NCBI GenBank assembly: GCA_903952435.1
Contig: CAJBFN010000009.1
Location: 92 to 64,091, forward strand
Reading direction: 5' to 3'
Origin: an uncultured bacterium
Lineage (GTDB): Bacteria > Patescibacteriota > Saccharimonadia > Saccharimonadales > Saccharimonadaceae
Length of the DNA: 64,000 nt
In this document: positions 1-64,000 of the stretch, in pieces
Position numbering within the stretch: the first letter of the stretch is position 1
Layout of the letters: each line of letters opens with the position of its first letter
Translations under genes and position numbers: made by a program
Notes under the pieces: model-generated
What the model saw: only the letters and a program-made list of their open reading frames with translations
The model's database searches: none
What the model was told of the DNA's origin: nothing

Positions 1-6
1 CTCTAT

Positions 7-306
7 ATGAAAAATAGTAATATCTCTGGGACCTGGAAATCAGTAAACAGTTCGGCTCAATATCAATTTAATTCTTTTGGCAAGTATAACTATTATGAAG
101 ATCCTTCAAATAAAAAATGTGATTTATGGAATTGTAATTATGATGAAGGTAATTACGAAATAAATGAAAAAGATAATAAAAAAATATTAGTACTGCATTT
201 TTACGGAGTAGGAACTTACTCAACAGAGTTTACAATCGATAAATTTGATAATAATGATTTTCTTATTCTAAAAGATAGTAACACCAAGTTTCAAAAGGCT
301 AACTAA
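7..306 (+). CDS. hypothetical protein (frame is open to the window edge, so possibly the C-terminal part of a longer protein)
   Basis: ORF track; Asn/Lys/Tyr-rich; no recognisable motif. Confidence 0.4.
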   Translation: MKNSNISGTWKSVNSSAQYQFNSFGKYNYYEDPSNKKCDLWNCNYDEGNYEINEKDNKKILVLHFYGVGTYSTEFTIDKFDNNDFLILKDSNTKFQKAN

Positions 307-416
307 TTAGCGTCAAAATACACGGTTATCTGAGTGGCAAGATGGCTGGGACGCGTAAAATATAAAATCATTAGCGGTGCTTGGGTAATGTTTTATTTTT
401 TGATAAGATTAATATC

Positions 417-803
417 ATGAGAACGATAGTCACAATATGCAGTAAAAACAAAGACGGCTCCACTGGAGATATTGCTGCATATTTACGCTATAAATCTAAT
501 CGCATTAATGAAGTAATGAAGGTTGCGACAAAAAAGAAACTTCCATTCTTTATTTTGTCCGGAAAATATGGGTTAATAAAACACGACCAACCAATTCCTT
601 TTTATAATCATCTTCTTGTAAATGAAGAAACAGACAGGCTAGCCAAGATTATTTCCGATCAAATTATTAACTATGGAATCAATTCAATTACTTTCTACGC
701 AAAGCCGAAACTTCAAGATTGGGCTGCTTATTACGACGCCCTAGAAAAAGCCGCAAGCATGGCAAAAATAAACCTTGATATACATACTTTAAAAGTTAAT
801 TAA
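417..803 (+). CDS. hypothetical protein
   Basis: ORF 381-803; I prefer the in-frame ATG at 417 (MRTIVTICSK...), which lies 7 nt after a TAAGAT box; followed by a terminator hairpin. Confidence 0.5.
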   Translation: MRTIVTICSKNKDGSTGDIAAYLRYKSNRINEVMKVATKKKLPFFILSGKYGLIKHDQPIPFYNHLLVNEETDRLAKIISDQIINYGINSITFYAKPKLQDWAAYYDALEKAASMAKINLDIHTLKVN

Positions 804-820
804 TAATTGACTACAAAAAA

Positions 821-850
821 ACGCCACCATTTAAGTGGCGTCTTTCTGTT
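821..850. terminator. bidirectional intrinsic terminator between convergent genes
   Basis: ACGCCAC-7 nt loop-GTGGCGT, then a T-rich tail. Confidence 0.7.
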
Positions 851-862
851 ATTTGGTAATCG

Positions 863-1060
863 TTAAAGATCTATTAGCCAAATAAATACACCTATCGATA
901 GCATAGTCAAAGCTATAAATAACCCCAGCCCGACAGGCGAGCCCCAGCTAAACCACGAACCCCAAGCGCGCCAGTGCTGAACTGGCCATTGATAGTTTTC
1001 GCGATACTCTTTCCATGCCGCAAGGTCTTTTTGATGTTTTTCTTCTTTTGTATCTTTCAT
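863..1060 (-). CDS. small membrane protein (one C-terminal TM helix)
   Basis: ORF track; GGGAG Shine-Dalgarno before the ATG; hydrophobic C-terminus. Confidence 0.5.
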   Translation of the reverse strand: MKDTKEEKHQKDLAAWKEYRENYQWPVQHWRAWGSWFSWGSPVGLGLFIALTMLSIGVFIWLIDL

Positions 1061-1249
1061 AAAACACTCCCATTATTAAGATAGTTTAATTTATTCGACC
1101 TATAAATCAGCCCTTGAGGTTGAATCCGCAGCCTCTTGGTGCCCGAGCTAGGCGAGGTTAGTATAGCGAAATTATTTCATAATTATAATAACATATTTTG
1201 TAAATCGCAAATCAATACGTCTCGCTCCAGCTTATGCTAAAATTATCTT

Positions 1250-2239
1250 ATGAATAAAACAGATTTTGCAAAAGGCGTCGAGCGATTAATCGACCCGATC
1301 AGTGTCGGTACGCTTCATTTCATGCAATATTTTAATCAACTAATGCCAAAATCAATTCAAAAAAAGCTAGTTAAATCTTCAGCACAAAAAACACCACACA
1401 TGGGATTTGTAGTCGAACCATATAGTCTTTTTCTTTGTTATGAAATCATTGACATAGAAAAGGCAAAATCTTTGCTGCCAGACGGCTTTGAATTGATTAG
1501 AACAAAAATCTTTGCAAATGACGAACCAAAATATTACTGCATTTTTGGCTGCATACGCGCGCACACTAGTGCATTTTGGGGCACCAGAACTGAATTTTAT
1601 ATCATCGCAAAAGACAAAAAAACGGACCTACTAAGCTGGATAATTATCGACTACATAACAGATACAATCAGCTATGATAATAAGAATGGGCTGTCAGCGC
1701 CAAATATAAATCAAGCTGTAATGACAACCGATTATAACGGCAATCTGATTATAGATATCGAAAAGAAAGATGACAGCCATAAATTATCGCTTGTCGCCGA
1801 TGTCAAAAAAGGCGCTATGACAAACCTAGATCAAAGATTATGGCTAGAGGGTAATTTATCAATAGGCTATGGCAAAGATTTATCTGATGATGGAGCGGGC
1901 ATTTTCGCACTTAAATTCGAGCCAGGCGAAGTCGAAAAGGCGCTTAAAATACCAAATTTAGGCCTAAATCTAGAATCAAACACCTGGTATCCTGGACTAT
2001 TTGAAAAAGATCCTTCGCAAATCGCTTGTTTTCCTTATGCCCAACATTTTATATCTGACAGTCCTGGACACTCTAGCAAGGTAAAAAACAAAGATGATCT
2101 AGAGTTGGCAATCAAATCACTAGATTTTAACAGAATAAAAGTATTTTCGACCAAATCGTTTAGAATTATGATTTTAATAGGCACAATAGTATCGCTTACA
2201 ATAACAATAACCCTGTTATCAATGCTATTGTCGAAATAA
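1250..2239 (+). CDS. hypothetical protein with C-terminal TM anchor
   Basis: 329-aa ORF; TAAAAT box 6 nt before the ATG; hydrophobic tail IMILIGTIVSLTITITLLSMLL. Confidence 0.6.
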   Translation: MNKTDFAKGVERLIDPISVGTLHFMQYFNQLMPKSIQKKLVKSSAQKTPHMGFVVEPYSLFLCYEIIDIEKAKSLLPDGFELIRTKIFANDEPKYYCIFGCIRAHTSAFWGTRTEFYIIAKDKKTDLLSWIIIDYITDTISYDNKNGLSAPNINQAVMTTDYNGNLIIDIEKKDDSHKLSLVADVKKGAMTNLDQRLWLEGNLSIGYGKDLSDDGAGIFALKFEPGEVEKALKIPNLGLNLESNTWYPGLFEKDPSQIACFPYAQHFISDSPGHSSKVKNKDDLELAIKSLDFNRIKVFSTKSFRIMILIGTIVSLTITITLLSMLLSK

Positions 2240-2241
2240 AA

Positions 2242-2439
2242 ATGCCACGAAAAAATAAAGCTCCAGAATATCAAAAAACTACTTTTTATATTCCATGTAT
2301 CAGTAAAAAACGCTACAAAAACGAGAACGAAGCTCTAAAAACTGCTGAAATACAAATATTACAAAATAGCGGGCTAGAACTTTCAGCCTACAAATGCGAT
2401 AATTGCAGCTTTTGGCATTTAACAAGATCAAAAAGATAA
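2242..2439 (+). CDS. small Cys-containing basic protein (CxxC near C-terminus)
   Basis: 65-aa ORF starting 2 nt after the upstream stop; YKCDNCSFWH motif. Confidence 0.5.
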   Translation: MPRKNKAPEYQKTTFYIPCISKKRYKNENEALKTAEIQILQNSGLELSAYKCDNCSFWHLTRSKR

Positions 2440-2444
2440 GACTA

Positions 2445-4082
2445 TTATTTTTCGCCTAGAATAATAACTTCGCCGCCCATAGCCGTGCGAAAATAACCAT
2501 CATGGCTGACATATAAAATTGCACCACTGTATTTTGACAAAGCTGTTTCAATCTCTTCGATGCTAGGCAAATCCAAGTGATTCGTTGGCTCGTCCAAAAT
2601 CAGTAATTGTGGGTCATTTGCTAACATAGTAATCAATTGAAACCTAGCTTTTTGGCCACCAGATAAAACCGACACAGGAATTTTACCATCACCCTCTTCA
2701 AATAAGTAATCACTTAGCAGACTGCGAATTTTAGGTATTGATATCGGCAAATTACGATCTAAATACATTTTTTCAATCGCATCCTCTAACGTTAAATCAA
2801 AATAAGTCGGCTTAACTTCCTGCTCATAAACGCCAATCCGAACATGCGGATCAAGTGATATACTACCGTCAAAAACTTTTGGTGCCTTATCACCAAGAAG
2901 CGCCTTAATAAGTGTAGTTTTGCCAGCACCGTTGCGTCCACGAAGCTCTAGGGCCTCGCCCTCGCGCAAATCAATATTCACACCATCAAATAATGGTTTG
3001 TCATAGCCCAGCGATAAATCACGGGCAGTTATCAAGACATGTTTACTGCGAGATTCATCATTCTTTAAATTCATTCGAATATTTTTAGCTTTAAACTTCT
3101 CATATTGAACTGCAACTTTGTAATTAAGGCTAGCAGCTGAATCTTTGTCGATCCAAAAGGTTGGTTTTTCTTTGGCTTGTAATTCGGCTAATTCCTTACG
3201 GGAATTTTCTTCTAGGCGTTTAAACTTTTGAATCGTGCCTGGATTGCGCGATTTCTCTTTCAGCCGTTGGTAATCAATAACCTTAGTTTTAAGATTATTA
3301 ATACGTTTCTCAACCATCTCAAAATCGTTCATCTGCGCACCAGTACTGACGGCATTCTGCTTTAAATAAGCGTCATAATTTCCCTTATAACTGACACATT
3401 CTCCACCTTTTAATTCAATAATTCGATCAACCTCATTTAAAACATCGCGATCATGAGTAATAACCAACATCGCTTCGCTGGTATTTTTCATCCAATCAAT
3501 ATATTGAGCCTTGGCAATATAGTCCATATGGTTGGTTGGCTCATCGACCAACGCCAAATCAGCATCACTATGCATGATTTTTACAACTTCAACTAGGCGT
3601 TTTTGGCCACCAGATAGGGTAGAGAATGCACGATGAGCAATTCCAGGTAATTGAAAATTATCCAGTTCGCGTTCGATTTTCTCTTCAATCTGATAAAAAC
3701 CTTTATCATCAAATCGCATTAAGGCTTGCGTGTATGAATTAATTAATTTCATATCTTCGCCCATAGTTTCGGGATAAGTTTCGATAATATGACTTAGTTC
3801 ACTATATTCTGGCAAGCCAGATAAAACATATTGCAGAACCGTTTTATCGCCAACATCATGATGCTCTTGGGCGGTCGAGACAACAACTACGCCACGCTTA
3901 AATATGATTTCACCTGTAAAATCTTTATCGGTGCCGGATAAAATCCCAAAAAGGGTAGATTTACCAACGCCATTACGGCCGACAACACCAACTTTCTCGC
4001 CATCATCAATACTAAACTTGATTTTACTCATCAAGACTTTTGGGCCAAAGCTTTTTTCGGTAATTATAATATCGGCGATCAT
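2445..4082 (-). CDS. ABC-F family ATPase (two ABC domains, no TM domain)
   Basis: Two Walker A motifs (GRNGVGKS, GRNGAGKT), two LSGGQK signatures, charged inter-domain linker. The ORF extends to 4154, but the ATG at 4082 (MIADIII...) gives the canonical N-terminus. Confidence 0.9.
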   Translation of the reverse strand: MIADIIITEKSFGPKVLMSKIKFSIDDGEKVGVVGRNGVGKSTLFGILSGTDKDFTGEIIFKRGVVVVSTAQEHHDVGDKTVLQYVLSGLPEYSELSHIIETYPETMGEDMKLINSYTQALMRFDDKGFYQIEEKIERELDNFQLPGIAHRAFSTLSGGQKRLVEVVKIMHSDADLALVDEPTNHMDYIAKAQYIDWMKNTSEAMLVITHDRDVLNEVDRIIELKGGECVSYKGNYDAYLKQNAVSTGAQMNDFEMVEKRINNLKTKVIDYQRLKEKSRNPGTIQKFKRLEENSRKELAELQAKEKPTFWIDKDSAASLNYKVAVQYEKFKAKNIRMNLKNDESRSKHVLITARDLSLGYDKPLFDGVNIDLREGEALELRGRNGAGKTTLIKALLGDKAPKVFDGSISLDPHVRIGVYEQEVKPTYFDLTLEDAIEKMYLDRNLPISIPKIRSLLSDYLFEEGDGKIPVSVLSGGQKARFQLITMLANDPQLLILDEPTNHLDLPSIEEIETALSKYSGAILYVSHDGYFRTAMGGEVIILGEK

Positions 4083-4154
4083 CTGAACAAGCATATCATA
4101 ACAGAGGTCAAAATAACAGCCAATTGCAAGCACGGTGGTGTATAATGTAAGCAT

Positions 4155-4757
4155 ATGAATGAGGTAAAAGTTCTAATTCCTGGTTTTGCTGAAGAACATG
4201 ATGGTTTTGAAAAAGTATCGCCATCTGTAGTCTTAATAAAAACTAATGAAACAAAAATAATAGTCGATCCAGGGTTTAACAGGCAGGCTATTTTAGATGC
4301 TTTGGATAAAGAAAATCTTATTACTGGTCAGATAAATTTTGTATTATTAACCCACACGCATCTGGATCATTGCGCCTTGGTTGGCATGTTTGAAAACGCA
4401 GCCATCTTAGATAACAGCGACCAATTCTTGCAGGACGGAACAATAAAGCGTCAGGATAAAGATTCGTTGGGTGACGATATTCAAATTTTACAGACACCAG
4501 GGCATGACCAGTTTCATTGCTCTGTGGCAATAAAAACTGAAGATAAAGGCATGGTTGTAATAGCTGGTGATATATTCTGGTGGCTGGATGGCAATGAGCC
4601 AAATAAAGACCGTGCCAGCTTATTAAACCTCGAAGATCCATATGTTAAAGATCAAATCGCGTTAACCGAGAGTCGCAAAAAGATACTAGACATTGCTGAT
4701 TATATTATTCCTGGTCATGGCAATATATTCAAGAACTATGAGAGGCTTAATAAATGA
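4155..4757 (+). CDS. MBL-fold metallo-hydrolase
   Basis: HTHLDHC (HxHxDH) motif; later PGHD and PGHG. Confidence 0.85.
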   Translation: MNEVKVLIPGFAEEHDGFEKVSPSVVLIKTNETKIIVDPGFNRQAILDALDKENLITGQINFVLLTHTHLDHCALVGMFENAAILDNSDQFLQDGTIKRQDKDSLGDDIQILQTPGHDQFHCSVAIKTEDKGMVVIAGDIFWWLDGNEPNKDRASLLNLEDPYVKDQIALTESRKKILDIADYIIPGHGNIFKNYERLNK

Positions 4758-5122
4758 ACGATAGTTCAGCCAATCCGATCGGCCAATATTTCTCTAAACT
4801 AAACACATCCGAAAAAGCAGAACTTCAACGAATACGCGAAATAGTAAATGTAACCGTGCCCGAAGCCAAAGAAACAATCAGCTACGGCATGCCAGCGTTT
4901 GAGTATAAAGGTAAATATCTGGTTGGTTTTTATGTATATAAAAATCACTTAAGTTTATTCCCGACATCAAAACCAATTGAAGCTTTTAAAAACAAACTAA
5001 AAGATTTTCAATTATCAAAAGGCACGATACAATTTACACTTAAAAATACAATTCCAGCACCACTTATTCGCAATATAATTCTTTACCGAATCGATGAAAT
5101 CGATAAATCAGACCAAGCCTAA
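4754..5122 (+). CDS. DUF1801/YdhG-like protein
   Basis: ISYGMPAF...KNHLSLFP...SKGTIQF pattern typical of the family; 4-nt overlap with the upstream gene. Confidence 0.8.
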   Translation: MNDSSANPIGQYFSKLNTSEKAELQRIREIVNVTVPEAKETISYGMPAFEYKGKYLVGFYVYKNHLSLFPTSKPIEAFKNKLKDFQLSKGTIQFTLKNTIPAPLIRNIILYRIDEIDKSDQA

Positions 5123-5151
5123 TAAATATTAGTTTTGTTATAATAAATTAA

Positions 5152-6039
5152 ATGCCAAACAATAGAAAAAGACGAAGTCACATAAAAATAGTGTTTGCGA
5201 CCATATTAGGTTGTTTAACAATAGGAGTGATAACTTTATTTATTTGTCAGATTCTATTTCCAAGGATAAATATAACAACCAAATTAACAGATAATAATCA
5301 AAATACAATAATAGTCAAAGCCGAGGAACCAGCTAAGCCGTTAAATCCGACATTAATTGACCCGAACTTGCCACAAGCGACATCACTACCGATTCTGATG
5401 TACCACTTCTTCTACGATTCAGCCACTGGCGGAACAGGTGAGGATGGTAACTGGATCGACGCAAAAACATTTGACGAACAAATGAAATACCTAGTAGACA
5501 ATAAATATTATTTTCCAACTTGGGATGAGGTCGATAAGTTTATCGCAGGAGAAATTAGCCTGCCTGAAAATAGCATAGTCATAACCGCCGACGACGGCAA
5601 TCCGACGTTTTTTAATCTAGCAGTGCCGATACTTACGAAATATGACGTTCCGGCCACATCATTCTTAATTACATCATGGACAGACCCTAAAAATGTCACA
5701 ACTAATAAAGACTTAATAACATTTATGTCACACTCGCACGCCATGCACAAGGGGGGCTGCGAGGGCGGCAAAGGCGGTCTATTTAGGTGCCTTGATCGAG
5801 ACAAAGCCATAACTGACCTAAAAACCTCGCGCGAAATAATTAGCGGCGGTGAAGTATTTTGTTATCCATTTGGTGACTACACCGATCAATCAGTTCAGGA
5901 GCTAAAAGAAGCTGGTTTTAAAATAGCCGTGACAACCGAATACGGAAAAGCTGAACCAGGCATGAACCCATTGTTGCTCCCAAGAATTAGAATCTCACAG
6001 AACACTAATTTAACATCGTTTATAAATGCCCTGGAATAA
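5152..6039 (+). CDS. polysaccharide deacetylase (NodB homology domain) with N-terminal TM anchor
   Basis: ITADDG motif, downstream His motifs, N-terminal hydrophobic helix. Confidence 0.85.
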   Translation: MPNNRKRRSHIKIVFATILGCLTIGVITLFICQILFPRINITTKLTDNNQNTIIVKAEEPAKPLNPTLIDPNLPQATSLPILMYHFFYDSATGGTGEDGNWIDAKTFDEQMKYLVDNKYYFPTWDEVDKFIAGEISLPENSIVITADDGNPTFFNLAVPILTKYDVPATSFLITSWTDPKNVTTNKDLITFMSHSHAMHKGGCEGGKGGLFRCLDRDKAITDLKTSREIISGGEVFCYPFGDYTDQSVQELKEAGFKIAVTTEYGKAEPGMNPLLLPRIRISQNTNLTSFINALE

Positions 6040-6133
6040 GTTTTAAAACTTATGGTTGCACTAAATATAAAGATGCGAATATAATCGATTTATCGCACCA
6101 ATATTTGGTAGTGATGTATTTTGTAGAAGGGCG

Positions 6134-6541
6134 GTGGTTAGATTGAGCAATCTAACAGATTTAATAACAAACCTAGCCGAGAAATATCATTTAATCGATA
6201 AGCTAAAATTAGATCATCGTAAGGTTCTTTATTCGAAAGACAAAAAGAACCATAATCTTAAAAAAGCAAGAGATCAAAAAAATCAATTTGCTGACCAGTG
6301 TGAAAAGCTTGAACATGAATTATCTATGTTAATCATACCTGATGAATTTAGAAGCTGGAACAGTCTTAAGATAAAAAAAGAATACCGCAAAAACGAAGGA
6401 AGCCTTCATATTTTTTATGGTCCACGCAATCCATTATGCGCAGAACACGGACATTGCATAATTGATATCGTGAATGGATGTGTGACTTATCACCGTCCGT
6501 TCGGCGAGAAACATGGAATGCATAACTATAAAAATATCTAA
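6134..6541 (+). CDS. hypothetical protein
   Basis: 135-aa ORF with GTG start; followed by hairpin GGGTCGTC...GACGACCC at about 6558-6583. Confidence 0.5.
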   Translation: MVRLSNLTDLITNLAEKYHLIDKLKLDHRKVLYSKDKKNHNLKKARDQKNQFADQCEKLEHELSMLIIPDEFRSWNSLKIKKEYRKNEGSLHIFYGPRNPLCAEHGHCIIDIVNGCVTYHRPFGEKHGMHNYKNI

Positions 6542-6670
6542 ACCAAACAATATACAAGGGTCGTCGGCAATAGCTGACGACCCATTTTAAAAATTATGCA
6601 TATTTTAAAGCCCTGGTTTTTACAACCAGGGCTTAGGGTGGTTTATATTATTTAAAACAATAAACCTTAA

Positions 6671-7048
6671 TTAATTGGGAAAAATTTCATAGTTGCCAAC
6701 CGACCTTGCTAAATTAAGCAACTCTGGGTGGTAATCTATACTACCACGGAGTTTTACTTCCTTTGTATTATCATCAATTTCGGTAAATATGAAATCGACA
6801 GTAAGTTTAGCTGAACCACCAGGCCCATCCTCTACGTTAAGCACCTCAGCGCGTAATTGACGATTTTGATGATTCACAAAGAAGCAATACGATTCTGACA
6901 ACTTGCCATCCCTGTGCTTATTCACACAAAACAGATTATCTCGATACCGCTTCACGCAAAACAGGCTAGGCCCATCCTTGATTTCGCCTCTTCGGCTAAT
7001 TCCTTGTGGATTAAGGGAAATTGATTCCTTATTGTTACTGTTGCTCAT
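6671..7048 (-). CDS. hypothetical protein
   Basis: 125-aa ORF with GGAGG before the ATG; terminator-like hairpin AGCCCTGGTT/AACCAGGGCT downstream. Confidence 0.55.
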   Translation of the reverse strand: MSNSNNKESISLNPQGISRRGEIKDGPSLFCVKRYRDNLFCVNKHRDGKLSESYCFFVNHQNRQLRAEVLNVEDGPGGSAKLTVDFIFTEIDDNTKEVKLRGSIDYHPELLNLARSVGNYEIFPN

Positions 7049-7189
7049 ACAGTAACCTCCTTACTTAAAATTTTGCCCGTGATACGGGCAATCCCTACAC
7101 TTTTATTATTAACACATGCTTACATATTTGTCAATATATACGAGTGGCACTTATCCCATTGAGGCAAGTAACTGGTTTAAGATAATTAC

Positions 7190-7549
7190 TTATTTAACAA
7201 ATAGAGCTACTATAGCAACACCAATACCAACGATGCCTACTATAAAGCCCCCAAAGCCTATAATTTTATTCCAATTCTTTTCACTTTTAGATGAAGCATA
7301 CGTATTAATTTGTGTTTGAGCAATATCAGTAGTCCATTGTTTCAATTTACAACGTGCAGGATCAGCCTCTAAGGCTTTTAATAGTATAGACTCAACACTT
7401 TGGGCAAATGCGCTCGAATCTACGAATTCCTGTACAACGTCTTTAATTATCATACGGCTACGTTGATGCTGGAGAGAGTCTAAGAAATCACCAGCTAAAG
7501 ACCCGGGTATGGCGTCATTTAGGGTAGTGGTAGGCTGGTGGTTTGGCAT
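7190..7549 (-). CDS. hypothetical tail-anchored membrane protein
   Basis: 119-aa ORF; C-terminal IIGFGGFIVGIVGIGVAIVALFV helix; 5 nt after the upstream gene. Confidence 0.55.
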   Translation of the reverse strand: MPNHQPTTTLNDAIPGSLAGDFLDSLQHQRSRMIIKDVVQEFVDSSAFAQSVESILLKALEADPARCKLKQWTTDIAQTQINTYASSKSEKNWNKIIGFGGFIVGIVGIGVAIVALFVK

Positions 7550-7554
7550 AAAGA

Positions 7555-7818
7555 TTAATTCTTTTTTGGCTTATCAGTTTTTTTATTTGAATTCGCGATT
7601 GATGTTGATCTGTCTTTTACATTTTGCAAAAAGCTAATTGCTAGCTTCAAAGCCTCAGACGGATCATGCTTATCAACATCAAAAAAATCTGCTAAATCAC
7701 GGAGCTGTTTTAATGAACCATTAGAAAACTCGACATGTAGTTTTTCTATTGTAGAGCCATCGTCCTTTGATATTTCTTCAAGTTGTGATGATGTGGGCAT
7801 ATTTATAGTATATATCAA
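7555..7818 (-). CDS. hypothetical protein
   Basis: 87-aa ORF, first gene of a two-gene minus-strand unit. Confidence 0.5.
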   Translation of the reverse strand: MIYTINMPTSSQLEEISKDDGSTIEKLHVEFSNGSLKQLRDLADFFDVDKHDPSEALKLAISFLQNVKDRSTSIANSNKKTDKPKKN

Positions 7819-7844
7819 AGATAATTTACATGCTATACTTTATT

Positions 7845-7961
7845 TGTCTAGATTCACAATAAGGTCAATTTTATCTCGGAAATGGGCAGCCATTTGCGGA
7901 AAGCAATAGGGATAAAACCTTGTTGTGGGTCTAGACAGCCAGCGATGGCTGTCCTTTTTTA
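7845..7961 (+). ncRNA. candidate structured leader or sRNA: 20-bp closing stem, nested helices, intrinsic terminator
   Basis: 7845-7864 pairs with 7918-7937 (20 bp, three G-U wobbles valid only on the + strand). Inner stems are 7871-7877/7909-7915 and 7880-7885/7890-7895. Terminator GACAGCC-AGCGAT-GGCTGTC plus T6 at 7934-7960. TATACT box at 7835-7840. Confidence 0.4.
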
Positions 7962-7985
7962 TTAATAAAGAAATGGAGGTTTAAA

Positions 7986-8156
7986 ATGGACGAGACACAA
8001 CAACCTAAAGAAGCTCAGGTTCGAGAAAAACCAAACTACGTACGCCAACAAAAAGGGCATAGCCTTATAAAGCATATTTTACTATTATTTGTAGGTATTG
8101 GGATGTTCACAATTCCATATTATTCACTTAGTAAAAATCACTACTGGCACGCTTAA
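7986..8156 (+). CDS. 56-aa single-TM membrane peptide (below the ORF-track cutoff)
   Basis: Hand translation: MDETQQPKEAQVREKPNYVRQQKGHSLIKHILLLFVGIGMFTIPYYSLSKNHYWHA. GGAGG lies 6 nt before the ATG. Confidence 0.45.
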   Translation: MDETQQPKEAQVREKPNYVRQQKGHSLIKHILLLFVGIGMFTIPYYSLSKNHYWHA

Positions 8157-8159
8157 AAC

Positions 8160-9260
8160 TGATATAATTTAAATGATGAATTCTACTAAGCAAAAACAAC
8201 CTACTAAAAAGCAGTTTTTTGATACGCTGAAGCAGGTCGCGCGTAAGAAGCCACTCGTTGCTGTTGCGAAAAAGAAGAAACCGACGGCGAAGTAACATCT
8301 GTTAGCAAATGCCAAAATAATACTTGATGTTGGCGGTGATTATATCGCCATGCAAACTCGTTAGCGTATAGCTGTAAGTAACCAGCATTAACATGTCTGT
8401 ATACGCCTTTAATTCCACGCTTGAAATGAGACCAGACATTTTCAATATTTTGAGTGTAACTGTCTGGCGTATAATATTCGCCTATACTGTGATTAGTCGT
8501 CTTGTGACTATATCCATGATACGAAAGTGTTCTGTATGCGCCCCAACCGTCACTGTGAATAACAGTACCTTGTTTGACGTTGGTTTGTATCAGGGGGCGT
8601 AATACGCGAACGCCAGATGATCTAACGTGCCATATTTTTACCGATCCACCGCGTTGTACCGCACCAAATAATATTTCACCAGTTCGTCGCGCATCATGTC
8701 CATATCTACGCCTAGCCGATGATCGCTTAAAAGTATTTGGGTGAACATATGTCTCGTCCACTTCTACCTCATCCTCTAATTTTACATCTTGGTTGCCCAT
8801 CATTGAACGTATTTGGTGCATCATACGCCATGCTGTTTTGTAGGTTACGCCAATTTCACGCTGTATTTGCCTAGCGCTAGTGCCAGATTTATTTGTACTC
8901 ATAATGTAAATTGCATGAAACCAATCTGTTAATGATGTCCGTGACTTATGAAAGATAGTCCCAGCAAGCGGATAAAAGTGATTACGACATTTTGAACAAA
9001 CATAAGAACGGCGACCGCGCACTTTATAGTGTTTTGTCGCTTCTTTGCATTTTGGGCAGATTATACCGTTAGGATGAAGATGCTGCACTAGCCAATCTAG
9101 GCATGCAAAATCATCAGGAAAATCTACCTGTAATTGTTTCACGGTGTATTTCATAGGTCTAGACATTAACCAAGTTGGTATTATATAATCTTTCATACTT
9201 TATCGCAAGCATATTATGGACATACTTAACGTATCTCTGCTATACTAGTAGCAGAAGGTA
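8160..9260 (-). mobile_element. IS1595-family insertion sequence (ends not determined)
   Basis: Single transposase gene; I could not find convincing terminal inverted repeats by eye, so the boundaries are approximate. Confidence 0.4.
8204..9196 (-). CDS. IS1595-family transposase (N-terminal zinc ribbon plus ISXO2-like DDE domain)
   Basis: FPDDFACLDWL...CPKC...CSKC zinc ribbon; HTH-like SARQIQREIGVTYKTAWRMMHQIR; DDE-type C-terminal half. The true start may be the internal Met at 9154. Confidence 0.9.
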   Translation of the reverse strand: MKDYIIPTWLMSRPMKYTVKQLQVDFPDDFACLDWLVQHLHPNGIICPKCKEATKHYKVRGRRSYVCSKCRNHFYPLAGTIFHKSRTSLTDWFHAIYIMSTNKSGTSARQIQREIGVTYKTAWRMMHQIRSMMGNQDVKLEDEVEVDETYVHPNTFKRSSARRRYGHDARRTGEILFGAVQRGGSVKIWHVRSSGVRVLRPLIQTNVKQGTVIHSDGWGAYRTLSYHGYSHKTTNHSIGEYYTPDSYTQNIENVWSHFKRGIKGVYRHVNAGYLQLYANEFAWRYNHRQHQVLFWHLLTDVTSPSVSSFSQQQRVASYARPASAYQKTAF

Positions 9261-9384
9261 GCCGTAAGGTTACTCAATAAATCCTCAACGCTTTAGGGGA
9301 TTTATTTTTGTCTTTTGGCCAGCCGAGTGATAATCTTCCAATGCTTCGCTTATTAGCACTGTGTATCACTCGGCAAGTAGGAAA

Positions 9385-9431
9385 CAAAAAAGGCACGGAT
9401 GCTTGACCCATAAAGGGTGTTACATCCGTGC
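9385..9431 (-). terminator. intrinsic terminator (minus strand)
   Basis: GGCACGGATG / CATCCGTGCC 10-bp stem followed by T6 on the minus strand. Confidence 0.75.
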
Positions 9432-9663
9432 CGTACACGTAAAAATTACCGGTTCTAATTTATTAAACTACTTTTATATTCTACCATAACCATTTAACTT
9501 TAGTACAATGCAGCAACAGATTAAGTCGGTAAACAGCTGTTATGGGTTATCCACAGAAGCATAACCTTGTTTGACACAATGTATTGTATTATGTCGTAGT
9601 ATATGATAAGCTAGTATTACAAATTCCTTCGGGACTGCCCTCGGCTAACGCCGGGGGCGAATT

Positions 9664-10116
9664 TTATTCCATCTGCAATACTTTTTCTACATATTTTCTT
9701 TTAAGACTCTTAAACATATCTATAGGGACTACACCCATTTTATTTAGTAATCTCTTCTGGCTATAGGCACGCACTTGGCTAAGTATCGCCACGCTTGGTA
9801 TGCCGCCATATTCTAAGCTAAAGAAATAGTCACCATCGTGGACTTGCGACGTTAATGGAACTCCTAAAAATAGATTTGTGCTGAATACCCTGAGGACCAA
9901 CACTGGTCTTTCAAAATTGTCGTTTTTGCCATCTACTTCAAACCCAACATTATGCCCAACGCTTACCCAGAAGACATCTCTAGGTTTACAGTGTGCTGTC
10001 GGGCCATCATAGTTATGTACTTTTCTTTTAAGTTTAGTCCAAACATTAAATCTTTTTACATAGACTTTAGGGGTAGCTGCTTTGTTCTGTTTCTGCATTC
10101 TATAAGTATATAACAA
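9664..10116 (-). CDS. PemK/MazF-like toxin-fold protein (no adjacent antitoxin ORF)
   Basis: DVFWVSVGHNVGFEVDGKNDNFERPVLVL...GVPLTSQ matches the MazF/PemK core pattern (GxE..K.RPxlVl...vxPxTS). Confidence 0.65.
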   Translation of the reverse strand: MLYTYRMQKQNKAATPKVYVKRFNVWTKLKRKVHNYDGPTAHCKPRDVFWVSVGHNVGFEVDGKNDNFERPVLVLRVFSTNLFLGVPLTSQVHDGDYFFSLEYGGIPSVAILSQVRAYSQKRLLNKMGVVPIDMFKSLKRKYVEKVLQME

Positions 10117-10171
10117 AAGTATAATTGCTTATTATAGTTTACTTGTCTCAATGGGATAATTGCCATACGAG

Positions 10172-11518
10172 TTATTGTCCAGTAGCCATGAAGTAAAATA
10201 ATGCTAATGTCGCAAGAGCCATAACAACAAAAGATATCCTAACAAAGACATTAGATAATACGCCATTTTTATATTGACCCATGATTTCAGCATTATTTCC
10301 AACCTTCATTATCATCCAAAGCAAAGGCACGGCAGCAATACCATTAAAAACAGCCGTGAATATAAGTGCCTGGATAGGGTCGATACCTATAAAGTTAATC
10401 AATAAACCGACACCTGTAGCAATTATAATTATGGCGTAAAAACCAATAGCATGCTTAAATTTGCGATACAAGCCCTCTTTCCAGCCAAACATTTCACTAA
10501 TTGCATAAGCCGACGATCCAGCCAGCGTTGGTATAGCCAGCAAGCCAATACCTATTATTCCAACTGAAAATATTAATTTGGCGATTAATCCAGCATATGG
10601 GAATCCCTGAACTAATGGCTCAAGAGCTCTGGCTGCATCAGACGCATTATTGATGTCAGTTACGCCATTTTCAAACAAGACAGAAGCACAAACAATAACA
10701 ATAAACCAAGCCGTAACGGATGCCAGCGTCATACCCATAAAATTATCTAACCTAATATTACGCAAAAAACGACGGCTTAATCTTGGAACTTTACCAGCTT
10801 CGCTTAAACGATGATGCGATATCTCTTCTTCAACAATCTCTGAAGTGTCCCAAAAGAAACAGTACGGCGAGATTGTAGTGCCAAGGATACCAACCATTAT
10901 GTAAACCGTTTCAGCATTGATTACTGGCATTGACATAAAGGTGCTGCGAAAAATCTCGCCCCAATCTTGTCCGACTAAAAAGGCTGTTATCGGATAAGCC
11001 AACAAAGCGACAGCCAGCCATTTCAAAATATTGGCATATTTTTTATAATTTACAAATATAACCAACAAAACTATAAAAATCGCATAGAATATTGCCAACA
11101 CTCCATATGGGATATCAACAAATAATTGAGTTGTAGCAGCCATGGCACCAAGATCGGCGCCGATATTTATCGTATTAGCCACAATAACCAATAAAACAGA
11201 CATGGCTAGTAATTTTTTACTGTAGTTACTTTTTATCACTGCCGCCAGGCCTTTGCCTGTAACAGCTCCTATACGAGAACAAGACTCTTGAACCGCCAAG
11301 AGTAATGGATACATAATAGGGAACAGCCAAAGAAATCCTAAACCGAACTTAGCACCGGCTTGTGAGTATGTAGCAATACCAGATGGGTCATCATCAGCAG
11401 CACCAGTTATAACACCTGGGCCAAGAACTCGAATAAACCGACTAAAACGGCCACGATGCATTATATATTTGGTTATATTCTTAGCAAAACGCATCGCAGT
11501 GTTGGTCTTTTTGGTCAT
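10172..11518 (-). CDS. mntH: NRAMP-family divalent metal transporter
   Basis: GPGVITGAADDDPSGIATYSQAGAKFG N-terminal signature; about 11 TM segments. Confidence 0.85.
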   Translation of the reverse strand: MTKKTNTAMRFAKNITKYIMHRGRFSRFIRVLGPGVITGAADDDPSGIATYSQAGAKFGLGFLWLFPIMYPLLLAVQESCSRIGAVTGKGLAAVIKSNYSKKLLAMSVLLVIVANTINIGADLGAMAATTQLFVDIPYGVLAIFYAIFIVLLVIFVNYKKYANILKWLAVALLAYPITAFLVGQDWGEIFRSTFMSMPVINAETVYIMVGILGTTISPYCFFWDTSEIVEEEISHHRLSEAGKVPRLSRRFLRNIRLDNFMGMTLASVTAWFIVIVCASVLFENGVTDINNASDAARALEPLVQGFPYAGLIAKLIFSVGIIGIGLLAIPTLAGSSAYAISEMFGWKEGLYRKFKHAIGFYAIIIIATGVGLLINFIGIDPIQALIFTAVFNGIAAVPLLWMIMKVGNNAEIMGQYKNGVLSNVFVRISFVVMALATLALFYFMATGQ

Positions 11519-11617
11519 TTTAATCTCATAATGCTTACGATTATTTACTTAATAATACCATAGCCAAATCAACAACGCTATATATTATTTGGCCATAAAT
11601 TTGTTATAATGTCATAT

Positions 11618-12181
11618 ATGAAACCGTCAGATACAGTAAAGCCGCGGATAGTCATAATGGTAGGTATACCAGGTTCGGGTAAAAGCTTTTTTGCTGAACA
11701 TTTTTCGGAAACTTTCAAAGCACCGCTAATTAGTATTCATAAAATACGACAAGAATTAACGACCGATTCAGACAATAAAGAAGCCGTAAAACAAATAATC
11801 AATTACATATTAGGCGAAACCTTGAAAACCGGCAAGATTATAATCTATGAAGGCAACACAGATAGGCGCAGTGAACGCACTAATCTAGCCAAAAAAGCAT
11901 ATGAAGCAGGCTATGATCCAATTTTTGTGTGGGTGCAAACCGAGATAAACGATGCTAAAAAACGATCAACAAAAACTGGCGGCCTATCTGAATGTGAATT
12001 TGAGAATAAGCTAAAACAATTCAGCCCACCACATGCTAGCGAACGATTTGTGGTTATCAGTGGTAAACACACCTACAATACTCAACTTAAAGCTATTTTA
12101 AAGAGCATTATTGCCCCATCAGCACCAAAGCCAGTAAATCTAGATAGGCCAGCTAAAACTGGCCGAGTATTAATTAGGTAG
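11618..12181 (+). CDS. P-loop kinase-like ATPase (AAA_33 / polynucleotide-kinase-like)
   Basis: Walker A GIPGSGKS. The ORF starts at 11609, but that ATG overlaps the TATAAT box at 11605-11610, so I prefer the ATG at 11618. Confidence 0.7.
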   Translation: MKPSDTVKPRIVIMVGIPGSGKSFFAEHFSETFKAPLISIHKIRQELTTDSDNKEAVKQIINYILGETLKTGKIIIYEGNTDRRSERTNLAKKAYEAGYDPIFVWVQTEINDAKKRSTKTGGLSECEFENKLKQFSPPHASERFVVISGKHTYNTQLKAILKSIIAPSAPKPVNLDRPAKTGRVLIR

Positions 12182-12196
12182 ATTTAAAAATAAAAT

Positions 12197-12892
12197 ATGC
12201 CAATAATTCAAGATAAAGAATTCGGCAAGGTAACAATACGTCGCAGCCAAATGGCAACTCAAGTCAAAATACGAGTTGCCCCAGACGGCACTTTGCACGC
12301 CTCATTACCCATGTATGCGCCGACCTTTTTAGTTAAAGGCCTATTAAACAGCTCGCGTGATAAGATTCGCAATATGCTATCTCAAGCAAAACCTGAATAT
12401 AATTATGAAAACGGTATGCAAATCGGCAAGAGCCATACATTAATAATTCACACCTCTGACAATAATAATTGTACAGTGACAAAACATGGTCAACAGATAA
12501 TAGTCAAATTACCAGCAGGTATATCACCAAATAATCCAATTATTGCCAGAAAAATCCGCGACACCACAATATCAGCCCTAAAACTTGAAGCTAAGAGTCA
12601 TCTACCACGAAGACTTGATTTTTTGGCCAGTAAATATGGCTTTAATTATAATAATGTAAAATTTTCACACGCCAGCAGCCGATGGGGAAGTTGCAGTAGT
12701 AAAGGCACAATAAGCCTAAACATAGCCCTTATGAAATTACCATTTGAATTGATTGATTATATTATTATCCATGAACTATCACACACCAAACAGATGAACC
12801 ACAGTCCAGAGTTTTGGAAACTTGTAGAGCTAACCGATCCAAATTACAAAATACATCGCAAAAAACTAAAACTACTAACTCCATCGATATAA
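12197..12892 (+). CDS. YgjP-like (DUF45) M48-type metallopeptidase
   Basis: WGSCS...HELSH...NHS.EFW motif set. Confidence 0.8.
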   Translation: MPIIQDKEFGKVTIRRSQMATQVKIRVAPDGTLHASLPMYAPTFLVKGLLNSSRDKIRNMLSQAKPEYNYENGMQIGKSHTLIIHTSDNNNCTVTKHGQQIIVKLPAGISPNNPIIARKIRDTTISALKLEAKSHLPRRLDFLASKYGFNYNNVKFSHASSRWGSCSSKGTISLNIALMKLPFELIDYIIIHELSHTKQMNHSPEFWKLVELTDPNYKIHRKKLKLLTPSI

Positions 12893-12930
12893 TTTTTAAA
12901 TCTAATAAAGTTGTGTATAATAAACATAAG

Positions 12931-14568
12931 ATGTATAAGGGTGGTCTCAACTATACGCAAAATTCAACTAATTTTATCCGTTACGCCGGTTTATTGGCAC
13001 CAATTATTCTAATTGGTTACGGATTTTTTGCCACGTTTAATAATATACCAGTCCTCCATATCGTAAATCCTTTAGGTTTAATTATCTTATCTATATTTTG
13101 GATAGGACTGGCTTTTTTACAATTTTTTATACACAGCAAAAGTCGCCTTGATTCGCTGCTTAGGATATTCGCATATCATTTACTTTCTGGATCATATTTA
13201 ATATTCGTCGTCGGTGTTAGCTCACCATTTACAGCTTTTTGGATTTTATTAACTATCGCTTCATACGTATATTTCTCAAAAATAGGACTACAACTAAATA
13301 TATTATTTTTCATCATAATCACAGCTATCGATATCATATTGCAACAAGGCGGCAACCAAAACAATACAGTATATGACCTTATCGCCTTGATAACAATACT
13401 TATTACTAGCGTTATTATACTTGGTATATTTCAATCCCAAGAAATAGCCAAAAAAGAATTAGATGAATCTCGAGCCGCTGAATCATTACAACGTGATCGC
13501 GTCATAACAATAGTAAATAATCTAGCAGATGCAGTCCTAAGCACTGACATAGAAGGCTTTATTAGGGTTTACAATGCTGCTAGCCTAAATCTACTTGATA
13601 CTAATATTAGTTTAAACGGCAGCCATATTGACGAGATATTGCCATTAATAAATATGCAAGGCGAGCCAATAAGCCTATTTAAAGAGATAAAAAAAGCAAA
13701 AACGGTAATCAAGCGTGATGATTTAAAGTATATATTTAGCGACGGCGAGGAAATGCGCCTTGAGGTGACTTTTTCACCGATTCGCAGCAGCTTTAGTCGA
13801 TCCAAAAAAGCCGAAACTCACGATGGTTATATTATAATCATCCGAGATGTAACAAAAGCCAAAAGCCTCGAAGAAGAACGCGATGAATTTATTAGTGTTG
13901 TTAGCCATGAGTTACGAACACCAATTACAGTTGCCGAAGGATCATTGTCAAACCTTGGAGTTATGCTAAATCATCCAAATATTACTCCAAAAATGCTAAA
14001 AGATGGCGTCGAGATGGCGCATGAACAAGTTATGTTCCTTGCAAATATGGTAAATGATCTTAGCGCACTTTCAAGAGCTGAGCGCGGAGTAGGTAATGAT
14101 TCTGAAATAATTAATGTAGCCGATCTAGCTAAACAAATGCTAGAAAAATACAGCGATGAAGCAAAAGCTAAAAACTTACACTTAGACCTGGACTTATCGC
14201 CAAAAATCGGCAAAATCAATGCCAGCAGATTATATATTGAAGAATTGCTACAAAACCTTATTACTAATGCCATAAAATACACCAAAAAAGGCAGCGTAAA
14301 GATGATATTCGAAAACAAGAATGGTATTATAAATTTTTCAATCAAAGATAGCGGCATAGGTATCAGCAAAACAGACCAAGATAAAATATTTGATAAGTTT
14401 TATCGCAGCGAGGATTATCGAACCCGCGAAACGGGCGGCACAGGACTTGGACTTTACGTTGCATCTAAATTAGCCCACAAACTATGCACAAAAATTCAAC
14501 TTACAAGTCGATTAAATATTGGTTCAACCTTTAATTTTAGCTTACCGGAATACAAAAAATCAGAATAA
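12931..14568 (+). CDS. membrane sensor histidine kinase (TM region, PAS-like, HisKA, HATPase_c)
   Basis: SHELRTPIT H-box; N, G1 (DSGIGI) and G2 (GGTGLGL) boxes. The ATG at 12931 avoids overlap with the upstream gene. Confidence 0.9.
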   Translation: MYKGGLNYTQNSTNFIRYAGLLAPIILIGYGFFATFNNIPVLHIVNPLGLIILSIFWIGLAFLQFFIHSKSRLDSLLRIFAYHLLSGSYLIFVVGVSSPFTAFWILLTIASYVYFSKIGLQLNILFFIIITAIDIILQQGGNQNNTVYDLIALITILITSVIILGIFQSQEIAKKELDESRAAESLQRDRVITIVNNLADAVLSTDIEGFIRVYNAASLNLLDTNISLNGSHIDEILPLINMQGEPISLFKEIKKAKTVIKRDDLKYIFSDGEEMRLEVTFSPIRSSFSRSKKAETHDGYIIIIRDVTKAKSLEEERDEFISVVSHELRTPITVAEGSLSNLGVMLNHPNITPKMLKDGVEMAHEQVMFLANMVNDLSALSRAERGVGNDSEIINVADLAKQMLEKYSDEAKAKNLHLDLDLSPKIGKINASRLYIEELLQNLITNAIKYTKKGSVKMIFENKNGIINFSIKDSGIGISKTDQDKIFDKFYRSEDYRTRETGGTGLGLYVASKLAHKLCTKIQLTSRLNIGSTFNFSLPEYKKSE

Positions 14569-14613
14569 TTTTATCTTAAATTAACCGTAAATTATATGAT
14601 ATAATAAACCGCT

Positions 14614-16026
14614 ATGAGTATTATTTTCAAACGAACAAAAATATTAGCAACACTAGGTCCCAGCACTAACTCTATCGAAATGATTGAAAAATTAGTTCTA
14701 GCCGGAACTAACGGCTTCCGACTAAATTTTAGCCATGGCAATTACGAAGAGCGCGACCAACAAATCGCCTGGATACGCGAAGTAACCAAGAAGACCGGCA
14801 AGCCGATTGCAATCCTTCAAGATTTACAAGGGCCAAAAATACGCCTCGGGACTTTAACTGAGAATATCGAAGTTAATACTGGCGACGAGCTAATTCTTGA
14901 TTTTACAGCCAAACACGAAGGTTTAACTATACCAGTACAGTACAATCTAGCTGAAAAAGTGAAACCTGGTGAGCCACTTTATATTTTTGATGGCAAAATA
15001 AAAACTATTGTTTCAGAAATCATCAGCACTACGGCCATAAAAGTTTGTGTTAAAAATTCTGGTACCTTAATGAGCCGCAAAGGTATTAATTTACCAGACA
15101 CCGACTTTGCCGGAGACATACTAACGCCCAAGGATATGGCCGATATAGAATTTGGCGCTACTCGCGATATAGACTATGTTGCATTAAGTTTTGTGCAAAG
15201 TGCCGAAGATATAAACGCCCTACGACAAATATTAATAGCTAATGGATCAACTGCTCATATCATTGCTAAAGTAGAAACAAAATCAGCTATAGTCGATGAG
15301 ACACTAGAAGAAATCATAAAAGCTAGTGACGGTGTTATGGTGGCTAGGGGTGATCTAGCGGTAGAAACCGGAGCCGAGATTGTCCCAATAGTCCAACGTC
15401 GCATTATCACCCTATGTCGAAAATACGGTCGCCTTAGTATTGTTGCGACTCAGATGATGGCAAGTATGGAACATTCTCCCGAACCAACCAGAGCTGAGGT
15501 TAGTGATATATCAAATGCCGTAGTTCAAGGTGCCGACACGGTAATGCTATCTGACGAAACGGCCAACGGTGAATACCCATTAGAGACAGTGGAAGCTATG
15601 AAAAAAGTTATTTTATACACCCAAGATCACGAACCGGTTGAACCACTAAAAGACCGACTTTTAGACAACGAAAAACGCCGCGACGCTATCAGCGTAGCAG
15701 CTATCAGTATAGCCAAACAATTAAACGCCACTGCAATTATTGCCGAGACCAAATCTGGCGCAACTTCTGCTAATATTGCGACGCATCGGCCTAATTCCAC
15801 GATCATAAGCGTAACTAGCGAACCAAGGACAGCCCAACAACTAGCCCTTTGTTATGCTAATCGCAGCTATATTCGACCAGACAGTAATAACACTGGACTT
15901 GAACTAGCTAAAGAACTAAAACAACAGGGCTACTTTGCCCAAAGAGAATTAAGCGTAGTCATAGTCAGCGGCCAGCAACCAACCGCAGTTGGCACAACCG
16001 ATATGATAAAGGTTTGCACAATCTAG
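14614..16026 (+). CDS. pyk: pyruvate kinase
   Basis: TKILATLGP, NFSHG, MVARGDL, SDETA motifs. Confidence 0.95.
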   Translation: MSIIFKRTKILATLGPSTNSIEMIEKLVLAGTNGFRLNFSHGNYEERDQQIAWIREVTKKTGKPIAILQDLQGPKIRLGTLTENIEVNTGDELILDFTAKHEGLTIPVQYNLAEKVKPGEPLYIFDGKIKTIVSEIISTTAIKVCVKNSGTLMSRKGINLPDTDFAGDILTPKDMADIEFGATRDIDYVALSFVQSAEDINALRQILIANGSTAHIIAKVETKSAIVDETLEEIIKASDGVMVARGDLAVETGAEIVPIVQRRIITLCRKYGRLSIVATQMMASMEHSPEPTRAEVSDISNAVVQGADTVMLSDETANGEYPLETVEAMKKVILYTQDHEPVEPLKDRLLDNEKRRDAISVAAISIAKQLNATAIIAETKSGATSANIATHRPNSTIISVTSEPRTAQQLALCYANRSYIRPDSNNTGLELAKELKQQGYFAQRELSVVIVSGQQPTAVGTTDMIKVCTI

Positions 16027-16145
16027 CCACGCCATAATTACCTGTAGTACGTGCATAATTAATCGCTTGACTAATCGCACCTATTAGATTAGAGTAGTAC
16101 TTGACAGTCTGCTCCGAGCAGGCTATTTAATTTTAGGAGAGAAAA

Positions 16146-16460
16146 GTGGTCAAAAAAGAACAAAAATCAAAGACTAAAAAGCTTTCTTTACCGAATGTTT
16201 TAAGTTTATTCACAAAAAAAGCCAAAGAACCAAAAACTCCAAAAGTAAAAAAAGATCCAAAAGGTGCATTAAAAATGCTATTTTCCCTTGGCGGATATTT
16301 CAAAGGCGCTTGGATTGAGTTACGCCAAGTTCGTTGGCCAAATCGCAAAGCTACCTGGAGCCTGACTTTAGCAGTTTTACTATTTACGATCCTATTTTTT
16401 ACCCTAATAGTATTACTTGATGCCGGTTTTAAAGAACTATTTAATTTAATTTTGAAATAA
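16146..16460 (+). CDS. secE: preprotein translocase subunit SecE (long Lys-rich N-terminus)
   Basis: GTG start after AGGAG; ELRQVRWPNRKAT plus one TM; directly upstream of nusG. Confidence 0.8.
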   Translation: MVKKEQKSKTKKLSLPNVLSLFTKKAKEPKTPKVKKDPKGALKMLFSLGGYFKGAWIELRQVRWPNRKATWSLTLAVLLFTILFFTLIVLLDAGFKELFNLILK

Positions 16461-16471
16461 AGGGAGAATAT

Positions 16472-17017
16472 ATGACAAAAAATCGATATGACGATACACG
16501 ACAATGGTATGCAATTCATACTTACAGTGGCTACGAGGAAAAAGTTGCTGATAATATTCGCCAAAGAATAAACGCCGTTGATATGGCCGACAAGATCTTT
16601 GACGTTATGGTTCCAAAGGAAAAACAGATTGAAATTAAAAACGGCAAACGTAAAGTCGTTGAAAAGAAAATTTTCCAAGGATATGCATTAGTCGAGATGA
16701 ACTTAACAGATGAGACTTGGTATATTATTCGCAATACCCCTGGCGTAACTGGATTCGTCGGCACCGGCACCGAGCCAACCCCTGTTTCGGAATCAGAAAT
16801 CAAAAAAATCAAACGACGTATCGGTATTGAAGATCCAAAACATCAAATCGACTTTAAGATTGGTGAGGTTATTAGCATCGTCGATGGTCCATTTAAAGGA
16901 TTTGATGGTGCAGTTTCCGAAATCGATAACCAAAAAGGCAAAATCAAAGTTATGGTTAGCATGTTTGGTCGTGATACATCAGTAGAGCTTGACGCATTGC
17001 AGGTATCTAAGGTATAA
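16472..17017 (+). CDS. nusG: transcription termination/antitermination factor NusG
   Basis: WYAIHTYSGYE N-terminus, KOW region, synteny. Confidence 0.95.
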   Translation: MTKNRYDDTRQWYAIHTYSGYEEKVADNIRQRINAVDMADKIFDVMVPKEKQIEIKNGKRKVVEKKIFQGYALVEMNLTDETWYIIRNTPGVTGFVGTGTEPTPVSESEIKKIKRRIGIEDPKHQIDFKIGEVISIVDGPFKGFDGAVSEIDNQKGKIKVMVSMFGRDTSVELDALQVSKV

Positions 17018-17063
17018 TACCCCAGTTACAACGCTTCTTCATTTAAAATATTAAGGAAATTAT

Positions 17064-17489
17064 ATGGCAAAAAAGATTATAGGAAATTTGAAATTACGAA
17101 TTCCTGCTGGTCGTGCGACTGCAGGTCCTCCAGTTGGCTCAACTCTTGGTCAATGGGGCTTAAATATGATGGATTTTATCAATCCATTTAACGAAGCAAC
17201 CAAAGACTTAATGGGTAAAAACGTTATCGTTCACCTACAAGTTTACGAAGACCGAACCTTTACTTGGAAATCACTTGGTCAACCAGTTGATGACTTGATC
17301 CTTGAGAAAACCGGTATCAAAAAAGGAAGTGGTAAACCACACTCTGAAAAAGTCGGAACAATTACCCGAAAACAACTAGAAGAGATCGCTGAAATTAAAA
17401 AAGACCAACTAAATGCAATAGACATGGAAGGTCGTATTAAAATCATCGCTGGCTCTGCTCGCTCTATGGGTGTTGTAGTCGAAGGTTAA
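17064..17489 (+). CDS. rplK: 50S ribosomal protein L11
   Basis: KLRIPAGRATAGPPVG..LG motif. Confidence 0.95.
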   Translation: MAKKIIGNLKLRIPAGRATAGPPVGSTLGQWGLNMMDFINPFNEATKDLMGKNVIVHLQVYEDRTFTWKSLGQPVDDLILEKTGIKKGSGKPHSEKVGTITRKQLEEIAEIKKDQLNAIDMEGRIKIIAGSARSMGVVVEG

Positions 17490-17507
17490 TCAACAAAACA
17501 TAAAATT

Positions 17508-17540
17508 AAATATCGCGGCCCAAAACCGCGATATTTTTTA
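17508..17540. terminator. bidirectional intrinsic terminator
   Basis: AAATATCGCGG-7 nt-CCGCGATATTT, with T/A runs on both sides. Confidence 0.75.
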
Positions 17541-17556
17541 TCAATCAAATATGATA

Positions 17557-18576
17557 TTACGTGGTCTTTTCTATCACCCGAATAGCACCCTTGTCATAAT
17601 AGGGGCCAGATGGAATATATAAACGACAACATCTTTCAACCAGACATTTGCCACAAGATCTACGCCATGACTCAGACAGCCTTAGGTTATCTACATCTAA
17701 TTCCCGAAAATCCGATCCTTCTTTAGATGCAGCAGGACGATTACCCAGGCTCTTGCTGCATAAATTCGACGATAACAGCCAAATCGAGTTAGTAAGCTCC
17801 AATGGGCAAACATCCCGATTTTTTAGATAACCTTGGAACAACTCTCGCAGCGAATCTTCTACAACATGGCTGTATATATAGAAATCACGAGGCTCAACAG
17901 TAATCATTTCCGTAGCCAAAACAACTCTTAATGCATGAAAGTCCACTGGCATCGGGAAGCTCGTTTCAGATATTAGATTCTCGTTCATATAAAAATATAA
18001 GATCATACTAGTCATCTTTTCACGAAAACCATTAAAACCGCTATTGCCCGTATTCTTGATACGTTCTACGCAATCTTCATAGGTGTTAATATCATTGAAT
18101 ATATTGCGAGGGTCACCATCATATTTGTCGATCAATATTTGCGCATTTTTTACCCAACAATCAGCCACTGCGTGCTGACGACCGAGCCTATAAACACTCA
18201 ATCTGTCCGATACTTCAACGGGATCGGCTTCTGCTAAAGACTTACAGTCGAATAAATCAGGGTTTTTGTTAAAGATATCTGTCATTCTTTTGAAAGCCAT
18301 ATCCGTTTTTACACCACCCTGCATATAGCTGCATATATTCCAAAAGAACATGGCATGCTTTGAGCTGCCATGATATTCTCCACCGGGCCGTAAACTATCA
18401 GGCTTACACTCCTGAGGCAAGACCGATTCATCGTAAGGTGGCAGATTATTTCTGTATCCATCAACCAAGACATCTAACGTCTCGTAGGCGCTTGGATTAA
18501 TCGTTATCTTTAAATTAGCACCAGTCAAGGCTTCGCGATTTTTCAGACCGACCGACAGTTTTTCAGAATTTGACAT
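17557..18576 (-). CDS. HhH-GPD-like DNA glycosylase-family protein with C-terminal Cys cluster (putative)
   Basis: PVDFHALRV resembles the PVDTHVxRV helix-hairpin-helix element of the EndoIII/MutY family; C-terminal CGKC-x4-CC cluster. Family assignment is from motif memory only. Confidence 0.5.
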   Translation of the reverse strand: MSNSEKLSVGLKNREALTGANLKITINPSAYETLDVLVDGYRNNLPPYDESVLPQECKPDSLRPGGEYHGSSKHAMFFWNICSYMQGGVKTDMAFKRMTDIFNKNPDLFDCKSLAEADPVEVSDRLSVYRLGRQHAVADCWVKNAQILIDKYDGDPRNIFNDINTYEDCVERIKNTGNSGFNGFREKMTSMILYFYMNENLISETSFPMPVDFHALRVVLATEMITVEPRDFYIYSHVVEDSLRELFQGYLKNRDVCPLELTNSIWLLSSNLCSKSLGNRPAASKEGSDFRELDVDNLRLSESWRRSCGKCLVERCCRLYIPSGPYYDKGAIRVIEKTT

Positions 18577-18780
18577 ATGGCTAATTGAACCGCATCAGCC
18601 CAACTGGGTCAACCACAAGCATATTGCAATCAGCCACATAACCCAATACCGCAACGGCTAAAACATCATTTTCTACGCTGATATAGTAATTATAAGCCGA
18701 TTGTGATATAATAGTCATATAACAATCAATGTTGGGAGGCCCGAACAGCCGTTATTACCACAGAAAGGATTTATTAAATT

Positions 18781-19800
18781 ATGACTAAAAAGTCAGATTT
18801 ACTAGATACAGCAAAAACATTAGGTCTTGAATTGACCGATAAAAACACAATCGCAGAGATTGAAGAATCTATTAAATGCGCCCAAAATCCAGTAATGGAA
18901 GCGCCCGAATCAGAAATTGCAGTAGCCGAAGATGTTGCTCCAGCGGAAATAAAACTAGCCAAGGCAGGCAAAAAAAGCGCTAAAGCTATCGCCGAAGCCG
19001 AAGCTAAAGCTAAGAAAGAAGCTCGCAAAGAGAAGCACGATACAACCCCTCAGTCCGAAGATACTGAATCACACAGCAAAAAAGGCCCAAAGCCAGTTAC
19101 TCGTCCATTAATTGAACGACGCGGCAAAAATTATCGCAAAGCAGCTGAACTAATTGACAAGTCAAAAACTTATTCACTAGCCGAAGCCATGGAAATAGCC
19201 GTAAAAACTAACCCAAGCAAATTTGACGCTAGCGTTGAACTTCACATAAAATTAGGTGTTGACCCTCGCCAAGCCGACCAAAACATTCGCGCAACCGTAT
19301 CTTTGCCAAACGGAACAGGTAAAAATGTTCGTGTAGCTGTATTTGCGCCCGAAACAGAACACGCCGCAGCAACAAAAGCTGGCGCCGACGTAGTTGGCGA
19401 TGACACTTTCTTGCAGCAACTTGATAAAGGCACAATTGATTTTGATATTCTAATCGCAACTCCGCAATATATGCCAAAACTTGGTAAATATGCCCGTTTA
19501 CTTGGACCAAAAGGCTTAATGCCAAACCCAAAGAGCGGAACTGTAGCAGTTAATGTCGCCAAGGCTGTAACTGAAGCCAAGGCCGGCAAGGTTGAATACC
19601 GCGTCGATAAACAATCAATTGTTCATTTAAGCATTGGCAAGGTATCTTTTGGTGCAAACAAACTAGAACAAAATGCAATTGCATTCTTCGATAGCCTAAA
19701 AGCTCACAAACCAACCAGCCTAAAAGGTCAATTTGTTAAATCAATATCGACCAGCACAACCATGGGACCAAGCGCAAAAATCGAAAATAACATCAATTAA
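18781..19800 (+). CDS. rplA: 50S ribosomal protein L1 with a ~112-aa N-terminal extension
   Basis: Canonical L1 core from about residue 113 (KTYSLAEAMEIA...DPRQADQNIRATVSLPNGTGK..VAVF). No in-frame start nearer the core. Confidence 0.9.
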   Translation: MTKKSDLLDTAKTLGLELTDKNTIAEIEESIKCAQNPVMEAPESEIAVAEDVAPAEIKLAKAGKKSAKAIAEAEAKAKKEARKEKHDTTPQSEDTESHSKKGPKPVTRPLIERRGKNYRKAAELIDKSKTYSLAEAMEIAVKTNPSKFDASVELHIKLGVDPRQADQNIRATVSLPNGTGKNVRVAVFAPETEHAAATKAGADVVGDDTFLQQLDKGTIDFDILIATPQYMPKLGKYARLLGPKGLMPNPKSGTVAVNVAKAVTEAKAGKVEYRVDKQSIVHLSIGKVSFGANKLEQNAIAFFDSLKAHKPTSLKGQFVKSISTSTTMGPSAKIENNIN

Positions 19801-19875
19801 TTTTTGATTCTAAAAAAATAAAAATAGCCACTAAAAATGGCTATTTTTGTTATAATGTTAATATTAGGAGAGAAT

Positions 19876-20595
19876 ATGGGAGTTTATAGTAATACCGAAA
19901 TTAGACAAGCGATTAAAGATGGCGTTATTATTTCAGTACCCCATAAAGATTCTCATATATCCGAAGCTAGTTTAGATTTCACACTTGGATACTACTATTA
20001 CAAACAAGAATATGATGAGAGCACCAACCTTTACAACCCATTTGATCAAAAAGATGTATCACGATATTTTAAAGGACCATTTAAGGCAACGTCTCACAAA
20101 GAATGGTGTGATAAAAATAACAAGGAGCTATTTGCTAATATACCCGAAGACCATCCAATCATAGTCCTAGGACCAGGCGAAAGGATTTTAGCTCACACCC
20201 ATGAGTTTATCGGCATTCGTTCAATCGGCGGAGCATGTGAAGTTAAATCTCGTAGCAGCTGGGGTCGCAATGGCGTTTCAATTTGTTTTGACGCAGGCTG
20301 GATTGATCCTGGCTATATAAATCGCATAACATTAGAAATATTCAATTTAAATCAACACGAATCTGTACTACTACCTGTTGGCGAAAGAGTAGGCCAGATG
20401 ATATTTCACCACACCGGGCCAGTCGAAGGGGACTATAGCGATGGACGAAACGGAATGAGTGGCAAATATCAGCACACATCTGATCTTAATGAGCTAATCC
20501 GCACCTGGTCACCAGATCAGATGTTACCACGAGCATACAAAGACAAGCGGACAATTCCAGAAAAAATTAAGGGGCTGGGAGAGGGCATAAAATAG
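19876..20595 (+). CDS. dcd: dCTP deaminase / dUTPase-superfamily protein
   Basis: LGPGERILAHT.E...KSRSSWGRNG...DPGY.NRITLEIFN...G.RVGQMIF parallels E. coli Dcd. AGGAG before the ATG at 19876 (ORF begins at 19837). Confidence 0.8.
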   Translation: MGVYSNTEIRQAIKDGVIISVPHKDSHISEASLDFTLGYYYYKQEYDESTNLYNPFDQKDVSRYFKGPFKATSHKEWCDKNNKELFANIPEDHPIIVLGPGERILAHTHEFIGIRSIGGACEVKSRSSWGRNGVSICFDAGWIDPGYINRITLEIFNLNQHESVLLPVGERVGQMIFHHTGPVEGDYSDGRNGMSGKYQHTSDLNELIRTWSPDQMLPRAYKDKRTIPEKIKGLGEGIK

Positions 20596-20596
20596 A

Positions 20597-21283
20597 GTGA
20601 TTGAAACAATTAAATTCATAGCCATAGAGGGTGGCGATGGATCAGGCAAGGGGACTCAAGCTGAACTACTAAGAAAACATTACGTCGAAACACTAGGCAA
20701 ACACGTCTTAAAGATAAGTTTTCCGCAATACGATAAGGGATCGGCATATTTTGTTAAGAAATATCTAAACGGTGAATATGGCACATCAGCTGATGATGTG
20801 TCCCCAAGGTTGGCAAGTTTATTTTATGCGTTAGACCGTTTTGATGCAAAACCAGAAATTATCTCACACATTAATGATCCCAATGGGATAATCATCGCCG
20901 ATCGATATGTCGCATCAAACATGGCACATCAAGGTACTAAATATGACAATCCAATAGATCGACGATCGTACTACGATTGGGAAATGGATACCGAATTTGG
21001 AATATGCGGAATACCACGACCAGATAAGAACATCGTTCTGCTAGTGCCAACATCACTAGCACAACAGAATGTAGACAAAAAAGACACTCGCTCATATACC
21101 GATCAAAAGCGAGATATACATGAAGCCGACGCGTCGCACTTAGACCGTGCAAAGGCTAATTATGAGGAAATTTGCCAGTTATATCCAGATAAATTTTCAC
21201 CGATTAACTGCGTTGATGATAGCCTTAAAATGCGAAGAATCGAAGATATTCAACAAGAAATTAGAGCCATCTTGGGCGTATAA
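20597..21283 (+). CDS. tmk: thymidylate kinase
   Basis: IAIEGGDGSGKGTQ P-loop, DRY motif; GTG start. Confidence 0.9.
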   Translation: MIETIKFIAIEGGDGSGKGTQAELLRKHYVETLGKHVLKISFPQYDKGSAYFVKKYLNGEYGTSADDVSPRLASLFYALDRFDAKPEIISHINDPNGIIIADRYVASNMAHQGTKYDNPIDRRSYYDWEMDTEFGICGIPRPDKNIVLLVPTSLAQQNVDKKDTRSYTDQKRDIHEADASHLDRAKANYEEICQLYPDKFSPINCVDDSLKMRRIEDIQQEIRAILGV

Positions 21284-21297
21284 TTGTTTACAATTTA

Positions 21298-21325
21298 AAA
21301 GCGTCCTTTTTTTAAAGGACGCTTT
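21298..21325. terminator. bidirectional intrinsic terminator between tmk and thyX
   Basis: AAAGCGTCCTTT-TTTT-AAAGGACGCTTT. Confidence 0.8.
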
Positions 21326-21371
21326 ATTAGTTATAAAACGGAGCGATGCTCGACATTCGATAATCTTTAGA

Positions 21372-22532
21372 CTAAATCAGCCTTTCGAGCTGATTTTTGC
21401 CCCATTTGCAAGGATTGGTACATTTGTAACCGGAGGCACATCTGGCTCCGTGATCGTATAACTTTATTTCGGAAAAAACGGCCAAATCAGACATACTGGT
21501 TTCGCCTATGAAGTTTTGCAAAGTATTGTATGTCTGCATAGATATTTCCAGCTGAGCGCCTGAGCAAAGTCTCTCCTTAGTCTTCAGGATAAATTTTTCG
21601 TAAGTTCCTCTCTCTCTGATTGAGATAAGCATACCTTGCGGAAAAAACTCGACAACTGATTCAATATCGCCCAACCAAAGGTCCATTAATTCAACGCTGT
21701 CAGCGATAATAGGCGGAATGAAAAACTTTGGATCGACATCTGGCACCACCATCTTATAATCGAGCGTTCTGTGCCTGTGCGCTTGCGCCAGTTGAGCAAA
21801 ACTACCCAAATAAGTCGTACAATAGGTTTCGCCAAAGTGCTCCTGTCTACTCTGGCGACGATCAAACAAAGATAATTCGCCGCCCTTTGCCTCATCGTTT
21901 AAGCCCTCAACTTCCAAGAATTTCATATTTTCAACAAATTCCTCCATATAAGGTTTTAATTTATTAAAGAACACATTTGAAGTCTCTTCGGCGATAAACT
22001 TTCTAAACCAATAGACGATTTTGCTCCACTGCCCAAACGTAGCAGTATATTCCATACTTGTAGGCGTGAAAACGCTAATTAGATATCTGGCGTTTTCTTG
22101 AGCAAGTTTTTTGACTTTTGTCTCGTCAGTGTCCGGATATTTCTGTAATATTAAATCTTGAAATATCTGAATCCATTTTTCGTACAAAACCCTTTCTTGC
22201 TCACTTGGCTTCATCTTTGTGTAGCGCGCTGATTTTTCTGAAGTCGCATAGGCTTTTTCATTGTTTAAAATCATTGCCAAAATCTTTGGTATTCCTTCGA
22301 ACATTACACTGTAGCTACAATGATCAAAAACCGAATGATGCTTATTGGCAATATTCGACTCAGCCCTCTCCGCAGTCTTGTCTGTAGGTTCGCTCTTTAA
22401 TGCATCGTAATCATCTGGCATGTAACAAGTGCCGGCAGATCTACCACCCGAAAACTTTGCGTCATCCCTAACTAGTTCATAGCCTGGATGAGTTGATTGC
22501 GTGACAGTAACCTTGAAACTCAATTGAAACAC
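21372..22532 (-). CDS. thyX: ThyX-family (FAD-dependent thymidylate synthase) protein, long two-half form
   Basis: First half HHSVFDH...SEKSARY (RHR replaced); second half AHRHRT...AQLEI. GTG start after GGGAG. Confidence 0.6.
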   Translation of the reverse strand: MFQLSFKVTVTQSTHPGYELVRDDAKFSGGRSAGTCYMPDDYDALKSEPTDKTAERAESNIANKHHSVFDHCSYSVMFEGIPKILAMILNNEKAYATSEKSARYTKMKPSEQERVLYEKWIQIFQDLILQKYPDTDETKVKKLAQENARYLISVFTPTSMEYTATFGQWSKIVYWFRKFIAEETSNVFFNKLKPYMEEFVENMKFLEVEGLNDEAKGGELSLFDRRQSRQEHFGETYCTTYLGSFAQLAQAHRHRTLDYKMVVPDVDPKFFIPPIIADSVELMDLWLGDIESVVEFFPQGMLISIRERGTYEKFILKTKERLCSGAQLEISMQTYNTLQNFIGETSMSDLAVFSEIKLYDHGARCASGYKCTNPCKWGKNQLERLI

Positions 22533-22659
22533 TCCCTTTTCTATAATTTTTTTTAAAACACTTTACATCTATCCTTGCAAAATAGAATATAACTGTTAAA
22601 AGTTATAGCAGTAAATTGCCAATAAGTCTAATAATTAACATCGTAACAATGTAATATTA

Positions 22660-22689
22660 TTGACAACAGAGTATGTTATTTGCTATACT
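22660..22689 (+). promoter_or_regulatory. sigma70-type promoter for rplJL
   Basis: TTGACA-18 nt-TATACT. Confidence 0.6.
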
Positions 22690-22695
22690 CATCCC

Positions 22696-22874
22696 AGACA
22701 TCACCAAAGACAGTAGCCGTAGAAATACTTAATTTGCTACCTAGGATCATGTAAAACATACATTTTTCGATATAGTCTTTGGCAGTGCGAGGTCCAAAGA
22801 CTTTTTCTTTTGTCCTTGCAACCGTCTAGTACGCTTAACAATTTGGTCGAATAATAACCACAGAAAGGATTTTT
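22696..22874 (+). promoter_or_regulatory. rplJ (L10) leader with terminator/antiterminator arrangement
   Basis: Hairpin AGTCTTTGG...CCAAAGACT plus T-run (22774-22811). An upstream CCAAAGAC copy (22704-22711) can compete for the 5' arm. Confidence 0.55.
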
Positions 22875-23402
22875 ATGGCAATATCACGCGATAAAAAGAA
22901 CACTTTGGTTACAGAATTAGCTGAATTATTTGCAAACGCCAAAGGAACCGCAGGCGCAGCCTACGCAGGCCTTAGCGTTGCTAATCTACAAGAACTACGC
23001 GCTATAGCTCGTGCAAACGACGTTACAATCAAAGTCGCTAAAAATCGGCTTGTACGTGTTGCACTTGCTAGTAACGATAAATTTAAAGCTGCCGATACCA
23101 GTTTACTAACAGGACAATTAGTCTATGCTTTTTCTAGCACTGACGAAGTTGCTCCATCTCAAGTATTAGCTAAATTCGCTAAAAGCCACCCAGAATTAAA
23201 ACTGACGGTTGGTTTTGACGATTCAGGTAAAACACTTGATACCGCAACTGTTATCGCACTCGCCTCACTACCAACCAAGGATCAACTCCGCGGCCAACTA
23301 GTCAGCGTCCTAGCAGCCCCACTTTCCAGATTCTTGACTGTCGCCAACGGCGCACAGCGAGGATTTGCGCAAGTATTATCTCAGCGCGCTAAGTCACTTT
23401 AA
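22875..23402 (+). CDS. rplJ: 50S ribosomal protein L10
   Basis: Sequence pattern and synteny with rplL. Confidence 0.95.
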   Translation: MAISRDKKNTLVTELAELFANAKGTAGAAYAGLSVANLQELRAIARANDVTIKVAKNRLVRVALASNDKFKAADTSLLTGQLVYAFSSTDEVAPSQVLAKFAKSHPELKLTVGFDDSGKTLDTATVIALASLPTKDQLRGQLVSVLAAPLSRFLTVANGAQRGFAQVLSQRAKSL

Positions 23403-23449
23403 TACTAATTTTGTAATCACTAATTAATAAATAATAGGAGAAAATAATC

Positions 23450-23851
23450 ATGGCTGACACAGAAATCAAGCTATCTGCCACTCAAGGCAAAATCGTTGAC
23501 GAGCTCAACAAATTAAGCGCTTTGGAATTAAGCCAAATCGTAAAACACCTAGAAAACGAGTGGGGCGTAAGCGCTGCTGCTCCTGCTGCAACTGTTGCTG
23601 TTGCTGCTTCTAGTGAAGCTGCGCCTGCTGAAGACGCAAAATCAGAATTCACAATCAAACTAGCTGATGCTGGTGCTCAAAAAGTTGCTGTTATCAAAGC
23701 TATCAAAGAAATCACAGGCCTAGGCTTGGGTGAATCAAAAGCTATCGTTGATAACGCACCTTCAGTTGTAAAAGAAAAAGCCAATAAAGAAGAAGCTGAA
23801 GCTGCAAAGAAAATGCTTGAAGAAGCTGGCGCAACCGTAGAATTAGCTTAG
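23450..23851 (+). CDS. rplL: 50S ribosomal protein L7/L12
   Basis: Ala-rich hinge; C-terminal KVAVIKAIKEITGLGLGESKAIVD. Confidence 0.95.
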   Translation: MADTEIKLSATQGKIVDELNKLSALELSQIVKHLENEWGVSAAAPAATVAVAASSEAAPAEDAKSEFTIKLADAGAQKVAVIKAIKEITGLGLGESKAIVDNAPSVVKEKANKEEAEAAKKMLEEAGATVELA

Positions 23852-23898
23852 TTTTAATAATTCAACAACCAAATTCGACCATTTTGCAAAAACCTAAA

Positions 23899-23927
23899 AT
23901 AACCGCCTACAAAAGGGCGGTTATTTT
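23899..23927 (+). terminator. intrinsic terminator after rplL
   Basis: ATAACCGCC-8 nt-GGCGGTTAT plus T-run. Confidence 0.8.
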
Positions 23928-23988
23928 AGTTAAATAAAATATACAACGTTTTCAGCTTTATATCATAAATATTTGTGGAAAAGTGCCA

Positions 23989-24017
23989 TTGACATACCTA
24001 AATTTTTATCCTATGAT
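23989..24017 (+). promoter_or_regulatory. sigma70-type promoter, cassette 1
   Basis: TTGACA-17 nt-TATGAT. Confidence 0.6.
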
Positions 24018-24063
24018 TATCAAATCCACCGATTTTTAAATTTATTTCATATCTGGCGGAAGG

Positions 24064-24099
24064 ACTATTTAAAAATCAGATTATTACAGTGCATATCTT
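24064..24099 (+). repeat. conserved leader block, copy 1 (ACTATTTAAAAATCAGATTATTACAGTGCATATCTT)
   Basis: Near-identical block at 24855-24892, at the same distance from a promoter. Confidence 0.7.
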
Positions 24100-24218
24100 G
24101 GCAACCCATATCTAGATACTAACGAAAGTAGCACGCTAACTAATTTATAGATAAATTACTTGACGCGCTACTTTCGAAAAAGCGAGAGTAAGTATTTATT
24201 AGAAGGAGTGGCAAAAAT

Positions 24219-24548
24219 ATGTCCAATTCTAACAATAACCCTAGCGAAACAAATCTTGAGATTCTAAGCGTCGAACTCGAAATTAAGATCACAGGAAAGA
24301 CCTATCTAACAAAGCAGGACGTCGGTCCTATGGTCAAGGCGTTAATGACAGCCTACAACCATAAAATAAGCAATAATGTTAAGCCTGATAGGGCAAGAGC
24401 AGAGGTTCTTCTGGCTTGCGAGAAGGAAGCAAAAGAGCTTAATGATACAAGAAAGAGAGCCGTAAGGGGAGGTAGAATATTTATTACTACTGCCTTTATC
24501 ACAGTAACAATCTTGGCTGTTACTGGCTTTGCTATTGGCACAATCTAA
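24219..24548 (+). CDS. hypothetical tail-anchored membrane protein
   Basis: 109-aa ORF; AAGGAGTGG SD; C-terminal TM. Confidence 0.55.
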   Translation: MSNSNNNPSETNLEILSVELEIKITGKTYLTKQDVGPMVKALMTAYNHKISNNVKPDRARAEVLLACEKEAKELNDTRKRAVRGGRIFITTAFITVTILAVTGFAIGTI

Positions 24549-24781
24549 GATATTAAGTTGAATTGCGAGAAAGTTGATCTCCCGTACATCCAGTACGGTT
24601 GAGTAAACTTTCTCGCATCAATTTCACACCAAGATACGCACTTTGTAATAACTTGATTTTGGCAGCCATACCTCGCATTAATCACTTACCCAGACACCCA
24701 TATCCCGCAATGTACGATTAAATCTTTCAATGTAAGCATTATAAATTTTAGATTAAATTTGCTAATTGCCATTATGAATTA

Positions 24782-24810
24782 TTGACATTAAGGTGATAAT
24801 GTGCTATTAT
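24782..24810 (+). promoter_or_regulatory. sigma70-type promoter, cassette 2
   Basis: TTGACA-17 nt-TATTAT. Confidence 0.6.
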
Positions 24811-24854
24811 TACAATATAAGCTATCTGACAAAGCTAAGTAGGATCGCTTACGA

Positions 24855-24892
24855 ACTATTTTTAAAAATCAAATTATTACAGTGTATATCTT
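24855..24892 (+). repeat. conserved leader block, copy 2
   Basis: ACTATTTTTAAAAATCAAATTATTACAGTGTATATCTT; see 24064-24099. Confidence 0.7.
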
Positions 24893-25010
24893 CCTATTTT
24901 TTTATGCCCAAAATCAGAAAACAGCATAATAGCTAACCATTACAAAATGTTTATCTATTATGCTGTTTTCTGCAAATGAAAGCAGACTAAAAAAGGAGTG
25001 GTGATAAATA

Positions 25011-25334
25011 ATGAGCAAAAATACAGCCAAAGATGATCAACCTATAGCATGCGCATTAGTAGATTTATCAAACGATTACCCTTCCATATGCAGCCAAAAA
25101 ATAAAATCATACGTGACAACTAAGTATGATGAGCTTGTTGAAGCCGGACACCCGCAAGATGATGCCTGCAAAATGGCAATAAAATCATGGCGCAGATATG
25201 CCAGAGAAAAAGAACGCAAGCAAAGGCTTGCCTCAAAGCTCCTAAGGACTACATTAATATTGGCATCTTTTGTCGTAATAGGATGGGGTTTTGTGTTCGT
25301 AGCAACTAAGCTATACATAATAGCTATAAGCTGA
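25011..25334 (+). CDS. hypothetical tail-anchored membrane protein
   Basis: 107-aa ORF; AAGGAGTGG SD; C-terminal TM. Confidence 0.55.
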   Translation: MSKNTAKDDQPIACALVDLSNDYPSICSQKIKSYVTTKYDELVEAGHPQDDACKMAIKSWRRYAREKERKQRLASKLLRTTLILASFVVIGWGFVFVATKLYIIAIS

Positions 25335-25516
25335 TAATCAACCAGAGAGAACCAGTTCCTGCACAACTTGCAGTTGAACTGGTTCTCTCGCAGCAACCAC
25401 GACAAAGATATACACATTGCAATAAATTGATTTTAATAGTTGACAATATCACAATTCGTTGATATATATAAGGTAATATCACTACAAAAATAGACAAAAG
25501 GAAATTGCGAGTTACC

Positions 25517-26035
25517 ATGTCTGAGTTACCAGAAAAACAAGTAAAAAGATTACACAGCCTAATTCAAGAAGCTGAAACCAACTTGGCTGCAGCTAAAGAG
25601 TTATTAATTAGCATAATCGGCGATAATGGATCAGTTATCACACCAAAATCAAACACTATGGACGAGGCCCGCGGCAAGGTTATTGAAGGTGTGTTTGACG
25701 GTCAAAAAATGGCCGGACCTGACGGCAAAGAATACCCAGTACCAGCTAATTACGCTAGCAAATCAAAGCTTGTTGAGGGCGACATCTTGAAGCTAACAAT
25801 TACTGACGACGGCAGTTTCATCTATAAACAAATCCAACCAGCCGAACGAAAACAAATTATTGGCACACTGGCTCAACATGATGGCGCTTATTATGTTGAA
25901 GTTAATGGCCGCGAATACCGAATTTTACTAGCCAGCGTAACATATTTCCATATAGCAATTGGCGAACAAGTAACAATTATTGTTCCAGCCGACAACCCAG
26001 ATGCTACTTGGGCAGCTGTCGAAGCCGCCCTTTAA
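25517..26035 (+). CDS. hypothetical protein
   Basis: ATG at 25517 after AAAGGAAA (the ORF-track start at 25505 is TTG); promoter TTGACA-17-TATATA upstream; terminator downstream. Confidence 0.6.
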   Translation: MSELPEKQVKRLHSLIQEAETNLAAAKELLISIIGDNGSVITPKSNTMDEARGKVIEGVFDGQKMAGPDGKEYPVPANYASKSKLVEGDILKLTITDDGSFIYKQIQPAERKQIIGTLAQHDGAYYVEVNGREYRILLASVTYFHIAIGEQVTIIVPADNPDATWAAVEAAL

Positions 26036-26050
26036 ACAGATACAATCATA

Positions 26051-26077
26051 AAAAGTCCACAGATCGTGGACTTTTTT
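26051..26077 (+). terminator. intrinsic terminator
   Basis: AAAAGTCCAC-AGATC-GTGGACTTTT plus T-run. Confidence 0.8.
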
Positions 26078-26352
26078 GTTGCAAAAATAAACAAAAGCGC
26101 TATACTAAGAATTAGTTCAGAGGTGAAAACAAAAACAAATTTAAAATAAAACCCTCCACTGCTAAAGCTTTCTACTTCGCCAAGGCTTCGTAGAACTTAG
26201 TTGGAGGGCAAGGGGAGGTAGAAATATGGCAAAGCTTTATATTAGCTACGAGTCAGACAGTGTCTGTAAAATTAATGTGGTTACAAAAAAATCACAACAG
26301 TCAGCAACCGTAAATTAAAGTATACTAAGTATTGCAGTTATGGGGGTTAGTC

Positions 26353-27867
26353 GTGGCTAAAGCATTATACCGAAAATATCGTAGTAAAAAGCTTGATGAA
26401 GTCATCGGTCAAAAACATATTACCGACATCTTGAAACGCGCTATTGAAACGGATAGCCTGTCACATGCCTATTTACTAACCGGCCCTCGCGGAGTCGGTA
26501 AGACCTCGGTTGCTCGAATCTTGGCTTACGAAATCAATAAATTAGAATATGATGAAAATGCTACTAATTTAGATATTATCGAAATTGATGCCGCCAGTAA
26601 TAATGGAGTTGAAGATGTTAGGGACTTGCGCGAAAAAGTCCAAATCGCGCCAGTTTCAGCTAGCAAAAAGATTTACATCATCGATGAAGTTCATATGTTA
26701 TCAAAGGCCGCATTCAATGCGTTACTAAAAACACTCGAGGAGCCGCCGTCTCATGTCATTTTTATCCTAGCAACAACTAATGTTGAAAAATTGCCCGCAA
26801 CTATTATCAGCCGTACGCAAAGATTTAGTTTTAGGCCGATTACCATCGAAGACGCCGTAAAGCACCTGGATTATATCGCAAAAGAAGAAAGTATAAAAAT
26901 CAACGACGAAGCTTTAAGATTAATCGCCCTACGCAGCGATGGTAGCTTCCGCGACAGCATAAGCTTACTGGATCAATTATCCAGCCTAGTTGATGCTGAC
27001 GGCTCCGAGATAACAGCTGAATTAATCGAGGAATCACTAGGCCTAGCACCACAAAAAACTATAAAACAAATCTTAGAAGCAGTTGAAAATCATAATATTA
27101 GCGAAATTGTCAGTAGCCTTAAAAACGCCTTCGATAAAGGTGCTAGCGTAGCAGTATTAGTTGAACAAGTAACAGGTTTAATTCGCGAAGAAATCGTAGA
27201 AAAACCACACTTATTGCCGTTGCTAGATTCAATTCTGGACGTCCCCAAAAGCCCGCAACCACAATTGAAGTTATTAAGCGTCCTAGGTATGGCCTCGACC
27301 CCTAAAACAACTCCAAAAACCGTCGCCTTATTAGCACCAGTCATGGAAGTTAGCGCCTCGGTCTTAAGCCTTGAAAAAAAAGCTCTAAAAAAAGGCAGTA
27401 AAGCCTTTGATGCGACTACTTCGAATGGTCCCCTGGAACCCGAGTCTGACCAGGCGCCGGGGCCCAATTCAGACCCGGAGCGAAGCAGGACCGTGAAAAG
27501 TAGTTCATCAAAAGGCGACAGGGTACTTACTAACCTAGAAAAAAACATAAATATAGATTTTGACTGGAATAAATTAATCGATTACACCAAACAAAATTAT
27601 GTCGCCCTTTATAGTGTTCTATCAAAATGTAATTATGAAATTGATGATAGCGAGCTGAATATCTATACAAATAGTAGTTTTTACAAGAAAAAACTCGATG
27701 ACCCAAAATATAGCGCCCTAATCAGTAAATGTATCCAAGATATTGGCAGTTTTGAACTTAATATCCACACAATACCCACACCACCTCCGTTAAAAGATAG
27801 CCAAGCGGCCGCAATTGCTGCTATTATGGGCGGAGGAGAAGAGGTTGCGCTAGAGCCCTCAGTTTAA
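26353..27867 (+). CDS. dnaX: DNA polymerase III subunit gamma/tau
   Basis: GTG start giving (M)AKALYRKYR; GPRGVGKTS Walker A; DEVHML; SRTQRF. Confidence 0.9.
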   Translation: MAKALYRKYRSKKLDEVIGQKHITDILKRAIETDSLSHAYLLTGPRGVGKTSVARILAYEINKLEYDENATNLDIIEIDAASNNGVEDVRDLREKVQIAPVSASKKIYIIDEVHMLSKAAFNALLKTLEEPPSHVIFILATTNVEKLPATIISRTQRFSFRPITIEDAVKHLDYIAKEESIKINDEALRLIALRSDGSFRDSISLLDQLSSLVDADGSEITAELIEESLGLAPQKTIKQILEAVENHNISEIVSSLKNAFDKGASVAVLVEQVTGLIREEIVEKPHLLPLLDSILDVPKSPQPQLKLLSVLGMASTPKTTPKTVALLAPVMEVSASVLSLEKKALKKGSKAFDATTSNGPLEPESDQAPGPNSDPERSRTVKSSSSKGDRVLTNLEKNINIDFDWNKLIDYTKQNYVALYSVLSKCNYEIDDSELNIYTNSSFYKKKLDDPKYSALISKCIQDIGSFELNIHTIPTPPPLKDSQAAAIAAIMGGGEEVALEPSV

Positions 27868-27873
27868 AGCACT

Positions 27874-29223
27874 ATGGCCACAAAAGAGGTAGTAGCAGGG
27901 AAGGTTCCACCACAAAATCTGGACGCCGAGAAAAGTTTACTCGGTGCAGTTTTAATTGACGAAGAAACCTTAGCAGATATTTCTGAACACGTAACGCCAA
28001 AAGATTTTTACGAAAAAACTCACGGAATTATTTATGGCGCCATGATGCGTCTGTACGAAAGACACAAACCTGTCGATTTATTGACGTTAACGGATGAATT
28101 AAAGCGCAAAAAAGAGCTTGATTTAGTTGGAGGCTCGGCCTATTTAACAGATCTAACTAATTATGTGCCGACTGCCGCCCATGCCGAAGCTTACGCCGAA
28201 TTAGTTGCCCAAAAAGCCGTTCGTCGAAGATTGATTCGTGCCAGTGGCGAGATATCCGAACTGGGGTATGATGAGGAAACAACAACCCAAGAACTACTTG
28301 AAAAAGCCGAGGCTGAACTGTTTTCAGTCAGCGACCAGTCATTAAAACAAGACTTAGTTAGTATCGAAACTATCTTAACTGAAAGCTTTGACCGCATGGA
28401 AGAATTACACCGCAACAAAGGATCATTGCGCGGCGTTCGAACTGGCTATCGCGATCTTGATAATATGACCGCTGGATTACAACGAAGTGATCTTATTATC
28501 CTGGCAGCTCGTCCTGCAATGGGTAAAACCACCCTTGTGACCAACTTGGCCTATAACGTCGCGACTGTCGCCAAACAGCCAGTACTGTTTTTCAGCCTTG
28601 AGATGAGCAAAGAACAGCTAGTTGACCGTATGTTGGCTGATGCGTCAGGTGTTGACGCCTGGAATATTCGTACTGGTAATTTATCTGATGAAGATTTTGG
28701 CAAATTATCCGAAGCAATGGGCGAGTTAGCCGAAGCACCAATCTTTATTGATGACACGCCAGGACTTTCGGTGTTAGAAATGCGCACCAAAGCCCGCCGC
28801 GCCATGCACGAAAACCCACTAGGGCTAGTGATCGTCGACTACCTACAACTAATGCAAGGTTCGGGACGAGACGGCGGCAACCGTGTTCAAGAGGTGAGTG
28901 AAATCTCACGAGGCTTAAAACTTATTGCTAGGGAATTAAATGTCCCTGTTATTGCACTGTCACAATTATCACGATCGGTTGAATCACGCAGTCCACAAAT
29001 TCCACAACTGGCCGACCTTCGTGAATCTGGATCAATCGAGCAAGACGCCGATATCGTTATGTTTATCTACCGTGAAGCCTATTATAATCCTGAAACTGAG
29101 CGCGAGAATATAACCGACCTAATTATCGCCAAACATCGTAACGGTCCAACTGGCAAGGTTGAATTATACTTCCACCCAGAGCGCCTACGCTTCGTATCAC
29201 TTGACCGCAAACACGACGCCTAG
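27874..29223 (+). CDS. dnaB: replicative DNA helicase DnaB
   Basis: PPQNLDAEKSLLGA N-terminus; ARPAMGKTT Walker A; DYLQLM; SQLSR. Confidence 0.95.
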   Translation: MATKEVVAGKVPPQNLDAEKSLLGAVLIDEETLADISEHVTPKDFYEKTHGIIYGAMMRLYERHKPVDLLTLTDELKRKKELDLVGGSAYLTDLTNYVPTAAHAEAYAELVAQKAVRRRLIRASGEISELGYDEETTTQELLEKAEAELFSVSDQSLKQDLVSIETILTESFDRMEELHRNKGSLRGVRTGYRDLDNMTAGLQRSDLIILAARPAMGKTTLVTNLAYNVATVAKQPVLFFSLEMSKEQLVDRMLADASGVDAWNIRTGNLSDEDFGKLSEAMGELAEAPIFIDDTPGLSVLEMRTKARRAMHENPLGLVIVDYLQLMQGSGRDGGNRVQEVSEISRGLKLIARELNVPVIALSQLSRSVESRSPQIPQLADLRESGSIEQDADIVMFIYREAYYNPETERENITDLIIAKHRNGPTGKVELYFHPERLRFVSLDRKHDA

Positions 29224-29326
29224 AATAGCCTGGCTTATAGAAAATTAAACAAAGGGTTATTTTATAAAAATAAACTTTGCGGTGAATGACGCCGGCCGCT
29301 CAATCATGTTATAATTAAACACAAAT

Positions 29327-30760
29327 ATGAGTAATCTACATATTACTGATTCGTTTTTTTATCGCCACAGATATCTTGTAGGCTATAGTCTGGTAGCTAT
29401 AGGCTTGATAGCTGTATTATTATTTGCTGGGTTTTATTTACCAGGCGGCTTATCAACCGCCGAGATGCAATCAGCCATCAAAAGTGATTCTATAAATTTT
29501 TTTGATTTTAATACTTTTGCAATCACAAATCTGCCGTATCATCTTTTGCAAAAACTCAGCTTGGATACTTTTGGACTGTCAATTATCAGCATAAAATTAC
29601 CATCAATAATACTAGCTTTCTTCTCGGCAATCGGCATGGCGCTATTACTAGGTCGCTGGTTTAAAAGAAATATCAGTATTTTAGCCTCACTAATAGCCGT
29701 CACGACTGGACAATTTTTATTTATTGCCCAAGATGGTACACCTGGAATATTATATTTATTTTGGGCAGTGTGGCTAATGTTGCTAGCTGCAACTGTAATA
29801 ACACGACCAAAACGCAAAACTATTTTAAAAATTAGCTTTTTTATTATGGCAGCACTCAGTCTTTATACACCGCTTAGTATTTACATTTTAATAGCAATGC
29901 TAACATCAACTTTGTTACACCCACATTTAAGATATTTATTACGACAATTATCAAAACCAAAACTCATTATGGGGTTAGTTTTTGCCGCTATCTTGACCAT
30001 ACCCCTAGTTATGGCCTGCTGGAAAGACATAAGCCTAGCGTTGACATTACTTGGTGTTCCGTCACAATTGCCTGATTTTATGACAAATCTTAGCTCACTA
30101 GGATCGCAGTATTTTGGGTTCACAAGGCCAAAAGGCATAACAATGATAACGCCAGTTTTTGCGCTAGGTTCAATGCTAATAATAGGGCTTGGAATATTCA
30201 ACACTATAAAAAACCATTCAACCGCCAGAAGTTACATAATCCTGACCTGGATGTTGTGTTTAGCGCCGTTTATAATCCTAAACCCAAGTTTTAATATAAT
30301 AATGTTCTTGCCTTTGGTTTTATTGCTGGCATCTGGCCTAAAATATCTACTTTCTTACTGGTATAACCTATTCCCGAACAATCCATACGCCCGGATTGGC
30401 GGTCTAATACCAATCATTATACTTGTGGGCGCACTTGTCATCTCTGGCGCCGACCGTTATTTATATGGATATAGATATGATCCAGACATTGCGCCCTTAT
30501 TTTCACGAGATATTAATTTAATTCCAAAAGACACTAAAAAATTAATTGTATCATTAAACGAAATACCATTTTTTGGCCTGATAGAAAAATATAATAAAAA
30601 TATAAAAATCAGCACCGATATTTCAACTAATGATGAATCTTTTATGATAACCAAAGAAGCTAAAAAAGATTTCGCTGGCTATAAAATAGACAAAATCATC
30701 ACAACCTCAAGCCAAAAAAATAGTGACCGCTTTTATTTATACAAAAAGGCAACAGATTAA
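29327..30760 (+). CDS. polytopic membrane protein (possibly GT-C/ArnT-like glycosyltransferase)
   Basis: At least 10 predicted TM helices plus a soluble C-terminal domain. The function is a guess from architecture. Confidence 0.55.
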   Translation: MSNLHITDSFFYRHRYLVGYSLVAIGLIAVLLFAGFYLPGGLSTAEMQSAIKSDSINFFDFNTFAITNLPYHLLQKLSLDTFGLSIISIKLPSIILAFFSAIGMALLLGRWFKRNISILASLIAVTTGQFLFIAQDGTPGILYLFWAVWLMLLAATVITRPKRKTILKISFFIMAALSLYTPLSIYILIAMLTSTLLHPHLRYLLRQLSKPKLIMGLVFAAILTIPLVMACWKDISLALTLLGVPSQLPDFMTNLSSLGSQYFGFTRPKGITMITPVFALGSMLIIGLGIFNTIKNHSTARSYIILTWMLCLAPFIILNPSFNIIMFLPLVLLLASGLKYLLSYWYNLFPNNPYARIGGLIPIIILVGALVISGADRYLYGYRYDPDIAPLFSRDINLIPKDTKKLIVSLNEIPFFGLIEKYNKNIKISTDISTNDESFMITKEAKKDFAGYKIDKIITTSSQKNSDRFYLYKKATD

Positions 30761-30802
30761 GATATAATTAGTAAATAATAAAATAGACCAAGGAGTAAAA
30801 TT

Positions 30803-31093
30803 ATGGCATTTGATCAAATAAAGATGATAAACCAGTTGCGAAAAGCTCAAAACGAACTAAAAAAAGAAATCGTCGAAGTTGAAGCTGGCGATGGCGCCGT
30901 TGTAGTGCAAATTACCGGCGAATTAAAGATTAAGAAAATTAACATTAACCCCGAACAAGTCGATCTAGAGGATATCGCTGAACTTGAAAGATGGTTAGAA
31001 ATCGCACTTCGCGATGGCCTAGCCAAGGCTCAAGAAATAGCCGCCGCAAAAATGAAACCACTCATGGGCGGTCTAGGTAACCTCGGGCTATAA
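30803..31093 (+). CDS. ybaB: YbaB/EbfC nucleoid-associated protein
   Basis: Size, sequence pattern, position before recR. Confidence 0.9.
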   Translation: MAFDQIKMINQLRKAQNELKKEIVEVEAGDGAVVVQITGELKIKKININPEQVDLEDIAELERWLEIALRDGLAKAQEIAAAKMKPLMGGLGNLGL

Positions 31094-31103
31094 AGGAAAA
31101 ACC

Positions 31104-31718
31104 TTGTCACAATTATTACCATCGGCATTAACAGAAGCCATCGAAGAAATCGGGCGCCTGCCCGGAGTAGGCGAAAGGACAGCAGAGCGCTACGCTTATT
31201 TTTTATTGCGCGCCGATAAAAATCTTAGCGAAAAACTAGCTGGCGCTATTAGTAGATTGCATATTGGCGTCAAAAGTTGCCCGGTAACTTTTGCCCTAAT
31301 AGATGCCGACGAAGAAATATCCAGCCTTTATTCCGATTCGAGCCGAGATAAAACAACAATAGCCGTAGTTGAAGAGCCACTCGATATTGTCGCCCTAGAG
31401 CGCACAGGGCAGTTTCACGGCACGTATCACGTGCTAGGCGGAGCAATTAGCCCAATTGACGGGATTGGCCCCGAACAGCTTCATATACCCGAATTAATCG
31501 GACGAATTAAAAATGATAGCGTCCAAGAAATAATTATCGCTACCAATGCTAGTGTTGAAGGTGAATCGACTGCTATATTCTTGCAAAGACATGTTCTTGA
31601 CGCCGGTATAGATATTAAAATCACTAGATTAGCACGAGGCATTCCAGTCGGAGTTGACCTGGAATATGCCAGCCAAATAACATTAACACACGCCCTAGAC
31701 GGCAGAAGGGCATTTTAA
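31104..31718 (+). CDS. recR: recombination protein RecR (Cys4 zinc finger not conserved)
   Basis: TTG start; HhH N-terminus LPGVGERTAER; Toprim region YHVLGGAISP..G.GP. Only one Cys where the C4 finger is expected. Confidence 0.9.
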   Translation: MSQLLPSALTEAIEEIGRLPGVGERTAERYAYFLLRADKNLSEKLAGAISRLHIGVKSCPVTFALIDADEEISSLYSDSSRDKTTIAVVEEPLDIVALERTGQFHGTYHVLGGAISPIDGIGPEQLHIPELIGRIKNDSVQEIIIATNASVEGESTAIFLQRHVLDAGIDIKITRLARGIPVGVDLEYASQITLTHALDGRRAF

Positions 31719-31719
31719 A

Positions 31720-32718
31720 ATGTACGAAAAAGCAAAAGAATTAATCAGCGCTGCTAAAAAAGTATTAATTATCCAAGCCGAGAATCCAGACGGCGACTCT
31801 CTTGGCAGTGCCTTGGCACTAGAAGAAATTTTAGGTGACCTGGGTAAAAAAATATCGCTATATTGCCCAGTCGAAATCCCAAAATATTTAAGATACATAA
31901 AAGGCTGGGATCGAGTTGAGGCTAAATTCGATACAAATGCCGATTTGGCAATTATTGTCGATACAACCGCCGACGTGTTATTAACTAAAACTATGGAAAC
32001 TCCAGGTGCTAAACATTTTTTGGAAAGTCATCCAGTCTTAGTTATCGACCACCACAAAACCGAATCAAACTTAAATTTTAAGATAACTTTATTAACCGAA
32101 GAAGCCGTCGCTACTAGCGATTTAATCTACAAACTAACAATTGACGCTGGCTGGAAAATAAACCAACAAGCAGCTGAAAATATGTTGGTAGCACTGATGA
32201 GCGACAGTCTTGGCTTTACGACTCAAAATGTATCAACCCAAACATTTATGATTGCTAGTAAATTAACCGAACTTGGCGCCAATAGTTCCATAATTGAATC
32301 TCGTCGTCGCGAATTTATGAAAAAAGCGCCAGAGATATTAAAATATAAGGGAATTTTGATTGAACGAATTGAATATTTTTTGGACGGCAAATTAGCCTTA
32401 ATCCGTATTCCTTTTGAGGAGATCCAGCAATACAGCGATAAATACAACCCAAGCGTATTAGTTCTAGACGAAATGCGTCTAGTCGAAGGCGTCGAAGTTG
32501 GCATAGCTATCAAAACTTATCCCGACGGACGGCTAACTGGTAAATTACGCAGCAACCTGCCAATATCCGCTACTATCGCTGGATTCTTTGGCGGTGGCGG
32601 ACACGATTACGCTGCCGGCTTTCGCGTTTATGAACCAATTGATACAATTATCCCAGAGCTACTGGACGCCACAGACAAAGCCATAAAAGAGGTAAATGAA
32701 AATGCTAAAGTTTTATAA
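31720..32718 (+). CDS. DHH-family phosphoesterase (NrnA-like)
   Basis: DGDSLGS, DHH (VIDHHKT), GGGH motifs. Confidence 0.85.
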   Translation: MYEKAKELISAAKKVLIIQAENPDGDSLGSALALEEILGDLGKKISLYCPVEIPKYLRYIKGWDRVEAKFDTNADLAIIVDTTADVLLTKTMETPGAKHFLESHPVLVIDHHKTESNLNFKITLLTEEAVATSDLIYKLTIDAGWKINQQAAENMLVALMSDSLGFTTQNVSTQTFMIASKLTELGANSSIIESRRREFMKKAPEILKYKGILIERIEYFLDGKLALIRIPFEEIQQYSDKYNPSVLVLDEMRLVEGVEVGIAIKTYPDGRLTGKLRSNLPISATIAGFFGGGGHDYAAGFRVYEPIDTIIPELLDATDKAIKEVNENAKVL

Positions 32719-34147
32719 CACATTAACTGGTCACGTCGACGAATTTGTATCACAGATCCCCGAAAAAGCGTCAGTTTATACCTGCGGCCCAACGGTTTAT
32801 GACTATCCGCATATAGGCAACTGGGCTGCTTATATATATTGGGATATCCTAATTAGGATTTTAGAGGCTAATAACTACAAAGTGGCCAGAGTTATGAATA
32901 TAACCGATGTTGGCCATTTAACTAGCGATGCCGATAGTGGCGAAGACAAACTTGAAAAAGGCGCCAAACGTGAAGGCAAAAGTGCTTGGGATGTAGCTAA
33001 ATTTTACAGCGAATATTTTTTACAAGGGATGAAAAAATTAAACCTAATTGAGCCACAATATATTACCAAAGCGACCGAATATATTCCGCAACAGCTTGAT
33101 TTAATTCGAAAACTAAAAGCAAAAGGCTACACATATCAGACTAGTGACGGTATTTATTATGACACTTCAAAATTCATCCAATACGCTGATTTTGCACATC
33201 TTGATTTATCTGCTCAAAAATCCGGCGCTCGAGTTGAAACAAACCCCGAAAAGCGAAATCCTAGTGATTTTGCGCTATGGAAATTTTCTCCAGACGATGA
33301 AAAACGCGATATGGAGTGGGAAACGCCAATCGATTTATTAGAAAGTAACGATAACGGCGAGATTATGGGATTTCCTGGTTGGCACCTTGAATGTAGTGCT
33401 ATGGCGATGAGCATCCTGGGCGAAACAATCGATATTCACACTGGCGGTATAGATGCTATACCAGTCCATCACACCAATGAAATTGCTCAATCTGAAGCTA
33501 TAACCGGAGTCAGGTTTAGTGATTATTGGCTACATAATAACTTTCTAAAAGTTGATGGAACCAAAATGAGTAAATCATTGGGCAATCTGTACAAAATCGA
33601 AGACCTTGAAGAGCGAGGTTTTAGTCCAGCTGATTTTCGCATGTTAATACTGCAAGGTAATTATCGAAATGAAGGTAATTTTACATTTGAAAACCTACAG
33701 GCTGCTAAAAATCGACTAAATAACTGGCTAAATTTTGCCGCATTGCGCCATCAAATTCACAATAATTCGCCAAACAAGGATAAGGCTGTATCTTTTTACG
33801 CAACATCTCAGGCCATCAAAGAAGCTGTCGATGACGATCTTGGAACACCAGCGGCACTTAGGATTATCGATGAAGCTTTTTCGAAACTATCCACCGCTGT
33901 ACTGATCGATATTGACCGACCATCATTAGTGCAATTATTAGAGACAATCGATTTACTTTTGGGCTTCGAACTGATAAATAATTCACCAGATATTGCCGAT
34001 GAAACAAAGCAGATTATTCTAGAGAGAAATCAAGCGCGAGCCCAGAAAAACTGGAAAAAATCAGACGAACTTCGCAACCAACTAGCTAATGAAAAAATTG
34101 TAATTCGCGACACAGCCAACGACAGTATTTGGGAATACGATTTTTAA
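32696..34147 (+). CDS. cysS: cysteine--tRNA ligase
   Basis: HIGN and KMSKS motifs; the start could be 32702. Confidence 0.95.
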   Translation: MKMLKFYNTLTGHVDEFVSQIPEKASVYTCGPTVYDYPHIGNWAAYIYWDILIRILEANNYKVARVMNITDVGHLTSDADSGEDKLEKGAKREGKSAWDVAKFYSEYFLQGMKKLNLIEPQYITKATEYIPQQLDLIRKLKAKGYTYQTSDGIYYDTSKFIQYADFAHLDLSAQKSGARVETNPEKRNPSDFALWKFSPDDEKRDMEWETPIDLLESNDNGEIMGFPGWHLECSAMAMSILGETIDIHTGGIDAIPVHHTNEIAQSEAITGVRFSDYWLHNNFLKVDGTKMSKSLGNLYKIEDLEERGFSPADFRMLILQGNYRNEGNFTFENLQAAKNRLNNWLNFAALRHQIHNNSPNKDKAVSFYATSQAIKEAVDDDLGTPAALRIIDEAFSKLSTAVLIDIDRPSLVQLLETIDLLLGFELINNSPDIADETKQIILERNQARAQKNWKKSDELRNQLANEKIVIRDTANDSIWEYDF

Positions 34148-35244
34148 ACTACCGGTTTAATCTCAGGCTGATCGTGAAGTTGTGATCTTGATAGATAGTT
34201 ATCAAGCAAAATCCTGATACATCCTGCAATTGGAATCGATATAATACCGCCGGCTATGCCGAACAGCACGATTCCAAGAGTCACCGAAACTAATATTACT
34301 AAAGGTGATAAGTTTAACTTTTTTGATTGAATTTTTGGACCTATAAAATTAGCTTCAACCTGCTGGTAAATTATACAGATAGCTATAAATATTAGACCGG
34401 CAGTTGGGTTATTAATAGCTAAAGCCAGCCCCATAGATGCAGAGCCAATAAACGCACCAAAGAACGGAATTAAAGACATTACAAAAACAATCGCAGCCGT
34501 AGGAATAACCAAACTAAACGGCGTATTCATAGTAAGACTTAATATAAATACAATAATACCAGCAAATAATCCGGCAATAGTAGATATAGTTAATTGTCCA
34601 GCAACATAGCTAGTTACTACGCTATACATGCGTTGCACTATATCACGATGTTTAGACATAGCGACCTTGTTATTATAAAGACCCCAAATTTGTTTTATCC
34701 AGCCAGGCCCCTCGACTAACATTAAGAAGGTCAGAGCTAAAACAATAATCATTGTAGTTATAAAATATAATACCGATCCTATGCCAGCTATTAGATTAGA
34801 GCCTATACCAGACGCAAAATGGGTGGCACTAGTTTTAATCGAATTAATTACTTCATCAACCTGCAGCTGTAAATTATAACTAGAGGCTAAATCCTTCAGC
34901 CCGGAGTATTGTGCAGTTGCAGAATCTAGCAATGAAGGTAGTGTATTAATAAACTTAGATGTCTGTTCTAAAACTGGAGGAATAACTAAAAATACTACTA
35001 CCCCAATTGCAAATAACACAACTGCATAAGCGATAGCGGTACCAGCAACGCGGCTTTTGCTATTTAGCCTTTTAGCAATACGACTAACTGATGGATTTAA
35101 AGCAATTGCCAAAAAAAACGACAAACCAATTATAACTAATGCTGGCCAGGCGCTATAAATTGCAAAACCAGCCAAACCAAAGCCGATTACAACTAACCAA
35201 AATCTAATAAAGGTTTTCGTATCGATATTTATATTATCTTTCAT
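34144..35244 (-). CDS. AI-2E family transporter (PerM/UPF0118)
   Basis: About 8 TM helices with the family-typical layout. Confidence 0.8.
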   Translation of the reverse strand: MKDNINIDTKTFIRFWLVVIGFGLAGFAIYSAWPALVIIGLSFFLAIALNPSVSRIAKRLNSKSRVAGTAIAYAVVLFAIGVVVFLVIPPVLEQTSKFINTLPSLLDSATAQYSGLKDLASSYNLQLQVDEVINSIKTSATHFASGIGSNLIAGIGSVLYFITTMIIVLALTFLMLVEGPGWIKQIWGLYNNKVAMSKHRDIVQRMYSVVTSYVAGQLTISTIAGLFAGIIVFILSLTMNTPFSLVIPTAAIVFVMSLIPFFGAFIGSASMGLALAINNPTAGLIFIAICIIYQQVEANFIGPKIQSKKLNLSPLVILVSVTLGIVLFGIAGGIISIPIAGCIRILLDNYLSRSQLHDQPEIKPVV

Positions 35245-35278
35245 ATTAACTATTATAGCATTTAAAAAATCTTAGAAT

Positions 35279-37591
35279 TTAATCTTGACGATTCCTAATT
35301 GATTTACCGGCATCACCAGCAATCTTCCACTGAAGCACCGCCACCGCAATAACCGCGATTAGTATTGGCCAAATATTAACATAAGATGGAGTAGTAAATT
35401 TAAAGAACTCACGAATAAAATCAATGCCGAAGCTTGGTAGAACAATCAGAACGGTCGTCAAGAAATACAACCCAAAAGCTATTCTGGTTTTGCGAGTATA
35501 TTTAATATAGAACATCCTTGGTACCAAGAACACTAAATAAATTCCAAAGAAAGTAGCAATCAGAACGGTTGTAGTCACAACTCCCCTTAAATCGCCGGGG
35601 TGCAAAATATGTAAGGATATGTAAGATATCGCAACCATTAAACCAGATAATATAGCTATTGGCATAACCGCCTTTAGGGTATCTTTCCAGAAAAACTTTG
35701 GTGAGATGCGTCGCATTGGTTGAGGGGCAAAGATCGCCCACATAATCGTAGGTGTCGTAACTAAGAACATATTAAGAAAAGTTATATGCCTTGGGTCGAA
35801 CGGAAATACAACGCCTAAAGACAAGGTTATGACTAACAAAATTATACTGTAGGTAAGTTTATGAAAGAACAGCACAGCTATTAACTCGATTGCCTGGATG
35901 ACTTTATTACCTAATTTCATACCTAGTGGCAAAGAATTAAATGAATTATTCATTAAGACTATATCAGCAACGCGTCTAGTTGCGACTGCGCCAGCATACA
36001 TTGCCACGCCAAGATCGGATTTTTTAAGGGCTAAAGCGTCATTAACACCGTCACCAACCATGCCAGTAAAATTACCCAAACGCTTGAAGGTGTCGACTAG
36101 TCGTTCTTTTTGCTCGGGCAGAACCCTAGCAAAAATAGTCGTATTCATTACTTTTTCATCCCAATCTTCATCAGATATTTCTTGTAATTTTGCACCAGTT
36201 AGCACTCGATGATGATTTATAATACCGGCTTTTTTAGCAACATAACGAACCGTGTCTGGGTTGTCGCCACTAATAACGCGAATGCTGACATTATTTTTTT
36301 GCAAGTACTCAACAGTTTTTTCGACGCCATCACGCAACTCATTAGATAGCACTATCAGGCCGACAGCCTTGCCAGAATTATCTGATAGCTCTTTAATCGA
36401 AACATCAGTATCCTTAAACATCGCCACCAACATAATCCTCTTGCCTTCGCCAGCCAGTCCGGCAATTCTAATTTTTTGAGTCGAAGAAAGCGGTGCCAAC
36501 TCGCCAAGAAACTCTGGCGCACCAGCAAAAATAGTATAAATTTCTTTACCGTATTTTACCTTTATACCACTCATTTTTCGAGCCGATGAAAACGCCACAA
36601 CTTGTAATATTTCATAACTCTTAGGCTTTAATATACCGTCAACGATAGCGCTACTGGTGCTATTGCCGTTGCCAGTCTCTTTGGCTAATATATAAACCAA
36701 ATCGTTTATCGGAGCATTGTAATCTCCAAATAATTCCACATTTTCAAAAGCTATCTTGTCACTAGTTAAGGTGCCAGTTTTATCAACACATAAAACATCC
36801 AGTAGCGCCATGGCTTCAATTGCTGCTAATTTTTGTGGTAAAACTTTGGCCCGCGCTAATTTTATTGATCCATAGGCAAGCAAAAGGGAACTAGCCAATA
36901 GTAATCCTTCTGGCACAATCGTAACAGCGGCCGAAGTGATTGTTTTAAATATAACAATCATGTTTTGACCATAAAATGAATAAAATATAAAAATAGATAG
37001 CGCCAACCCCAAAGCGCCATAAGTCAAAAACGTAATTGCATGAGATATCGCAGCTTGTAATGGTGTTAATTGGGGGCTGTAATGTTTTAAAGTAGCAGTC
37101 ATCTTACCGACTTTCGTATTTACCCCAACGCTTGAAACGGCAGCCGTGGCACCACCGGCGACTACAGTACAGGCCGCATAAACAACCGAGTCTTTATTTT
37201 TTTCAACCGGAGCAGATTCGCCAGTCAGAATACTCTCGTCAACCTCAAGCCCCGAACTAGTTAAGATTTGTCCATCGGCTGGTACCTCATCGCCACTTTG
37301 CAGCTGAATAATATCGCCAATTTTTAATTGATCAAAAGGCATTTCTTTAACCTTGCCACTAGCCGATATAACCCTTGCCATAGGTGCACTCATCAACTCT
37401 AATTTTTTAAGTTCGCGCTGAGCCCTAGTTTCCTGAATAATTGCCAAAATAGTGTTAATCACGATCACCGACGAAACAAACATCGAATCTTGTTTTTCAC
37501 CAAGGATTAATAATATTACCGACAATATAAGAATCGCAATTACGATAGGCGATATAAAATTTCGGCGTACGATTCTAAAGAAATCTTTCAT
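35279..37591 (-). CDS. cation-transporting P-type ATPase
   Basis: DKTGTLT phosphorylation site, TGES, GDGVNDA. Confidence 0.9.
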   Translation of the reverse strand: MKDFFRIVRRNFISPIVIAILILSVILLILGEKQDSMFVSSVIVINTILAIIQETRAQRELKKLELMSAPMARVISASGKVKEMPFDQLKIGDIIQLQSGDEVPADGQILTSSGLEVDESILTGESAPVEKNKDSVVYAACTVVAGGATAAVSSVGVNTKVGKMTATLKHYSPQLTPLQAAISHAITFLTYGALGLALSIFIFYSFYGQNMIVIFKTITSAAVTIVPEGLLLASSLLLAYGSIKLARAKVLPQKLAAIEAMALLDVLCVDKTGTLTSDKIAFENVELFGDYNAPINDLVYILAKETGNGNSTSSAIVDGILKPKSYEILQVVAFSSARKMSGIKVKYGKEIYTIFAGAPEFLGELAPLSSTQKIRIAGLAGEGKRIMLVAMFKDTDVSIKELSDNSGKAVGLIVLSNELRDGVEKTVEYLQKNNVSIRVISGDNPDTVRYVAKKAGIINHHRVLTGAKLQEISDEDWDEKVMNTTIFARVLPEQKERLVDTFKRLGNFTGMVGDGVNDALALKKSDLGVAMYAGAVATRRVADIVLMNNSFNSLPLGMKLGNKVIQAIELIAVLFFHKLTYSIILLVITLSLGVVFPFDPRHITFLNMFLVTTPTIMWAIFAPQPMRRISPKFFWKDTLKAVMPIAILSGLMVAISYISLHILHPGDLRGVVTTTVLIATFFGIYLVFLVPRMFYIKYTRKTRIAFGLYFLTTVLIVLPSFGIDFIREFFKFTTPSYVNIWPILIAVIAVAVLQWKIAGDAGKSIRNRQD

Positions 37592-37630
37592 ATGCTTTAA
37601 ATATATTATATTGGTTTTCTAGGTTTATTA

Positions 37631-37885
37631 CTACGATGCAATACTTAGTAATGTCCAGGCGCCGTCAAAGTCGTGTCTTAAGTGATAGTCAGCCTTGCCG
37701 TCAGATAAAGTTAAGAACTCGGCAATATTGCCACTACAACTCATTAAACATCGTAGACCAGCATCGATAAAGTTATATGTCGAGCCACGAAACTCGATTC
37801 GGCGAGGGTAGGCAACTAGATTTTTATTTTTGCGAAAACCCATTGAAGTTACTGTAATTTGCTCGTTGATTTGAATCTTTTTCAT
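37631..37885 (-). CDS. hypothetical protein
   Basis: 84-aa ORF with GGAGG SD, immediately upstream of the ATPase. Confidence 0.5.
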   Translation of the reverse strand: MKKIQINEQITVTSMGFRKNKNLVAYPRRIEFRGSTYNFIDAGLRCLMSCSGNIAEFLTLSDGKADYHLRHDFDGAWTLLSIAS

Positions 37886-38238
37886 GATGATAATCCTCCA
37901 TAATTTATTTTTAAAGTTTAGGTGCCTGAGTCAATCAAAAACTACCGGAGCAATTTTTTGACCAGTTAACGGATTTTTTGGTGAGTAAGTCAGATAGGAA
38001 TATAAAACCGTTTATATATATTCTTTTTACTGATTGTTACTTTAAAAATATTTATCGTTTACCGTAGTAATATAACTGACGGATAAACTTATGGTGGCTA
38101 AAAGCCTACAAGTGGAAAGGTTTTAACCAGTACCTGTATGACTAATACCAGTATACCCCAGCCGATACTGCGGGCGTCAATTAAAAAATGATGTAAAATT
38201 GTGGTCTGGTCATTTCTCAGATGTGCTAAAATGACCCT

Positions 38239-38820
38239 ATGGCAATATTAGAAATACTACAAATCGGTGACCCTAGACTAAAAAGTAAAAACGTAGACTT
38301 AAAACCCGCCGATACTAAATTAATCAAAAAGATCGTTGCTGATATGGTTGATACCATGGGCAAAGATAAAATCGTCGGATTGGCCGCGCCACAAATAGGT
38401 GAAAACTTCAAATTATTTATTACCGAGCCACGCGAAACACCTTACCGTGCCGCTGATCAATCAGATATATTACGAGTTTTTATTAATCCTAAAATCATTG
38501 AATTCTCTAAACGTAAAACAACCATATATGAAGGTTGTGGCAGTGTTGCCGCAAATTTCTTTGGACCAGTTATTAGACCAGCCGAAATTGTAGTCGAAGC
38601 CTATGACATAGATTTTAAAAAATTCCAACTACGTTGCGATGGTATGCTGGCTCGGGTTATCCAGCATGAATACGACCATCTATCAGGTATCGAATTTGTT
38701 GAAAAAATTAGTGACTATAAAAAAATTATGAACTTTGAATTTTACAATAAAAACATTCGAACCTCACCAACTCAGGCATCAGCCAGTAAAATATCAGTTA
38801 TTGAGTTTACTCAGCTATAA
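38239..38820 (+). CDS. def: peptide deformylase
   Basis: GLAAPQIG, EGCGS (variant of EGCLS), QHEYDHLSG. Confidence 0.9.
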   Translation: MAILEILQIGDPRLKSKNVDLKPADTKLIKKIVADMVDTMGKDKIVGLAAPQIGENFKLFITEPRETPYRAADQSDILRVFINPKIIEFSKRKTTIYEGCGSVAANFFGPVIRPAEIVVEAYDIDFKKFQLRCDGMLARVIQHEYDHLSGIEFVEKISDYKKIMNFEFYNKNIRTSPTQASASKISVIEFTQL

Positions 38821-39957
38821 TTTGCGCGCGTCAACGCCAACAGCTTCACTAATATGAGCAAAACCATCGCGTTTTAAGAATCGCGAAACGCCTTCATTAA
38901 TTTCAGCCGCCAGTTGAGGGCCACAATAAATCAGGCCGCTAATAATTTCAACCAGACTGGCACCTAGACGGATTTTTTTATAAGCATCTTCCGCCGTAAA
39001 AATTCCTCCGACACCAATAATCTTTAGGTTATCACCATAATTTAAATAAGTTTGACGAATTAATTCATTGCCAATATCTTCTGTTAATTTTCCGCTCATA
39101 CCGCCCAAAACCGTATCTGGCAAATTATCTAATTTATTAACTATCGATCGATCCTTAGTTAGATTAGCAATCGTAACTCCTGAAATTTTATACAAAACTG
39201 CCACATCTAATAACTTCTTGAAATCCGACCATTTTAAATCAACTGGCATCTTTAAGAATATTGGTTTTTTAATGCCTATTTTATTTACCGCTTTTAAAAG
39301 GCGTGTCAATTTTTCAGGATCAGTAAAAGGTTCGCCACCATAAGTATTAGGGCAAGAAATATTAATTTCGATCATCTTGATTCGCGGTTCAGACTTGGCG
39401 CGAGTTATAGTTTTAACATAGTCATCAATTCCTTCCGCCACGCTAACAACCTCCTTGCAGTTGGTCTTAGCAACTGACAATATAACAGGAAAGTTACCGA
39501 TCGACTTGTCTGAATAGGCGCGTACTCGCCCTAGAACACCCTCGGACCCTTCGTTGGCTAAACCAGCGTGCACAACCAAGGACTGCGAATTAGGCAATCT
39601 ATAAAACCAGGGCCTAGGGTTGCCAGCGCATTTTTTCGCCGTGACCGAGCCAATTTCCATAAAGCCAAATCCAAGTCTGGACATCATTGGTATAACTTCG
39701 CCGTTTTTATCAAAACCAGCCGAAACGCCAACTGGTCGCTTAAAATCAACACCACAGATTTTTTGCGCTAACGATTTATCATCTTTACCTTTAAACAAAA
39801 AACCAACCAGAGCTCGAAAAAAAGCATATTTTCCACCCCAAGACGTCAAAGCAATCATGTCGCTATGAGTTTTGTCTGGCGGAATTTTAAATAAAAGTGG
39901 CTTGGCCAAATATTTATATGACCATCTGTTATATCTTAAAAAAGCACGTCGAAACAT
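38815..39957 (-). CDS. pyrD: dihydroorotate dehydrogenase, class 2 (quinone-type) like
   Basis: GFGFMEIGSVT, NISCPNT, GVGGI motifs; N-terminal extension typical of class 2. Confidence 0.8.
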   Translation of the reverse strand: MFRRAFLRYNRWSYKYLAKPLLFKIPPDKTHSDMIALTSWGGKYAFFRALVGFLFKGKDDKSLAQKICGVDFKRPVGVSAGFDKNGEVIPMMSRLGFGFMEIGSVTAKKCAGNPRPWFYRLPNSQSLVVHAGLANEGSEGVLGRVRAYSDKSIGNFPVILSVAKTNCKEVVSVAEGIDDYVKTITRAKSEPRIKMIEINISCPNTYGGEPFTDPEKLTRLLKAVNKIGIKKPIFLKMPVDLKWSDFKKLLDVAVLYKISGVTIANLTKDRSIVNKLDNLPDTVLGGMSGKLTEDIGNELIRQTYLNYGDNLKIIGVGGIFTAEDAYKKIRLGASLVEIISGLIYCGPQLAAEINEGVSRFLKRDGFAHISEAVGVDARKL

Positions 39958-40042
39958 CAGTTTAAAACCCTCTATTTTTTATAATCTTGATACCAGTATA
40001 ACAAATATTCGTTTATAATAGATTTATCAGATAGGGGTAATT

Positions 40043-41233
40043 ATGAAAAAAAAGATTAATGATTTAATAGATACAACAAAAAAAGCGTTAAAGAATATTT
40101 TACCAAATATACAACCACTAAAATTTAAAACCTTAAATAATATTATTCTAAGTGGGCCAAACTTAATTAACAATTTTAATTTAATCCAGTCTCAGCACCC
40201 AAAATTTCAGATAATTCCGGTCTTAAAATCTAATGCTTATGGACATGGTATCGTTCAAATTGGACGATTACTGAACCTAGTAAAATGCAAAATGGTTGCC
40301 GTTGATGGTTATTTTGAGGCACTAGAACTATCAAAGATATCAAATCACAAAATATTAATAATGGGATATATTGATAAGGCTAATTTTAGAATTTTGAAAC
40401 TTAAAAAATACTCTTTTGTTATCCAAAGTGCCGATGACCTAATCACGCTAGGACGACTCAATAAAAAAATAGCTATTCATCTAGAGCTAAACACCGGAAT
40501 GAACCGTTTGGGTTTACAGCCAGATGAGCTAAATCATTACCTAAAAACCATTCAACGATTTCCAAAAATAAAACTAGAAGGTGTTATGACGCACCTGGCA
40601 GATGCTGATAATATCAACAATTCATTTACCAAAAAACAGCTTAAATCTTTCGATGAGGCAGTCGAATATATCCTAAATAAAGGATTCAAACTAAAATATA
40701 TTCACATCGCCCAAACTGCCGGTAGTGTAAAGGTCGAAAGTAAATATGCTAATGCTATTCGTGTCGGTATTGGTCTTTACGGAATTAATCCGTTAGCACC
40801 TAGCGATAACTATTTTAAAGATCTAGAAAAATTAATGCCGATATTAGAATTAAAAAGTAAAATCATCAAAGTCCAACAACTAGAAGAAGGCGACAAAGTC
40901 AGTTACGGCGGCATCTTTACTGCCAACAGACCAATGCAAATTGGTATATTGCCAGTAGGTTATTACGAGGGAGTCCCGCGCGAGCTTAGCAACTGCGGAT
41001 TTATTACTCACGAAGACACAACCTTACCAATTATCGGTCGTGTTTGCATGAACCATACGATTATTGATCTAAAAGACTCGAAACTAAAGGTTGGCGACGA
41101 AGTTACGGTAATCAGTGCCAATCCATCTGCGCCAAATTCAATCGCCAATATCGCCAAAAATAATAAACTATTTAACTATTCGTTATTAACTGGATTATCA
41201 AGCACTATTCGACGAATCATAAACTATATTTAG
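40043..41233 (+). CDS. alr: alanine racemase
   Basis: VLKSNAYGHG PLP-lysine motif; C-terminal GRVCMN. Confidence 0.9.
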   Translation: MKKKINDLIDTTKKALKNILPNIQPLKFKTLNNIILSGPNLINNFNLIQSQHPKFQIIPVLKSNAYGHGIVQIGRLLNLVKCKMVAVDGYFEALELSKISNHKILIMGYIDKANFRILKLKKYSFVIQSADDLITLGRLNKKIAIHLELNTGMNRLGLQPDELNHYLKTIQRFPKIKLEGVMTHLADADNINNSFTKKQLKSFDEAVEYILNKGFKLKYIHIAQTAGSVKVESKYANAIRVGIGLYGINPLAPSDNYFKDLEKLMPILELKSKIIKVQQLEEGDKVSYGGIFTANRPMQIGILPVGYYEGVPRELSNCGFITHEDTTLPIIGRVCMNHTIIDLKDSKLKVGDEVTVISANPSAPNSIANIAKNNKLFNYSLLTGLSSTIRRIINYI

Positions 41234-41297
41234 ACTAGCCCTTATCTTAAAAAGATGATACAATTAATCTAATATAAATTACTGAACGGAATTAACT

Positions 41298-41384
41298 ATG
41301 CGAAAAAATAGAAACGGACACAGCGCCGACACTAAACGAGCCTTAAAGAAAAAACTAAAAGCCGCTAACAAAAAGCGTATCTAA
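41298..41384 (+). CDS. 28-aa highly basic peptide (speculative)
   Basis: Hand translation MRKNRNGHSADTKRALKKKLKAANKKRI; weak SD; followed directly by a strong terminator. Confidence 0.3.
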   Translation: MRKNRNGHSADTKRALKKKLKAANKKRI

Positions 41385-41393
41385 ACCAACAAG

Positions 41394-41423
41394 AATGATG
41401 AGCCAAAAACTCATCATTTTTTT
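41394..41423 (+). terminator. intrinsic terminator
   Basis: AATGATGAG-7 nt-CTCATCATT plus T7. Confidence 0.8.
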
Positions 41424-41464
41424 ATGGGCTTTTATAGTGATGAGTTATCTAGTATTATTCAATT

Positions 41465-42142
41465 ATGGATAAAAACTCTACAAAAAGTAGATGTGCTAAA
41501 CTTTACCAACAGGCAAACAATCTATTGTTGAGATTTGGACCCAAAAAGTATCTACTACTAACCCTATCTATCTTCGTTCTTGGATTCTTTATGGCCGCCA
41601 TTATGACACGTGACAAAGAGTGGTGGGTTAGATCAACTTGCTCGCTTGGCATGAGAATCAACGGAACGCCCGAATTCTACAATTACTCTTTTATAATTGT
41701 CGGGGTAATGTTAATTATATTTGTTATTTATCTAAAGCCACAAATACAATCATTAATATCCAAAAATCTACTAACTAAAACAAAAACTATCACACTAACC
41801 ATTCTATATTTCATCGAAATAATAACCCTGATATTAGTCGGCGCTATACCTTACGGAGACTCGGACTGGACAAATAAAATCCACGTTTGGTTCGGCTTTT
41901 ATGTATTTATTAATCTTGGCATAGCCATGTTTTTTGCCTTTTGGTTCTTTCGAAAATTTTCAAAAAAGTTTTTAATTACAAATTATATATTACTTATAAT
42001 TGGCATGTTATCCTACTTTCTTGGCATAGGAGCCCAGTTGCTGCCATACGCTATCGCCGAAATGATAACAATTATTGTAGTCCTGAGCTGGATGGGCATG
42101 ACATTTATAGAAATCGACGAACTTAGTAAAATTAAAAAATAA
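41465..42142 (+). CDS. integral membrane protein (about 6 TM)
   Basis: ORF track; hydrophobicity pattern. Confidence 0.6.
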   Translation: MDKNSTKSRCAKLYQQANNLLLRFGPKKYLLLTLSIFVLGFFMAAIMTRDKEWWVRSTCSLGMRINGTPEFYNYSFIIVGVMLIIFVIYLKPQIQSLISKNLLTKTKTITLTILYFIEIITLILVGAIPYGDSDWTNKIHVWFGFYVFINLGIAMFFAFWFFRKFSKKFLITNYILLIIGMLSYFLGIGAQLLPYAIAEMITIIVVLSWMGMTFIEIDELSKIKK

Positions 42143-42223
42143 ACATATATATTATTGCATTTTTAAGCCAATTGTGATAATATTTAGATATCAAGACGAA
42201 AAGAGTTCCAAACGGCTGATTAC

Positions 42224-42757
42224 CTAAGGAGCTCTTTTCTTTTTTCTGTTATCTATATGAGCAATCTTTTTCTTTACATCTTTCTCGTCCAAATATGCAA
42301 AATACTTCGCACCTATTTGTTTGTACAAAGAAGATCTAAATTTTTTATTTGGGAATAATATCTTTTCAAATCGATTTTCTTCTATTAAAAAATCTACAAG
42401 CATTTTATAATCTCCATCGCCAGAAACTAATACAATCTTGCCAAATTTTTCTTTTGAATATAATCGCTTCATGACGGAAAATATAATGTCAGAGTCAACA
42501 TTACCTTTTTTATTACCGATCATCGCTGCATTATGCTGCCTAAAAACAAGAATAAATCCAGCATTTTGAATACTCTCGTAAAGCTGTTCTATTTTAACGC
42601 CATCCTGAACATAGCCCAGGTAATAAAATGCCTTTTCGATACCATATTTCTCGCGAAGATACACCCTAAATTTTGCCAAATCGATTTTCCAAGAAGGCTC
42701 GGCACTTGCCGTACCAAGATGTAAATTCTGTCCATCTACATAACAATAATTATTCAT
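42224..42757 (-). CDS. NYN-domain (LabA/DUF88-like, PIN-like RNase fold) protein
   Basis: MNNYCYVDGQNL...VLVSGDGDY motifs. The ORF-track N-terminal extension to 42883 overlaps tRNA-like sequence and was trimmed. Confidence 0.8.
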   Translation of the reverse strand: MNNYCYVDGQNLHLGTASAEPSWKIDLAKFRVYLREKYGIEKAFYYLGYVQDGVKIEQLYESIQNAGFILVFRQHNAAMIGNKKGNVDSDIIFSVMKRLYSKEKFGKIVLVSGDGDYKMLVDFLIEENRFEKILFPNKKFRSSLYKQIGAKYFAYLDEKDVKKKIAHIDNRKKKRAP

Positions 42758-42804
42758 ATTACAGATACAATTATACCACTTTATGTTATAATTTATCTTG
42801 TTAT

Positions 42805-42940
42805 TGGGGATTCGCCAAGTGGTAAGGTGAAGATTATCAGTGATAATCTGCAAGGCCGGAGACTGGATTGCGAACGCAACCAAGCGAGGCGGGATCGCAG
42901 AAAATTATGGAATAATTTTACTGTGACATGGTTTCTGGCA
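42805..42940 (+). ncRNA. tRNA-Gln-derived 5' fragment carrying structured module A (core 42826-42927)
   Basis: 42805-42827 is identical to the first 23 nt of tRNA-Gln; 42929-42938 equals its anticodon-loop region; the ~100-nt insert between them folds into 5 hairpins. TATAAT box at 42787. Confidence 0.45.
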
Positions 42941-42995
42941 CAGGCTACCAAAATATAGCAACGCACAACTTAATAGATTATAATGCATTATGTAA

Positions 42996-43070
42996 TGGGG
43001 ATTCGCCAAGTGGTAAGGCACTGGTTTCTGGTACCAGCATTCGGGGGTTCGAATCCCTCATCCCCAGCCA
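42996..43070 (+). tRNA. tRNA-Gln (anticodon CUG), CCA encoded
   Basis: Hand-folded cloverleaf: U1-A72 acceptor, anticodon stem CTGGT/ACCAG, loop TTCTGGT, T arm GGGGG-TTCGAAT-CCCTC, discriminator G. Close to the E. coli tRNA-Gln pattern. Confidence 0.9.
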
Positions 43071-43077
43071 TAAAAAT

Positions 43078-43110
43078 ATAACTCACCATTTTTGGTGGGT
43101 TATATTTTTA
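43078..43110 (+). terminator. intrinsic terminator after tRNA-Gln
   Basis: ATAACTCACCA-TTTT-TGGTGGGTTAT plus T-run. Confidence 0.75.
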
Positions 43111-43121
43111 TAATTGAGATT

Positions 43122-43326
43122 AGGGGATTCGGGAACCCGAATGTCTCATTCGGGGGTGAGAACTGCCTAGAATGGCAATTCGCAAGGCCGGAAGCCGGAT
43201 GGCGAACGTCACCGACTGAGGCGGGGTCGAGAAAAATTACGAGGTAATTTTATCGTGACCGAATCCCTCCTGTTTTTAAAAACAAGCGGAGGAGCAACTT
43301 GTTGCGATATCCCTCATCCCCAGCCA
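43122..43326 (+). ncRNA. tRNA-Gln-like minihelix RNA carrying structured module B (core 43155-43259)
   Basis: Starts GGGGATTCG; contains CATTCGGGGGT, CGAATCCCTC and an exact 18-nt copy of the tRNA 3' end with GCCA. TATAAT box at 43109-43114, 7 nt upstream; terminator downstream. Confidence 0.5.
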
Positions 43327-43330
43327 CAAA

Positions 43331-43358
43331 AAGAAGTCGGATCTATTTCGACTTCTTT
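43331..43358 (+). terminator. terminator-like hairpin
   Basis: AAGAAGTCG-9 nt-CGACTTCTT, then TTC. Confidence 0.55.
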
Positions 43359-43435
43359 CATAGCTAAGCTTAACTATTCCCCGAACATGGATACCCATAA
43401 TGTAGTAATTTGTACTTTGTAGGGGAATCTGTATA

Positions 43436-44422
43436 ATGGTAGATAATACTATAAACCTTACGAAAGGGCATCTCGTGAATAAACAAAAATATCAATCAGG
43501 GTTCGCACATCATCTAATAATCATAATATCAATTGTAGTTGTAGTTATTGGATCTTTGGGATATGTATATTGGAAGAATTTTATGCAGCCAAAAGTTACA
43601 GCTAATAATACGACAAGTGTTACAAAGCCCGACGGCACAATCGTGACTACAAAACTTGACGCAGATGGCAAGACTATTACTGTGACAAATGCACCCGATG
43701 GAACATCCACTACGGCTAAACCTGACGGTACGGTTGTTGTCGAGAAAGTGAATCCTGATGGTGCCGTGATAGCTACGGAAACTAAATCGGACGGCGCAAC
43801 CACCGACACAGTAATAAGGCAAGCCGTAACAGCACCTGAAACACCAAATGTGTCAGTGACCGGTAATGGCGCCACTTTGGTCGCTATTTATTCCCAATTT
43901 ACTATATCTGGTGCCGGAGCGGAAGGTTATGAAGTATTCAAATCAACAAACTCGAGCGAATACGCATTTTATAATAGGATAGCCGCCTCGCCCGCAGGAA
44001 GTAGTGTAACTATGAGCGCTAATGCCTATAGAGGTGAAACATGCGGTTATAAAGTAAGAGCATATAAAAAAGACGGGGAAGTCTATGTATATAGTGGTTT
44101 TTCATCACCACAAACATTAACTAATTCGACTAGTCCTTTAATAGCAACACCTACAATTTCAATCGGAGGAGCTGGTGCTGAGGGCGATTCATACGGCATG
44201 TTGCTGGTAATGGCGGATACAGATGATGTTAGTGGGTTCCAAATGTTTAGATCTACTTCGGGTGTTGACGGAGAATATACGCTCCTAGAGCAAATAAATG
44301 ACGCTAACGAGTTTTCAGTTACTATACCAATCGGGCAAACTTATTATTATAAAGCGAAGGCATTTGTAACTGATGGCGAGACTACCCTATATAGTGATTT
44401 CTCGACAGTCAAGTCAAGCTAA
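43436..44422 (+). CDS. N-terminally anchored surface protein with PDGT repeats and two Ig/Fn3-like repeats
   Basis: TM helix HHLIIIISIVVVVIGSLGYVYW; repeated (K/A)PDGT units; two repeats ending Y.(V/A)(R/K)A(Y/F)...YS.FS. The ATG overlaps a TATAAT box, so the GTG at 43475 after AAAGGG is an alternative start. Confidence 0.65.
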   Translation: MVDNTINLTKGHLVNKQKYQSGFAHHLIIIISIVVVVIGSLGYVYWKNFMQPKVTANNTTSVTKPDGTIVTTKLDADGKTITVTNAPDGTSTTAKPDGTVVVEKVNPDGAVIATETKSDGATTDTVIRQAVTAPETPNVSVTGNGATLVAIYSQFTISGAGAEGYEVFKSTNSSEYAFYNRIAASPAGSSVTMSANAYRGETCGYKVRAYKKDGEVYVYSGFSSPQTLTNSTSPLIATPTISIGGAGAEGDSYGMLLVMADTDDVSGFQMFRSTSGVDGEYTLLEQINDANEFSVTIPIGQTYYYKAKAFVTDGETTLYSDFSTVKSS

Positions 44423-44699
44423 GGTTAATATATAATACGAATTGATAGATTTCAGTAAGTTATTTATCAGATATCGAGAAGTATGCCATCGAAAATTCCG
44501 GTGGCATACTTCATGTCAGAGTATATTTTGCAATACGAAGCAAATATATCGCCATTAGTTTGCAAAATAATCTTTTACCAAGATATAACTATATAGTGTC
44601 TCTTTAGCCTGTTAACAATACCCGACCCATCTGCTCGACCGTAAGGTATTTGAGTTAAAGTTAAATATACAAACAACATCAAACATATAACACTGAAAG

Positions 44700-44723
44700 C
44701 TCCGTTTAACACGGAGTATTTTT
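44700..44723 (+). terminator. intrinsic terminator with no annotated upstream gene
   Basis: CTCCGT-TTAAC-ACGGAG plus TATTTTT. Confidence 0.6.
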
Positions 44724-44739
44724 GTTACAATATATAAAG

Positions 44740-45300
44740 ATGGTAATAAAAACCGAAGAAGATATCAAACAATTAATAGAATCAGATAAATGGATGATGC
44801 AAGTTTTGCATGCGGCAGAAGAATTAGACCTTCCAGACTGGTGGATAGGGGCAGGATTCCTACGCAATAAAGTTTGGAATACTATCGAAGGTAATAATTC
44901 ACATTCGAATAGCGACGTCGACTTAGTCTATTTTAATTCCGAAGATATTCAACCAGAAACTGATTGGTCTTACGATGAAATGATGAGTCAAGACTATCCA
45001 ATCGCCGATTGGGAGATTCGAAATCAGGCCAGAATGCACACAAAAAATAACTTCGAACCATATATCTCGACCGCGGATGGCATTTCAAATTGGGTTGAAA
45101 CCGCAACCTGTACGGCAGTTAAGCTTGAGAACGGTAAATTAAAATTATTATTTTGCCATGGTATTGATGATTTAGTAAATCTTGTAGCTCGGCCAATTGA
45201 AAGATTCCAAACAATTGAGTTAATCGATACTTTTAATAATCGTATCCAAAAGAAAGATTGGCAGAAAAAGTGGCCACATTTGAAAATTAAGCTAGCTTAA
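44740..45300 (+). CDS. nucleotidyltransferase-family protein (PF06042-like)
   Basis: LPDWWIGAGFLRNKVWN...SDVDLVYF...WEIRNQARMH. ATG at 44740 preferred, because the TTG at 44722 lies inside the terminator. Confidence 0.7.
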   Translation: MVIKTEEDIKQLIESDKWMMQVLHAAEELDLPDWWIGAGFLRNKVWNTIEGNNSHSNSDVDLVYFNSEDIQPETDWSYDEMMSQDYPIADWEIRNQARMHTKNNFEPYISTADGISNWVETATCTAVKLENGKLKLLFCHGIDDLVNLVARPIERFQTIELIDTFNNRIQKKDWQKKWPHLKIKLA

Positions 45301-45378
45301 TAGTATAAATTTTATTCCGAAATAGAAAAATCGCCCAGCTTTACGCTAGGCGGTAATCATACTTACTTTGAGATAGGG

Positions 45379-45969
45379 CTAATCCGGCTTTACCAGAGAT
45401 AGGTATTTTTCCATATGGCCAAAACCATCATCTCCAAGTTCGGCTTCGCACCAATCCTGGATAACGCCGCCAACAGCAAGTGCGCAGTCTGTGTCTTCAG
45501 TACCGGTAGCGCCGCTGACCGATACGTAAATTCTTAAATACAACTGGGGCGACGGGTTATCTGTTATGCCAAATTTTTCTGCAGAAAATATTTCATAAAC
45601 AACACAACCAGGGTCATTTACACGACCCCACGTCTCGAATCCCCCGGGCATATCGGATGAGCGTCTGCCAAAACCGTTGCGAAGCGCATAAGCGCAACCT
45701 TCAATCTTTTCAGCCGCGTAGCCATAACAGGCACACTCCTTTTGCTCGTCCATGGCAGGTCTTGTGCGACTTCCGCCTTCTTTGATTGAAAAACCGAAAT
45801 CAACTTCACAGTCAACTCCGAAGCCACCAAGAAACTGATTAGCGTCCTCACATTTAGGGACAAAGAGCAACCGAAAAGCCCCGTTTTCAAAATCAGGGAC
45901 TTCGGCCGCCTTAGCTCTAACCGCATCAGAGATTCCCTTAACCAGTTTTTGAACCGTAATTTTTCCCAT
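45379..45969 (-). CDS. hypothetical protein, visibly GC-richer than its neighbours
   Basis: ATG at 45969 preceded by AAGGTGG at 8 nt (ORF-track start 45987 is TTG); no confident family. Confidence 0.55.
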   Translation of the reverse strand: MGKITVQKLVKGISDAVRAKAAEVPDFENGAFRLLFVPKCEDANQFLGGFGVDCEVDFGFSIKEGGSRTRPAMDEQKECACYGYAAEKIEGCAYALRNGFGRRSSDMPGGFETWGRVNDPGCVVYEIFSAEKFGITDNPSPQLYLRIYVSVSGATGTEDTDCALAVGGVIQDWCEAELGDDGFGHMEKYLSLVKPD

Positions 45970-46533
45970 AATATTTACCACCTTCAAAATAATATTTTTC
46001 CAGCAGTACTTAATGACCGCGGAACAGACAGGCTTTAAAAAAAATAAAGCTCATTTATCCCACGATCATATGAATAAACTTCAAGTAAATATGTAAAAGT
46101 TCAAGATAATATTTTATGCTTTTGTAAGAACTAACTATCTATCAAAATATAAATTACTCTATATTACTCATATTATAGCATACTCATGTATGATAGTCAA
46201 TTTAACAGCAGAGACAGTTCTACTAGTCGCTGTTTTATATTAAAATATTGATAAAAAGGCATTTCGGCAATCACGGCGCAGAAACTGCTATCTGTCGAAG
46301 CTATGCTATTTGAAAATTATTGTAGCCAAGTTATTGCCAGACAGCAGAAGAAGTTCTAGCGAGATGATTTAGCTTGATTACCACCACAAAGGAAACTAAG
46401 GCCACCTATTAAGAAAGGCCAGGAAACATCATGAGAGCTAAAGCTATCAAAAAAATGTATGATCTTTTAAAGTAACATACATTAAGGGGCTTATCCCAAC
46501 GATACGCCCATTTTTATTTGCTATAATCTAAAT

Positions 46534-47067
46534 ATGAATTTGTTAATAATTAACGGTTATTCTGCGTCAGGCAAATCCACTCTGTCTTTAAAGTTTTCCA
46601 AGAAACACGACTATGCATTAATCATTCAAGACCATTTTTTATTTAAGATGAACCCTTCCAGTTTAAAAACGAAAAAGCCTAATAGTTTTAATCATGAAAT
46701 TGCACGAATAAATTTATTGTCCTGTATAGAAAACTATATGAAATATAAAAAGGACATACTACTTGAAGGCGCCCTGGTTTCAATTACAGATACCGACCCA
46801 ATTAATATATCGGATTTCATAGATACTGCAAAAAAGTACAACTACAAGACTACCGTGGTAACTTTAATAGCCAATGACTCAGTTCGAAAACAACGTCAGA
46901 AAAAGCGCGGTAACACGCTCTTAAAACATATTGATAAAAAACTAATCGACGCTTCAGATAGACAATATAGCGTATTAAAGAATCACAGAATTGATACGTC
47001 AAAGTTATCTATCAAGAAGAGCTTAGAAGAAATCGAAAAAATAGTCTTTTTTGAACATAAAGTTTGA
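46534..47067 (+). CDS. P-loop NTPase / kinase-like protein
   Basis: Walker A GYSASGKST; TATAAT 6 nt before the ATG. Confidence 0.65.
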   Translation: MNLLIINGYSASGKSTLSLKFSKKHDYALIIQDHFLFKMNPSSLKTKKPNSFNHEIARINLLSCIENYMKYKKDILLEGALVSITDTDPINISDFIDTAKKYNYKTTVVTLIANDSVRKQRQKKRGNTLLKHIDKKLIDASDRQYSVLKNHRIDTSKLSIKKSLEEIEKIVFFEHKV

Positions 47068-47205
47068 ACCAATATCAAACATGTATTCACGTTAACATTA
47101 AGGCACCGGACCCATATTCTTAGCCAAATTAAAATCAGACCTTTTGGCCTGCTTTTAATACACCTTCAATTGTCGGAATCTCGAAGCTCCGAGTGGGTAT
47201 CCGGG

Positions 47206-47250
47206 TTCGAAAACCACCAAAGCCGCATAATGGATGTTATAAATTGACTT
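47206..47250 (+). repeat. 45-nt intergenic repeat, copy A
   Basis: 36 of 45 positions identical to 48229-48273 by hand alignment. Confidence 0.6.
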
Positions 47251-47293
47251 GATAGAAAAAATAATCAAGACATTTTTTAAGTTTAAACTCTCT

Positions 47294-47325
47294 AAATAAA
47301 ATATCCCCGGATTAACATCCGGGGA
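47294..47325 (-). terminator. intrinsic terminator (minus strand) after the 47340-47945 gene
   Basis: TCCCCGG-loop-CCGGGGA followed by a T-rich run on the minus strand. Confidence 0.7.
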
Positions 47326-47339
47326 GGGGGTGAAGTTGT

Positions 47340-47945
47340 TCACCCAAGCACAAAGACAATAGCATCTGCATACATATTAACCACTTCTGGCCTGTAGATT
47401 GCCACCTTATCTGCAGTTGAATTAAGTTTCTCATGTTGATCCCTCATAATTACTTCACCAGCAATTAAATTTTCATCAATTTCTTCCACCTGATATAATA
47501 TGCTCGGTCCCAGGATGCTGACTAAATTTACCGCCATATAGCCCTGAACAGTCGCAATTAATAATGAGTCTATAAAATAATCGCGAATTGAACCCCTGAA
47601 CAGTTCGACCATTTTGTCTTCTGAAGGGTCTTCTGCGATAATCTCCAGCGCAACAATATCAGAGCGAAAATCATAACTACCGGGATAATGGCCCGACTTT
47701 GTTCCAAGCGATAATAACCAAGTTTTGTTATTGATCACTAATACCGACAGTTCAAAGTAGCTCATCCTGCCGGTACACTTCCTGTGATGGTCGCTATCAT
47801 CAGCTATTTCAACCGATTTTGGGCCTACCAGTTCAATTTTTTTGACTCCATACGAATTATACAAATTCGTAAGCACGCCGTTTAACACTTCTGTCGCAGA
47901 TAATTCCGTCTTGTTAACAATACTTTCCTGATTCAATATAAACAC
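47340..47945 (-). CDS. hypothetical protein
   Basis: 201-aa ORF, GTG start. Confidence 0.55.
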   Translation of the reverse strand: MFILNQESIVNKTELSATEVLNGVLTNLYNSYGVKKIELVGPKSVEIADDSDHHRKCTGRMSYFELSVLVINNKTWLLSLGTKSGHYPGSYDFRSDIVALEIIAEDPSEDKMVELFRGSIRDYFIDSLLIATVQGYMAVNLVSILGPSILYQVEEIDENLIAGEVIMRDQHEKLNSTADKVAIYRPEVVNMYADAIVFVLG

Positions 47946-48228
47946 CGCCTTTATAAAATAGGACTTGAAAATGATACTAACACTATATTGCCTATATGTA
48001 AACTAATTTGTGATACCAATATGTACCCAGCAAGTGTAGCTAATCACTGCGATATTTGATATAAACCATAGCGCTCAGCTACAAGAGATTTGGACCAGAG
48101 TCAAGCAAGTAGTCACGCTAGCATAACGGCACCAGACCTGTATGCTCAACCGCAAAGATAGTCGGTCTTTTGACCGACTATCTTCATAGCCAAGAAGCCA
48201 ATTTGCCAACAATACTTCTCGATATATC

Positions 48229-48273
48229 AGCGAAAACTGCCAAAGCTACATCATGGATCTTATAGATTGACTT
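48229..48273 (+). repeat. 45-nt intergenic repeat, copy B (contains the -35 box of the lemA promoter)
   Basis: See 47206-47250. Confidence 0.6.
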
Positions 48274-48295
48274 ATATCAAAATATAGTATATATT
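48267..48295 (+). promoter_or_regulatory. sigma70-type promoter of the lemA operon
   Basis: TTGACT-17 nt-TATATT. Confidence 0.6.
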
Positions 48296-48398
48296 ATTGT
48301 AATTAACCGCGTGAGTAACCTCGTGAGGTTACGTACGTTTTATATATTTTATTTTTTATTTTTCGCAATATCCAAATATTTTTATGGAGGTAGTTAAA

Positions 48399-48950
48399 AT
48401 GAAGATCAATATCAAAAGCGCGATCATCTCCCTGGCAGTTATTACTGCATTGGCAATTGTATTTTTCGCTATCAATGTTGGAGTCAAAAACCATGTGATA
48501 GCGCTGGAAGAAAATGCCAATAACTCAAAGGCAAATGTTGGATCACAAGAAAAACGTCGAGTCGATTTGGTTTATAACCTTGCTGACTCCGTAAAGTCTT
48601 ATGCCGATTTTGAGCACAAGACTCAGATGGATGTTATCGCAAAGAGAACCTCTGAAGGAACAATCGATTCTAATGGTGGAGCTGCAGTCAATATTAAGGC
48701 TGTGGCGGAAGCATATCCAGACCTAAAGGCATCGGCGCAGTATCAACAGCTGATGACTGAACTTGCGATTACAGAGAATCAAGTATTTAACTATCGGACA
48801 ATCTATAATGATGCGATACGCGAATATAATTCTTACGTTCGCAAGTGGCCAGCAAATATGATCATCGACTCTAAAGACATAGCTGATTTCAAGTACCTAG
48901 AGTTCGACACCCCAAGTGACGCTCCTAAAAATTTATTCGATAGGAAGTGA
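48399..48950 (+). CDS. lemA: LemA family protein
   Basis: N-terminal TM; LemA-type helices (...YQQLMTELAITENQV...YN.YVRKWPANMI). GGAGG before the ATG at 48399. Confidence 0.9.
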   Translation: MKINIKSAIISLAVITALAIVFFAINVGVKNHVIALEENANNSKANVGSQEKRRVDLVYNLADSVKSYADFEHKTQMDVIAKRTSEGTIDSNGGAAVNIKAVAEAYPDLKASAQYQQLMTELAITENQVFNYRTIYNDAIREYNSYVRKWPANMIIDSKDIADFKYLEFDTPSDAPKNLFDRK

Positions 48951-49740
48951 TGGTTTGTATATTGGTAGCATCGAGATTAAGAAAAGCGAAATTGCCGTTT
49001 CGCTGATAATCATTTTATTAACGGGATCGATAGGTTTTTTATTACACGATTTCATAAAGGAGCAAATCCTAAAAGAAGCTCAAATTTATAATCGTGCATT
49101 CAAACCGCAAACTGTCGAACAGTTTCAATATGGTGCACAAACGAGCATTGGAAACGCGTTAATGTTAGGAACACTATCGACAAAAGATTCTGTAAGTACT
49201 GAACATGCAAACGGCCGGTATATGTCTCTAGAAGTAATCAAACAACATTACACGATGCACACTAGAATAGTGACAAAATCCGACAGTAAGGGCCGCACAA
49301 CAACTTCAACTGAAATTTACTATAGTTGGGATAATGTTGGCCGAGAGGTAAAACAAGCGAAAACTTTCAGTTTTTACGATTTCACCAGCAGTGTCGCCAA
49401 CCTACGAGTCAGTAATGATTACATCACGACTGATACTCATGGAAGTGACAGATGGCAAGTCTCTGGACTACCTTTATCTTTTAACGCGACGCTTCTGGTT
49501 AATCTTCATGATAATTCAATTCTGCCGATCGACAATCGTGGTATTGAAGTTTATCGAGACCAGACGGTTAATCAGGTTGTCTCGACTAAGAATTCCGACG
49601 CTGGAGCTACCATATTTGATATTATCTACACTTTGATTATTATCATATTCGTGGTTGCTTTTGTTGCCGCCAAGAATGATTGGCTAGATGGTGGTAGTTC
49701 GATTTTTTTGCGATTACCTTTTAGAAAAAATAAGACATAA
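48916..49740 (+). CDS. membrane protein downstream of lemA (N- and C-terminal TM helices)
   Basis: ORF track; GTG start overlapping the lemA end, start uncertain. Confidence 0.6.
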   Translation: MTLLKIYSIGSDGLYIGSIEIKKSEIAVSLIIILLTGSIGFLLHDFIKEQILKEAQIYNRAFKPQTVEQFQYGAQTSIGNALMLGTLSTKDSVSTEHANGRYMSLEVIKQHYTMHTRIVTKSDSKGRTTTSTEIYYSWDNVGREVKQAKTFSFYDFTSSVANLRVSNDYITTDTHGSDRWQVSGLPLSFNATLLVNLHDNSILPIDNRGIEVYRDQTVNQVVSTKNSDAGATIFDIIYTLIIIIFVVAFVAAKNDWLDGGSSIFLRLPFRKNKT

Positions 49741-49747
49741 ACTATAA

Positions 49748-49780
49748 AGGCACCCATTTTTTGGGTGCTTTTTTATTTTT
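49748..49780 (+). terminator. intrinsic terminator
   Basis: AGGCACCCA-TTTTT-TGGGTGCTT plus T-run. Confidence 0.8.
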
Positions 49781-49923
49781 GACGTGATTTAGGTATTTTT
49801 GCAATATGCGTTTTATGCCTTTTTTATTCCATTAATTGTACAGTGCCCATATACTCAGCCAGATACGACAGCATAAATGGCTGACCCATGCTTCTAACTC
49901 TGTTTTTGTATTCGTGCCACAAT

Positions 49924-50841
49924 CTACTTACGTTTTTTCTTTAAAAACTTATTGAAAAGATGAAACTTAATTTGCATAAATACCAGTAGACCAATAATCA
50001 AAGCACCAATCGCCGAAATTATAATTATCCAACTATTAGATGCTACTGTTTTACTATCTTTAGTTAGTGAAGTGTCCGATGATTCAAGTCCATCGTTCGA
50101 TATAACACCATCAGCGTCGGCAGTTGAAACTAAGGCAGGTGTTTCAGATGTACTATTAGTTGTAGTAGCGCTAGGATTGGTGGCTGTTGTAGTATTGCCA
50201 GGAACGTTAGGGTCGGCAGCGGCAACGGAAGGAACAACAACTGGCGCTTCTTCAGGGACTACTACTGGCGGAACAACAGGCGCAACATAAGTATAGCCCA
50301 TGGTCGTAAAACCAAAGTCTTTATCTAAATTCATAACGCCACCGACGATAGACACGCCGCCTGCAACGCAGTTAGGGTCGGCTTTAAATGGCCAACGGAC
50401 GTTTCCACCACCGGTAGTCGAGGTTAGCTTTATTTTATATGTATCACCAGGTGTCAAGGGAACGTCGTACTGTTGCCAATCGTTGTCATAAAAATCTATA
50501 TACAACATCTGATCACCATCCAAGCTTGCCGTTATATTAATGTCTTTCGAGGCCAATACTGTTTCTTCGTTAAAATCAGTAATAGAAACAGTTAATACGC
50601 TTTCGTCGTCAGCAGCGTTAATTAATAGATTTAGCACAATAGTATTTAATCTGTTTTGGGTTGGAACAAAAGTTTGACCAAGGCTTCCATTCTCAAAAAC
50701 ACTATCAGAGCTCTCCAGCGTATATGGTAAATTAGCCGAACAACTTTGATCCTGAGTATTTTCAATTGCACCAACATTATTGATATTAATACCTGAGAAC
50801 ACTAATACTGCTAATACAAAAGAGCTAAAGATTTTTTTCAT
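49924..50841 (-). CDS. secreted protein with Pro/Val/Thr-rich linker and C-terminal TM anchor
   Basis: Signal peptide MKKIFSSFVLAVLVFSG; PVVPPVVVPEEAPVVVP linker; C-terminal TM followed by KKKRK. Confidence 0.65.
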   Translation of the reverse strand: MKKIFSSFVLAVLVFSGININNVGAIENTQDQSCSANLPYTLESSDSVFENGSLGQTFVPTQNRLNTIVLNLLINAADDESVLTVSITDFNEETVLASKDINITASLDGDQMLYIDFYDNDWQQYDVPLTPGDTYKIKLTSTTGGGNVRWPFKADPNCVAGGVSIVGGVMNLDKDFGFTTMGYTYVAPVVPPVVVPEEAPVVVPSVAAADPNVPGNTTTATNPSATTTNSTSETPALVSTADADGVISNDGLESSDTSLTKDSKTVASNSWIIIISAIGALIIGLLVFMQIKFHLFNKFLKKKRK

Positions 50842-50974
50842 TTTGTCCTTTTTTTGTTTTTTTTATGAATACAACTTTATGATATATCATTCCAGTATTA
50901 AAAACAACATTATTGCAATTACGATGCATATTAGTATATATAAACTATGCTAATATAAAAATGTACATTAATTA

Positions 50975-51147
50975 ATCAGCATATCCAGAGTGCAGCGAGA
51001 GATCTAGCTCTATGACCTGCCGGCAACCAGCCAATTATAAACAAATTGGACAAGGTGCCCCTTCTAGCCCGTACGGGAAAGATAAATTTTTAAAACTCCT
51101 TTATCTTGTTTGTCCGGGCGAAAAGATATGCGAAAGGAGTTCTTTTT
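50975..51147 (+). promoter_or_regulatory. SAM-I (S-box) riboswitch with terminator/antiterminator platform
   Basis: CCAGAG...GAGAGA...ATGA...CCGGCAACC-[P3 CCAATT/AATTGG]-AAGGTGCC-[P4 CCCG/CGGG]-AAGATAAA. Terminator AACTCCTTT...AAAGGAGTT plus T5 (51092-51147) sequesters the SD. AAGATAAA can pair with TTTATCTT as antiterminator. Upstream of metK. Confidence 0.75.
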
Positions 51148-52128
51148 ATGTCAAAATTTAAAACCGCCGAAAGTGTTTCGCCAAAACACCCAGACAAAAT
51201 CTGCGATCAAATCTCGGACGCAATACTGGACGCGCACTTATCTCAAGATGTAAACGCACGGGTTGCGATTGACGTCACCGGTGGTCACGGAAAAGTTTTT
51301 GTGACCGGTGAAGTTACATCCAAAGCTACAGATATTAATATTAAACAAATCGTCAAACGACTAGCTGGTAATGTAGAAGTTATTGAAAATATAGCGACCC
51401 AAAGCCCAGAAATCGCCAATGGTGTAGATATTGGCGGCGCCGGCGATCAGGGGATAATGGTTGGCTATGCAACCAACGAAACGGCCGAATATCTGCCAAT
51501 TGAAGTCGTATTATCCAGACGGCTGAACCAAAATATATACGAACGCTGGCCATATGACGGAAAAACCCAAGTAACAGTAAAGGATGGCAAGATTGTTTCT
51601 ATTGTGGCCAGTTTCCAAAATGCACCACGAAATGAATTAGCGGCCCAAGTTTTGACTTGGCTAAAAAACGAACCTTTGGCTGTTGCGGAAAATGGAATCG
51701 TAAAATTTCATATCAATCCAGCAGGCGATTGGGGCCTAGGCGGATTCGACGCTGACGCTGGACTAACCGGCCGAAAACTTGTTGTCGATAATTATGGCCC
51801 CAGAATCCCAATTGGAGGTGGTGCATTTAGTGGCAAAGACCCCAGCAAAGTCGACCGCTCGGCGGCGTATATGGCCCGAAAAATTGCGATTGATTATATT
51901 AAAAAATTTAACGCCAAAGAAGTTTTTGTCTATCTAGCATATGCCATTGGATATGACCAGCCACTGGAATCCACGGTCGTTATTGATGGTAAAGAAGAAA
52001 CAATGAAAGGCTACGACTTATCACCAAACGGCATAATTAAATTGCTTGATTTGCGCCGCCCAATCTACGAAGAAACCGCCAAATATGGCCACTTTGGTAA
52101 TAAAACTTTTAGTTGGGAAAAATCATAA
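51148..52128 (+). CDS. metK: S-adenosylmethionine synthase (compact, 326 aa)
   Basis: ESVSPKHPDKICDQISDA, GAGDQG, GGGAFSGKD.SKVDRSAAY motifs; ATG at 51148 after AAAGGAG. Confidence 0.9.
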   Translation: MSKFKTAESVSPKHPDKICDQISDAILDAHLSQDVNARVAIDVTGGHGKVFVTGEVTSKATDINIKQIVKRLAGNVEVIENIATQSPEIANGVDIGGAGDQGIMVGYATNETAEYLPIEVVLSRRLNQNIYERWPYDGKTQVTVKDGKIVSIVASFQNAPRNELAAQVLTWLKNEPLAVAENGIVKFHINPAGDWGLGGFDADAGLTGRKLVVDNYGPRIPIGGGAFSGKDPSKVDRSAAYMARKIAIDYIKKFNAKEVFVYLAYAIGYDQPLESTVVIDGKEETMKGYDLSPNGIIKLLDLRRPIYEETAKYGHFGNKTFSWEKS

Positions 52129-52172
52129 AATCGCTTATGCTATAATTGAAAATATAATTAGGGGATAAATCT

Positions 52173-52844
52173 ATGGACGAAAAAATACAAGATAACGAAC
52201 TACAAAATATAAAATTAGAATCAACACCGATTTCACCAAAAAAGAGCTCCTTGGCTATCAAACATATAATATCCGGCATAATCATATTAATCTTAATGAT
52301 AGGATCAACTGCCGGTGCCTATTTCTGGCGAGACAATCAAGCAGCAGAATCTGAAAAACAGCAAACCAATAATATAGCGAGCTACCAGAAAACTATAGCA
52401 ACGCTTGAAAAACAAATAGCAGACACAACATCCGGAGTGCCAGATAATAGCCCAACTCCATGTGCCGAAATAGCACCCGACGCAACGACGGTTGAAAATA
52501 TTCAATTATCAATTACCTCTGGCAACACAGCCGCACTGGAAGGTTATATGGCATCGAGCGTAAATGTAATTTTAGCCGCTTCTGAAGCCTATGGCGCACA
52601 AACACCCACTCAGGCAATTTCAGACATATCCCAATTTATATCAGACGATATCAATTCATGGGATTATAATTTCACATTACCAGCCGCAACCTTAAATACA
52701 TACAAAGCAAGTGGTTACGCCCAATACTTTGCAACAACATCAATAGTTGGCAAGGCCACAAACGAAAAAGTTATCTCATTCTCTTTTGACTGCCTTGGAA
52801 AAATTGACACAGTATTCCTATCAAGCGATGAAAATTTGCTTTAA
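52173..52844 (+). CDS. N-terminally anchored hypothetical protein
   Basis: GGGG SD; one TM helix. Confidence 0.55.
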   Translation: MDEKIQDNELQNIKLESTPISPKKSSLAIKHIISGIIILILMIGSTAGAYFWRDNQAAESEKQQTNNIASYQKTIATLEKQIADTTSGVPDNSPTPCAEIAPDATTVENIQLSITSGNTAALEGYMASSVNVILAASEAYGAQTPTQAISDISQFISDDINSWDYNFTLPAATLNTYKASGYAQYFATTSIVGKATNEKVISFSFDCLGKIDTVFLSSDENLL

Positions 52845-52932
52845 TGTATTTACAATATAGCGAAAACTATAGGGGACTAAAATAAAGAGTTCAATTACCA
52901 TATGATTTTAATTAATAATTAGGAGACAGAAC

Positions 52933-54075
52933 ATGGACAATCCGGGCCAAGAAGATAATGTAGAAAATCACAATCAAAATACCAATAACCATTGGGACTC
53001 TGTCACTGCAGAAATGCCAAATTCCGAGCCGGCACAAGATACCGTGATAACACCAGCTCAACCTGTCACGCCAATACTACAGTCGCAACAGCCAATTACA
53101 CCGATCCAACCTGCCGTTGAAATAATCACCCCAAGCCCTCCATTGACGCTCATTTTGCAATGGTTGACCTATGCTTTTTGGATAGCCTCAACTATATCCG
53201 TAGTTATACTAACTGGATTCGTAGCTTACTATTTTCTAAGTGGCGGTAAAGATTCAGGCAGCTCGATTGCTTATTCGATTGCAGCCGTATTGTCATTTGT
53301 CACATTTGCTATAATTTGTGATTTACTTTACATAAAAAAAGAGCCAGCACAAAAAGCAAAGGGCGCATCAGCGCTAATGATAATCCACGCCGTAATTTTT
53401 GCGCTTGGTGGCGTTGGGGCCTTATTCACTATAATATTTAATCTTGTAAGCCTAATGACTGGCGAAAACTCCAGCTATTCTTATTATTACGATAATTATA
53501 GCTCTACAGTTAGTATATTATCAGCGCTATCTGGCCTAGTATTCTGTATTATTTTATTCTTCCGCACGATCGCAATTAAATGGGTATTTAAATTAAGAAA
53601 AATAATAGTTATCATCTTAACAGCCTTATCTCTATCTCTAGTAGGACTTGGAGTTTTTGGGCCAGTTGTTAGCTCTGTCGCAGGCAAGGATGATAAGTTG
53701 ATAGAAAACAATTTATCATCAATTTCTAACGAGATAAATAATTATATATCAGCCAAAAACACGCTCCCTCCAGATCTTAATGTCTTGTCGCTAAAGGGAC
53801 CAGCAAAAGACCTAGTGTCTAACAATAAAGTGACCTACAAACCAGAAATTAGTTCGAATTATTCATATCTTCGATACCAACTATGTACAACCTATAAAAA
53901 TGCGAGCACCTCTACTTCATACTCGACGAATAAATATGAAGACGAATATTCTGCCTATGCCGACACAGATGGGCACCCTGCCGGAAATGTATGCTATAAG
54001 CTAGAATATTATTATAATGTCGACTCAGTTATTGATATGAACGACGAAAGAAATTATCTCCAAACAGCAAACTAA
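52933..54075 (+). CDS. multi-TM hypothetical membrane protein with soluble C-terminal domain
   Basis: AGGAG SD; about 5 TM helices. Confidence 0.55.
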   Translation: MDNPGQEDNVENHNQNTNNHWDSVTAEMPNSEPAQDTVITPAQPVTPILQSQQPITPIQPAVEIITPSPPLTLILQWLTYAFWIASTISVVILTGFVAYYFLSGGKDSGSSIAYSIAAVLSFVTFAIICDLLYIKKEPAQKAKGASALMIIHAVIFALGGVGALFTIIFNLVSLMTGENSSYSYYYDNYSSTVSILSALSGLVFCIILFFRTIAIKWVFKLRKIIVIILTALSLSLVGLGVFGPVVSSVAGKDDKLIENNLSSISNEINNYISAKNTLPPDLNVLSLKGPAKDLVSNNKVTYKPEISSNYSYLRYQLCTTYKNASTSTSYSTNKYEDEYSAYADTDGHPAGNVCYKLEYYYNVDSVIDMNDERNYLQTAN

Positions 54076-54128
54076 ATATTTATAACAACGATTAGCACGA
54101 TAAAACAGAATAAAACTAAATAATCAGA

Positions 54129-55598
54129 TTATTCTTTACCGCGCAAAAAGTCCATAACATTGACTGCCGAAAAGCGCAGACCGTATCTACCAACAAGCCT
54201 TCTAACAACTTCCGGGGTCTGGTCACCCAAAGTTACAATTGGCTTTGGCTTTTCCTTTTCGTCATTATAAATCTGCCCTAGGCCAATGGTTGACAATAAA
54301 CCATTACATAAACACAAACTGCCTAACGTCCTCTCAATATTTCCATTTTTAGAAACATATCTCGATTCAGGTTCTGCAGGACAACGATAATCAATTCTCT
54401 CTAAACCACCAGCAGCTTCACAGACATACGGTTCACGCAGACCGCCCAAATCACATAACCGCCTTTTTCTGTCTTGAGATAGACCTTCAACAACCTTGAA
54501 AGGGAACCCTGTTGGCGATGCCTTGCTGCTAGTCAATATATTCATATCGCCATCTAATATTTGTCTTATTAGTTGCTCTCGCAATAACGGATCAATGCCG
54601 GATTCTTCGCACAAGGCAAAAACACTACCCGCCTGTATGCCATTGGCACCCTGTTTTTTTGCATCCATTAATCCCTCGGGAGTACCATAACCACCAGCTA
54701 ACCAAAAAGGCAAACCTAACTTAATAATTTTTTCAATTATAACCTTGTCACGATCACCATAAATAGGCTGATCGCGCTCGTCGAAACCCTTATCTCTGGC
54801 TGGTGCATTATGGCCACCCGCAGTTGGACCTTCAATAACTAAACCATCAGCTTTAATTGAGTCGATATGACTACGCGAAAGTCTTTCAGCTAAGGCATTG
54901 GAAGCTACGATTGCCAAAAAAGCAGGTTTTTCGTTATTATTCTCAATCTCTGGATATTTTGCCGGATCAAAAACAATTTCATTCTCAACACCGCTACCAG
55001 TAACGTAAAATTTTGTCTTGGCGGGCTGTCTATTAGCTATATTCTCAATCGCCTGAGGTATATCTTTTGGTATGCCAGCTCCCATAACAACACAATCAAC
55101 ATCGGCCAGCATAGCACCATATAAGGCGCTAAAAGTAGGTAACTGCAATTTTGTAAGCAAATTTATGCCGACCATACCAGGCTGTCTGCCACTAGTGCTA
55201 GCTAAATTTTTAGCAAGCCATACTTCTGCAAACGCTGCTGCCATATTCAAATCCTCAACCAACCCAAGGTCATAAGGCTTAAATGTAGTCATTGGCACAT
55301 TTTTATAAGGCTGATTCAGCCGACGACCATCTGGCAAATAATAATCATTGATAATCTTATTAGCAATTTTTTGATCAGGAAAATGTTCAAGCGCATAGCG
55401 CATAGCACCATCAACATCACCGTCTTGTAGACGCCGCGCCATAACTACATCAGCCGCAGTGCCAGACACTATACCTAGACCACCATCACCAGCGACTTCG
55501 CCAGCCAGACACCAATCAGATACACCTACGCCCATGCCGCCCTGAATAATTTCTGGTATTTTATTAACTCGTTCGACTGAATTTAAGGTCTCCATCAT
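54129..55598 (-). CDS. nitronate monooxygenase / NAD(P)H-dependent flavin oxidoreductase family protein
   Basis: IIQGGMGVGVS N-terminal motif, TIM-barrel FMN-binding pattern. Confidence 0.75.
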   Translation of the reverse strand: MMETLNSVERVNKIPEIIQGGMGVGVSDWCLAGEVAGDGGLGIVSGTAADVVMARRLQDGDVDGAMRYALEHFPDQKIANKIINDYYLPDGRRLNQPYKNVPMTTFKPYDLGLVEDLNMAAAFAEVWLAKNLASTSGRQPGMVGINLLTKLQLPTFSALYGAMLADVDCVVMGAGIPKDIPQAIENIANRQPAKTKFYVTGSGVENEIVFDPAKYPEIENNNEKPAFLAIVASNALAERLSRSHIDSIKADGLVIEGPTAGGHNAPARDKGFDERDQPIYGDRDKVIIEKIIKLGLPFWLAGGYGTPEGLMDAKKQGANGIQAGSVFALCEESGIDPLLREQLIRQILDGDMNILTSSKASPTGFPFKVVEGLSQDRKRRLCDLGGLREPYVCEAAGGLERIDYRCPAEPESRYVSKNGNIERTLGSLCLCNGLLSTIGLGQIYNDEKEKPKPIVTLGDQTPEVVRRLVGRYGLRFSAVNVMDFLRGKE

Positions 55599-55660
55599 CT
55601 TTATGGATTATAAGTTAATATGAGGACAATGTCCAAAGACATGATTAACTAAATAAAATC

Positions 55661-55693
55661 AAATTAAATGAGCGGCCATAATTGGCCGCTCAT
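55661..55693 (-). terminator. intrinsic terminator (minus strand)
   Basis: ATGAGCGGCCA-TAAT-TGGCCGCTCAT with a T-rich tail on the minus strand. Confidence 0.75.
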
Positions 55694-55720
55694 AGTTTGT
55701 GTCATAAACACATATTTTTT

Positions 55721-56869
55721 TCAATTTTCAAGGAGTTCAATTTCTGTTAAGATATTGGTCAGTTTATTTTTACTAAGACCAAACTCTTCCAGATCTTTTT
55801 TAAGTTCTGACAGCCGTTCCCGATTAATCACAGACCTGTCATACAAGTTTCGCTTAACGCCAAGCTTATTCACTACATCATCATACTGTGATTTTGTAAT
55901 AATATTGACGTCAAGAAGTGAGTCAATCGGAATTTCATTTATACTCTTCGTACAAAATGCTATACCGACGCTAAATATACCGTCCTCAAATTCAACCGAA
56001 TAAACATCGCTTGAACGATTAGGCTCTTCGCAAGATTCAAGATTGCCGGAATCAAATATCTTATGCACCGCAACAATCTTCTTGCCGTAAAAACTGGTCA
56101 TATTATTTGTTCGTTGGCCTCTGGAACATGGGTTATCCTTCTGATCAAAAAAATCAGCAAGATCAGGTTTCCAATTGACCATATAGTCCAAATCGAAAAC
56201 CCTACCAGCCCATTTCCAACTACGCGACTCTTTTTCTTTTTTGAGTCGCAACAACCCGGCTTCAATGTTTATAATATTATTATAGACATCGCGCCGATCC
56301 CGTTTATCAGACAATAAAAATGATTCCTGCAGGGCACGTCTTTCTTTAGCCAATGACACAATATTATCTGCCAAAGATTTATAGTGCGCCAATTCTTTAA
56401 TTCGCTCATCATTATCATTTTCCGTAAACATACCAGCCTTTATTAAAAGATTAAAGTCCGGCACATCTCTTTTCTCAAATGGATTGATTAACGTGATACC
56501 CTTGGTAAATAAAGCACCGATTTTTCCGTCATCAAATTTTATACAACAGATTGCGCCACTAGCATCAGAAAGGCCACGCGAAAACACCAAAGACGAACCA
56601 TTGATAGTTTCCAAGCTTACGATTTTTCTGCCAACCCATTCATCAGCACTTACAAGATTATTAAATATCTCGTAAAGTCCAAGATCCTGGCAAGCAAGCG
56701 CTAACTTAAACTTCGATGAACGACCATCGACTATTATATCGCCCTCACACACAGGCATTCCATCTGTAGTGTAAAGCACCCGACCTTCATTTACTGACTT
56801 ATCCCATTCACTTGCGAATGTAAACAAACCTACCATCTCCTTCAAATTTTTAAAATTGCTTTGAACCAA
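55721..56869 (-). CDS. hypothetical protein (382 aa, central coiled-coil-like segment)
   Basis: ORF track; TTG start uncertain; promoter TTGACT-17-TAAAAT upstream on the minus strand. Confidence 0.6.
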   Translation of the reverse strand: MVQSNFKNLKEMVGLFTFASEWDKSVNEGRVLYTTDGMPVCEGDIIVDGRSSKFKLALACQDLGLYEIFNNLVSADEWVGRKIVSLETINGSSLVFSRGLSDASGAICCIKFDDGKIGALFTKGITLINPFEKRDVPDFNLLIKAGMFTENDNDERIKELAHYKSLADNIVSLAKERRALQESFLLSDKRDRRDVYNNIINIEAGLLRLKKEKESRSWKWAGRVFDLDYMVNWKPDLADFFDQKDNPCSRGQRTNNMTSFYGKKIVAVHKIFDSGNLESCEEPNRSSDVYSVEFEDGIFSVGIAFCTKSINEIPIDSLLDVNIITKSQYDDVVNKLGVKRNLYDRSVINRERLSELKKDLEEFGLSKNKLTNILTEIELLEN

Positions 56870-56958
56870 TAAGGAACAATTCTATTAATATTTTACAACA
56901 TAATTCGCGTATAGTCAATATTTATCTAAATTACCATTTTTAGGTTATACTTAATCAG

Positions 56959-58263
56959 ATGAAGAAAAAGATTTTACCGATTGTTAATATAAAATTAGAT
57001 AAGATAGTTGGCGGCGGGCAAGCGCTTGGCACTCTTGAAGGTGGCCGAAAAATGTTTATTTGGGGCGGATTGCCAGGTGAAACCGTCAACGCACAAATGA
57101 CAAAGAAAAAATCTAATCTGGCCGAAGGTATCGTTACAGAAGTTCTCGAAAAGTCAAAAGATAGAATTGAACCCAAAGACCCAGATAGCTATCTTTCAAC
57201 TAGCCCTTGGCAAATTATGAGTTTTGAAGCCGAGCAGAATTATAAAGCAGCTTTAATCGAAGAAGCTTTTGAACTACACGACATCGTTTTGCCTGAAAAA
57301 ATCGAAGTTTATACTGATAAAAAACAATACGAATATCGCAATAAAATTGAATATAGTTGGTATTGGAATAAAGAATCAGACACACTAGATCTAGCGTTTT
57401 TCCGCCGTGGCACTCATGGTAAAATTCCGATTGAATCTACCAGCTTAGCTAATCCCGAGGTTAATCGAGCCGCAATAGCTATGCGCGACCTATTAAGAAA
57501 AAAAGTAGATGTCCGCGCTTTCATGCTTAAAACATTGCTAGTTAGATGTGATCAATCAGGCAATGTCGCAATGCAATTATATGTTCGTGAATCAGATTTT
57601 CCGATATTAAAAGACTTCGAAATTGAGCTATTAAGAGTAAGTGGCTTTGAATTAATCTTTTCTAATCCCCAAAGCCCAGCCAGTGTAATCACAAAAAGAC
57701 TACAACAATGGGGGATAGTTAATTTGTCAGATACAATACTTGGCACACCATTCACATATGCAGTCGAAGGCTTCTTCCAAATCAACATACCCATCTACGA
57801 GCAAGCCCTGAAAGATATGAAAAAGTGGGTAATTGCTAAAAAACCAGTCGTTGACCTTTACAGTGGTGTTGGCACCATTGGTATGACAATAGGTGGCGAA
57901 AATGTCACACTTGTCGAGATTAACGAGCATGCTGTTATAGAAATGAAGCGAAACATCAAAGCCCTAGACCGCGAAAAAGCAATCAAAGCAATCCTAGCGC
58001 CAAGCGAAAAAGCCCTGGAATATATAAAAGGCGATTCGACGATCATTGTCGATCCGCCACGCGCCGGTCTGCACGAAGATGTCGTTAATAAATTACTTGA
58101 AACAAAACCTGCTCGAATTATTTATCTGTCATGCAACCCAGTAACCCAGGCCCGCGACACAGCCAGATTAGCCGAAAGCTATGGAATTAAATATCACCGT
58201 GGATATAATTTCTTTCCAAGAACACCACACATTGAGAATCTAGTAGTTTTAGATCTAAAATAA
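56959..58263 (+). CDS. TrmA/RlmD-family SAM-dependent RNA (uracil-5)-methyltransferase
   Basis: N-terminal TRAM-like region; DLYSGVGT SAM motif; DPPRAG; YLSCNPVTQARD. Confidence 0.85.
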   Translation: MKKKILPIVNIKLDKIVGGGQALGTLEGGRKMFIWGGLPGETVNAQMTKKKSNLAEGIVTEVLEKSKDRIEPKDPDSYLSTSPWQIMSFEAEQNYKAALIEEAFELHDIVLPEKIEVYTDKKQYEYRNKIEYSWYWNKESDTLDLAFFRRGTHGKIPIESTSLANPEVNRAAIAMRDLLRKKVDVRAFMLKTLLVRCDQSGNVAMQLYVRESDFPILKDFEIELLRVSGFELIFSNPQSPASVITKRLQQWGIVNLSDTILGTPFTYAVEGFFQINIPIYEQALKDMKKWVIAKKPVVDLYSGVGTIGMTIGGENVTLVEINEHAVIEMKRNIKALDREKAIKAILAPSEKALEYIKGDSTIIVDPPRAGLHEDVVNKLLETKPARIIYLSCNPVTQARDTARLAESYGIKYHRGYNFFPRTPHIENLVVLDLK

Positions 58264-58299
58264 CTAGCATACTACAAACAAATCCACTACAATAAGCTT

Positions 58300-59919
58300 A
58301 TGCATAAGTCAAAAAGCGGCTTTACTATTATTGAGTTGATCGTGGTTATTATGGTTATTGGCATACTCGCTACAATTGGAGTTATATCTTATAACGGTGT
58401 TCAGGCAAAAACTCGCGATGCACAAAGAGCTAGTCAAATCAGTATTATTCAAGATGCCTTAGAAAAATATTACAGCAAAAACGGCGAATATCCTAGTTGC
58501 AACATAATGTCATCAGCAACGCCAACAGTAGTGACATCAACCTTAATAGGCCTTGATCCGAGTGTATTAAAAGCCCCTAAAGATAGTAGTGCAAACTCTA
58601 TAAATACATGCATGCCGCTCCTACCGACCAACGGTGATAAGTTTTCATACACCGTCGATCCGACTAGTTGTCTACCAGTAAATACATGCCAGCAATATAC
58701 TCTGGAATATAACAGCGAGGTTACGTCAACAACTATATCAGTGCCCAGTCGCCACAAAGTAGCCTCGAATGTAGCTGATCCATTAGATAAACCGACTATA
58801 AATGTGTCGTCTGTAAACTCCGCCACCAACTTAGCAACGATTCGACTTACCATGACAACATTATCAGTATGCACAACTGGCACTTATCAATATAGAATTG
58901 GCAGCAGTGCGCAAAATAGCGACGCATCATGGTCTAATTATTTATATACTGATTGGGGGACAACGTCATCATTAGACACCCAACAGCCAGTAATATATGG
59001 CGCCAAATATAGATTTAAAGCTGAAGCTAGATGTGTTTATTACAGCCAAATAAGTAACTCATTATATAGCGACGAGCAATCTCTAAACGTCACCATACCT
59101 ACACCATCACAAATATCTGGTCTAATATTAGACACGACAAATACTGATCCAACATACATAAAATACATATGGAACCCAGTTGCTGGGTGTACTGACGACA
59201 CAACAGTCGAATATCGCTATGGATATTATGGTACTAACGGATTTGACTCTATGGCTCCAGGCATGACGCCCAGCGGTTATATTATTGGAACCAGCAATTC
59301 AGTTTCTATTAGTTCTTCATTACTATGGGCTGGATATACTTACAATATAAAAGTCTGGGCGCTGTGTCATAACAGTTATGGATACGGTAGCCCCGGTGCA
59401 GTAACTATATCAGCAAATTATTTATCGCCCGTCCCTGCGCCCGGCACAATATCAAACCCTATAGCATTTAACCCAGCTGTCAGATTTGAGAATTCAACAG
59501 ATCCCGCTATTATAGCCATGAGGAATGCTGGTTATGGGACATACGGGGCAGTATTCTCGTCCAACTCATCCTGCAAGACAGGAAGCGTACTATACTCAGC
59601 CTTAGATGTATACTTACCATCAGGATATATTTGGTATTGGAACCCTATGTATGGCTCAGGACCAAGTACCGGATGGTGGGCAGATTTTAACGGCAGTTGG
59701 TTTAGCCTATGGTTTAACACCCACATGATAAGCCCAACAATAAATAGTGCATATAATTATTATGGTAATACAATTAATATCATAGTAACATCATCAGGCC
59801 CGCTTACATCTGGCATGCCATGGAAGATAAGAATTAACATGAAATGCGTAAACACAACAACCCATCTTGAAAGTCCTGAGTCGGGAGTGATAACAAGCAG
59901 CGATTTACTAATACCATGA
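58300..59919 (+). CDS. large type IV pilin-like protein (prepilin-type N-terminal cleavage/methylation domain)
   Basis: KSG|FTIIELIVVIMVIGILA class III signal. Confidence 0.8.
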   Translation: MHKSKSGFTIIELIVVIMVIGILATIGVISYNGVQAKTRDAQRASQISIIQDALEKYYSKNGEYPSCNIMSSATPTVVTSTLIGLDPSVLKAPKDSSANSINTCMPLLPTNGDKFSYTVDPTSCLPVNTCQQYTLEYNSEVTSTTISVPSRHKVASNVADPLDKPTINVSSVNSATNLATIRLTMTTLSVCTTGTYQYRIGSSAQNSDASWSNYLYTDWGTTSSLDTQQPVIYGAKYRFKAEARCVYYSQISNSLYSDEQSLNVTIPTPSQISGLILDTTNTDPTYIKYIWNPVAGCTDDTTVEYRYGYYGTNGFDSMAPGMTPSGYIIGTSNSVSISSSLLWAGYTYNIKVWALCHNSYGYGSPGAVTISANYLSPVPAPGTISNPIAFNPAVRFENSTDPAIIAMRNAGYGTYGAVFSSNSSCKTGSVLYSALDVYLPSGYIWYWNPMYGSGPSTGWWADFNGSWFSLWFNTHMISPTINSAYNYYGNTINIIVTSSGPLTSGMPWKIRINMKCVNTTTHLESPESGVITSSDLLIP

Positions 59920-59936
59920 TATAAAAAGGAAATACA

Positions 59937-60293
59937 ATGACAATTAAGAAAAAAATTATTTTATCATTAGCTATAATTATATTCGTTGCTATAGCGGCAT
60001 TGACTACGATAATAATTTTAAATTCAATTAACAAAAAAACAACGATAATTACCGATACTACAGATAAAAGCCAACAAATCGCCGCACCAGCTAATGATTA
60101 TGAGATAAAGGCAGATACAGCCGCTGCGGCAGGTGATACAACCACCGCTAAAACCTTATATGATCAAGCTAAGCAAGTCTACACGCAAGATGCGCAATCA
60201 AGTAATCAGGCAACAATAGATGCCAAACTATACCTATTAGAAAACCCACCGGCTACACCAGAACCAGCACCGCCATTATATATTCAGTTATAA
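59937..60293 (+). CDS. N-terminally anchored hypothetical protein
   Basis: AAGGAAA SD; one TM helix. Confidence 0.5.
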   Translation: MTIKKKIILSLAIIIFVAIAALTTIIILNSINKKTTIITDTTDKSQQIAAPANDYEIKADTAAAAGDTTTAKTLYDQAKQVYTQDAQSSNQATIDAKLYLLENPPATPEPAPPLYIQL

Positions 60294-60298
60294 AAAGA

Positions 60299-60787
60299 TC
60301 AACTAGTCTTAATCCGCCGATAAGCAAATTTTGCCGCTGGTCGCCAGTTAGTATTTGAATCACTATCAAACCTGTAAATATGACCATCTTTAACTTCGCT
60401 AATTAAAATCAGTGCTGGATTATAGGGCGCCAATGTTTTATAAAAAATAATATCTTGATCACTAATATTCTTGCGACCCGGAAAAACTTCGCAAAATTTA
60501 CTGCGTCCAAAATCATTAAAATAATCCGGTCGGCTTTTTGGCGGCAAGTAAGTATCGGCCGTTAAGCCCATATTAAAAACTATCTTTTTAATATCACCAA
60601 AAGATAATTTTGATTTTCCGTTAATATATAAAAATAGTTGTTTTTTAGAGGTTAGAAACAGGGTAGCTTCGGCCATTTGGCTGACTGGCACATTAAATAA
60701 AATTGCCTGCCGAATATCGGCGTCGACTCCAAACCTCTCTTTAATTGCTCGTTGTAACGCCAATTCCTCGTATGTTCTGTCGCTCAT
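60299..60787 (-). CDS. hypothetical protein
   Basis: 162-aa ORF. Confidence 0.55.
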   Translation of the reverse strand: MSDRTYEELALQRAIKERFGVDADIRQAILFNVPVSQMAEATLFLTSKKQLFLYINGKSKLSFGDIKKIVFNMGLTADTYLPPKSRPDYFNDFGRSKFCEVFPGRKNISDQDIIFYKTLAPYNPALILISEVKDGHIYRFDSDSNTNWRPAAKFAYRRIKTS

Positions 60788-60858
60788 ATAATACTATTGT
60801 AACACCTTTGACAAGATGGCAACTCGACTAGGCCTATTTAATCGACTACAATAAAGAT

Positions 60859-63800
60859 ATGAACTTTGAGGATAGATATACTAAATTAAATGTCGAACAA
60901 AAAGAGGCGGTCGATATTATTGACGGACCGGTCATGGTAATTGCCGGTCCAGGCACTGGCAAGACTGAACTTTTAAGCATCCGCGTTGCCAACATCCTCA
61001 ACAAAACTGACACCTTGCCTGAAAATATCTTATGTCTTACTTTTACCGATAGTGGCGCCAAGGCAATGCGCGAAAGGCTAGTTCAAATAATTGGCAAAGA
61101 GGCGTATAAGGTCGCGATTCACACTTTCCATAGTTTTGGGTCAGAAGTAATTAATCAAAACGGACAATATTTCTATAATGGTGCTAATTTTAAACCAGCC
61201 GATGAACTAAGCAGTTACGAGATAATACGCGATATATTGCAAAAACTTGATCACAAAAATCCCTTAATTAGCCAATTAAATGGCGAATATACGCATTTGT
61301 CGGACATATTTAGGGCTATATCTGAAATAAAGAAAAACGGACTCAATGGTGACGAATTAGTTAAGATATTGGATATAAACGACGCGGCAATCGAAAAAAT
61401 CGAGAAGCTAATTGCGCCAATTTTTAGCGAAAGAATTAGCAAAAAAACCTTAATTTTAGCCAAAAATATAATACAGCCAATTCGCAATATTAATGAAAAA
61501 CAGGACTTATCGTCGATTGTGCCGCTGTCACAAGTTATAGCCGATGCGATAGAAAACGCGATAATCGAAGCTGAAGCCTCAGGATCAACCAAGCCAATAA
61601 CCGCTTGGAAAGGCTTATGGCTCGAAAAAGACAATAACAACCAATTTATTCTTAAAACACGCAATCGACAAACTAAACTACGCGCCCTTGGGCTAATTTA
61701 TGACCAATACATAAAAGACATGCAGGCAGCAGAGCTGTATGACTTTGATGATATGATCTTGCAAATCGTTCATAAAATGGAGGATAATGACGATTTGCGC
61801 TTTAACTTGCAAGAAAAACATCAATATATTATGGTTGACGAATTTCAAGACACCAATATGGCACAAATGCGTATCTTGCATAATTTAACCAATAACCCAG
61901 CCCAAGGCGACACGCCAAATATACTAGTAGTAGGTGATGACGACCAAGCTATTTACAGCTTTCAAGGTGCTGACGTTAGTAATATTATTGAGTTCCGCAA
62001 TACTTATCCAAAATCTAAAATTATCACCTTAATTCAAAATTATCGATCGACGCAGAGTGTCCTAGAAGCTTCGCGCGATGTTATTTTGCAAGGTGAAAAT
62101 CGACTTGAAAATGTGTTTAAAGACATAAACAAGAAGTTAACCGCTCAATATTATACAAAAAATAGCGTAAAGATATATGAGGCCGAAACGACATCTATTG
62201 AGTATTATTTCATAACCCAAAATATAAAATCAGCTATAGACGCTGGACAAAACCCAAATGAAATTACAGTTATTACCCGACATCACAAAGAGATAAAGGA
62301 GTTACTACCTTATCTTTATCAAGCGAATATAAGCGTAAATTATGAGCAACAAGATAATATCCTAGACCAAGAAATAATAATTTTAATCGAGCAAATTTCT
62401 AAACTGTTAATGCATCTGGCCGATAGTCGACATGATGATGCTAATTCAAGCCTGCCTAATATTTTAGCTCATCCAGCTTTTGGAATAGACCCGATAAATT
62501 TATGGAAATTAAGCTCTGACGCTTATGACACCCACAAGCGCTGGTTAGATGTGATGGCCGATAATCAAGAATTTAAACCATTACAAGATTGGATTATAAA
62601 AGCTACAGCACTAATCGATCAGACACCAGTCGAGCAAATGCTAGATATTATTATAGGCAATCCAAAAGACAAAAATGATGGTTTTAATAGTCCAATTTAC
62701 GATTACTTCTTTTCAACAAAAAAAATAACAAATAATCCGGCGCAATATTTGAATTACCTCAAATCTTTGCGCACCTTACGCGATAGATTACGCGAATACA
62801 AGCCTAGCCAAAATCAAACACTCAGAACTTTGGCCGAGTTTATATCTTTAAATCGTCAAATGAATCGAACGATTAATCTGTCCCGACAGTCCGCTAGATT
62901 AGACTGCGCTATTAATGTTATGACAGCCCATAAAGCGAAAGGGTTAGAATTTACCACTGTCTATATTACAAATGCTACCGAAAAGGTCTGGGGCGCCAAG
63001 GCGCGAAGCCGTAATCGATTGATAAATTATCCCGAGAATTTGCCTTTGGCACCAGCTGGCGAAACTAGCGACGAAAAATTAAGATTATTTTACGTTGCCA
63101 TGACCCGCGCCAAACAAAACTTGATTATAACTTATAGCGAAGATAGCAATGGCCGAGGGAACTCAATCGCAGGATTGTTAATAAACGATAAACTCAAACC
63201 AATTAAAATCAATACAAAAACCGACATCAAGCAACTAGTTGAAACCGCTGAAATAAATTGGTATCAGCCGATTGTTGATCCAATAACGTCGAAGATGAAA
63301 GATTTATTGGCGCCAAAACTTGAAAACTACAAATTAAGTGCAACACACCTAAATAATTTTATAGATTTGGTTAACGGTGGGCCTACAATTTTCTTGCTGC
63401 ATAATCTACTAAGATTCCCGCAAGCTAAAACTGTTAATTCTATCTTTGGGACAGTAATCCACGATACACTTCAATCAGCTCATAACTATCTAGCGACTAA
63501 CGGCAAAAAGCAACCAATTGAGGATATAATTAAAAAATTTAAATCCTTAATAAAAAGACAACATCTTCTAAAGCAGGATCTGGATTTTTGTATTAAAAAG
63601 GGAAATGATATATTAAAAGTTTATCTGGAACAAAAATACGAGACCTTTGATCAGGCTCAGCGAACCGAGTTGAGTTTTTCTGGTCAACAATCAATGATAA
63701 ACGAAGCACATATCACCGGAAAATTAGACCTGGTCGAAATTAATAAAAAATCCAAAACTATAATAATCACAGATTATAAAACCGGAAAACCGGCAGAGTC

Positions 63801-64000
63801 ATGGAGAGGTCAGGCTGATTTTGAAAAAATAAAATTACATAAATATAAGCAACAATTATTGTTTTATAAGTTGCTGGTTGAAAATTCGCGCGATTATCAT
63901 AATTACGATGTGAGTCAGGGAATAATGCAATTCGTCGAACCGACCAAGGATGGCCGAATATTAAATATAGACACTGATTTTAAAGATGAAGACATGGATA
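60859..64000 (+). CDS. UvrD/PcrA-type helicase with C-terminal PD-(D/E)xK nuclease motifs (AddA-like), 3' partial
   Basis: Hand translation: AGPGTGKTE, VDEFQDTN, VVGDDDQAIYSFQGA, NYRST, TAHKAKGLEF, LFYVAMTRAK, then GKLDLVE...DYKTGK. No stop before the window end, so it is absent from the ORF track. Confidence 0.85.
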   Translation, partial: MNFEDRYTKLNVEQKEAVDIIDGPVMVIAGPGTGKTELLSIRVANILNKTDTLPENILCLTFTDSGAKAMRERLVQIIGKEAYKVAIHTFHSFGSEVINQNGQYFYNGANFKPADELSSYEIIRDILQKLDHKNPLISQLNGEYTHLSDIFRAISEIKKNGLNGDELVKILDINDAAIEKIEKLIAPIFSERISKKTLILAKNIIQPIRNINEKQDLSSIVPLSQVIADAIENAIIEAEASGSTKPITAWKGLWLEKDNNNQFILKTRNRQTKLRALGLIYDQYIKDMQAAELYDFDDMILQIVHKMEDNDDLRFNLQEKHQYIMVDEFQDTNMAQMRILHNLTNNPAQGDTPNILVVGDDDQAIYSFQGADVSNIIEFRNTYPKSKIITLIQNYRSTQSVLEASRDVILQGENRLENVFKDINKKLTAQYYTKNSVKIYEAETTSIEYYFITQNIKSAIDAGQNPNEITVITRHHKEIKELLPYLYQANISVNYEQQDNILDQEIIILIEQISKLLMHLADSRHDDANSSLPNILAHPAFGIDPINLWKLSSDAYDTHKRWLDVMADNQEFKPLQDWIIKATALIDQTPVEQMLDIIIGNPKDKNDGFNSPIYDYFFSTKKITNNPAQYLNYLKSLRTLRDRLREYKPSQNQTLRTLAEFISLNRQMNRTINLSRQSARLDCAINVMTAHKAKGLEFTTVYITNATEKVWGAKARSRNRLINYPENLPLAPAGETSDEKLRLFYVAMTRAKQNLIITYSEDSNGRGNSIAGLLINDKLKPIKINTKTDIKQLVETAEINWYQPIVDPITSKMKDLLAPKLENYKLSATHLNNFIDLVNGGPTIFLLHNLLRFPQAKTVNSIFGTVIHDTLQSAHNYLATNGKKQPIEDIIKKFKSLIKRQHLLKQDLDFCIKKGNDILKVYLEQKYETFDQAQRTELSFSGQQSMINEAHITGKLDLVEINKKSKTIIITDYKTGKPAESWRGQADFEKIKLHKYKQQLLFYKLLVENSRDYHNYDVSQGIMQFVEPTKDGRILNIDTDFKDEDMD

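Follow-up and report, generated by a model that had tools for sequence, protein, structure and literature searches.

A question raised by the locus studied here is why two tandem units, each having its own promoter, leader, small gene and 3' hairpin, stand behind rplL, and what defines the limits of such a unit. The window, i.e., the whole 64,000-nt stretch of DNA from an uncultured member of the Saccharimonadaceae that was analysed, had been described in an initial annotation as carrying six shared features at this place, and all six are present in the sequence of both units (Table 1). The promoters with their 17-nt spacers, the identical Shine-Dalgarno (SD) context AAGGAGTGG before both ORFs and the near-identical leader block are as described there, the block spanning 32 nt at 94% identity (24068-24099 versus 24861-24892) and its pattern occurring 2 times in the window, with 0 occurrences expected from 100 shuffles. 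The same holds for the two proteins of about 108 residues with little mutual similarity (BLASTP, E = 4.3), u1 and u2, each of which has one C-terminal hydrophobic segment, with about 80 residues on the N-terminal side of the anchor. Two descriptions need correction in part: the leader hairpins do exist and both contain GCTAAC, which lies in the upper stem and bulges rather than in the loop, and the 3' hairpins do lack a T-tail, their shared end being of 7 nt (TCTCGCA) rather than 8.

Table 1. Features of the twin units and their 3' context, with positions counted along the window
Feature	Position	Strand	Remarks
Twin-cassette insertion, whole	23984..25436	+	absent from close relatives
Promoter, cassette 1	23989..24017	+	TTGACA-17-TATGAT, 11/12; layout as in 34/38 cassettes
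Promoter, cassette 2	24782..24810	+	TTGACA-17-TATTAT, 11/12; TG precedes second hexamer
5' arm, cassette 1	24072..24101	+	partner is 24629-24660; pairing in MFE and centroid folds of full transcript
3' arm, cassette 1	24629..24660	+	2 bases more than 5' arm
5' arm, cassette 2	24865..24892	+	partner is 25405-25434
3' arm, cassette 2	25405..25434	+	2 bases more than 5' arm
Leader hairpin, cassette 1	24123..24176	+	-21.3 kcal/mol, z -6.8; belongs to conserved covarying hairpin family
Leader hairpin, cassette 2	24915..24972	+	-28.3 kcal/mol, z -9.75; covarying hairpin family
SD context AAGGAGTGG, cassette 1	24203..24211	+	7-9 nt ahead of ATG
SD context AAGGAGTGG, cassette 2	24993..25001	+	7-9 nt ahead of ATG
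ORF u1, 109 aa	24219..24548	+	predicted C-terminal membrane anchor; orphan
ORF u2, 107 aa	25011..25334	+	predicted C-terminal membrane anchor; orphan
Two-tier 3' hairpin, cassette 1	24555..24624	+	-33.4 kcal/mol, z -9.1; without T-tail
Two-tier 3' hairpin, cassette 2	25345..25389	+	-30.3 kcal/mol, z -7.5; without T-tail
Decayed second copy of 24612-24640 (3' hairpin end and arm start)	24672..24700	+	repeat, 29 nt, 72%
Context 3' of twin units	25440..26077	+	promoter 25440-25468; conserved 172-aa gene 25517-26035; hairpin 26055-26077

A second conserved block lies 3' of each 3' hairpin (24628-24660 versus 25402-25434; 33 nt, 82% identity), and a repeat search revealed that in each unit this block is the inverted complement of the 5' block. 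The complementary 3'-side block, which is the main feature of the locus, had been overlooked in the initial annotation. Since the two blocks are inverted complements of each other, each unit is bracketed by a long-range helix of roughly 30 bp, the two strands of which we call arms, and the predicted folds of the full transcripts are shut via the arms in both the MFE and the centroid structures (z -7.7 and -9.1). The decayed repeat behind cassette 1 is possibly the remnant of an earlier cassette end, as judged from its similarity. Note also that, on the 3' side of both cassettes, a terminator-like hairpin having a T-run is first encountered at the end of the context region; this hairpin was read from the sequence and is unlisted by the motif scan.

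The arms are found beyond this locus. With an nhmmer arm profile, exactly 10 strong arms, making 5 cassettes that all differ in content, are detected in the 686-kb genome; one weak match, located within a coding region (C5:9182-9203), was discarded as chance. Within the family, 18 of 201 genomes, belonging to 11 of 95 genera, have the arm pattern (0 matches with the reversed control), and within the order 20 of 401 genomes have it (2 matches with the reversed control). The leader block is not merely a local duplication, in line with the initial annotation. Of the 18 family cassettes lying clear of contig ends, 16 have a partner arm; among the 17 order-level matches to the pattern that were retrieved, 10 have one, 3 others are cut by contig ends and 4 are unconvincing. 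Excluded from the counts are L030, L032, L056, L061 and L062, which are cut by contig ends, L031 and L033, where no partner arm was found within 7 kb, and L065-L068, which are one-mismatch pattern matches with unconvincing partners. Our literature search gave no description of this class of arm-framed cassettes.

Across the cassettes the arm helix has 26-35 bp and a small bulge, which is conserved and lies on the 3' strand; the bulge-free arm is invariably the one on the promoter side. Complementary 5' and 3' UTR segments of one transcription unit are found in 31 cassettes, and the pairing is kept by compensatory change at columns 8, 11, 14, 15, 18, 27, 28, 30 and 31, with many pairs fully compensated, for instance at columns 18 (U-A in 14 and C-G in 17 of the 31) and 27 (G-C in 16, A-U in 5 and U-A in 9). 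Moreover, cognate arms pair with -38.7 kcal/mol versus -30.4 kcal/mol for non-cognate ones, with none of 10000 permutations being as good. Over the 772 matched arm positions of the 31 cassettes, 34 mismatches are of the G.U type versus 9 of the A.C type, an excess that is carried by a few recurrent columns and for which binomial p-values are overstated because the cassettes are related by descent. When distinct column-and-type events are counted in the first 20 cassettes, the numbers are 10 and 9, and thus this way of counting the asymmetry cannot discriminate. It is noted that no arms in the family are weaker than those of the window (-30.8 and -22.4 kcal/mol), which hold 3 of the 9 A.C mismatches. 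In addition, the arm sequence is near-invariant between genera, beyond the needs of pairing, which requires either a sequence-specific partner or spread by recombination.

The arms also have a fixed place. Of 38 cassettes, 34 are preceded by a sense-oriented promoter of the form TTGAC[A/T/C]-17-T[A/G]NNNT, with a promoter-to-arm spacing of 52-62 nt within the family to which the window belongs, and for 18 of 20 3' arms no terminator was found behind them. In one case the 5' arm of a cassette (C6b) begins 12 nt past the 3' arm of the preceding one (C6a), and no promoter was found between them. Complementarity, covariation, position relative to promoter and gene, and spread through the order are thus direct observations, and we propose a model that we consider reasonably probable, in which the cassettes are self-contained promoter-leader-gene units whose mRNA ends are paired, with the helix defining and protecting the ends. 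Each unit is composed of a promoter of the sigma-70 consensus type, a structured leader, a membrane-protein gene, a strong 3' hairpin and two arms of roughly 30 nt that flank everything from the leader to the 3' hairpin, and in the model the transcript would close into a loop by pairing of the arms. The formation of the helix in vivo, its cleavage and its effect on expression are what we infer from this arrangement.

An alternative is that the arms act on DNA, as recombination handles or terminal repeats for insertion, deletion and swapping, and that the RNA pairing is a by-product. This is suggested by the history of the locus and by the conservation of the arm sequence far beyond the demand of pairing. 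With respect to relatives, the twin cassettes represent an insertion of 1.45 kb: the site is empty in all same-genus genomes compared (4 of 4) and in a near-identical relative (L077), and in a metagenomic contig of run X8 position 23983 is joined to 25437 with 18 unrelated letters between. They are a recent insertion in the lineage, and thus gene gain and loss also takes place in units of the whole module from promoter to 3' arm. Contigs of run X7 even contain the promoter and the 5' arm up to 24097, then other sequence, and return at 25417 within the 3' arm (in runs X3, X5, X7 and X8, stretches of cassette 1 without contig cover were left out), and the genome does carry one serine and one tyrosine recombinase. 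However, the insertion has its left edge at 23984, which is 84-88 nt beyond the 5' arm, so that the promoter is included. It shows no target duplication, the empty site holding just the 18 letters, and no transposase was found in or adjoining the cassettes, with neither recombinase near any cassette and the tyrosine recombinase on another contig. The terminal repeats at the ends, the target duplication and the many near-identical copies of transposons and MITEs are not what is found here, the genome having just the five cassettes with different contents. Furthermore, the covariation of the two arms within a cassette, the G.U excess on the sense strand and the restriction of the bulge-free arm to the promoter side speak against this alternative, and we consider it unlikely that the arms act primarily on DNA.

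In this context, integron attC cassettes are insertable tandem one-gene units with imperfect inverted repeats having extra-helical bases, and phage morons have their own promoter. The cassettes are likewise discrete insertable tandem one-gene units whose inverted repeats are imperfect and have extra-helical bases, with their own promoter as in morons. They differ from integron arrays in that no integrase or attI adjoins them, no GTTRRRY-type core is present, the repeats pair across the gene rather than locally as attC hairpins do, and the 34 of 38 cassettes with a promoter stand against most integron cassettes, which are promoterless. As for the surroundings, the absence of rpoBC after rplL that was pointed out in the initial annotation is true of the locus and not special to it: the same-genus genomes (4 of 4) all have this conserved 172-aa gene directly after rplL, and rpoC is found on a different contig, where it is followed by a pair of such cassettes of its own. 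In 63 species one locus contains both rplL and the 172-aa gene; the gap between them measures 490-2980 nt in 17 species, and these 17 gaps contain no arm-profile match and no long inverted repeat save one 13-nt pair.

The initial annotation had suggested a cis-regulatory leader, riboswitch-like or protein-binding, which governs small membrane proteins, and the leader hairpin bears on it. The stem sequences of the two leader hairpins are not unrelated, as had been stated, being covarying versions of one hairpin family: for a set of 10 hairpins chosen by a motif and fold-energy filter, 91.3% of cells are paired versus 76.1% in shuffles, 15 of 22 pairs are compensated (0 of 500 shuffles reach as high), and G.U pairs are numerous on the sense strand. 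Since the arms and the leader hairpin both covary around coding sequences that cannot be aligned, and since homologues occur far beyond a local duplication, the RNA is under selection, which agrees with the initial annotation. A conserved covarying hairpin, together with a conserved block and with the SD-like GGAGG ahead of the arm in relatives, could belong to a regulatory leader. Nevertheless, the Rfam scan that had been called for gives no family for the leader, Rfam 15 yielding only the L10 leader and tRNAs (E up to 5 for the window and up to 1 for 7 related loci), and the most conserved block forms no local pocket and is instead one half of the helix made with the 3' UTR. The block is not tied to any terminator/antiterminator or SD-sequestering alternative, and the hairpin is missing from the short leaders of C6b and L019, where the arms are retained. 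A regulatory leader of this kind is therefore improbable as the explanation of the cassettes.

The other suggestion, a toxin-like module with RNA-level control, concerns the cargo. In hok/sok-type type I toxin mRNAs a fold-back (fbi) element pairs the 5' end with the 3' end, and in a module of this type the fold-back would hold the mRNA of a toxic membrane peptide inert. The cassettes do share the end pairing and a membrane-protein message, with u1 and u2 being small membrane-anchored orphans, and a weak minus-strand promoter-like site (24765-24738) is directed into the 3' end of cassette 1. By contrast, u1 and u2 are not short hydrophobic peptides, having their N-terminal part of about 80 residues, and the same arms frame cargo of 72 to 690 aa, some cassettes being operons of two or three genes and 23 of 31 carrying one conserved envelope-protein family, a size and diversity unfit for such a module. 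Promoter-like sites are not enriched (14 versus 10.3 +/- 2.5 expected), and neither a cis antisense RNA partner nor a conserved antisense promoter or RNA gene was found. We thus hold the toxin reading to be very improbable. Still more remote is an invertible DNA switch, in which a recombinase turns the gene off by flipping it between the inverted repeats, as the layout of inverted repeats of about 30 bp around the gene with the promoter outside might suggest, because the promoter is in the ON orientation in 34 of 38 cassettes and flipped in 0 of 38 (in consensus assemblies and contigs, where rare flips would escape), no recombinase gene adjoins, and the arms are asymmetric, with the bulge on the 3' arm alone, and covary like an RNA helix.

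Pfam and NCBIfam gave nothing above cut-off for u1, u2, the products of C6a, C6b and C1a, or the 172-aa protein. In the ESM Atlas, u1 and u2 have a structural likeness to clusters partly with a HAAS domain, which is sub-threshold, so that no family is assigned to them. Queried against 200 family genomes each, they gave marginal matches only (best E 1.5e-3 and 5.7e-4), the best match of u2 having no arms nearby. The conserved cargo family (alignment A3, 16 sequences) has no Pfam and no PDB sequence match, and its AlphaFold model is poor (pLDDT 59.7), a whole-model fold search matching the N-terminal helix only.

We return to the model of paired mRNA ends and to the role of the helix in it. The flanks of 16S and 23S rRNA pair into long leader-trailer stems that are cut by RNase III. 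The arm helix is most likely, on our analysis, a processing stem of this kind, because almost no terminators lie behind the 3' arms and because C6b is promoterless. As with the rRNA stems, a long helix is formed by the flanks, several units per transcript are possible (cf. C6a-C6b), and the RNase III gene is present (G000:C11:8270-8656, 129.6 bits), the helix exceeding the at least about 20 bp expected of a flanking processing stem; unlike rRNA stems, the cassettes enclose a protein-coding message with its own promoter, and the cleavage would be a conjecture here. The cut by RNase III would excise the unit from read-through transcripts, and the cut unit would keep its paired ends, closed to RNase J and to 3' exonucleases. 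Without cleavage, the helix may alternatively shield nearby RNase Y sites, as in the hbs mRNA. The genome encodes RNase J and RNase Y besides RNase III, and no RNase E/G was found in it; the purpose of the arm helix is probably RNase III-type processing together with protection from RNases J and Y.

End-pairing mRNA design has barely been documented in bacteria, previously for a handful of single genes. In icaR the 3' UTR reportedly pairs with the SD region, by which translation is blocked, whereas in the cassettes the SD is outside the arms, which are placed about 100-130 nt upstream of it. For the icaR mRNA of Staphylococcus aureus, pairing of the 5' UTR with the 3' UTR is reported, with RNase III involved (PMC3868564). 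Similarly, in the hbs mRNA of Bacillus subtilis, complementary 5' and 3' UTR segments pair over a long range and modulate the attack of RNase Y and RNase J1 (PMC5737220). The cassettes resemble hbs in the pairing of the 5' and 3' UTRs of one mRNA and in a setting with RNases Y, J and III and no RNase E/G found, and differ from it in that hbs is a single gene with a 14-bp helix (PMC5737220), whereas the cassettes combine a longer predicted helix of near-invariant sequence and conserved bulge with many unrelated genes and an order-wide spread.

Going further, and more tentatively, Saccharibacteria might mature a class of protein-coding message in the way that other bacteria mature rRNA: a near-invariant, sequence-specific leader-trailer helix would bracket the cistron, RNase III or some dedicated nuclease would excise the cistron as an end-paired, long-lived mRNA, and the arms would double as recombination footholds for the exchange of surface-protein genes between strains. 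Excision from any host transcript would make a cassette context-independent, and hence insertable anywhere in the tiny genome, even behind rplL or rpoC.

Finally, we note that, in an order of epibiotic bacteria of ultra-small size, many genes for membrane and surface proteins that are unrelated to each other share a conserved, portable end-pairing design. If the helix serves for both processing and stabilisation, it would add a new general principle to what is known of gene expression in reduced genomes, and would be a ready-made insulator for synthetic constructs. The two units that have been newly gained at an otherwise conserved site show how these organisms acquire fast-evolving envelope genes.

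The six features described in the initial annotation as common to the two tandem units after rplL (cassettes 1 and 2, forward strand, insertion 23984-25436), namely promoters, a conserved block, leader hairpins, the SD context AAGGAGTGG, ORFs (u1 and u2) and 3' hairpins, are all found in the sequence. In two details it is corrected: GCTAAC lies in the upper stem of the leader hairpin, not in its loop, and the shared 3' end has 7 letters, not 8. For the pattern of the 5' block, 0 matches are expected by chance. The proteins u1 (109 aa) and u2 (107 aa) each have a C-terminal hydrophobic segment, and no similarity between them is detectable by BLASTP (E = 4.3). The 3' hairpins are strong and without T-tail, with z = -9.1 in cassette 1 and -7.5 in cassette 2. 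Note also that an 11-of-12 promoter at 22660-22689 precedes the L10 leader.

Positions in the window of the twin cassettes and of the features before them
Feature	Position	Remarks
L10 leader, Rfam RF00557	22686-22816	57 bits, full length, ahead of rplJ
rplJ	22875-23402	
rplL	23450-23851	
Terminator hairpin, bidirectional-looking	23894-23929	after rplJ-rplL
Promoter, cassette 1	23989-24017	11-of-12 consensus match
Promoter, cassette 2	24782-24810	11-of-12 consensus match
5' conserved block	24068-24099 vs 24861-24892	32 nt, 94% identity
Leader hairpin, cassette 1	24123-24176	z -6.8 (200 shuffles)
Leader hairpin, cassette 2	24915-24972	z -9.75 (200 shuffles)
Arms, cassette 1	24072-24101 + 24629-24660	
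Arms, cassette 2	24865-24892 + 25405-25434	

The observation is thus confirmed, and it is extended as follows. Behind each 3' hairpin there is a second conserved block, overlooked before (24628-24660 versus 25402-25434, 33 nt, 82%), which repeat comparison identifies as the inverted complement of the 5' block; therefore, each unit is bracketed by two mutually complementary arms, with 2-4 extra bases in the 3' arm, always in the same place. In the predicted whole-transcript folds, the arm helix is present in both the minimum-energy and the centroid structures of both cassettes (z = -7.7 and -9.1, 20 shuffles each).

The 31 arm pairs of the family have 772 matching positions, with fully compensated switches in many columns: column 18 is C-G in 17 pairs and U-A in 14, with no intermediates, and column 27 is U-A in 9, G-C in 16 and A-U in 5, while in columns 11, 14 and 15 G.U, G-C and A-U occur and A.C never. 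Among the mismatches, 34 are G.U on the sense RNA versus 9 that are G.U only on the antisense strand, an excess to be taken with caution, since the cassettes are related to one another and a small number of columns contribute repeatedly; if each combination of column and type is scored only once, the first 20 cassettes give 10 versus 9. Within the family, the twin cassettes have the weakest arms, with three of the nine A.C mismatches; this could mean relaxed selection. The mean pairing energy is -38.7 kcal/mol for cognate arms versus -30.4 kcal/mol for non-cognate ones, a value matched by none of 10000 permutations, and the cognate advantage is also seen in the non-conserved inner arm extension alone (p = 0.0024). 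Independent evidence at the RNA level comes from the neighbouring leader hairpin. A single 22-pair hairpin accommodates ten members of several genera, chosen by a motif and an energy filter and hence biased toward hairpins; 91.3% of the cells are paired versus 76.1% in shuffles and 27-52% with a slid partner; compensatory changes occur in 15 of the 22 pairs, which 0 of 500 shuffles reach, and sense-strand G.U pairs are frequent.

The geometry of the cassettes is consistent with an RNA role. An upstream promoter in the sense orientation (TTGAC[A/T/C], exactly 17 nt, T[A/G]NNNT) is present in 34 of 38 cassettes, lying 52-62 nt before the arm in those of the own family, and the bulge-free arm is on the promoter side in every cassette, no flipped cassette being seen. 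A conserved motif, GCTTGTG(C/T)TT, accompanied by a TG-extended -10 box, lies ~30 nt ahead of the -35 box in related loci (L001, L003, L005, L006, L008, L010-L013, L016 and L023) and is not evident ahead of the window's cassettes; it could be the site of a dedicated regulator.

The leader block is not a mere local duplication, the case that the initial annotation had left to be checked, as the family is found across genomes. In the own 686-kb genome the arm profile has exactly ten strong matches, corresponding to five cassettes: two in the window, two in tandem on contig C6 and one on contig C1. The C6 pair lies just downstream of the rpoC 3' end and is convergent with rpoC. Arm-framed cassettes with small multi-pass membrane proteins are seen there (G000:C6:9819-10972, minus strand) and likewise at L040 of a same-genus genome (G187), convergent to the rpoC 3' end, which looks like a recurrent landing site. 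With at most 2 mismatches, the arm motif occurs in 18 of 201 sampled family genomes and 11 of 95 genera (reversed control, 0 matches), and with at most 1 mismatch a degenerate motif occurs in 20 of 401 order genomes from at least 10 families (2 control matches), both patterns being stringent and surely undercounting. Twenty family-level loci lie outside the own genome; a contig end truncates 2 of them, and among the 18 uncut ones 16 have an inverted partner arm 360-3180 nt downstream and 2 have none within 7 kb. At the order level, 10 of 17 loci have a convincing partner arm and 3 are cut; the 4 others, one-mismatch loci with an unconvincing partner, were dropped.

The insertion itself can be delimited by comparison. 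An independent freshwater run (X8) contains a 2437-nt contig, ~95% alike, in which only 18 other letters separate 23983 from 25437. In all four same-genus genomes, rplL is followed within ~90-290 nt by the conserved 172-aa gene (25517-26035 in the window; 84-88% identity), and L077, the closest relative with a name, whose protein is 98% identical, has a gap of 229 nt. In a survey of 63 species that carry the two genes in a single locus (loci L077-L156), the gap measures 191-353 nt in 46, none of them with an arm match, and 17 have 490-2980 nt of other DNA without this arm family; the site is variable in general. The host site is the variable spacer from a conserved motif ending GGAAAA to the promoter of the 172-aa gene, where the left edge precedes the -35 box of cassette 1 by 5 nt and the right edge follows the 3' arm of cassette 2 by 2-3 nt. 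An arm-bounded transposon as the source of the insertion is argued against, as the left edge lies beyond the arm and there is no visible target duplication. In another run (X7), one contig runs through rplL, the promoter and the 5' arm up to 24097 and then diverges, and another enters at 25417, within the 3' arm; therefore, a relative seems to hold different content between similar arms. The stretch 24672-24700 (repeat D4), a decayed copy of 24612-24640, may be the scar of an earlier turnover. At L050 (G056), the ~105-nt spacer that separates rplL from the 172-aa gene holds TCATTACA, the arm core, which may be a lost-cassette scar or chance.

Among the cargo proteins of the own genome, neither u1 and u2 nor the other three match any Pfam or NCBIfam family, and searches of 200 family genomes each with u1 and u2 gave no credible relative. 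In 23 of the 31 cassettes, including that on C1, one gene encodes a member of a single protein family, whose members combine a membrane helix at the N-terminus with a domain that ends in the conserved motif CGNP and with a proline-rich tail; this family has no relatives in Pfam or PDB, and its structure model is too poor to place. The small upstream cassette genes are singletons, and u1 and u2 look like this hypervariable type, alone in a minimal frame. Across the 31 cassettes, the interior G+C is 52-66% in relatives versus 35-44% in the own genome (38% overall); the arm frame exists here without G+C-rich cargo.

A simple search for a hairpin followed by a T-run reveals no terminator behind 18 of 20 3' arms, and the following gene is often immediately adjacent. 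Beyond the two cassettes of the window, a terminator-like hairpin with T-run first appears at 26055-26077, behind the 172-aa gene; it was read directly from the sequence and is absent from the promoter/terminator scan list. On C6, the second 5' arm starts 12 nt past the first 3' arm with no promoter between, so that a single transcript contains both arm-framed units, in the manner of 16S and 23S rRNA. The genome (97.9% completeness) encodes RNase III (129.6 bits), RNase J (500.9 bits) and RNase Y (571.3 bits), and RNase E/G was not found in it. This is a Bacillus-type decay machinery, the setting of hbs, where a 5'/3'-UTR helix is known to modulate RNase Y and J1 (PMC5737220). From the missing terminators, the C6 tandem and these RNases, we infer that the arm helix would excise each unit from read-through RNA, leaving an mRNA with paired ends.

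The 172-aa gene is highly conserved, with 81-98% identity in 80 named records (Candidatus Saccharibacteria / Saccharimonadales), and 548 relatives of it are confirmed; its protein belongs to no family, with weak sub-cut-off MazE/AbrB-like and RuvA_N-like matches only. Its location directly behind rplJL suggests a housekeeping role. It is also seen that the hexamer TGCGAG recurs near ribosome-binding sites: in the window it lies in the 172-aa gene's leader (25506-25511), at the base of the 3' hairpin of u1 (24565-24570) and, as GCGAG at 24183-24187, after the u1 leader hairpin (24182-24187); at L003, L010, L029, L034-L036, L039 and L041 it lies in a small conserved hairpin between the 3' arm and the next gene.

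The known mechanisms that come nearest are the RNase III-cut leader-trailer stems of rRNA operons and two single-gene 5'/3'-UTR helices, that of hbs mRNA (PMC5737220) and, reportedly, that of icaR mRNA (PMC3868564); hok-type fold-back, integron cassettes and phage morons each share single traits. None of these unites the near-invariant arm sequence, conserved bulge, own promoter, unrelated cargo and clade-wide spread of the cassettes, and no account of such cassettes was found in the Saccharibacteria/Patescibacteria literature covered, subscription journals lying outside it. The earlier proposals of a riboswitch-like leader and of a toxin module are unsupported. Judged from the sequences, the best explanation, which we hold with somewhat better than even confidence, is an mRNA cassette with pairing ends that is probably processed, and such cassettes are units of gene gain and loss too.

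Follow-up and report, generated by a model that had tools for sequence, protein, structure and literature searches.

Three-hairpin modules beside a tRNA-Gln gene: members of an apparently undescribed Saccharibacteria family carried by tRNA gene fragments

Two modules and their family

Two related modules of 100-103 nt, placed on either side of an intact tRNA-Gln(CUG) gene, belong to a large and apparently undescribed family of structured elements, 65-105 nt long, present in Saccharibacteria. The stretch of DNA analysed here, 64 kb in all, is termed the window. From the comparison of sequences we favour, with a probability of about 0.5, the view that the modules are insertion elements of a new family, non-autonomous and dependent on structure, which would survive only in redundant fragments of tRNA genes.

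The family is sizeable. More than 200 copies of the module, or of relatives with a different middle hairpin, were found in Saccharibacteria MAGs and metagenome contigs; the genome scan returned at least 119 loci (about half Saccharibacteria MAGs, several copies per genome), and a covariance model gave 91 matches in 70 Saccharibacteria loci (loci are designated below by L and a number). For nearly every copy an intact tRNA gene is present at a distance of 330 nt or less, and in about 95% of cases the tRNA adjoining the carrier is an intact version of the very same one. The earlier note on this DNA had spoken of insertion into copies of tRNA-Gln: the carriers are indeed derived from tRNA, while the link to glutamine dissolves, since tRNAs of at least 16 identities are flanked in this way. 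No named RNA family was recognised at the outset, and Rfam 15, searched across the whole window at gathering score and across 42700-43450 with the limit relaxed to E<=10, bears this out, neither module being matched under either setting; the sole real match was tRNA, accompanied by weak miRNA matches on a terminator hairpin. A scan of viral contigs with the module pattern gave 0 matches, and literature searches on the module sequence and on the topic found nothing relevant.

Layout around tRNA-Gln(CUG)

The tRNA-Gln(CUG) gene is the only tRNA of the window according to both ARAGORN and Rfam, and two module-bearing units flank it, one upstream and one downstream (Table 1). As had been noticed before, the first 23 nt of the tRNA are duplicated exactly in the upstream unit (2 matches in the window, with 0.00 expected from shuffled sequence), and its last 18 nt in the downstream unit (2 matches, 0.02 expected). 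The upstream arrangement recurs at tRNA-Gln in L023, L024, L032 and L033, with the same flanks in L007 and L061; tail hairpins homologous to the one that closes this unit, of the form TGGTTTCT(G/A)G..AGGCTACCAGAAA, are found in L023, L032 and L061.

Mapping of the flanks agrees with the positions first proposed, module A being placed at the junction of the D-arm and the anticodon stem (nt 24-25) and module B in the T-loop. The left flank of module A stops at tRNA nt 23 and its right flank restarts at nt 26; that of module B restarts at nt 55. The beginning of the downstream unit, GGGGATTCGG, had been taken for a copy of the tRNA 5' end. This is the less likely reading: an antisense copy of the T-loop and of the 3' strand of the T-stem fits better, and we prefer it, the feature being general to downstream units. 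The same layout – antisense copy, loop, sense copy – is seen in downstream units of Arg, His, Pro, Lys, Ile, Ser, Leu, Met and Glu tRNAs. In the window the antisense copy, which we call X, pairs locally (CCCGAATG, 43136-43143, with CATTCGGG, 43147-43154), and reading of the sequence also finds the proposed closing pairing of GGGATTCGG (43124-43132) with CCGAATCCC (43259-43267).

As to expression signals, the three TATAAT boxes can be read where they had been placed, while none of them is called by a promoter scan, because their -35 boxes are poor. The two terminator-like hairpins, one after the tRNA and one after the downstream unit, were likewise seen by reading, and a hairpin of the same kind lies 3' of the tRNA in most loci of the downstream type.

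Table 1. Features of the tRNA-Gln(CUG) locus, in window coordinates
Feature	Position	Strand	Basis or remark
TATAAT box, 12 nt 5' of upstream unit	42787-42792	+	read in sequence; uncalled by promoter scan
Exact copy of tRNA-Gln nt 1-23 (acceptor 5' strand, D-arm to GG of D-stem 3' strand)	42805-42827	+
Module A	42828-42927	+	replaces tRNA nt 24-25; covariance-model match
Module A, P1	42828-42852	+
Module A, J1/2	42853-42854	+
Module A, P2	42855-42890	+
Module A, J2/3	42891-42893	+
Module A, P3	42894-42927	+
tRNA-like continuation ATGGTTTCTGG (about nt 26-36), weak hairpin closed by CCAAAA	42928-42953	+	read
TATAAT box, 11 nt 5' of intact tRNA	42979-42984	+	read
tRNA-Gln(CUG), intact, CCA encoded	42996-43070	+	ARAGORN; Rfam tRNA, 59.1 bits
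Terminator-like hairpin 3' of tRNA, AAAAATATAACTCACC / GGTGGGTTATATTTTT	43072-43109	+	read
TATAAT box, 7 nt 5' of downstream unit	43109-43114	+	read
X, antisense T-arm copy	43124-43143	+	read and sequence comparison
Copy of tRNA nt 43-52 (variable loop, T-stem 5' strand), CATTCGGGGG	43147-43156	+	left flank maps to nt 52
Module B, within T-loop	43157-43259	+	replaces two T residues 3' of T-stem 5' strand
Copy of remaining T-loop and T-stem 3' strand, CGAATCCCTC	43260-43269	+	read and flank mapping
Type 2 insert, 5'-truncated, ending AAGCGGAGGAG-hairpin-CGAT; unrelated to the modules	43270-43308	+
Exact copy of last 18 nt of tRNA (T-stem 3' strand, acceptor 3' strand, GCCA)	43309-43326	+
Terminator-like hairpin 3' of downstream unit, AAAGAAGTCG / CGACTTCTTT	43330-43358	+	read

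Fold and covariation

That the two modules are truly related, as had been claimed, is plain from their alignment at 81% identity. Against the covariance model, which was derived from 52 homologues, module A gives 104.1 bits (match at 42826-42927) and module B 109.8 bits (43155-43259), E values being about 1e-22 to 1e-24; nothing else over the 64 kb matches it. Module boundaries were set by alignment-based trimming.

The modules are predicted to fold, on the + strand, as three consecutive hairpins. P1 begins at the first base of the element, the U of UGAG, and is followed by the junction GCAAGG. P2 is the middle domain, which varies with the subfamily, and leads to the junction GGG(G). P3, GUCGCG...CGUGAC, ends with the final C of the element; the terminal GUGAC is the 3' strand of the last hairpin, paired with GUCG. 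A tandem G.A motif, merely K-turn-like, is present at the base of P2.

The covariation announced from two copies is real. Compensatory (double) changes affect 24 of the 36 pairs in the 52-sequence alignment, pairing extends to 96.8% of cells (80.3% in shuffles), and the observed fold values were reached in none of 500 shuffles; controls in which the fold was slid along gave 26-50% pairing. The strand-specific wobbles hold too: G75.U105 is kept in 51 of the 52 sequences, and elsewhere 25 G.U cells face 13 A.C cells. Compensatory changes also occur within orthologous loci, with locus-specific variants of P1 and P3 for Gln, Glu and Phe. The fold first drawn had five hairpins. Its general sense, a structured RNA-type module, is upheld; two of the five hairpins are not. 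The bases of the proposed hairpin CCGG ARR CYGG belong to a long-range helix, RSCYGG / CCRASY, formed around the GAAC hairpin, and the proposed stem with a GAGGCGGG loop falls since its register is unequal in the two copies, the GGC of this motif pairing with the GCC of GCAAGGCC.

Placement in tRNA gene fragments

Placement follows a tight rule. The left flank of the module is GG in 69 of 86 copies and AG in 12, and exactly two tRNA nucleotides are missing at the module in 47 of the 52 cases that could be mapped. At least six insertion positions are used – the nt 7/8 junction, the D-loop, the end of the D-stem (nt 24-26), either side of the anticodon loop and the first two residues of the T-loop – and these are single-stranded in the cloverleaf. 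Orientation is that of the tRNA in 163 of 165 copies (71:1 for the genomes, 92:1 for the metagenomes).

Each module is carried by a partial duplicate of the adjacent tRNA gene, which is itself intact. Upstream units retain promoter, leader and tRNA nt 1 to k; downstream units retain nt k+1 to 76, CCA and terminator, and in front of these stands the same portion of the tRNA in antisense. In L034 and L072 the leader of the upstream fragment duplicates that of the tRNA itself, -10 box included, which makes the carriers look like duplications at the DNA level. Many tRNAs of the same loci have no unit at all, and most of those that do have only one of the two types. An assembly of split tRNAs through pairing of the acceptor strands of the units was set aside for this reason. 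ARAGORN and Rfam call no tRNA at 42805-42953 or 43122-43326, the upstream unit lacking the 3' half of a tRNA and the downstream unit its 5' half. Acceptor or T-arm mimicry, once suggested as a purpose of the units, has no evidence in its favour.

Proposed insertion elements of an unusual kind

The preferred account, that of insertion elements, would run as follows. The element would recognise its targets and enter them, at exposed GG-NN sites, as a folded single strand: most likely RNA, or else the sense DNA strand displaced when a tRNA gene is transcribed. Because an insertion into the sole functional copy of a tRNA gene would kill the cell, only copies lodged in duplicated gene fragments would persist; gene conversion would keep these fragments similar to the tRNA, and the fold would be kept because only folded copies spread or are tolerated.

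Signs of mobility include the six or more insertion positions and the 16 or more tRNA identities given above. Modules are nested in J2/3 of another module, in L027 and in about 10 metagenome loci (for example L120, L130, L170, L188 and L209), and a single fragment carries two modules in L061, L069 and L107. Modules that are 94-99% identical sit at different tRNA species. Empty tRNA loci are seen in L012, L086 and L107, the site orthologous to that of module B lacks it in L023, and related genomes vary in whether a site is filled or empty. A copy in L030 lies within an antisense T-arm. Furthermore, a second family of inserts, type 2, occupies the same niche: the stretch 43285-43316 of the window (its 3' part plus ATATCCCT) is identical to a full type 2 insert and its flank in L023, other full copies are found in L014, L026 and L052, and a reversed one in L025.

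Several points count against the reading as insertion elements. The modules have no enzyme gene nearby and carry no ORF. Terminal inverted repeats are lacking, the first 12 nt agreeing with the reverse-complemented last 12 at 0-5 positions in 69 of 69 copies, and so are target-site duplications: a flanking direct repeat is absent in 60 of 69 copies and never exceeds 3 nt. We know of no mechanism that replaces exactly two nucleotides. Neither does this reading account for the end of the fragment about 10 nt past the module position k, nor for the antisense copy X. No transposase, reverse transcriptase, integrase or endonuclease was seen near the modules, and neither the 70 loci nor the window yielded an autonomous version, in which an ORF or a large insert would part the module halves. 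The NYN gene, earlier pointed out as the immediate divergent neighbour, is incidental and was rejected as a partner: among 70 loci from other genomes a homologue occurs in L023 only, about 2.5 kb from the module. The other neighbours in the window are def, pyrD, alr, DUF998, a nucleotidyltransferase and a zeta-toxin-like kinase, with no recombinase or reverse transcriptase among them. Comparison by eye with attC, IS91 (GTTC target), serine-recombinase and IS110 core-dinucleotide models showed none that fits the junctions.

Competing explanations

A minority view, which we take seriously while holding it unlikely, is that the module is a domain of non-coding RNA useful to the host, displayed on scaffolds of tRNA fragments and made from the duplicated promoter and terminator of the tRNA; its spread would be old and its copies kept by selection. 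It could, for instance, be a platform for protein binding or processing, and could serve as a decoy, a processing signal or a regulator in the metabolism of tRNA or rRNA operons. The P2 core and the junction bases hardly vary across genomes whose spacers defy alignment, and their conservation equals that of the tRNA; within one genome all copies differ, and copies at the same tRNA across genomes share stem variants. All this agrees with a long vertical descent under selection, which such an RNA would lead one to expect. The compensatory changes inside orthologous loci and the invariant G.U wobble also favour this view. Co-orientation with the tRNA, the -10 box of upstream units and the terminator hairpin of downstream ones, the retention of units by small genomes, and the position of tRNA-Ile units in the spacer 3' of the 16S gene in at least seven loci (with a 23S probe match downstream in L201) speak for it as well. 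Against it stands the absence of units at many tRNAs of the same loci. P2, the best conserved part within a subfamily, is wholly different between subfamilies; copies that are nested, truncated or decayed are frequent; certain fragments (L032, L095) have diverged from their tRNA around an intact module; and an unrelated insert, type 2, takes the same sites in either orientation.

We are more doubtful still of a mobile "mini-intron" acting at the RNA level, which would be a new class of such elements in bacteria. Small, and either ribozyme-like or dependent on a ligase, it would enter the exposed GG-NN of folded tRNA-like RNAs as well as its own junction, in the manner of a twintron, and be fixed in DNA by reverse transcription and recombination. 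Among self-cleaving ribozymes, hammerhead, twister, twister-sister, pistol, hatchet and HDV-like types gave no Rfam match at E<=10; hammerhead, hairpin, twister, K-turn, SRP and ZTP structures, compared by eye, do not fit the junctions.

It is improbable that the units are scars of integrase attachment sites, with the module as the conserved end piece of an element otherwise deleted. Integrating elements leave partial 3' copies of a tRNA beside the restored gene, with crossover at the anticodon loop or the T-loop, and the copies of T-arm and 3' end in downstream units, at times in arrays (L014, L079, L088), are reminiscent of this habit. There is no integrase though, the neighbours in the window being housekeeping genes; the units lie just 100-300 nt from the tRNA (50-100 nt separate tRNA and partial copy), and viral contigs gave no match. 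Besides, tRNA sequence stands on both sides of the module, at six or more positions that include the D-arm and nt 7/8, the module is also found in 5' copies that carry a promoter and inserts into other modules, and one integrase could not fit 16 different tRNA core sequences.

Finally, it is scarcely credible that the modules are true introns, whether of group I, group II/III-like or archaeal bulge-helix-bulge type, which working tRNA genes would lose by splicing to give a mature tRNA: the positions do resemble non-canonical intron sites of archaeal tRNAs, nested copies are twintron-like and, counting the preceding G, the ends GUGAG...AC recall the GUGYG...AY of group II, with an A 7-8 nt from the 3' end, but the carriers are truncated beside an intact tRNA, removal of the module leaves a tRNA two nucleotides short, neither group I nor group II gives an Rfam match at E<=10, and no pairing of the module start with the 3' flank yields a bulge-helix-bulge by hand, GAAC and GGAC (after the 5' junction) being unable to pair with CGAA and CAAG (after the 3' junction). 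For group I, moreover, whose P3-P9 core is described by the Rfam model Intron_gpI, a length of at least 200 nt would be expected and the 3' end here is C, not G; for group II, which has six domains including domain V and is covered in Rfam by group-II-D1D4 and Intron_gpII, there are three hairpins only, and the likeness of the ends is mere resemblance.

What the family may mean

Should the present picture of the family hold, ultrasmall bacteria that depend on a host would have a structured element of RNA type spread widely through their lineage. Its placement rule – after GG, in tRNA-shaped loops, with two bases replaced and in the orientation of the tRNA – would be new; to our knowledge no described transposon, intron or repeat family obeys it. 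It would account for the partial tRNA copies around Saccharibacteria tRNA genes, and it would offer a handle on the way in which small introns or inserts colonise genes of structured RNAs. In practice, the units will confuse the calling of tRNAs and pseudogenes in MAGs.

Comparison with known systems

Integrative elements that target tRNA genes leave scars which, like our units, are partial copies next to an intact tRNA and at times form arrays; the modules differ from them in coming without integrase, at tiny distances, with 5' copies, inserts in loops and nesting. MITEs, REPINs, BOX and Correia elements are similar in size (about 100 nt), copy number, absence of ORF, strong fold and modular variants. 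Unlike them, the modules have no terminal inverted repeats or target duplication, and they show a strict orientation and a conserved G.U wobble; nor are those repeats aimed at tRNA loops.

Closer in some respects are IS200/IS605 and their miniature derivatives, which also lack inverted repeats and target duplication, carry hairpins at both ends and are strand-specific; their target is read single-stranded beside a short motif, as would hold for the modules if these are insertion elements. In IS200/IS605, however, some distance separates the hairpins from the ends, and they are conserved for the transposase, whereas P1 and P3 of the modules reach the ends and vary freely. These terminal, variable hairpins, as aligned here, argue against membership of that group; the modules also lose two target bases, and no TnpA gene was seen near them.

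Genes for rRNA in Saccharibacteria carry short unclassified insertions (PMC11270868), to which the modules may be connected. With these, and with the intervening sequences (IVS) of 23S rRNA, they have in common a structured nature, a length of about 100-250 nt, the lack of an ORF, a place at hairpin tips or bases, a patchy distribution and an affiliation with neither group I nor group II introns. IVS are single extended hairpins in working rRNA, removed by RNase III, whereas the modules have three hairpins with conserved junctions and reside in tRNA fragments. None of the 16S genes that the loci include was seen to harbour a module; of 23S, the loci covered about 2 kb of a single gene (L201).

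The mobile non-canonical tRNA introns of Thermoproteales (Archaea) sit in complete working genes, where EndA cuts them at a bulge-helix-bulge. Like the modules, they are short related inserts found at many positions (D-arm, anticodon loop, T-loop) of many tRNA genes, with several per gene possible, and transposition between tRNAs has been inferred for them. The modules differ in having a bacterial host, partial carriers beside an intact gene and no bulge-helix-bulge that can be drawn; they cost two nucleotides of the tRNA and have a conserved three-hairpin fold of their own. Should they prove to be mini-introns that move at the RNA level, they would be a bacterial counterpart of these archaeal introns, with a chemistry of their own.

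The two modules and their place beside the tRNA-Gln gene

The sole tRNA gene of the window lies between two partial copies of itself. Attached to each copy is a module some 100 nt long, and the two modules are 81% identical. Exact repeats of the first 23 and the last 18 nucleotides of the tRNA, which the earlier note had described, are indeed present, where shuffled sequence would lead one to expect 0.00 and 0.02 matches. The TATAAT boxes (none of which a simple promoter scan calls), two terminator-like hairpins and the GGGATTCGG / CCGAATCCC pairing also fall where that note had put them. The neighbouring NYN gene, which it had pointed out, is to be dropped from the interpretation. A search of Rfam, a check that it had named, gives no match to either module, even at E<=10.

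Features of the locus and of the rest of the window
Feature	Position	Strand	Remark
L10 leader	22686-22816	+	Rfam, 57 bits; ordinary bacterial cis-regulator
tRNA 5' copy	42805-42827		first 23 nt of the tRNA
Module A	42828-42927		upstream unit; covariance model match 42826-42927
Tail hairpin	42939-42947		upstream unit
tRNA-Gln(CUG), intact	42996-43070	+
X	43124-43143		antisense copy of tRNA 3' part, downstream unit
Module B	43157-43259		downstream unit; covariance model match 43155-43259
Type 2 insert, 5'-truncated	43270-43308		downstream unit
tRNA 3' copy	43309-43326		last 18 nt of the tRNA
Small AAA / zeta-toxin-like kinase ORF	46534-47067	+	Pfam AAA_33, Zeta_toxin; 3 kb downstream of tRNA locus
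SAM-I riboswitch	50978-51088	+	Rfam, 52.3 bits; ordinary bacterial cis-regulator

A three-hairpin fold

RNAalifold and pair counting, applied to 52 distinct module copies, give a fold made of three consecutive hairpins, P1, P2 and P3. The element's own first base opens P1: U1 pairs with the A of GCAAGG. In the subfamily of the window P2 is a four-part rod, comprising GCC/GGC, a tandem G.A internal loop, RS/SY and YGG/CCR around a C.A mismatch and a bulged A, and the hairpin UGAC-GAAC-GUCA. P3 is GUCGCG...CGUGAC, and its final C is the final base of the element. Over the 36 pairs of the fold 96.8% of the cells are paired, against 80.3% after shuffling and 26-50% with slid partners; 24 pairs have changed on both sides, and there are 279 compensatory cells where shuffles give 65. 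None of 500 shuffles matched any of the observed pairing measures. Chance, considered as the origin of the modules, is excluded by these match and covariation statistics. It is the + strand that folds, as the wobble pair G75.U105, kept in 51 of the 52 sequences, and the excess of G.U over A.C cells at other positions (25 vs 13) both indicate. The earlier note had proposed five hairpins: P1, the GAAC hairpin and the last one stand, while CCGG-ARR-CYGG and the 'GAGGCGGG loop' stem do not survive RNAalifold and the pair counts.

A family with many P2 domains

A degenerate pattern of the unpaired blocks of the module, used for a first scan of species-representative genomes, matches at least 119 stretches. 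About half of the loci lie in MAGs of Saccharimonadales or Saccharibacteria, in many cases with several copies to a genome; the remaining matches are due to chance, in GC-rich genomes. The covariance model derived from the 52 copies finds exactly two matches in the window, of 104 and 110 bits, slightly off a consensus for which the best copies reach up to 122 bits: module B carries a C.A mismatch within P1, and module A begins P3 with A, not G (GGGAUCG), so that this base faces the last one as an A.C pair. Among the matches listed, the same model recovers 91 copies in 70 Saccharibacteria loci, and its weaker matches reveal that there are subfamilies. Common to all is the frame (G)GUGAG, P1, GCAAGG, P2, GGGGUCGCG...CGUGAC, within which the P2 domain differs completely from one subfamily to the next. 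Metagenome contigs, scanned with this frame alone, yield at least 120 loci, with P2 variants by the dozen. Viral contigs scanned for the module gave no match, and literature searches by module sequence and by topic found nothing. The finding is far larger than could be seen from the window alone.

Placement inside tRNA-derived sequence

Nearly every module adjoins an intact tRNA gene, and both of its flanks copy that very tRNA. For 72 of the 86 copies of the genome set the intact tRNA is at most 330 nt away, and 71 of these 72 have its orientation. In a second, independent set, from metagenomes, an intact tRNA lies as near for 93 of 98 evaluable copies, with orientations in a ratio of 92:1. 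The tRNAs concerned there have 16 amino-acid identities, so that the special role once proposed for tRNA-Gln has to be given up. The left flank is GG (69/86) or AG (12/86), the element starts with UGAG or UGAA (81/86) and ends with GUGAC (69/86). Of the 52 copies with both flanks placeable on the neighbouring tRNA, 47 lack exactly two nucleotides of it. Insertion is found at nt 7/8, in the D-loop after GG, at the end of the D-stem (Gln, Phe), in the anticodon loop, on both sides, and at the first two T-loop residues. All these sites are unpaired in the cloverleaf, and hence the target is seemingly read in a folded, single-stranded form.

There are two layouts, both present in the window. An upstream unit consists of a copy of the promoter, leader and tRNA nucleotides 1 to k, the module, and some ten further tRNA nucleotides closed as a hairpin; the intact tRNA then follows after a spacer that contains a -10 box. 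A downstream unit, which begins 3' of the intact tRNA and its terminator, opens with X and a small hairpin, continues with the sense variable loop, the T-stem 5' strand and the module, and ends with what is left of the T-loop, the 3' strands of T-stem and acceptor, and CCA; another terminator often follows.

Several features accompany these units. The tail hairpin of upstream units (window; L023, L032, L059, L084, L103, L104; metagenome Gly loci) often has CCAGGC in its loop, which reads ACCAGGCUA for Gln, ACCAGGCUG for Glu and GCCAGGCCA for Leu and Gly, and is perhaps a third conserved motif of small size. Tandem repeats of downstream units occur (L014, L031, L079, L088), in which terminator, X and hairpin come again and modules are decayed or missing. 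At the Arg(TCT) locus L044, X and the 3' piece are present and the module is missing, as if the site had been deleted or never filled. In L063 (CAISVS010000037.1) a tRNA-Ile(GAT) copy after tRNA-Ala has a T-loop module and lacks the acceptor 3' strand; intact tRNA-Ile was not seen within 1.7 kb downstream. Finally, a second, unrelated insert family, type 2 (GCGTAG..., A/T-rich hairpin, AAGCGGAGGAG, hairpin, CGAT), is found in the window, L014, L023, L025, L026, L044, L052 and L112. It sits in T-loops of tRNA 3' fragments, after TTCG, in either orientation, and is often 5'-truncated and flanked on both sides by a short repeat of the T-stem 3' strand (ATCCCTC in the window).

Signs of mobility, persistence and rival readings

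Modules also nest: in L027 and about ten metagenome loci one is inserted at the unpaired junction between P2 and P3 (GGCGGG/GU/CGCG) of another, under the same placement rule. Two modules share a single fragment in L061, L069 and L107, and L030 has one copy inside an antisense T-arm. Different tRNA species, within one genome and between genomes, bear modules 94-99% identical to one another, and module-bearing loci also include tRNAs that lack a unit altogether (L012, L086, L107). The downstream locus of HGW-Saccharibacteria-1 (L023) is orthologous to that of the window, with an NYN protein 84% identical and a 32-nt identical stretch made of part of the type 2 insert and the adjoining T-stem copy; the module is absent there from the T-loop site that is filled in the window.

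The modules are a new family of small three-hairpin elements, with precise placement inside tRNA-derived sequence, strict orientation, nesting and presence/absence differences between genomes. We rate this family as outside the described kinds of element. The module would most likely be a non-autonomous insertion element, aimed at exposed GG-NN sites of folded single strands. Insertions into a working tRNA gene would be lethal, which would account for why modules are observed in redundant fragments of tRNA genes only. That the modules so nearly always share the orientation of the tRNA would speak for an RNA intermediate, or for the displaced sense strand of a gene under transcription, rather than for a mechanism based on the lagging-strand template. 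As for the carriers, upstream fragments duplicate the -10 box and leader of the tRNA (23 identical nt in L034; also L072), which points to DNA-level duplication rather than to tRNA cDNA.

The main rival sees in the module an RNA domain useful to the host, carried on tRNA-fragment scaffolds. Among orthologous upstream units of tRNA-Gln the core of the module is as well conserved as the tRNA, next to leaders and spacers that defy alignment. Between genomes, modules that sit at the same tRNA have P1 and P3 variants in common, with compensatory differences. This indicates that copies are long-lived and retain their fold. In at least seven loci (L041, L076, L088, L168, L181, L201, L220) units of tRNA-Ile come after 16S and tRNA-Ala, with a 23S probe match downstream of the unit in L201, and this rRNA-operon position makes their transcription likely. 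The tRNA-Ile of these loci is trailed by terminator-like hairpins, odd for a co-transcribed rRNA operon. An insertion element and a host RNA are compatible readings, as the element could have been domesticated. Two further readings are poorly supported: partial copies as integrase scars (an integrase is absent nearby, distances are tiny, 5' tRNA copies occur and inserts sit within loops), and modules as true introns (carriers are truncated, two tRNA bases are lost and the intact gene adjoins).

Known systems compared

In behaviour, the mobile non-canonical tRNA introns of Thermoproteales come nearest. These reside in functional genes of archaea and rely on a bulge-helix-bulge, a structure that cannot be drawn for the modules. 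The features of MITEs are absent. Elements of the IS200/IS605 type, like the modules, have neither inverted repeats nor target duplications and follow a single-strand logic, but their end structure differs. The size of the modules and their preference for hairpin tips recall bacterial rRNA intervening sequences and, by description, the short unclassified rRNA inserts of Saccharibacteria (PMC11270868).
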